Assembly (NCBI GenBank): GCA_053919585.1
Contig: CM132790.1
Source of the DNA: Euprymna scolopes
Taxonomy: Eukaryota
Length of the DNA stretch: 64,000 nt
Reading direction: 5' to 3' (one strand)
Each line of letters opens with the position of its first letter. Position 1 is the stretch's first letter. Both the position numbers and the translations under genes were made by a program. The notes under the pieces are model-generated. The model was not told the origin of the DNA, did no database searches, and worked only from the letters and a program-made list of their open reading frames with translations. Below are positions 1-64,000 of the stretch, in pieces.

Positions 1-427
1 TTTTGCGGGCAAATGCTAAACAAAAGAGTGTTCATGTTTCACGAAACAATGTAAGGATATTTGATATAGAAATTGATGAGTAATTAACGACAGTCCCTAA
101 AACGCTGATTATTAATATTAAACCAAAGTCAGTGCATGCCTTTACAAAATACGAACAAAGTACATATATTTTATCTTGAAATTTTAAACGAAAATGTATT
201 TTATCTTAAAATTTTAAACGAAAATTTATTCTCCTTTATTAATAACACAGTTAAAGTAAACGTCATATTTAATGCGAGAATATGTAAAAATACTCATATT
301 ACAACTGTATCTGGAATATAAACACTGTATTAGCTAAAGAGTGTACAGACGAACACGCTAATAACGGTTAAAGTCTATTGTAGGTAAAAGTATAATAAAC
401 TAAAGTGAAGTATATAGACTACTACCG

Positions 428-1950
428 TTTTTTTTCCATTTTTACCCCTAACAAGGCACGGCGTAACTTTGAAGTACTGGGCTACTATCGGGGACATAAG
501 TTGCAGAAGTATTATGAAGGGAATTGAGTAGCAAGATGTCGGTTCACATTACACTTGAACTTCTGCATGTCAGTCCAGTTGGGAAAGCAGAATCCCGGAA
601 GGGAGTTCCAAAGTCTAGCAATTCTGGGGAAGAAATTATTGGAGTAGACGTCTTTCTTACACCTAGGGATCTCTACTGTGAAGGGGTGGGGTTTAGCTGA
701 TTGTCATGTTTGCCGGAGATATTCACGTCGAAAGGGCATAAGTGATTGTAGTTCGTCAAAGCATTAACCATTAACGTACTTGTAGAACAGGCAGAGGGAT
801 GCAACATTTCACTGATGGAACAAGGACTGAAGGCTAGACGACAGTTCAGAACATATCAAACTCGGGGCAGTTTTTTTTTACCCTGTCCAGGAGTGAGAGA
901 CAAGTAGCAGATGCACCAGCCCAAATGTGACAACAATACTCTATACATGGGGAATGGTGACCTTAGAGAGGTGCAGGGTACTTTCAGTAATTTTCTAGCA
1001 CGGTAGAGAGAGCCTATTTTCTGCGCCGCAGCAGCCTTGGGAAAGTTCTCAATGTGTCTATTCCAGTTCATTTTCTTTATAAACGTTAGGCCGAGGAGTT
1101 TAAAGAAAGTGCTTTCGGGTAATGTGTTCCTGGCCATTGCTATTGGTGGCAGTGAAGGATTCTTGTAATTATTGAAGGAAACACGCTTTGTCTTAGCCAT
1201 ATTGAATGTGGCCATCTATGTTTGTCCCCATTCCCCTACGGATTGAACGTTATCCTCTAGTGTGTCTGCCATTTTCTTAGATATGTGTGCATTTGTTTTC
1301 CCCTCTCACCTGTTATAGCAGGTGGTGCCTTCAGCAAATATTCCCATCTCAGAAGCAATTTTATCAGTGAGCTTATTTATGAATATTGTGAATAATAATG
1401 ATCTAAGGATAGAACTCCGAGGAACTCCCGCATTTATATCATATTGTTTAGATGTACAACCGTCGAAGACAACCTGGATTTTATCTTACTTAAGAAGAAT
1501 TTAATTACATTATGTATTCTTCCTGTGATACAATATGATCTAATTTTCCTTAGAAGACCATCGTGCCATACCCTGTCAAAAGCCTTAGATATATCGAGGG
1601 CTACCGCTTTACCTCCCCTGCTTTGTCGAATGGGCGATATATACGCATATTGATTACAGTTAGGATATCTGCTGTGGAATTGGCTTGCCTCAATCCATAA
1701 ATATTGTCACTAAGGAGTTTACAGCTGTAAGGTGCTGGGCTAGAGCTTGATTGATTAAGGGCTCAAATATTTTGGTGAATAGCGCGAGAAGGATAATGGG
1801 GCGATAACTTAATGTATCAGTTTTTTTCGCTGGAATTCTTGAAAATTGGTACCACAGAAGCAGTTTTCCAGCAGTCAGAAAAGCAAGATGCTTCAATGAA
1901 TTAATTGTAAAGTTTGACGAGAACTGGAGCAACCTCAGCAAATTATTTGT
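428..1950 (-). mobile_element. Decayed 5'-truncated CR1-group (L2/Crack/Daphne-like) LINE, family A copy 1
   Basis: Minus-strand fragments SYRPIILLALFTKIFEPLIN, TFNMAKTK, KLLGLTF..MNW..HI and KIGSLYRARK. LDISKAFDRVWH is encoded at about 1565-1600. A-rich tail at about 428-436. The 3' region is shared with the 17.4-kb and 52.2-kb copies. Many stops and frameshifts. Confidence 0.9.
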
Positions 1951-1959
1951 TAATAGAAC

Positions 1960-2947
1960 AGAAAAAGTTATCGAGATTCTTTATGATGTTGATGTCGATA
2001 GGGGAGTGTTATGGAGAGTATAGCTGATGATGTTGTTCAACATATGCAGGATTGGTTAAACAAAGTGTGTTTTGGCATTGTCGTCGATGAGAATTGCGCC
2101 TATTATTTTGACTCATGCGGAAGTTTATTGTTGCCGTAAGTAATGCATTTTGTTGAATGTACATCTCCGCCGTAATAGTTTAGACTGCATTCGAAAAATT
2201 GTAATATATGGGACCGCTTAAAGTTCACCAATCAGGTTTCGTATCCTTCATTATGCAACTGTGGCTAACAAGAGTGTCGTGGCGCTGCCGATTATCTTGA
2301 AGAAACTACTTTCCATCACAAGACACAACACGATCGAGAAACTGGTCGTTCCTGTTGCATACTTGGAGGGGAGATAACACTTCATATCAGCGTTACTGTT
2401 GGCTGTCTTTCATTTCGTGAGGCACCCATTTATCAATTTTTGTTTTTCCAATGTCTACCAAGCGGTTGGAAATCGTTGTATATGTTAGTCCAATTCAGAA
2501 GCAAGTAAGCAACAATTGTGTATGGATTGGCCTTGACGAAGGCAGAAAGTGATCAAGGACAACCTCCGATAGACGACTATTATGCTTAATACTTTACAGA
2601 CTCTCGTCGCTGTCACCAATTTTTTTTTTAAACAACCATTATTTTTTGGGTTCTGTGGTCGTTCCTGAGCTAAACGCTTCGTTTATATCGCAAGTTATTT
2701 TTTTTTTTTTGGCAATTTACCAGATTAGCTTGCAATGAGAGTATCGTACGAATTTGCTTTTAATTTCATCTTGTATTTAACAATTGAAACAGGGAAATAA
2801 TTATTTTAAAAGAAATGTAATCAAAATATTAAACAGAGCAAAAGACTCTCTTTAAAATCATATACAATCATTTGGAAAAAAATTATATCAAAATACCTTA
2901 TTTGAAATCAACATAAAATATTTCGCAATAGATTTCCTGTCAACCTA
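1960..2947 (-). mobile_element. Decayed mariner (Hsmar1/cecropia-like) DNA transposon
   Basis: Minus-strand translations IGKTKIDKWVPHEMK, RNDQFLDRVVSCDGK, GAILIDDNAKTH and KNLDNFF match mariner WVPHEL, D1 (TCDEKW), D2 (HDNARPH) and post-YSPDL motifs. TIR-like cgcaatagatttcctgtcaaccta at about 2924-2947. Confidence 0.85.
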
Positions 2948-2992
2948 CCCTGTATTTCCATGTGCACATACACATACAGATCTATATAGATA

Positions 2993-2997
<5 letters not shown>

Positions 2998-3057
<60 letters not shown>

Positions 3058-3180
3058 TCAAAGGTGTACATGTATATACCACTTTATAATTAAAAATGTA
3101 TATATATATATATAAAGAAATACAGTATATATCTATACATAAAATTTAAAAAATAAATATTATACAACACACACACAAAC

Positions 3181-3245
<65 letters not shown>

Positions 3246-3280
3246 CATACATTTAAAAAGTAAATAGGCACATATATACA

Positions 3281-3355
<75 letters not shown>

Positions 3356-3486
3356 GCATAAATCCATGTAAGAATATCTAGACATTTATACAGATATACA
3401 CACATGTGCATATATGCATATACATATATATTTATAATCATGTTCATATATATATATATATATATAAACATAATTATAAATATATA
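2998..3486. repeat. (TA)n/(CT)n/(CA)n compound microsatellite cluster
   Basis: Directly visible. Other (TA)n tracts lie at about 3719, 8329, 23159, 24106, 25200, 28592, 31762, 32166, 33311, 43163, 43375, 44282, 52837, 53187, 55605, 55933 and 59420. Confidence 0.98.
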
Positions 3487-3666
3487 NNNNNNNNNNNNNN
3501 NNNNNNNNNNNNNNNNNNNNNNNNNNNNNNNNNNNNNNNNNNNNNNNNNNNNNNNNNNNNNNNNNNNNNNNNNNNNNNNNNNNNNNNNNNNNNNNNNNNN
3601 NNNNNNNNNNNNNNNNNNNNNNNNNNNNNNNNNNNNNNNNNNNNNNNNNNNNNNNNNNNNNNNNNN

Positions 3667-3717
3667 AGCTGAAACAATAATGTAACTAAACAGAAAAAAA
3701 CGGTAATAAAAAACAAC

Positions 3718-3720
<3 letters not shown>
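3667..3720 (+). repeat. Partial copy of the 55.8-kb hammerhead fold-back family (3' half; the rest is hidden in an N gap)
   Basis: agctGAAAcaataatGTAactaaacagaaaaaaacggtaataaaaaacaacgta aligns with 55818-55873 (agccGAAAttataatGTAacttaacagaaagatacggtaataaaaaattaaacgca). Confidence 0.85.
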
Positions 3721-3779
<59 letters not shown>

Positions 3780-4959
3780 TTTTGTTTTTTTCAGAGGTTA
3801 AGTAACGAAGCCAGTTTTACGAGATTAATAAACACGCATATAAATACTATTCTTTCTAGTATTCCGTTACCTCTAGCTCAACCTTCCTCTGAATAATTAC
3901 TATTCATTCTTATATCGCAAGTTAGACTCAAATTAGCACCCATATTGAATCTTATTTGCATAAAACAAAATCTTATTGTTCAAAGAATTTGAAAGACACT
4001 CTTGATATTAAATTTCTGTGATAAGGAAAAGCTGATATGTTCATTGCAATATGTCTTTTCTTAAAAGTAGTATCGCCTGAAGTGGTCTTTAGTAAGTGAT
4101 ACACACCTGACCAACACATATTCATCGTGTGTAGCAATATATTAGTGCTTATGAAAATACAAATAAAGGATATGTATATATATATAAATATGTATATATC
4201 TTTATATATATATACGTGATCAGAAAGCTACCTTACTGTACATTAAATTTGTATGTTTTCTACATTCTTTAGTATTGATAGACTAACTACAAGTGAAGGT
4301 CTTCAAAAATGAGAATATTGTGAAACGCATGAAAAAGTTTAATGAAATAAATTACATTTAATATTCATAAACAATTATATTTCTAACAAAGCGTTTTCTT
4401 ATATAGAATTTTAAAACTGTAATGTTATACACCTGGGTAGGTAGCGTAGATGAATGAAAAAGTAAATAAATTGTCTTTAATACATATATTATGATCGTGA
4501 GTGTATTAGAATTAATTTTAATTCGGCTATAGCTTTTCTATGGAAATATCCTCAAAATAAAGTAAAACTATCAGCACCTTTAATGTAAATAACTTGTTAT
4601 AATGCATACAAGTTATCTTCGTTATATCTCTCCTTATGTAATCGTTTCATATGCCAAATAATAATTCTTTAATAATTGTCCGTGAGAAATTATACGTAAG
4701 TAGGGAAAATAATCACTTAACGAGTTAACGAGTTAAAAACGAGGCCAGGAAATCCTCTTGAGATAACACATTTAACAACGTATATTAATTTACATGCTTG
4801 TAATTCGAAAGGAAATTATATGTTTTCACCAGCAAAAGAATTACTCAAAGGGAGGTAATCAACACTAGAAAATATTAACTACTAATATTACTTTTTTTGC
4901 TTGAAAAATAATAATCTCTTTCTTGCATCATACAATTTAATACCGCAGAATGCACTTAC

Positions 4960-4975
4960 CCGTGTGGATGCGCAT
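4960..4975 (-). other. Possible exon end / first coding exon (ATG CGC ATC CAC ACG G|GTAAGT)
   Basis: GC-rich patch in AT-rich DNA, with a consensus donor GG|GTAAGT and an ATG in CCAGCCATG context. No homology support. Confidence 0.2.
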
Positions 4976-7098
4976 GGCTGGCCGCCCTTGGTCTAGTAGT
5001 TATCAGGCGATGAGGGCTCGTATTTCAAAATGAACACATTTACGAGTTAAGTACCTGTTTATTTATAGTCAACCATCTCTGCTACGCAAATTAATTTATG
5101 GGGCAGTATATTATTACGACCATTAAGATATATCCACTCGTCTATGATTTGGGCATAATTTAATTAACTTAGCCGGTAGATCTTTCTTATTTATTCATTT
5201 CTTCTGGGAGACTATTGAGGTTAGGTTAACTCTCCCATTAAGTGTTGAATACTCGAATTTCAATACCAACTATATAATTATAAGTTATGGGCGGCAGTTT
5301 ATTCCAATTACACGCTGCCAATCTCTTTAAATTTATGAAGATATTCTTGCTTAGGCTTACATTGATATACGCCATCTTTCTACAAATCCAACTGATTTCG
5401 GCATGATACATTTCTATAGTTAATATTAAGAAGATTCGACGTTCAACATGATTGATGGAGGATCGCTACTACCTATTTTTTATGATGTTTTTTTTGGCAG
5501 AATATTACTAATTTCCTTTTACTGTCACACAAATCCCGTTTCGTCACTTGATATTTTAAAAAGAAAAGCTGAAATGTCGGAAAAGTTTTTGAATTATTTT
5601 ATCATAATAGTATTCTAATTTTATTTTAATCAGGCACTCGCATTTAGAGTTTCAAAGGTAGGACAATGGATTGCGCTCTTAGATGTTGTGACATGTGGAT
5701 ATTTGTCATAAATAAAGCAACATATATACTCTTGATCACTATTATCGCATGCCTGTAAAATTTCATACACATAATATCTGCATAGATATTATATTTTTAA
5801 AGATTTTAATCCATAAATGCTTCTTTATCAGAGGCGTCCTTTAAATGTGCGCGAACATTGGTAGGAGTATCAGAATTTTTGTAGAAATTTTGACGCCCCT
5901 AACACGAAACTGCGAAGAAAATATTTAAAAAAAACGCGTTATTTCTCTTTTAAAAGTGGGTTGTTTATTTTCTTTATGGATTATACTTCCAAAATAAACT
6001 ATTAAAGTTGTTTTAAAAGTAATAGAAATATTTTTTTTTAAACAGTAATGAATTTTACGAACTCAATATTTTTCAATTTTTAAACTTTAAAAATCTATCA
6101 AAATTTCTTTATTGATTCTATTTTACAATATTTTCAGGGTCAATGTGAAATCCATGCTCTTTCCAATAAACTGAATATAATATTTTAGACAAACGTTTTT
6201 TTTAATTCACGCCCCCTATTAGCAAGTGTCTATTAAAAAGTAAATAATTAATTTACTCACCAAAGTGTTATATATCACAAATTGAGGAAAAAAGGTCAAT
6301 AAATAATATATTCAAATTTAAAACAAAAAAGTAGTGTTTTAAGAAATTTATCTGTAAAGTCCGAAGGTTAAAACCGTTAAAAAACACGTTGTTTGTTTTT
6401 CTTTTTTTTTTTTTAATGAAACCTTGGTACTTGTTCCTTTAATTGTAAAAAAATAGGGCTTGAATAACATTTTTCGAGGAGTTATAAGCTTGGAAAGACG
6501 AGGTGGAATTATTCACTATTTTTCACGAATTTTCTGACACACCTAGAGCATTGGATTGTCTTCCAAAAGAAAACCTTTATAGATGCACTTAATTTAATAA
6601 ACAAAGGATCAGGTTTTAAGGGAGTAACGCTCGAAGAGCTTTGATTTTCAGTTTGGGATATTATTATATTTTACAGGCAAATACATTTTTTAAATTCTCT
6701 TAAGATCATGATACAATATCATTTTTAAGAAATAAATATAGTATCATGTGTTAGGAAATTAAATATTGAACCTAAGAATATTTACGTGTAAAGTAGTTTT
6801 ATATATAAACTTANNNNNNNNNNNNNNNNNNNNNNNNNNNNNNNNNNNNNNNNNNNNNNNNNNNNNNNNNNNNNNNNNNNNNNNNNNNNNNNNNNNNNNN
6901 NNNNNNNNNNNNNNNNNNNNNNNNNNNNNNNNNNNNNNNNNNNNNNTAAAACTTGTAATAATCTCATAATTAGTTCGGCTAATACACACACATATATTTA
7001 TAAATATAAATATATATGTGTTTGTCTGTATGTGCGCGCGTGTGTGTGTAGTATATATATAATCGAAAGATTATGTAAACTACATCTTAAAAAAAATA

Positions 7099-7184
7099 AA
7101 AGAATTCGAGATTTCTCTTAATGCTTGTTTAATAAACTTGAAAAACTTTATTAAACAAGCATTAGGAGAAATCTCGAATCCTTT
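7099..7184. repeat. 38-bp inverted repeat (hairpin) with 10-nt loop
   Basis: 7099-7136 aaagaattcgagatttctcttaatgcttgtttaataaa versus 7147-7184, with 2 mismatches. Confidence 0.92.
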
Positions 7185-8325
7185 AAACTTTAATATACGG
7201 GTGAAACGAAATACAATACTGCTGGGGGTTTTAATATATACATTTACACTTCAGTAAGAAAGGTTTTAGAATGCTTGAAGATTTCTTAAATGCATTCAAC
7301 CTGTGCCTTTTTTCATACACCATTAAATCACAACGAAAAAATGTGACAGCTATAATGTCATCAAATTAAGATTTCTTTGTTATACTAACGGCACTAATCA
7401 CATGGATAAACTTGTCTCGTAAATCGGCCGAAAATATTTCGAACTCAAATGTTCGCTGCATAACACATGTATCCTTTAGGCACAGTAACAATAGTGACGG
7501 CGTTGTGATGACGCTAATGTTGGATCTGTACTTTTTCTTTATTGGTTCTGGTGGGTTTACATAAGTTGCCATTCTTTTGCTATAACCGTACTTGCATGTT
7601 TGTATCGCTAAATCTTTCCTTTCGTCTTAAAATTCATATCAACTACACATATTACTATTTTGATATTTTTCTTTTTTTCTGTATATGTTTTTTGAAAACT
7701 GATTTTAGTTGACGTTGGAATTTTTTCTCTCAGTCCCCCCCCCTGAGAAATCACTCACCAGAAGTAATATCGGCTACAGATAGCTACTTTGAAATAATGG
7801 TCAAGTCGGTAGACCTGCGAACCTAAACACTAGTAAGGTCATATATAACTAGACATACAGCGAGACAGATGGATAGACATGTGCCTCTTATATTTGTATA
7901 AGCAACTAAATTTATGAACCTATCATGACATTAAAGCAATATTTAACCTTAGACTATGGCAGATCGAGAAATGATTTATGTGCTAAAATAACGTGAATGA
8001 CGTTTTTGAATGTACCTTATTGATTTAAATGAACGACACGGGTCGAACTAACAGTAGTCGGTGATCAATCGTGTTCTTTTTAACATGTGTCTTATCATTT
8101 CTACTAAGAAGTCTGCCCATTGCGCGGTCGTCGTGTCTATCAAGTTTTAGCTTGATATAGCATTTGACCGTGTGTCTCGGAGATTTCAGCAACGAATTAT
8201 TATCAATTACATAAGATAGACAGTTGTCCGCTGGATCTATTCTTTATTTTGTCACGCACAGTTTGAAAATCATAATAAGAAATATATGCCCCGGTTCCTC
8301 AATCTGATTTTAAAAAAGAATTATG

Positions 8326-8386
<61 letters not shown>

Positions 8387-8440
8387 CGAAAAAAAAAAAA
8401 AAAAACCCTTCCAGATCTCTTTTCGTTTGTCCTTGTCTTT

Positions 8441-8716
8441 TGGGTCCTGGATATGACCTTAAACTATATCGATGGTGAGAGCCCCAGCTTGCAGGTCTTA
8501 GGGAGTGTCGAGCCACCCTTTAATTGTCATTGCTCCCAGGTCCACTCTGACCCGGAGTGGTAGCACCTGTTAGGGTCCCAACTATGGGTTAAATAGAATA
8601 CGACTTAAAAAACAAATATACCATATTAAAAAATCCTTCTTCAAAATCACGAGATTCGGCATCAAATAACCTGAAAAGGGTTGATATGCCGTAAAACAAA
8701 ACAACCAACCAAACAA
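8441..8716 (+). mobile_element. SINE-like interspersed repeat (resembles an abundant octopod repeat)
   Basis: Core ctcccaggtccactctgacccggagtggtagcacctgttagggtccca is recalled as a very common Octopus repeat. It ends in gttgatatgcc followed by an (AACC)-like simple tail. Recognition is from memory, not a search. Confidence 0.6.
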
Positions 8717-10305
8717 CCTTGTTTTTTGTTCCTCTCGCTTACACTATGTGTAAGTGTAAGTATTACTCTTTTCAGTGCTATTCTCATTTTTTAAATAATG
8801 ACAGATTCAAAGATGTATGATTTCCTCCCTTCAGAACATCTGCCAGTTTACAAAGTTCGTGTGATAGAAAGGTGGAAGGGACAGTGGTTGAAATAGATTA
8901 AAATAAGAACAAAGTCTCTTACAATATACATAAGAGAAAATGAATGTTAAACAGACGTGATATTTGCTGAGTTTATTGCAAACGAATTTACAACGTTTAT
9001 AACACATCTCTATGTTACGACCGAAAATTAAAAAAAATATTATGCTCTTCGTGTTTAAACTATATAGGAATAAGGGAAACCAACGTTGATTTACTCTTAA
9101 TCTGAAGAGAACTATCGCATAGTAAGACCCCCCCCCCCTTAGCAATTTTACTAAAANNNNNNNNNNNNNNNNNNNNNNNNNNNNNNNNNNNNNNNNNNNN
9201 NNNNNNNNNNNNNNNNNNNNNNNNNNNNNNNNNNNNNNNNNNNNNNNNNNNNNNNNNNNNNNNNNNNNNNNNNNNNNNNNNNNNNNAATTATATATTGTA
9301 GTTTTAAATGGTATTTATATTTGGAATAACATTGTTGAATATTCACTGTCACCGTAAGATATTTGACAAAAGTGCAGTATAGTTAATAATGAAAAATAAA
9401 ACCAGGGAGAAAAAACAAAGATATAATACATTGATTTACTTCAAACATAAGATATTGAATTACTTTCGACGTGATATTTTAATACCTTTCGAAACTATGT
9501 TTGTTTATTACAATTTTGTTCACTACTTCCACATAATTACTTTTATGAATTTTTGGGATGATCGAATTCATATTATTTAAATTATTTTTTGTTATTTACA
9601 CAACGGTTCTCTAGATGTAACCTCCAACGTTATTTATATGCATTTTGTCGAACTCGGAAATTTGGGCGGTATTTCGAGGCATATACATTATTTAAGTTAC
9701 GTTCTCGTTCCGTCAGCCATGACATGATAAAGGCTTAATGTAATTCGTAATTGTATTTTTCGGTCGCCCACACGAAAAAATTGAATCTGCAAACTCCAGG
9801 AAAATATAATTTTTACGATAGATTTTTCAAAACAGTCCAGCCACAGATCCTTGCTGACAATGCTACCACAAACTTTATTTTTACTTAGTTGTAAATACCA
9901 TTATTTATTACTTATTATTAGTAAAATATAAATTTGTCATTGTTTCATTTTTACTTTTTTTATGTGTATATTAGTTATTATTTATAATTACAAATATTAG
10001 ATAATATATGCAGTTATAAGAAATAATAACAATAATGTATATACACCCACTATATATATGTGTGTGTGTGCGTGTGTGTGTGTGTGTTATAATACTAATA
10101 AGGAATTAATAGTGATATTTACAATCAGAAAAAATACAAACCCTGTACCAATACGCTCGCAAGGATCCGTAGTGCAGAAGCAGGAGTGCTTTAAAAAAAA
10201 CAATTTTAAACGTGATATTTTCTTGAGAGTTGAAGTTCTAGTCACAATTTTTGCCCCCAAAATACAATTGGGATCCATTTATGACTTCTATCTATTCATG
10301 GCTAA

Positions 10306-10510
10306 TTGAAGGAGAACGATAGAATTTTGTCCCCATACCAGGGTTCGATAGAAACATCCCCGAGTATCAACAAAATATACCTAAGGAAAGCTAGTGGTTA
10401 CATCGACAGAAACATTGTGAAGATGAGAGCAGTAGTCCGGACGATTCAAATAAAGCTTTTGTCAGCTGATTATTTTTTCATAAGGATCATCCACGAATTT
10501 CAGATTTAAA
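10306..10510 (+). mobile_element. Interspersed repeat with eroded hammerhead-like core (PLE-terminus type)
   Basis: cCTAAGGAaagctagtggttacatcgacaGAAAcatt (about 10381-10417) resembles the CTGAGGA-AGGCCG...CGGCC-GAAACGTT motif of a repeat recalled from octopod genomes. Heavily mutated. Confidence 0.45.
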
Positions 10511-13126
10511 ATAACACGAAAAATGAGAAGACTTACACAGAACAAACCAAAAAATATTCTCATTTTTATATTCACTTGACCGTAAACTTATTTTCATTAT
10601 GATTTCACTATACACGACATCATAAACATGAAATAAATAGGGCACATTCTCCTTGACACAATTTCTTAATGAAAGTAGTTAATCACATTTGTATATAATA
10701 TTACTTGCAAAGTGCTTCCAAATGTTTTAACCTAATGTTTCGCTAGAATATTTCATTTTTATTATGTGTTTACATTTATTTGATGTATGTTTCTTTCTTA
10801 CCCATCTCTGTACGGTAGTACACATTTGTTTATATCCTATCCGTTCACATGTCTTCACCGCTTAGGTTTTTTATTTGTTTCGAATAAAAGTGCTTGTTCA
10901 CTTCTGGGTCATCTTCTACATGTTTTAAAATAGCTGGTTAAAAAAAAGAAAAATATGTTACAGAGCGATAATATGATATATTTTTTACTTCAAATTTCAC
11001 AAGTATCTCTGTAATTCGATTGCCCTCTCATTTTTATTCACTGCAATCTGTCTTCTACAGACCTGACGTAGCTAGCCCAAGTATTTTGTATGAATCATAG
11101 CATGTGTTTCTCAGAATTGTCTGATCTATACACTGTTTCCTTCGTTCCAGCTCGTCTTACTCGATGCTCCATTAATTCGTTGTTTACATATATCATTATA
11201 ATACACTTTTAGTACAGTAGCTTCTTCTAATGAACTGCAAGATTGCGCAACTTTCTTTCTGTGCATTGTATTCCTTCTACACACAGCCTTTCTTTTTTTC
11301 TCAAAATGAAGGTCGATAGAAATGTTCTGTCTTTGCAATAATCAACCTTTTCTATTGCCATGACTCATCTGGAGCGATTTCAGAAATAAAGAAACAACGC
11401 TATCAGGTTTTGCTGTATGGATTTTCATACAAACATCCTCGGCTAATGTAAAGTAATTGCACTATATCTTTTAAGTCTTCATTATTCTGCGAAGGTCATC
11501 ACGTTCGTCTCTTATTTCACAGTCGACAGTTTAAGGATGAACAATGCTAATAGTTCACATATAGGTTTTTATGGGGCATTTTTAAGTCACAGCTCATTAT
11601 AATAATATCAGGCCTATGCCTACTAATTTCCCCTGCCGATGTTTTGTAGTTTTTTCAAACGTAAGCACACAAGGTGGAATGCAATATGGTATTCAAAACA
11701 GAGCAGTCCTGTCAACATTTCCAGGGGTACGAACGCCTTCGGCGATTAATAATAGACTAACCACGTCTTTGAGATAATGTCAAGCATGAGAATGTAGACA
11801 ATTTAGAGCAGAGCAGAAACATCTTCAGTCCGTCGGATAAAACCACTGTCATATATAGCATTCAGTTGCCATTCACGAGTTATACAAGGAAACTTTATTT
11901 TTCTATTACCATAAACAGCCTTTCAAGGTGACAGCCCTAAACTAAATCTAAATAATTAAGAAAATGATGATATTTACCGCAATTCAGTTAATTTTGGTAC
12001 ATATACATTTCAGTATATGCACGACATGCTGCTGTGATTTCAAAAAAATAGTGAAAGTCAATCATTGTGGGATGATCATAAGTAACGATATGCACAAATT
12101 TAAATAATTATGACACTTTTCTCTGCTATATTATCGGAGGTTATAACCGTTCACGTCTATAGACATTTCTGGGTGTGTTTTTTTCAATATTATATGTATA
12201 AAAATTACAGGAAAATCTGGAGAAGATGTTTCAGCCTATTCAGAAATACACCAGAAGTTGATATAAAGATCATTAAAGTGTCCTGACATGTCATTATAGA
12301 CAAGCGTGGCCACTCCTTATAGAAAATCAGTAAACTCATCAGTAAAACATTCACAACAAACACTCTTCTAACTATAAAAATTACAACTAGGTATCTAATC
12401 ACTAATCAGAGTTATCATATGTGGGAGACGAAATCTTTGAATGCTTCCCAATTGATTATAATATTATAGTTTTAAAGTTTAATGTAAACCGACTTCATAA
12501 ATTCAATTCTCCCCAATATGACATTGTTACCGATCATCATCATGTCGTATTACTCTAACCCATTTTAACACTTATCCTCGATTAGCTTGCCAGTCTAGAA
12601 AAGGAGGGGAAATCACAGTCAAAACAAATGTTAGACATAGCTCAAAGTTTTTATGCTATATTTGTAGAAAGACATTAGAATTTTATGTAAAATTCAATGC
12701 GTTGCATTTCCTTGAAGTTACTTGTTATTTGGTCAACCTGAAATGCGATTGGTCTGTGTTAGTTTAAACGGTTGCTTTTATATTAATATGATATATTTTT
12801 CTAATGTGTTCGGGCTAAATTCAGAGAAAGATAATATTATCGTTGGAAACGACGTATACGCAAAATATTTCTATAAAAGTTAAACGATTTTGCAGATGTA
12901 GTAATACGTTGCGCGTGATAAAATGTTCAACAGAACACCTGCGTTAGCAATGCACCTAGGTGTTTCAAACGATGAATAAAGAATATGCGGTGCGCAGCCG
13001 ATATAGGTTTAATAGCTACCGCTCGTCTTAGTTTTAGAAAAAATCACTTCACTGAAGGAAAGCGAAATATATTACTTCCAGGTTTATAGCTGGTTTTAAC
13101 TGTATATTATTTTCATAATGTATATA

Positions 13127-14850
13127 CAGTGTTGGTCATAAGTATCGCAACGGATAGTTACTTAATTATCTATGAAAATAATTAAAAATACGATTATCAT
13201 ACAAAAATTATAATAATGAAAGGGATAAATATCATGATTCCTGTTTTAGACACCACATTTATTTCTAAATATCTTAATATTTATTTATTTCTAGAAGTAT
13301 AAAACTTATTTACGAGCTAAATAAGTGAATATGCTTAGATCCATAAGTGCGTAGAAAGTTTTAGTTAGTTTCTGGCAAATAATTACGCATTAAACTGGAA
13401 ATTTGTATTTTACTAAAATTTAAAATAATTTTATCAATGAGAGTTTAATGAAATTTAAATTCATTTTCACTGATGTTTGGTTACCTAAAAATGACTTGTT
13501 AGGCAATTTCCATACTTTAATAGTACATATATAATTAGAATAAAATTGTAAGTAAGATTGTAAAATAGTGATAGCTTTTTTCATCGTTAAAAAATTGAAT
13601 GGGCGTTTAGAGTGCAAAGTAGTTAGTGCACTTGACCAGGCAAGATGCCAATGTCTTAGAAAAAAACACGCTCGATTCTAATTTCGTCACTGGATATCTA
13701 TTAGACAAAAATTGAGTAAATACCCTAAGTAACTTTCTTAGAATCATTATATGAACTATTATTGAGTGTCATATTTTGCAACATTCAATAGTAACTAACC
13801 GGAGATAACGAAACATTTTCTTCATCTGCTGTTCATTTCAACCTTCCGTTATATATTGCTGTAATAGAAAACAATAAATTCCAATTTATTAGAAAAACAG
13901 CAGATGCAAACTAGAAATGTGAAATTGTAGAAGTATAAAATACAATTTTAAAGATTATCTATGAAGAATCAGATATTTTAAACATTATTTGTCTATTTAT
14001 CTGCATCGACAACATTTGCCCATCAAAATTAACAATCACCAATTTCTCTTAGATTTTATCTGCTCATTAATCTAAGCGAACATTTCATGAGCTGATTTTT
14101 TGTCATAATAGCACTGAGTTACTTTCCAGTTGGCTATTACATGGTCGTTTTTAAGTTCAACAAGACTTGAAGAGCCGTCCTCTAAAATAAATTATCAAAT
14201 TTACTTTACAGTAACCATCCTTGAATGGCTTCCGATCCTTGATTAGCTATTGATTGACTATATGACTTTAAAAAGATATGGTTAAACACAGTGACCATTA
14301 CAATATAAGGAAAATACAGCTTATTTAACATGATAATCTGGGCGAATAAACTGATCCTACTTTAGAAAATCTTTTTACATGATCCTAACAGATGGAATTT
14401 AACATCAGAATAGACGAAATATTTTTCCCATTGAAAATTGGCCAATATACTTATGCAATACAATGACCACTTTTACTTTGTCAAATAAATGTGTGTTTAC
14501 TTGACTGAACACTATTCCAGCAAGAAATATCAAAGGATGTAACTTAGAAAACGATTAGAACATCTTTAACACAATATACTCTAGTTTGTACGTCGATTAC
14601 CTTCTTTTCTACGAAAAAACGAAATGAAAATGTTTTAAAAAGAAATTATCTGGATGCTTTCGTTTGCTAAAACTAATGTTCTTTTGTGTGGCTTGTTTAA
14701 ATGAATCGCAATCGAGAGATATTTTATTGGTAATACAAAAAACTTTCTAGGTTGATTACATTTTGGCATTGCGGAAATCCCCAGGGTGTGATCGGTATGA
14801 GTATATCTACTACGAAATCTTCATTTTACACATCGTATGCTACTTTTGTA
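13127..14850 (-). mobile_element. Highly decayed Tc1-like transposon
   Basis: TA-CAGTGTTGGTCATAAGTATCGCAAC at 13125 looks like a Tc1 end. The minus strand at about 14380-14435 reads QWEKYFVYSDVKFHLLGS (compare WxxVLFSDESKFNLFGS), and IVMV at about 14300 (compare VMVWG). Right boundary uncertain. Confidence 0.45.
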
Positions 14851-17369
14851 TTCATGCAAAATCAATCAATATTGTCGAAATCTCAAGGGGTAGCATAATG
14901 CTTAAACTTTTTTTTTAAATAAAATATTTCAGTTCAAGTGTAACTAGCACAGTTTATAATATAAGAAGGCAAACGGCCTTATGTGGAGTTATAACTATAA
15001 GATATTTAGTTACCATTTGTGTTTTTATAAAACTCCAGTTACTTCCGTATATTATAAGTGTCGAGATGGATTGAAGTAAACCCCAAATAATGTAAAAATG
15101 AGTTAAATAAATATACTAAAGAAAAGGTTTTGTTCAAATTCATATTGAACAAAATATAGTCGTCTCTTTGTGTGTCAAACCAATCTTCTACGTGTAATGC
15201 CAATGATTAACATCATTATAAAACGATACTAAACCCTATTTCCTGAGTTTCTTCCTATGGTTTTATTTCTATAATTTAAAAAGAAACACGATTAAACAAC
15301 AGAAGAGATAAGCATAAACGTAAGTCAATGAAATTCCACAATTCTAGCATAGTAGTTGTCGAATAACGGAAGAAAATTCAATGCAAATACGAAATATTTA
15401 AATTTTCTAATTGTGTTTTATGCAATTATGTGGATATTTTTTGAAACACTCTAACTAAACTAATGTTCGTAGAATATTTATCAAGTAAAATTGTAGAGGA
15501 ATTGTCAGCATTTTACAAAACCTATGAGATTTCATGAAGCGCTTCTACAAAATTTTACCCACTTTAATTGAAATTAAATATAAATAAACATAGCCGCCCT
15601 TCGGATCTCTTACACATAGTAACTGTTTAAAAACTAATGCATATTTAATTTATTAAATGGTTATCTCTTATATACAAATGCATAAAAATACACAGATAAC
15701 TTATATAACCATGTGAGCCAATCAACCAGACAATGAACCCTTCAATAATAAAAATAAAACTGGGTCAATTGCTCCTTCGTTAATTCAATATTTCAACTAA
15801 AGAAGCTAATGTCAATAAGCTAATGGGAAAATAAATCGAATTAGACAATACATCTACATACACAGTGGTTCAGAAACTGATAAACTTCCCATCGATTGCA
15901 GGTTCATTGGCACATTTATAATATAATATGGAAGTTCATTTCAAGGCCAAATATTCCGCTCAAGAAAGCGCCTTCATTCCGATTCAATCGACATCAGCCG
16001 TGAAACCATTTTTGCTATTGCTTGCCCATATATCTTTTCTGTAACAGGAGTTAATAAAGTCTTACGAAGATAATAATGCGCGTTACTTTAAGCCATAGAC
16101 ACTTGAAATTAAATAATGTTCAATAACAATGCATTTATTTCCATATGTTTAAATGTAATATATCCACTATTAAACTATACACAATACACCTTTATAATCA
16201 GTCAAGTCTCAAAGAAAAAAATATGACCTTCTTTTACAGAGAGTAGAAAATTAAGTTTGGTTTAACATCAGCAACCTCGTAAATCTCGCTTTCTTTATTT
16301 GATCCTTTAGTACTTACATTCCATAATTGATGGGGATAATTGCTATTTGTTTAATTACGCATCTAATATTTCAATGTTAGTTAATCTTTGACACTAAAGT
16401 TTATCTTCTTATAACAAACAGATTCATGCTTTGTTTGAAATTCATACCACAAAAAAATATGGCAGCGTACTATATAGAAATACATAAAATTAATGTAAGC
16501 CGCCCTCTGGCGTCACTTTGGACATAGTCGGAATATGTGATGTGTACTTTTTTATTCTTGTTATTAAATAATCGTAAGATCCAGACCAAAGCAACTATGA
16601 TGAAAAGCAGATATGTTTAAACCTGATAATCTACTTCGATAATTGGATTTTCTTTTATGGGTGAGAAAGACCGTTATTTTATTATGTTGTTTTATTACTA
16701 ACCAGTGCGAGGTCTATTGAAATATATAAAACTACATTTAGAAAGACATGTGTTCAAACACAATCAACTTATTCCGGATCTAAAGCGGACAAAGAGATAA
16801 GAATATGCGCGAAAATCTATTATGAAAATCTAGTCATCGTTTTGGTATTGCTCTTCAAAACACAAAAAAATACCCCATTGATAATATTCTTTTTCAATAG
16901 TCGTCTAGATATTTTATCTAAATTTTACATGTTAAAGTGACTTGCGATCTTTTTATTTTGTAGCTACGATAAATGTACGAACACGATAGCAGAGAACATT
17001 TATAGAATCAAGCAAAGCATCATCTATGATCGAGTTGAGCAGTCGCACCATATATTTCCATAACATTTCTCTACTATATCGCTGAGTAAAGCCATATATT
17101 TCCGTCATTTAAGAATAATCGAGTATTTATAAAAATTTGGAGATAAATGCACACTTTTTAATGTAAACTGCGCCTCTTTAATGTAAAAATATGCACACTT
17201 TTATACATTTTAGTGTGATATTTGAATGCCATTGTTTTAAGTTATTTTCGAATGTTTTCACTTTTATAATGTCACATTTGGATGTGATACTGTAAGCTCA
17301 ATAACATATATACCATGGATTATACTTTTGTTTACTGGTAATCCTTTTCATTTGATATTTTTAATAGGT

Positions 17370-17780
17370 CCCAATTTATCAACAAGGCTCTAAAACATGT
17401 CAGATCGCCAAAACGTTGCATCCCTGTGCCTGTTTAAATGTATTTAAATGAAATGTGCCCCGAGGACCTCATTACACTTGTGCTCGCGCCAGGTACATAT
17501 CTCCTACATACCCGCTTAGCAACATAATCAACCCCCTTCACTGTTGAGGTCCATCAATGCCGGAGAACGTTCTACTCTAATAGTTTATTCCCTCGAACTG
17601 CTGGACAATGGAATTCCCTTGCAGCCTCCCTGCGCCTTCAAATGCACTGATTAAAAAGTTTAAATATAACGTAAACAAATATCTTATTAAACTTTCTTAG
17701 AAATGGATGCCAATTAGCAGCGCCTTACGTCCACGGGGTTATATGCATTTTTGGAGGTTAAGATGAGTAAAAAAAGAAGA
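17370..17780 (+). mobile_element. LINE family A copy 2 (3' fragment)
   Basis: cgccaaaacgttgcatccctgtgcctgttt (R.NVASLCLF) and F.PRTA..WNSL motifs, homologous to 590-830 on the minus strand. A-rich tail at about 17769. Confidence 0.85.
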
Positions 17781-19242
17781 AAAACTGAAATAATATAATA
17801 ATTATTTGCCATTAACAATTTGAGCGATACCTGGGCAAATTAATCGCAATTCTATTCACTACAAAATGTACATTACTACCCAGACGAAGGGTTATTTAAG
17901 ATATGTGTGGCTCATAAACTGACAGGATCATGCTATGTTTATTGATGTTCTTCTTATACATGTGTGTATTTGTGAAGTCATGCAAATACAAATAAGGGAG
18001 GGAATTCCCAAAGCAAATATTCCAAAAAGAATGTATTAGAACAGTGAGCATTGTGATGTTTAGAAACATTTACAGTAAAGTGGTTGAAGATTACTGATCG
18101 TCTTGTAGGTTCATATTCATGAACTCCATATACAATTAGCTTAAGTAATTTTTTACTATATGCATGAACCCATCTAGTAAGATATGATATTGCTTGACTT
18201 GGTATTTTTATCATTATCCATAACCATATTGGTGTCTAACTGTTTACAGACTGCTTAATTTTATTCTTCTCATTGATATACTCCATTGGTTTACGATGAA
18301 TTAATGAAACTTTTGGTGATAACTCATATTTCTAACACGAGAAAATAAACCTATATCGATTAAAATTGTTTTCCAGACGTCCAAATACAAAGTTCTATGT
18401 ATTTGCACGTAGAAAAGAATATTCTGCATATAACATAATTACACAGGCATCTAATTCTCACAGATCTATTTCTTTTACATGAAGACACGTCCTCTAATGA
18501 TAGTGTTTTTAACTTAGACTAAACAATAACATAAATCTGTAAATTATTAAAAAATCCAGCCGAAGTTTTGATATTTTTAATGGAAACATACAAGTAAAAT
18601 ATTGCTGTTTAATTGAGTTATTTTGTGCAAATCTCTTCACCATTCTGGCGCCTGAATCTGTTCTAAAATTGTGTGTTTCTGTTTATAACTAAATACACAA
18701 GAATAAAGCATATTTCAATTTTGAGGTCGCATGTGTAATACGCATATATGTATTGCAGAGCTAAAGAACATTTAATGTAAAGTATGTAACCTAGTATGCA
18801 CATCCGTTGACAACGGTTTATCTATTATTTGCTAGAGACTTTTTGAACTGAACGATCTCTTCTTCGAGACAAAAATAAGTTTTTTTTTCATGATGGCTTT
18901 TATGTTCATTATTTTTTATAACACGAAATATTTACGTAAGTATACATTATTGTTCAATATATAATAATGAAAAAATTAATAACCCGTAGATTTGTTTATG
19001 TTTTCCTGATGCAATTTTTGTTTGAAATTCAAGAGGAGAAAATGCGTACACTTAAACATAATGTTGTTATTTGAATTACAATTGTATGCGAGAGTGCGTG
19101 GAAAGAAAATATGCTGCAGCAATAATACGATGCGCATCGTGGGATGGAGGTAATACGTGATTAAGGAGTTGAACAGCAAATAAACATGTAAAGGATATTG
19201 CAATTAGAATTACTGAAAGGAAAACATAACAATAAAATATGA

Positions 19243-21648
19243 GCATTTGCTGGATATTCCTTACTTATGTATAAAATTTGTTGGATATTCATCAATTATC
19301 TATTAATTTTGTTGGCTATTCATCAATTATCTATTAATTTTGTTGGCTATTCATTAATTATCTTTAATGTTGTTGGATATTCATCAATTATCTATTAATT
19401 TTGTTGGATATTCATCAATTATCTATTAATTTTGTTGGATATTCATCAATTATCTATTAATTTTGTTGGCTATTCATCAATTATCTATTAATTTTGTTGG
19501 CTATTCATTAATTATCTTTAATTTTGTTGGCTATTCATTAATTATCTATTAATTTTGTTGGATATTCATCAATTATCTATTAATTTTGTTGGCTATTCAT
19601 TAATTATCTTTAATGTTGTTGGATATTCATCAATTATCTATTAATTTTGTTGGATATTCATCAATTATCTATTAATTTTGTTGGATATTCATCAATTATC
19701 TATTAATTTTGTTGGCTATTCATCAATTATCTATTAATTTTGTTGGCTATTCATTAATTATCTTTATTTTGTTGGATATTCATCAATTATATATTAATTT
19801 TGTTGGATATTTATTAATTATCTATTAATTTTGTTGGATATTCATCAATTATCTATTAATTTTGTTGGCTATTCATCAATTATCTATTAATTTTGTTGGC
19901 TATTCATTAATTATCTTTAATTTTGTTGGATATTCATCAATTATCTATTAATTTTGTTGGATATTCATCAATTATCTATTAATTTTGTTGGCTATTCATT
20001 AATTATCTTTAATTTTGTTGGATATTCATCAATTATCTATTAATTTTGTTGGATATTCATCAATTATCTATTAATTTTGTTGGCTATTCATTAATTATCT
20101 TTAATTTTGTTGGATATTCATCAATTATCTATTAATTTTGTTGGATATTCATCAATTATCTATTAATTTTGTTGGCTATTCATTAATTATCTTTAATTTT
20201 GTTGGATATTCATCAATTATATATTAATTTTGTTGGATATTTATTAATTATCTATTAATTTTGTTGGATATTCATCAATTATCTATTAATTTTGTTGGCT
20301 ATTCATCAATTATCTATTAATTTTGTTGGCTATTCATTAATTATCTTTAATGTTGTTGGATATTCATCAATTATCTATTAATTTTGTTGGCTATTCATCA
20401 ATTATCTATTAATTTTGTTGGCTATTCATTAATTATCTTTAATTTTGTTGGATATTCATCAATTATCTATTAATTTTGTTGGATATTCATCAATTATCTA
20501 TTAATTTTGTTGGCTATTCATTAATTATCTTTAATTTTGTTGGATATTCATCAATTATATATTAATTTTGTTGGATATTTATTAATTATCTATTAATTTT
20601 GTTGGATATTCATCAATTATCTATTAATTTTGTTGGCTATTCATCAATTATCTATTAATTTTGTTGGCTATTCATTAATTATCTTTAATTTTGTTGGATA
20701 TTCATCAATTATCTATTAATTTTGTTGGATATTCATCAATTATCTATTAATTTTGTTGGCTATTCATTAATTATCTTTAATTTTGTTGGATATTCATAAA
20801 TTATATATTAATTTTGTTGGATATTTATTAATTCACTATTAATTTTGTTGGATATTCATCAATTATCTATTAATTTTGTTGGATATTCATCAATTATCTA
20901 TTAATTTTGTTGGCTATTCATTAATTATCTTTAATTTTGTTGGATATTCATCAATTATCTATTAATTTTGTTGGATATTCATCAATTATCTATTAATTTT
21001 GTTGGCTATTCATTAATTATCTTTAATTTTGTTGGATATTCATCAATTATATATTAATTTTGTTGGATATTTATTAATTATTTATTAATTTTGTTGGATA
21101 TTCATCAATTATCTATTAATTTTGTTGGCTATTCATCAATTATCTATTAATTTTGTTGGCTATTCATTAATTATCTTTAATTTTGTTGGATATTCATAAA
21201 TTATATATTAATTTTGTTGGATATTTATTAATTATCTATTAATTTTGTTGGATATTCATCAAGTATCTATTAATTTTGTTGGCTATTCATCAATTATCTA
21301 TTAATTTTATTGGCTATTCATCAATTATCTATTAATTTTGTTGGCTATTCATTAATTATCTTTAATTTTGTTGGATATTCATCAATTATATATTAATTTT
21401 GTTGGATATTTATTAATTATCTATTAATTTTGTTGGCTATTCATCAATTATCTATTAATTTTATTGGCTATTCATCAATTATCTATTAATTTTGTTGGCT
21501 ATTCATTAATTATCTTTAATTTTGTTTGATATTCATCAATTATATATTAATTTTGTTGGATATTTATTAATTATCTATTAATTTTGTTGGATATTCATCA
21601 ATTATCTATTAATTTTGTTGGCTATTCATCAATTATCTATTAATTTTG
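19243..21648. repeat. Satellite/minisatellite, about 77 units of 30-31 bp (consensus TTTTGTTGG[A/C]TATTCAT[C/T]AATTATCTATTAA)
   Basis: Head-to-tail tandem units parsed by eye, no spacers. One diverged unit at the left edge (about 19245-19275). Confidence 0.98.
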
Positions 21649-22881
21649 TAAATAAGGAACACAAAAATAATTCTAGTTGTTGTAACAAGCATATAAAATA
21701 ACTCCTTTTTTATATTACTTATAAAATTCCAATCGTAAAATAGCGCAGTAACGGAACTTATTTGCCTGCCATTCACGTTTGTATTAGTTTGACATTTGTG
21801 AGTTGACGCCATAATAATTAGAAACCATGTTTGTAGCAAGCAAATTCTCTACGGTCCCTCAAATAATAGCCTTGGTGTGTTCGTATATTCATTACTCAAA
21901 GAAGCATAAATCCTCCCTTTTATAGATTTTATAGTCGTCACACTATTGTATATATTCCTGTGCGTGTGTGTATATGTGCGTAACGAATCTATATTATTGA
22001 GCATGTACATTTTTATAGTGTGATGGATTGATTCGGAAAATTTTTTGTTGTGTAATCTCATGAAGATTTACACGTGACATTTTTGTGTATGAGAGCTTGG
22101 TTGTGGTGGATGTCTTTTTAGCATGCACAGGAACTCAATAACAACATCTAATAATAGATGATCTTATATTATATATCCATGTGTGTGGATGTATGAGGAT
22201 TTTTTACAGATGTAAACAATGTGGAAGAGAAAAATACACTCAATTCCAATTCTTTTGATAGAATGTTTGCTTGTTTGTAAAAAAACAAACTCCTCTCATC
22301 ATTGTATTAGATAGTGTTTCTGAGATTTTTAAGAGTCTCCAGGCGATTTATCATGAACATCTATTTAGGGAATTGAAAAGAAACGTTTAGATTTTCTGAT
22401 GGCACCAAGCAGATTAAACGCACATACCCAAAGACACAGACATGCACATACACGCATAGAGTAATACATATTTGCACACAAACATACACACAAGTTCATA
22501 TATCTATCTGTGTATGTCTCTCTCTACNNNNNNNNNNNNNNNNNNNNNNNNNNNNNNNNNNNNNNNNNNNNNNNNNNNNNNNNNNNNNNNNNNNNNNNNN
22601 NNNNNNNNNNNNNNNNNNNNNNNNNNNNNNNNNNNNNNNNNNNNNNNNNNNNNNNNNNNNNNNNNNNNNNNNNNNNNATAGACATTCAATGAAAATCCTG
22701 TGATTATAAAAACTTAGAGATGTACTATTATTTACTTTTTTATATCAATAAAATCATTAGCGAAATATATGCAATTCGTTTACAGCTGTGATTTCGTTCG
22801 AAATTCTGCGTTAACAGCCTACTAATTTTCACCAACGGATAAACTATACATATGTGTATGGGGGAGTATGTTTTTGTAGAC

Positions 22882-22973
22882 GAGACAAATAATTGGTACT
22901 GTCGGTTGCAAGCCCGAAAATAAGGACCGTTTAAGGTATCATTATCAAGCTCTCTTCAGCCAATATTCGTCTC
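22882..22973 (-). ncRNA. Type I hammerhead ribozyme motif (probably inactivated: GAAA changed to GCAA)
   Basis: 5'-GAGACGAATATTGG CTGAAGA GAGCTTG...CGGGCTT GCAA CCGACA GTA^CCAATTATTTGTCTC-3'. Helix I has 14 bp with one bulge, followed by the CUGANGA box, a long helix II and a GUA cleavage triplet at 22899-22897. Confidence 0.8.
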
Positions 22974-22975
22974 TT

Positions 22976-23053
22976 TTGAAGAGAGCTTTATAAGGATACC
23001 TTAAACAACCCTTATTATCGGGCTTGAAACCGACGGTACTAATGATTTGTCTC
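22976..23053 (+). ncRNA. 5'-truncated hammerhead copy (lacks C3 and the 5' strand of helix I; intact GAAA and helix III)
   Basis: tTGAAGA GAGCTT.ATAAGG...CCTTAT..CGGGCTT GAAA CCGACG GTA ctaatgatttgtctc. GAAA at 23026-23029 and GTA at 23036-23038. Confidence 0.7.
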
Positions 23054-23160
23054 ATCTAACAACTGTCTGTGCACAAAAATACGCTCTTACATTTCGGATT
23101 TTACTTTTAATTGACCACTCTGATGTACTTCTTTTTCCAAAAAAACTAATCATAATCATA

Positions 23161-23234
<74 letters not shown>

Positions 23235-24102
23235 ATATTAAATCATTGAAATAAATACTAGTGCATGGCTATTTATTAGAGGACAAGAATTTTTATCAAT
23301 CAAAAAGGATAATCGTCAGTCCTGGCTAAGACACATATCGGTTAACAGTTTCAATTATATTTTTGCCATGTTTATTATATAGATACCTATTTATTTTTAT
23401 CAGGTCACCATATATTATATTAATACATTATCGTTGTTTTCTGCAACATCTATACACCGTAAATATTTGAGCGCGCGCCTTACTTATCTCAATGAGTCAC
23501 CATTATAAGTTTGCCTTTTGCTCCTTTTCCCGATATTTTTTTTTTACATAATCCCGTTATAACGGTGTCAGCTTGTACGTTTTCTTTGTTTCTGTGTTTG
23601 TGCTTCTATGTATTTTGTTCAATGTTTGCATTTTGGTGTAAAGATCGTGCTATTTTTTCCAGCGGAGCTTATTCAGCTGAAACCTTGCCGTGACAGCTTC
23701 ACAGATGTGAAAAAGTGGAAAATCAGGTTGTTGAGAAGCAGCCATGCTAATCCAGCTTTATTGTTTGAAAGTTTTTTTCTCTCGTCCAGTAAAAAGGAAA
23801 GAGTTGCTTCAAAGGAAACGATTTCATTTTTTTCCATTTACGAAGGGAAGTGTTATAAATATATCTCAATAAAAAATAGGAGAAAAATTATTTGGCAAAA
23901 GGAATAATGCAATAAAAGAATAAGAATCTAAAAAGAGTGGAAAAAAGACCAAATGAATAACAGTAAAATGTGCCCATTCAACCAGTACTTTTAGCAGTGT
24001 TTGTTCTACTTGAAGCTTACACGTGACAGACCCTTGCGCCAATAAAACATTTTTGAACTTTCAACTCGACAGATCGAATGACGACCAAATTTACGGTAAC
24101 TG

Positions 24103-24144
<42 letters not shown>

Positions 24145-24868
24145 TTAATTGATTCATACGAAAGCAGATATGAATATGTATAAATGTATGTAAAAGTCCA
24201 CTTCAGCTTGGATTGCCTTCTTTTTTTTTAAAATGGTTTGTACTATAAATTGAAACTAATTAATAATGGGAAATATTCGTATTAATGTATTTACCTTCCC
24301 AAGGGATAAAAATAAGGAATAGGATTGGTTTTAATTTGAGGAAACCAAGCCTCACCCAAGAATACAACATAAACAAAAATTACCCTAGTTTAGAGTGGAG
24401 TCTGCTTTACTGACAAGAGATAGAACCCAGGAAGTGTAATGAAAAACATAAACACTGATCATAATCAAAGTGTAGTATATGTTCCATTCAAGTAGTTCCA
24501 TTCCAGTAGTTTTAAATTGTGGGCACAGATTTCAGAAATATTACCTCTAATTTAGAGCAAAGTTCAGTATATTTTATTTCACTACACGTCAAAATTTATT
24601 TTCCTATATATAAAAAAACATGCTTTCTCAACATTTAAACCGATTGTCTAGATTTGGCCTGGATTATTTCACCATATTATAAAAAGGGTATCATGTATCA
24701 TGCACTCGTCTTGAACTGGTTGGAATTCAAGTAAATAACGATATAATCCATAGCATTTTCTAGAGATACAGTAACGAGCTTATTGCAATACAACTTCATG
24801 ATATGTTCCTCTGTAGTGAATAAACGCATTATTCTGCCTATACGATGCTTTTTAAAACTTTAACAAAG

Positions 24869-25067
24869 GATGGACGGAGATGTTTAAAGGGATGCTCGGT
24901 CGCACTTCACAATGCGGACACCACAAAAGACCACATCAAACCAAACATGTAACGCCAGGAAGAATCAAAGACATAAAAGACTTAATTTCCAACGTGTCCA
25001 TTACGGCAAGATTTGCAGTCAGTTTACTTACTTCACCGTTCTCAAAACACGCGGAGGCCATTGCATG
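24869..25067 (+). CDS. Candidate internal exon, unknown product
   Basis: 199-nt open frame (xWTEMFKGMLGRT...SPFSKHAEAIAW) ending at a consensus donor TG|GTAAGT. Acceptor (aacaaag) is weak and there is no recognisable domain. Confidence 0.25.
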
Positions 25068-25194
25068 GTAAGTGTATAGGTTGAGATTTGATTTATGCAA
25101 CACTGTTTTTCTTGGCCAGCATTCAAAATAATGTACTTCATAGGTGTCCATAGTAAATAATGTATACGAAAAACACACTCATACACACACCGTT

Positions 25195-25263
<69 letters not shown>

Positions 25264-27755
25264 TCTGTGTGTATTTGTGGTTGTGTCTGTGTTTCAATCG
25301 TATAATTAGGATGAGAATCATAATTAAAGTAAACTAAACAATAACATCAATTTCAATAGCCATGCACTACTTCGACTAACTGACCATAGATACAACGAAA
25401 GACCCCGGCTACAAATCGCATGAGGTTCAAACGCTTACGATTTTTATACAACGAACCATTCTAAACTATTTTTTCATACATGCCACTTCTAAATGAGGCA
25501 TTATTTTAGTAAAACTAAGAATTATATCCACTTGAGATTTAGATTAAAATGAATGCTAGGATTTGTTCAAATATCGCAAATGAAACACATGGCACAGACA
25601 CACACAACCATACATAGTAACACACACATATACACACATATATAATATTTAATATGATTTTTTTCGTTGACACACGTTTGATTAAAAAAAAATGCTCTTC
25701 ATATTTGTTTTTATTTTTTCACCAGTTTTTGCATTTGCAGACTAGACATTCAATGTGGAATATGATTATTAAGCTATACTTCTCTTCATATTACCAAGTA
25801 GTTCCTTAATTTAAACTTACGTTATCTCGCAAATAACTGATCAGTGAATACGTTATTCTTATGAAAACAGCTGTATCATATAATGTCACGAATATACTAG
25901 TACGACAAAGGCATATGCATGATGGTATTAGAGAACTGTCTAGAATATGAGTTCGAATATTTAATGTAGTTGCAAAACTATCTCTATCAGTACAGCAGAA
26001 TCCATAAACAGCACCGCTAGCAAATATAATTGTACAGTTTGTTTTCTAAATATGATGAATTGAAAATCTTACAAACATACTTATTAAAACTAATGACTTG
26101 TGTGACATCAATAAGAAACGTAATCAAAAGGTATTTTCTTGATTTATATTATTGTAAAAATAGTATTTGTTGTGTGTTTTCTTTATTTTCACCTCGGTTC
26201 GGTTCGACTTAGATGTTATTTCAAAATCACCGCTCTGAACAAATCACATTTGTCACAACATAAATGCTACTAATCTCTGGTAAGACATAATACCAATCCA
26301 ATCTGTGCTTAATACAAATTGCTTTCTTGTACAATCACGTAAATATCAAGAAAAATTGTGATAGAAAAAATAGGTGGTGCTTAAAGAAATTTCGTTTATT
26401 ATTATATATGCTTTTTGTGGCACTTGAGCATGTGGGAGAACTTAAATAATATAAAGTATGCTCCTATTCAATTAATCTATAGGGGATTAAAGTTATTTTT
26501 TCTAAACGATGAAAAAATAGACTTTTGTTTAATATATTTTACAACATCTAACTTTCAGCTATGTGTATTTAGTTCTAAAGCTATCGAGCATTAGTTTAAG
26601 TAACGAGTCTGGCTTCAATTTATAGGAAAATCACAGATGCATACTAACATATTTTCTATTTACTTAGATATGAGTGATCGTATATTCCTTAATTATGTAT
26701 GGCGAAGCCAACTTTTTAATTTTAAATGTATTTAAAAGGAAATATATTTTTGGGGATCAGGTGTTTCAGTAATTTTCCTATTTCTCGTTAAAGATGTGAA
26801 CGAATTGTTTCAATTTCGTAGCGTTCGAAACGAGTTTTCATCGCACCTGAGTCATTTGAAAAAATGAATATGCCAATTACTCTTAACTCAAATGGCGAAT
26901 ATTAATAGAATCAAATTTGTAAAAAAGGTAAACTAATATGCGCTTATGTCCATGCTTGTTTAAAAATCTTATAGACACACAGATACATATCATATGGATA
27001 TATATGTACGCACATATACACACAATGCATACATACATATGTAGATGCAAGTTAAAAAAAAACATTTTGTTGCAAGGCCGGAAAATGGTTAAACAAAACG
27101 TTTTTATAAATTGTAAAGAAGTATGTTACGAAACTTAATTAGAATCGATATTGGAAGTGATGTCTTAAGTATTAAAAAGCAAACAAAACGAATCCAAAAT
27201 AACATTGACTTTATATTTGTATTTGATTGTGTTGCACTTATAAAAACTTAATTCATTTATTATTTAGTTTCGATTCTAGTTGAAAGTGCTCAAGTCATAT
27301 TTTTTTTACTTTGGAAATCCTACTACATGAGTGTGTGCCTGTGGAGTATGTGTGCAAGAATTACTAGAGAATTGAGAGTATACTGATCATGAATCCGAAA
27401 TCTGCATGAATGAAAATCATATTTAAGCGTATCTTACTATCTGCCAGTATCTATCTAAATGTGACGTTGCCAGCTTATTTGTGTGCGGATAAATCTCGCT
27501 CAAAATACTGTGTCAATTTTTGGTTTACAGACTTAAACCGGATATATATCAGATGTGAACATGGAAGATAAATTATTATATTTGTTTTTACAGTTTAAGT
27601 AGGTATTATTCTGTATAGGCACTGTATTTTTAGTAATGTTTTGTCTCGACACTTGTTTATAATGAATACCCCAACTTAAAACGCAAAACTGTGCCATTTA
27701 AGTAGAAAAATAACATTCGTACTTTTGGGGTGTGCTTAGTTTATAATGTTCATAC

Positions 27756-53249: not shown

Positions 53250-55114
53250 ATATTTCTACGTAAATACACTAATTTTTCCAGCTTTTGCAATCATCAACTG
53301 ATAATTACTGACGTTCGAGCGATTCGAACTCAGCAGCTAATCACATTTCACTTTACTGTCTAGTATGTTTCTGATTAGCCCTCATAGATTCCGACAACGA
53401 TGACAGTAAATTAAACACAAAAAAAAACAAATTCCAACATCAATAAATCAATCAGAAGCAACATCTGAATCGTGAACAATTCATAACACTTTTGAATTTC
53501 GACGTTTTATTACTTCCTGAAAAAGCTATAATTTATAATCTAAATTGGCATTTAACTGGCAACACTTGTTTTACATTTTGAAGATTGTCTAAGGTGTTCC
53601 AACTTATTTAGAGTATTTTTAATCTGCTGATTAAGGACATAACGTTGGCTTTTTAGTTGATTTTTACTAAGTGATCTTGTGACAAAATCAGTTACATTTT
53701 CTGGTATTATCGGTTGATATTTGTCATTGTTTTTCGAGTAAATACCTTTTACAAATAAAATATCTAGATTAGCTAATCGGAACATCATGTTCTGTAAACT
53801 GAATAAATAACAGTTCTAAACGTAACTTCCGCAAAGTGCTTGCTGCTTCGCCAGGGTTCGGAGGTCAGAGATTCAGTCTCTTTTTTTTTTGTAAACGTGG
53901 ACTGCTCAGCGACAGGAATGCCTTTCCTTAGCTTTGAACAATATCAGCCATCATGACAGCAAACAATATACTCGTTTTATTCCATCTGCATCTTCTCATT
54001 TAATCCGTACTCCTTGGACACGGGTTTTCAGAAAAGATGTCGTCTATTCCCATGCTTATTTTACAGCCCAGGTTTATGAAACAAGCAGCATGTTTTTGAT
54101 GAAGTTTTCCTATCCTGAGCACGGTTGCAAAATTTGGAAAGCCAGAAGTCTGCCCCAAATTGAAGGAGATCTACAAGAAAAAGAGGATGGAGTGGGCAAG
54201 AGATCACATGATGGTCAATTTTCAAACTGTTTTGTTTACTGATGACTGTCGAGCGACCCTTGATGAATCCGATGGGTGGAGGGGAGGATCGTACTATAAT
54301 GAGGGTCTTAGTCCCCAAAGGATCAGGCGTCAACAAGGGGGTGGTGTTGTGAGTTTCTGGGCTGTAATCATTGACAATGAGCTGGTAGGACCATTCGGAG
54401 TCGCAGATGGAGTGAAAATTATCGCCAAATCCTACATTGACCTCATTAAGGAATACTTGGAACTCTGAAACAAGTAGGAGAATTAAGCATTCCGGAGAAA
54501 GATGGCATTCATGCATGATAGTGCTTATTCTGCAATATTTGGAGAGAGTTTTTGCCAGACATGGGAAAACAGTGCGATGGCTAGCCTGTTATTCAGATTT
54601 AAATCGCATCAAAAACCTTTGGGGAATCTTGAAAGAAAATATTTTACTCCAGTGGAAGGCAGTACAACTCCAAGGATGATCTCTGGAATGCTACTCTGAC
54701 TGTTGCCAAATATATTTCATCAGATGAAATCGAAAGAATGACATCTTCCTAGACAAAAGGCTTTTTGCTCTTGTCACTAAAAATGGAAGTTATATACGAT
54801 ATTTATTGTACTATGAAACCATATTGAAGTTGTTTGTTCTTTATTATTGTTGTTCTCAATAATCAAATGATTCGATGATCATTTAGCACTTCACCTTATT
54901 TTAGACTTGGTTTTCATATAAAGTTGTCATGTTGAAAAATTCAAATCATCAAAATGGCTGCTACTAGTTTATTACAGGGCAGATTAGATTAACATTTTAG
55001 ATCAGCGCTTGAGTTAGTGTTGCCATATAACGAGGTAAATTTCATAAATTGTCGTTGAAAACTATCGAAATTAGAACACAGATATCGGTTTTCATATAAT
55101 TCTGGCACGTGGTG
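53250..55114 (+). mobile_element. Decayed Tc1-family transposon, TRT (DD37E)-like
   Basis: FQTVLFTDDCRATLDESDGW (TRT signature FTDECRATLDGPDGW), RRQQGGG.V.FWA.II..ELVGPF, FMHDSA and WLACYSDLNRIKNLWGILK. The right end catataattctggcacgtggtg resembles a TRT TIR. Left boundary uncertain. Confidence 0.88.
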
Positions 55115-55603
55115 CAAATTTTTGTATTGATATTTATATTAAAACACGTTTCACGATTATAAAAAAAGATTAAATAAATCAATTTATATATAAGCCATGG
55201 AATTGCATTCATCTTCAGAAATCGAGCTTATTCTTATATTCTTGTAAGCATTAATTAGAATTAATCCCCTCTAATCATCTTTAGTGAAGTATAACACTTA
55301 ACTATATTCATGCAGATATTCTACATAATGTACACTTGCGTATTATGTGCGTTAAAAGGTTATAGTAAACAAAAACAACTTTCAGTATATATTTATGTAT
55401 GCGTATATAGTGTTTTTTACAATTTTTACCTATCAAAGTCCTTTGCCAGTTTGTGTCTTCAAACATGGAACTTTATGTTCTGATTAATACAGTTTTCGTA
55501 TTTATTATTATATTCTATTCGACCCAATATTATATAATCTGCAATTATCAAAAACTCATATATAAGCGTATTTTACGACCGGGAAATGCGGAGTGGCCTG
55601 CTA

Positions 55604-55661
<58 letters not shown>

Positions 55662-55667
<6 letters not shown>

Positions 55668-55876
55668 GTTTTATTTTTTATTACCGTATCTTTCTGTTAA
55701 GTTACATTATTATTTCGGCCAAACGGCCGTTTTTTTGGCCGTCTTTAACGTTCTCAGACTTTTACAGGGTTTTGTAAAAGTCTGAGGACGCTACAGACGG
55801 CCAGAAAACGGCCATGTAGCCGAAATTATAATGTAACTTAACAGAAAGATACGGTAATAAAAAATTAAACGCATAT
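55662..55876. repeat. About 105-bp-arm fold-back palindrome (6-nt loop, 55767-55772) of two head-to-head hammerhead copies
   Basis: 55662-55766 versus the reverse complement of 55773-55876, about 11 differences, mostly inside helix II. Abuts a (TA)n tract. Confidence 0.96.
55773..55843 (+). ncRNA. Type I hammerhead ribozyme motif with intact core
   Basis: TGTAAAAGT CTGAGGA(55782-88) c GCTACA gac GGCC agaaaac GGCC a TGTAGC c GAAA(55822-25) ttataat GTA(55833-35)^ACTTAACA. Helix I is AAGT/ACTT plus TGT/ACA. Caveats: C.C at the base of helix II and a weak helix III. Confidence 0.72.
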
Positions 55877-55928
55877 TTTTCTACAACAGTATTGAGCACT
55901 TTCTTTAGTTTTTATTAATTGCCATCTC

Positions 55929-55994
<66 letters not shown>

Positions 55995-58326
55995 CGATAA
56001 GAAAGTGAAAAGTAACTTGGTTACTTTAATTTCGTTTTGACCAAGTAAACTTTTGGCCAGAAAAATCACTTTTATTTTTGTTTGCTTATAGTTTTCTTTA
56101 GTTTTATCCATACTTTAATTTTTCTGTGAATAGCAGTACGCTCTGATGGCAATCTGGATGACGATAAAAGTTATCAAAATGCAACACGGTTCTCTGTGAA
56201 CTAATATATTGCCACACTTACGAAATTGTTTTATGTTAGAAATTAAAGAACGCCAAAACGAAACGATAGATTTGGGTATTGTTCTTTTAATNNNNNNNNN
56301 NNNNNNNNNNNNNNNNNNNNNNNNNNNNNNNNNNNNNNNNNNNNNNNNNNNNNNNNNNNNNNNNNNNNNNNNNNNNNNNNNNNNNNNNNNNNNNNNNNNN
56401 NNNNNNNNNNNNNNNNNNNNNNNNNNNNNNNNNNNNNNNNNNNNTACGTTGACTTAACAGCGTTTCCACAATCTTCCTGTATCATAACGACCTTAAATTG
56501 ATTTGCAGTCAAAAAGCAATGCCACACCTTTTCAAAATTCTTAATACTAGGCAAGGAAGAACAACCTGCCTTATTTTTCTTACTTAATACACGCCATCAC
56601 CCTTTCATTGTCAACTTAGTTAGCTTCCTATAAATCGCTGATTTATCTCTAGTTATCGCAAACTCATTAATTGGCTAATAGGTACTTTTAGACTCAGGCA
56701 TTTTTTAATCACTTAAAGCTATACATGATAATCAGAAATTTTATTTTGTTCATTCATCGGCATTAAGCTTATTTAAATTTTTGTAAAAAATAAACCATAT
56801 ATTAGAATGAAATACACCATTTTACGGGTCGGATATGAACTCAAACATTAAATAAAGCAAGCTATAAACAAATTATTACACTTATTTATATTTATGAATA
56901 CAAATATTAATGCATAAGCATGCCATTGTATATATACATATACTTCAATACAGACACACACACAGTTACACACATAAACGCACGCTGACATATGCATAAG
57001 TATGCATAACCATATATATAGGTCTAACACTCATATACATGACTATATAAAAATACATCACCATATAAAATGTAAATAAGACTATACATAGATAGACACA
57101 ACATCCTTGTAACAGTTTGGATATGAGTGGTTTGTTTTTATTTCAGATGACGACCAGTCCCAAAATCATTTCAAAACCACCTCCAGAGAAGAAACATTTA
57201 TTTAAATTAGTTTAACTAGATATAAACGCGTTGGTGATTTAAAAAGAGAAGTTAAAAGCAATCAGCGATAATTTTGACCCACTGAATTTTGCTGGACATC
57301 AGATGAAATATCATTAAAAAGATCTGTGTGATTACCTCTCTTCGAATTGTCGCAGTAGATTATTGTTTCGTTGTAAAATAAAATTTAAAAAAAAACAGCC
57401 GGGGAATTATTTTTTTATATATTTTTATATTATTCGGCAGTTGATGAAGATAAGGCAGGTTGTTGGGCATAGAATCGGGTTTTAAACACACCATTAATGA
57501 TTCATTTTATTAGACTATCAAATGTAAAAAATAGGCTGCCATCTCCTTTGTGGTCACTTCCGTTGGAGCTCATTTATTTTCCCAGTATTATTGAACTGCA
57601 TTCATATATGTGTATGTTCATTCTTCCGAATACTTAAAAGAGAACGCATTAAATCAGAAAATACACCTTGGACGCGTTTGCATCAGCTCGATCTAACGAC
57701 AGTATCCGATTGCTTCAAAAAGTAATGCAAAATCTAGAAACGTGACCTGTTTGTTCTATAACATAATTTAAACTTCACTCTGTCTACGCAACGATAAGTA
57801 AAACGATAACAGTTAATTAAGATATGCGCGTACTGAATGAAAGAAAATTGAAAAGAGATAAGCAATAAATTATATCACACGGGAAATTTATATCACAACA
57901 AAAACAAAATGAAAGGTAAACGTGGAATACGTAAATGTATTGGTGTTTTCTTTTCAAATAAAAAGAGCGGCATCTATATTTACTTGCACAGAATAAATGC
58001 AGTGCTCTTAATGTGTGTTCATCGCATATATTTTTACGTATGTGTGTGAGTTCGTGTGTGCCCGCATTTTGATGCTTACGTTCAAAGTATATGCAGCAGG
58101 GAAAAAATAAAAACAAACGACCAAAATATAAATACTTGAAAGTTAAATAGACGCAAACATTTACGTATTTCCATCAGAGGTAAAGTATATGATATTTCAA
58201 TATTTTTGACAATCGAAGATGGCAGTCGGGGAATTAAAGTTGACGTCTCTCTACTTACGTTAGGTTTCGTAAATTATATTTTAGACAAACTGAAATACGT
58301 TGGAAAGTTTTCAACAAGGTAAATAT

Positions 58327-58327
58327 T

Positions 58328-58397
<70 letters not shown>

Positions 58398-58411
58398 CGA
58401 TGATGATGATG
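58327..58411. repeat. Compound (TTA)n(TGA)n microsatellite; a second (AAT)n tract at about 59096-59150
   Basis: Directly visible. Confidence 0.95.
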
Positions 58412-59095
58412 CCCCCTAACATGATAAGGAAAACATTTGAGTGTGGTAAGTAATACACATCACCCACAAAAACCGAGCCAGGCATATACAAACTGCTAAA
58501 GACGTAAGACAAAAAGCAAACACGCTATATGGAATAAAGAAAACATAAACGGTATGATTGTAATCCGCCCCTCAAGGAAAAAGAAAAAGAAAGGAAAGCA
58601 GCATCAAGTGATACCAAACAAAATTATATCGAGCAGGGTCACTGAAGATGGAATGATCGAGAAGGAAAACAACTTACCCTCAACTGGAGAAGCGATGAAA
58701 GAGCACTAGGACTTCGGGGAGGTTTATTGTCGTCTAAATTCCAGTGAAGACAAGTAATCGATTCCAACTAGAAATCAATGATTTACAGCTAATGCGATAA
58801 CTCGTACTAATTTGAAAATGATAACAAAAAGTTGGGTATTACTAAATATCTAGTGAGACTCAGACTCCAGGAAGCATCCCAGATTTTTATCAAAGAAAAT
58901 TCCTTAATAAGAGCCTGTATGTAAGATCATTGTCAATATTAACGATAAATCAATGATAAATCGCAAATGTAATCGAAATAGATAGCGAGGTGTGAAATCT
59001 AATGAAACTTGTTTTCATTCAGATTACAGGAAACATCATCGGCTGTACTCAGGGGGGATTCTTTTACGATGGCCTGGGTGAAAAGTAGTGAAATG

Positions 59096-59149
<54 letters not shown>

Positions 59150-59416
59150 TTGACGGAGGAGAATGAGAAAAGTAGGCCTTTATCTGTTGAGTACAAATCT
59201 AGGCAATAAAATCTGCTGCGATAACATGGAGAGAGTATGTTGAAAAACGATTTCAATGACTTAAAAACATCATTACAATGATCCAAACATAATTCTCAAT
59301 GAAAAACCAAGACACGGAATAATAACATAATGTTAAGAAATACACATTGTTGGTGACTACTCCCTTATTTAAATATACATCTTTTCTTTCGTTGGAATTA
59401 CTTAACCCATTTTATT

Positions 59417-59491
<75 letters not shown>

Positions 59492-59576
59492 TAGATTTTA
59501 TTTCAAACGCCCATACTGATGAGCTACAATCATGAATTTGAAGAATAGTCTCTTAGTTTAATTTAATTGATTCCAA

Positions 59577-61648
59577 TTTTTTTGTTTTTTTTATAGAGTG
59601 ATCACCACTTATCAAGGCCCGGAAGCCACTCAGGGATAAGGGTTATTGAAAGTACATTACGTCAGTGTGGAGATTTGATAAAGTGTTTACTTAAGGGGGC
59701 GGTTCATTAGGAATTCATTAACGTTGGACTAAAACACATCCAAGGTGTAGTCAGGTGGGAAGCAGGCAGACGAAACAGAGTTCCACAGGCGTTCAGTTCT
59801 AAGAAAGAAGGTTTGTTCATGGAATCCGCGTTTTGATTTAGGCACAGATATAGAGTGGGGGAAATTTTTCACAGTGGATTCAGCTAGACGGGTGTTTTTC
59901 GTGAAAGATTGGCGTGCGGGGAACAGAGATTAGAGTTCAGACGAGCACCTGCCATGGAAATAACAATAAAAGAAGGATAGGCTCGCAACGTCTCTTCTGT
60001 GGGAAAGAGGTTGAAGGGTTGAGAAAAAGGCATCCCCTACTAAGCCACGAAGTCTATTTTGTACTCTGACAAGGCAGGACAGGCTGTTTTTAGCAGCTCC
60101 TTCCCAGATATGGCAACAGTATTCCATCCTTGGACGTAATTGGCTTTTATTTAGATAGAGAATTGCATCAGTAGTGAGATATCCTCTGGAGCGGTAGAAG
60201 GATCCCACCATTTTTCCAGCGACCTTGGCAACAGACTTGATGTACATGTTCCATATCAGATCAGGAGTAAAGGACAAACCCAGAAGCTTGTCAAAACACG
60301 GAGCCTCACCCAGACGAGAGCTATCCATCACAATTGATGCCAGCTGGGGATCAGAGCGTTGATGATGTAAGGATCGCAGTTTGGTTTTGGATGCATTAAA
60401 GGTAACCAGCCACATCTTCCCCCACTGAACCACGCGCTCGAGATCAGAGGAGAGAGAATCAGAGAGAACTTTGTCATTTACAGCCGTTGATGTGTTGCCG
60501 TAGATTGTCGTGTCATCAGCATAGATGTCAACGAATGATTTAAGTATGTGTTTAGGGAGTTTATTGATGTAGATCAGGAAGAGAGTTGGGCCCAGGATTG
60601 ACCCCTGAGAGACTCCAGCATTTATATTGCAGACCTCCGATTTTTGTCCATCTACCACTACTCTTATGAGCCTATCGGAGAGAAATGATTTAATGATTGA
60701 GAAAACATTTCCAGTTATACCGTAGCTGGAAATCTTGTGAAGCAGACCCTTATGCCATACCTTGTCGAAATCCTTTGATATGTCAAGAGTAATTGCCCTA
60801 GAAAGGAAGCCTTTGTCAAGAGATTTACTAATCCTGTGGAATATAACCGTCAACACATCTGCGGTAGATATTGCAGAGCGGAAGCCATATTGTGTGTCAG
60901 TAAGAAGGTTATTCCTGCTGAGGTGGTTTACTATTTATCTATTTAATATGGATTCCAGCAACTTACTCATAACACTCATGAGACTTATTGGTCTGTACTG
61001 AGAGGGAGATGACTTATCACCTTAATTCTTAAATACAGGGTAAACTGCTGAGGTATTCCAGGGAGTCGGAAAGCACTTTCCTTAAGGCAGCACTTAAATA
61101 GTTTCGTAAGTATGGGAGCAAGTTCTGGTTGAAGCCTTTTTAACACTATAATTGGGATGCCATCAGGGCCAGTTGCTTTATTGGAATCTAGGTTCTTGAT
61201 TAGCTTGGCGACCTCATGCACGGATATTTGTATGTTACCTAGCTTGTTCTTTGTTATAGGAGGAAATATGGGGAGTTGATGACCTTCGTTGCATAGAATA
61301 GAATTAGCTGCAAGGTTCTTTGCAAATAATCTGGCCTTGTCTGACGCTTACGATATGACCTCTGACCCATTGATAATGGTTGGGATAGAACGCACTCTTC
61401 TGTTCAGGATCCTATTTGTTATTTGCCAAGACTGCTGGGAACAAAACCGCTGATCAGCTTCCTTGGATTTTACAGACTGGGCATATAGCTCTCTTGCATT
61501 TTTCTTACTCTTTTACAGTGGTTGCTGGCAGTCCTGAAAGCAGATTTAGTATCAGTGCATCTATTACGTCGATAGCTATGAAAAAGTTGATTTCTGTGCG
61601 CGATTGCAGCAGCACATTCTGGGGAGAACCATGGCTGGCTCTTAGGTT
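59577..61648 (-). mobile_element. CR1-group LINE family B copy 3 (least decayed, 5'-truncated)
   Basis: Colinear with 38025-40110. Contains KATGPDGIPIIVLKRLQPELAPIL and the 308-aa RT ORF. Tail caccacttatcaaggcc next to a poly(T) at about 59577-59592 on the plus strand. Confidence 0.96.
59930..60856 (-). pseudogene. Reverse transcriptase fragment of LINE B3 (308 aa open)
   Basis: LDISKDFDKVWH, GVSQGSILGPTLFLIYIN, IYADDTTIY, KLLGLSF and RPRMEYCCHIW. Frameshifts upstream and a premature stop downstream. Confidence 0.93.
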
Positions 61649-62014
61649 AGCACATTCATAACATTGCGTATCAGTTTTGTTACACACGAGGCGTCTTTCA
61701 AACTGTCATGAAAAAAATCATAAGAAAAGGAAAGTTGATGATATTTCAGCCGAAATTTCACTAAAGATTAAGGAGAACAAATGGCGAACAAATTATGGTA
61801 GGTGTCGATGTATATGATAATGAGTCGAATTTTACTCAGTGTATTGTAATTAAACGGCCACTAAACTTTTCTCTTGTATTTGCCTTGTATAAGTTTGCTT
61901 TTCAGTCGCGTGAACATTATATTGCTGAATAAAATATGTTCTCTACAAAGTTGGTTCGTGTAATTAATTGAATAAGTATCTTGCAAAAGTATGCTAAACG
62001 GCTATTTGTTTCAG

Positions 62015-62100
62015 GTTCGAAAGGAAGCAGCAGAATAAATTATTCGCAGCAAAAAGTCAATAAATCCAAAGACGCACACATTGAGCAGCCACGCAAAAAG
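62015..62100 (+). CDS. Candidate 86-nt internal exon, unknown product
   Basis: Acceptor ctatttgtttcag| and donor AAG|GTATGA. Exactly one frame is open (xSKGSSRINYSQQKVNKSKDAHIEQPRKK). Confidence 0.3.
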
Positions 62101-64000
62101 GTATGATTTTTATATGAAAAATAATTGATAAAGAATAACTACTGAACAAATCTCATTCACCTTCTTCATAATATAGTCAGAAATTTTACCGAGCGTCACC
62201 TCTCCTTAAATGTAAGTGGAATTACACATTTCTTGTATATTTTTTTTTCATAATCAGTTTTCGCAAATATAATATTCTACTTACAAAACTAATGCATTAT
62301 GCCAAGAGAGTTTAACCTTCACGTGGAGAGCGAATATATCTATCACCTGTTTCGCGATATCACATTTTATTACTCTGGCTATACGTGGTGAGATCTTAAG
62401 TTAATTTCTTAAACAATCAAGAATATTTTCTGTGTGGTCTGTATTAGTACGTAAACATACATAATTAGAAGTATATATTATTCAACGGCACGCACACATT
62501 GTCTCAAAAATACTCTTCTGAAATGTTAGTTATGTGAACTATTTGAATAAATAAAAGGACACAGACTACTTCCATACAATTGTTTTATTTGTAATCCGGA
62601 AACTAAAATTATCTTTGGGCTTAAAATAGACATGGTTGAAGAGATTATTAAAATCAGATTAAAGTAAACCAATACTGTATTAATATTGCAGAAATCATTT
62701 TCTGTAGGCTATGTAGATAAGCGGTTATTGTAAAAAGCCAGTTTCAAATTCACGTACCATGAAAAAATGCAATAGGAAGAGTAATGCGACGCGATCATCA
62801 GCGATAGACGGCAAAGACCGAGAAATATGAATAATCTCTTTCTCAAAATTTTACATGGACATTATAGAAATATTGTAAGTTATTTTGGCATGAGAGTTTC
62901 GCTTTAGGAATTTCCGCATTGATTGGAATATTATTAGTTTAGTAAACGCAGACTTTGCCTGTTTGTATCCCTGGACATCTGATTGGGATTTTGCTGGCGT
63001 AACATGTACTCGGCAGAAATCTAGTAAACGTGTTAGCGAAGAACCCGTTACTGGAAAGAGATGAGGAACTATTGAAATTGTAGAAAGGGACTCAGAGTGC
63101 CAAACTTTGACAAGGAAGTCCATAANNNNNNNNNNNNNNNNNNNNNNNNNNNNNNNNNNNNNNNNNNNNNNNNNNNNNNNNNNNNNNNNNNNNNNNNNNN
63201 NNNNNNNNNNNNNNNNNNNNNNNNNNNNNNNNNNNNNNNNNNNNNNNNNNNNNNNNNNNNNNNNNNNNNNNNNNNNNNNNNNNNNNNTGTGTTATTGCAA
63301 TTCTTCAGGGTTAGAAAAATGAGAATGTGTGTGGTTGTTTGGTCGTAGACAAGCAGAGATATTGTTAACGTTTGATTATAAAATTCATGTGTTCCGTTTG
63401 TTAAGAATTATTAATTCAGTTATTTGTAAAAAATGGCTACACACAATTAACTTTGTATATACATACAACAATAGAGGAATATTTTAACCACTAGACAACA
63501 CACTATATATAATATAATGTTAGAGAAAATCATAATATAGTCGAGGTTTATACACAATCACACTGGTTACCCAATAAAACCCACAACGCCCGAATAGTGT
63601 ATAGATCAACGCTTAAACAATACTGGTTGTATGGCTTTTTTGATCTGTCGAATTGACGACGCTCGGATAATGTCGACTCAGGAGATAATATTGTGTGAAT
63701 TCTGCTCTCGTGGAGAAACACGAGGGCCGCATTTAAAGTGCAGCTGCGTTCCGTTTATATCTTTCAGAGAAAAGATATGTCAGCTTTGGAATCAGCTTTT
63801 AAATTCGTATGACGAAATAATTAATGCAGAAAATCAGTTGTTTTTCTTTCTCCTTTTTTGTAGACATAATTGTCCATAGAAATAAACAATCCTAATTTTT
63901 CTGTTTGTCTTTTATCGACGACAGTCGGCCAAAGTTGATGCAATTCTTCTCCGCTGAAGTTTAATTCCAGACTGATTTTCAATTTTAATAACCTCTCGAT

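What the first reader, a model, noticed from the sequence alone, without database searches (positions are those of the whole stretch)
55662..55876. Miniature fold-back element of two head-to-head hammerheads, with an intact core and compensatory changes between arms
Seen: a 215-bp palindrome whose arms each read as a type I hammerhead pointing outward. The plus arm has CUGAGGA, GAAA and GUA; the minus arm has CUGAGAA. The arms are identical over about 37 nt of the 3' tail, but most differences fall in helix II and keep the pairing: GCTACA/TGTAGC versus GTTAAA/TTTGGC (one C-G to A-U double change and two U.G wobbles). Established: Penelope-like pLTRs and retrozymes carry type I HHRs, and PLEs often leave inverted termini. 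Inference: this is a non-autonomous, PLE-mobilised ribozyme-only element whose arms came from two structurally conserved templates rather than by neutral decay. Transcription of either strand gives one sense ribozyme plus its own antisense, a possible cleavage-versus-dsRNA switch.
Basis: partly seen in the sequence, partly recalled or inferred. Interest (0 to 1): 0.85.

Follow-up and report, generated by a model that had tools for sequence, protein, structure and literature searches.

The report
Twin-inserted hammerhead-tailed Penelope-type retroelement copy
The palindrome is real, but it is one old, cut-short, head-to-head double insertion of a very abundant non-coding retroelement with a weakened hammerhead motif near its tail; this is a known, Penelope-style kind of insertion scar, not a special ribozyme switch.

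Summary
The fold-back exists. Its arms are 55667-55767 and 55770-55871, joined by GG, and as RNA it folds at -135 kcal/mol.

It is only part of a 265-bp unit (55667-55931). That unit also has a 60-nt tail on one side and sits between two (TA)n tracts.

The genome holds at least 14,000 such arms. All 48 inverted pairs I could read have one arm with the tail and one without. The inner ends are cut at variable points, and copy counts fall steeply towards the 5' end of a non-coding source element at least 1.3 kb long. This is a retroelement inserted by target-primed reverse transcription in the Penelope-like manner.

The hammerhead reading holds for the family. A sister family with a canonical minimal hammerhead differs by compensatory pairs in helices I and II. 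In this copy the motif is degraded:
- The plus arm has C.C at 10.1/11.1.
- The minus arm has CUGAGAA, which breaks the core at G8.
- Rfam finds no hammerhead.

The "compensatory" helix II changes occur only in this copy. Both arms share a derived C15.2-to-U change, so they came from one template lineage.

No excess of copies starts at the predicted cleavage site. I found no support for a cleavage-versus-dsRNA switch. The same scan has already noted this kind of element elsewhere in this genome.

The parts
55603..55666 (.). (TA)n tract abutting the 3' end of the tail-less arm
   Evidence: In 48 pairs most outer flanks carry long TA runs.
55667..55767 (-). Tail-less arm (sense on the minus strand), matching about positions 408-507 of the 576-nt reference copy L047:953-1528. 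It carries a dead hammerhead-like motif: CUGAGAA at 55751-55757 (G8 to A) and GUA at 55703-55705.
55768..55769 (.). Two-base filler (GG) at the head-to-head junction of the two 5'-truncated arms
   Evidence: Junctions differ in position and filler among copies.
55770..55871 (+). Tail-bearing arm, hammerhead-like part: helix I 5' strand 55770-55781, CUGAGGA 55782-55788, helix II hairpin 55789-55821 (C.C next to the core), GAAA 55822-55825, short helix III and loop, GUA 55833-55835 (predicted cut after 55835), helix I 3' strand 55836-55847.
55872..55931 (+). 60-nt tail present on one arm only, ending CTCCAC. Conserved in the family and in the sister family.
55932..55992 (.). (TA)n tract abutting the 3' end of the tail

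Best explanation
This is one dead insertion, about 6% diverged from the family consensus, of a high-copy non-coding retroelement. It was inserted by target-primed reverse transcription in the Penelope-like manner.

Two cDNAs of the element's 3' region were laid down head to head at a (TA)n site. One was primed at the RNA's 3' end and so carries the 60-nt tail. The other was primed about 60 nt upstream, at the only AUAU stretch there. Both stopped short, just 5' of the hammerhead domain, and were joined with two extra bases. That process makes the palindrome; the palindrome is not a designed fold-back.

Each arm carries a relaxed descendant of a Penelope-type minimal type I hammerhead. In this copy one arm is weakened (C.C at 10.1/11.1, U.G at 15.2/16.2) and the other is broken at G8.

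Shown: the family architecture, the tail asymmetry, the 5' truncation gradient and the cross-family covariation. Inferred: the twin-priming mechanism and the identity of the helper enzyme.
For: Copy number and gradient:
- 14,173 arms match a 26-mer across the predicted cut site at <=1 mismatch.
- 4,042 reach 15-40 nt further 5' and 1,669 further still. This is a 5' truncation gradient.
- Long arms run at least 1.3 kb and show no protein domain.

Architecture:
- 48 of 48 inverted pairs have one arm ending at the tail end and one ending about 60 nt earlier. Either arm can be the longer one at the centre.
- All ten close pairs I picked out by eye among the first 100 arms listed on contig C1 are (-,+), that is, 5' ends facing.
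- 43 short palindromes have different, asymmetric junctions.
- Non-inverted 5'-truncated copies exist.
- The left and right arm consensus sequences are identical.

Hammerhead:
- The sister family (2,299 exact hits) reads CUGAUGA, G10.1-C11.1, GAAAC, palindromic CAUAUG, GUA.
- Against this family it shows double changes that keep pairing at 10.1/11.1, 10.5, 10.6, 10.7 and in helix I.
- The 3' 100 nt stays over 90% alike between the two families.

Literature:
- Penelope-like insertions carry an adjacent inverted 5'-truncated copy, a tail at one end, and a (TA)n bias (PMC8557442).
- A purified Penelope-like protein nicks and extends both target strands and starts reverse transcription at two internal sites that delimit the tail (PMC11167929).
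- Minimal hammerheads, including pairs on opposite strands 100-700 bp apart, are known (PMC4209133).
Against: - No reverse transcriptase / GIY-YIG partner sharing this 3' end was found.
- The tail is 60 nt, not the published 30-40.
- Several copies share a similar GG-plus-TTCTGT junction, which could mean some palindromes were copied as whole units.
- Of the solo copies, (TA)n is always at the 3' flank but at the 5' flank in only one. So (TA)n may be made with the element rather than being the target.
- Rfam models do not recognise the motif.
Confidence: 0.75

Rival explanations
1. The palindromic units are copied as whole units from palindromic master copies, through a hairpin RNA read from flank to flank, rather than being formed anew at each insertion.
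For: Several independent copies, including the window's, share a near-identical centre: ACAG + GG + TTCTGT, or its complement. About 70% of arms end within about 25 nt just 5' of helix I.
Against: The shared centre occurs in both orientations relative to the tail (L002, L022 and the window versus L003, L011 and L027). Faithful copying cannot produce that. Junction position and filler vary widely. Arms of very unequal length are paired (L054, L051). No arm-specific fixed differences exist.
Confidence: 0.12
2. It is a SINE-like element moved by a LINE through L1-style twin priming, and the (TA)n tracts are 3' tails made with each cDNA rather than the target.
For: All 7 solo or unpaired arms have (TA)n at the 3' flank; only L047 has it at the 5' flank. 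Both outer ends of a head-to-head pair are 3' ends. Twin priming is established for L1 (my own knowledge).
Against: Classical twin priming gives non-overlapping segments, whereas here both arms hold the same region. The hammerhead, the one-sided tail and the inverted-copy syndrome are described for Penelope-like elements (PMC8557442, PMC11167929). Earlier notes of this scan report many hammerhead-bearing Penelope relics in this genome, and I saw other hammerhead motifs in the loci flanks.
Confidence: 0.08
3. One reading: a functional fold-back of two ribozymes kept by selection, with arms from two templates, acting as a cleavage-versus-dsRNA switch.
For: In the minus arm, four of five private changes fall in helix II and keep pairing. 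Under a simple neutral model that has probability about 9e-5 per arm.
Against: With at least 14,000 arms, about one such arm is expected per genome. The variant is unique, lies in the arm with G8 mutated, and folds differently in ViennaRNA. The arms share a derived base. The full transcript is a -135 kcal/mol hairpin. The copy is one of thousands of decaying insertions at 93-99% identity to the consensus.
Confidence: 0.03
4. It is a DNA-transposon MITE or foldback element whose hammerhead boxes are chance matches.
For: The loose box pattern is expected 1.2 times per 64 kb by chance. Rfam gives no hit.
Against: The ends are asymmetric (a tail on one side only, 48/48). There is a 5' truncation gradient, and solo truncated copies exist. 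Boxes plus helices occur in 1 of 300 shuffles. There is covariation with a canonical sister hammerhead.
Confidence: 0.02

Closest known systems
Minimal type I hammerheads of metazoan Penelope-like elements (Cervera & de la Pena 2014, PMC4209133)
   Same: CUGANGA, GAAA and GUH boxes; a long helix II; a short helix I with an internal loop; a 2-bp helix III. Thousands of dispersed, mostly solitary or oppositely oriented copies, and low expected activity as a monomer.
   Different: The pair next to the core is A-U, C.C or U.U rather than the conserved G-C. Loop 3 (AAUAAU) is no longer palindromic. The sister family in the same genome keeps both canonical features.
Penelope-like element insertion architecture (Craig et al. 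2021, PMC8557442; Frangieh et al. 2024, PMC11167929)
   Same: An inverted 5'-truncated copy abutting the main copy; an extension ('tail') at one end only; (TA)n at the insertion site; two alternative 3' ends that fit two reverse-transcription start sites.
   Different: No ORF and no direct pseudo-LTR. The tail is 60 nt rather than 30-40. The one-tail-per-pair rule is absolute here (48/48), which the papers I read do not report.
Metazoan non-LTR retrozymes (Cervera & de la Pena 2020, PMC7229834; Li et al. 2026 preprint, 10.64898/2026.07.22.740005)
   Same: Non-coding, hammerhead-bearing, probably dependent on Penelope-like elements.
   Different: Retrozymes are head-to-tail tandem repeats of 150-450 bp that give circular RNAs. 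Here the copies are dispersed, solo or head to head, and never tandem in the sample.
L1 twin priming (Ostertag & Kazazian 2001; from my own knowledge)
   Same: The second target strand primes internally on the RNA, which gives an inverted segment.
   Different: In L1 the two segments do not overlap. Here both arms copy the same 3' region.

Membership tests
Hammerhead ribozyme, type I (minimal Penelope-type variant) | CUGANGA box | tested here: met
   The plus arm has CUGAGGA at 55782-55788 and the family consensus is CUGAGGA. The minus arm has CUGAGAA, with G8 lost, so that arm does not meet it.
Hammerhead ribozyme, type I (minimal Penelope-type variant) | GAAA box and NUH cleavage triplet at the right places | tested here: met
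   GAAA at 55822-55825 and GUA at 55833-55835. Both are at least 90% conserved in 63 arms.
Hammerhead ribozyme, type I (minimal Penelope-type variant) | Conserved G10.1-C11.1 pair closing helix II | tested here: not met
   C.C in both window arms. My hand tally of the first 100 genomic arms: about 58 A-U, 26 C.C, 8 U.U, 1 G-C. The sister family has G-C.
Hammerhead ribozyme, type I (minimal Penelope-type variant) | Helices supported by compensatory changes | tested here: met
   Within the family there is almost none, since the copies are decaying. Between this family and the sister family there are double changes at 10.1/11.1, 10.5, 10.6, 10.7 and in helix I at 2.3/1.3. I read these by hand from the consensus strings.
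Hammerhead ribozyme, type I (minimal Penelope-type variant) | Palindromic 15.2-16.2 and loop 3 (capacity to form a dimer) | tested here: inconclusive
   The family has C-G plus AAUAAU, which is not palindromic. The window has U.G. The sister family has palindromic CAUAUG.
Hammerhead ribozyme, type I (minimal Penelope-type variant) | Score against the Rfam hammerhead covariance models | tested here: not met
   No hammerhead family at gathering score or at E<=10 in four stretches, including a copy with an A-U closing pair.
Hammerhead ribozyme, type I (minimal Penelope-type variant) | Self-cleavage after H17 | not testable with these tools
   Indirect record only. Arms starting at +1, 0 and +2 number 13, 30 and 14, against 14,173 reading through. 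No read-end pile-up. The canonical sister family also shows no peak, so this test may be blind to cleavage.
Penelope-like element (as a non-autonomous derivative) | Reverse transcriptase plus GIY-YIG ORF, or a coding partner with the same 3' end | tested here: not met
   No ORF with a Pfam match in the long copies. The partner was not found, and no further loci could be cut.
Penelope-like element (as a non-autonomous derivative) | Adjacent inverted 5'-truncated copy | tested here: met
   48 pairs in the held loci. All ten close pairs I picked out among the first 100 arms listed on C1 are 5'-to-5'.
Penelope-like element (as a non-autonomous derivative) | Tail extension at one end only | tested here: met
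   48/48 pairs have one tail. Its length is 60 nt against the published 30-40 (PMC8557442).
Penelope-like element (as a non-autonomous derivative) | Microsatellite (TA)n at insertion sites | tested here: met
   Whether (TA)n is the target or is made with the copy is left open.
Non-LTR retrozyme | Head-to-tail tandem repeats of 150-450 bp | tested here: not met
   No same-strand neighbours under 1 kb among the first 100 arms. All close neighbours are on opposite strands.
MITE / foldback DNA transposon | Symmetric terminal inverted repeats with fixed ends and a target duplication | tested here: not met
   The ends are asymmetric (tail on one side), inner truncation is variable, and solo half-copies exist.

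The most novel reading that the evidence does not exclude
The strict rule of one tailed and one tail-less arm in every head-to-head pair (48/48), together with (TA)n always at the 3' flank of each arm, would be a genomic record of an obligate two-site, two-strand priming step by a Penelope-type enzyme. The telomerase-related reverse transcriptase might itself lay down or extend the (TA)n tracts. If so, this family would have seeded thousands of (TA)n microsatellites in the genome.
Probability: 0.15. Interest if true: 0.6.

Novelty: new member of a known kind. Interest (0 to 1): 0.27.

Why it matters
For this locus, little: it is one decayed copy among at least 14,000 arms.

The family is useful as a natural record of how Penelope-type elements integrate. 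Thousands of twin insertions with a fixed tail asymmetry and variable inner junctions could test the two-strand, two-start-site model proposed from in vitro work.

The family also shows that a hammerhead can lose canonical features (G10.1-C11.1, the palindromic loop 3) while its carrier still amplifies. That fits the reports that cleavage is not needed for insertion.

Tried and rejected
- Rfam at gathering and permissive thresholds on the window, a solo arm, a copy with an A-U closing pair and the sister copy gave only spurious microRNA-like hairpin hits.
- ARAGORN on a long copy found no tRNA-like head.
- Pfam on the recurring small ORFs of the 5' body found nothing.
- A search for the window's helix II variant elsewhere found only the window itself.
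- A test for copies beginning at the predicted cut site found no excess in this family or in the sister family.
- RNA runs: the raw reads come only from oligo-dT single-cell libraries. The family is seen on both strands, with no start or end pile-ups and no circular junctions. This is uninformative on cleavage.
- Within-family pair counting shows decay, not covariation.
I did not try to read flanks by other means.
- An earlier-notes look-up by sequence was blank.

Full report
**What is in the window**

Bases 55667-55871 form an imperfect palindrome (79-nt arms, 89% complementary). The left arm reads as sense on the minus strand (55667-55767). The right arm reads as sense on the plus strand (55770-55871). 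Two bases, GG, join them.

The finding's limits leave out a 60-nt stretch (55872-55931, ending CTCCAC). Alignment of other copies shows it belongs to the unit. The 265-bp unit lies between (TA)32 and (TA)31.

As RNA the unit folds into one roughly 100-bp hairpin of -135.1 kcal/mol. An arm alone folds at about -17 kcal/mol.

**The hammerhead reading of this copy**

The plus arm has CUGAGGA, a long helix II hairpin, GAAA, a 2-bp helix III, GUA (predicted cut after 55835) and a helix I of 4 + 6 bp.
- A descriptor that asks for boxes and helices finds this site alone in the window, and hit 1 of 300 shuffled windows.
- The boxes alone are expected 1.2 times per window by chance.

The minus arm reads CUGAGAA. 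That puts A at the essential G8, so its core is not intact. Both arms have C.C where canonical hammerheads have G10.1-C11.1. Rfam gives no hammerhead hit, even at E<=10 on 300-600-nt stretches.

**The family**

The window lies in a 5.9-Gb genome, which earlier notes of this scan call a mollusc.
- A 26-mer spanning the predicted cut site occurs 14,173 times at <=1 mismatch.
- A 26-mer 15-40 nt upstream of the window's arms occurs 4,042 times at the same stringency.
- One still further upstream occurs 1,669 times.

So the window's arms are 5'-truncated. Long arms run at least 1.3 kb upstream (L047, L051, L054). They hold no recognisable coding sequence and no tRNA-like head. The copies I hold are 93-99% identical to the arm consensus; the window's arms are at 93.4-93.8%.

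**Architecture**

In the loci I hold, 48 of 48 inverted pairs have one arm that ends at the tail end and one that ends about 60 nt earlier. That earlier end is at the only AUAU stretch of the 3' region.
- Either arm can be the longer one at the centre. In L054 a truncated tailed arm faces a long tail-less arm. So the second arm is not simply a snap-back copy of the first.
- All ten close neighbour pairs I picked out by eye among the first 100 arms listed on contig C1 are (-,+), that is, 5' ends facing.
- Forty-three short palindromes show many different, asymmetric junctions.
- Non-inverted 5'-truncated copies also exist.
- The left-arm and right-arm consensus sequences are identical.

A copy-number gradient towards the 5' end, fixed 3' ends and variable inner ends are the marks of target-primed reverse transcription. 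They are not the marks of a cut-and-paste MITE.

**Fit to Penelope-like elements**

Published features are:
- an adjacent inverted 5'-truncated copy;
- a 30-40-bp tail at one end only;
- a (TA)n bias in some clades (PMC8557442);
- a purified enzyme that nicks and extends both target strands and starts reverse transcription at two internal RNA sites that delimit the tail (PMC11167929).

Minimal hammerheads scattered by the thousand, sometimes as pairs on opposite strands 100-700 bp apart, were described in 2014 (PMC4209133).

My reading is therefore a twin-primed Penelope-type insertion. The mechanism and the helper are inferred. No coding partner with this 3' end was found, and I could not cut more loci.

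**Is the hammerhead real for the family?**

Within the family the 63 arms show decay rather than covariation.

A sister family turned up in L012. It has 2,299 exact hits for its GAAAC-to-helix-I stretch, and 50 exact hits for its helix II including flanking core bases.
- Its 3' 100 nt is over 90% like this family's.
- Its motif is canonical: CUGAUGA, G10.1-C11.1, a 12-bp helix II, GAAAC, the palindromic CAUAUG, GUA, and helix I GGU/ACC.
- Position by position the two families differ by double, pairing-preserving changes: at 10.1/11.1 (G-C versus A-U in the majority subfamily), at 10.5 (G-C versus A-U), at 10.6 (U-A versus C-G), at 10.7 (U-A versus A-U), and in helix I (G-C versus A-U). I read these by hand from the consensus strings.

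This supports a conserved hammerhead fold in the lineage. The present family is a relaxed form: its loop 3 is no longer palindromic, and the closing pair is A-U (about 58%), C.C (about 26%, including this copy) or U.U (about 8%), by my hand tally. Subfamilies with a mismatch there still amplified. That fits the report that cleavage is not needed for insertion (PMC11167929).

**Any record of cleavage?**

If cut RNA served as template, arms should often begin at the base after GUA. Arms with three mismatched upstream bases number 13 at that position, 30 one base earlier and 14 one base later.

The canonical sister family gives 24, 17 and 15, against 3,558 arms that read through the site. So there is no support for cleavage, but the test may be blind if cut RNA cannot be used as template. 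Reads from two oligo-dT single-cell runs and contigs from two other runs show the family on both strands, with no pile-up of ends.

**The 'compensatory' arm differences**

- Both arms share C15.2 to U, seen in only 1 of 61 other arms. The other differences are private, five in the minus arm and two in the plus arm within the 66 compared columns. They add up to the observed distance between the arms. One template lineage and later decay are enough to explain this.
- The minus arm's helix II variant occurs nowhere else in the genome. Under a simple neutral model its pattern has probability about 9e-5 per arm, which means about one such arm per genome.
- It is an oddity. It lies in the arm whose G8 is lost, and ViennaRNA pairs the new UUUGGCC with GGCCAAA instead.

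**Open points**

- Several copies share a similar centre (ACAG, GG, TTCTGT) in both orientations relative to the tail. I cannot explain this fully.
- Unpaired arms carry (TA)n at the 3' flank in 7 of 7 cases, but at the 5' flank only in L047. So (TA)n may be made or extended at insertion rather than being only a target.

**Verdict**

A real palindrome and a real, degraded hammerhead relic, in an ordinary member of a known kind of element. Earlier notes of this scan describe the same kind elsewhere in this genome.

Noticed in passing
window 3667-3716: Another fragment of the same family (arm positions 454-503, 90% identity). A run of N lies on its 5' side and (TA)n on its 3' side.
   Followed up: partly
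window 22878-23057: A second, unrelated palindrome, flagged earlier in this scan as a hammerhead fold-back. I only read the sequence and saw no CUGANGA box in it.
   Followed up: no
L012:2680-2900 (minus strand): A sister family with a canonical minimal hammerhead (CUGAUGA, G-C closing pair, palindromic CAUAUG, GUA). It has thousands of copies, is also found as head-to-head pairs, and shares the 3' 100 nt with this family.
   Followed up: partly
L034:285-315, L049:665-698, L054:265-298, L039:2867-2907, L029:273-313, L024:3152-3187, L005:470-505: At least four other hammerhead-bearing repeat families lie in the random flanks of the fetched loci, about a dozen hits in about 150 kb. This genome is unusually rich in hammerhead motifs.
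   Followed up: no
L047:1156-1314, L051:202-432 (minus), L054:1877-2101: A small proline/serine-rich ORF beginning MYPYALSHTRNE recurs in the 5' body of the long element in three copies. No Pfam match; probably non-coding.
   Followed up: partly
L047, L048, L050, L052, L054, L055 (3' ends): In a subset of copies the tail runs on by about 8 nt (CAAAAAAC) before (TA)n. This may be a third 3' end variant or untemplated addition.
   Followed up: no
own genome, one search list: Eleven of the 30 arms that start at the A before the predicted cut site are preceded by a run of A's. This suggests deletions or template switches between the A-rich loop of helix II and this site.
   Followed up: no
L047:395-870: Two copies of another short repeat with a tRNA-type B-box-like stretch (GATTCGAACCCGG) lie next to a (TA)n tract. 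ARAGORN calls no tRNA.
   Followed up: no
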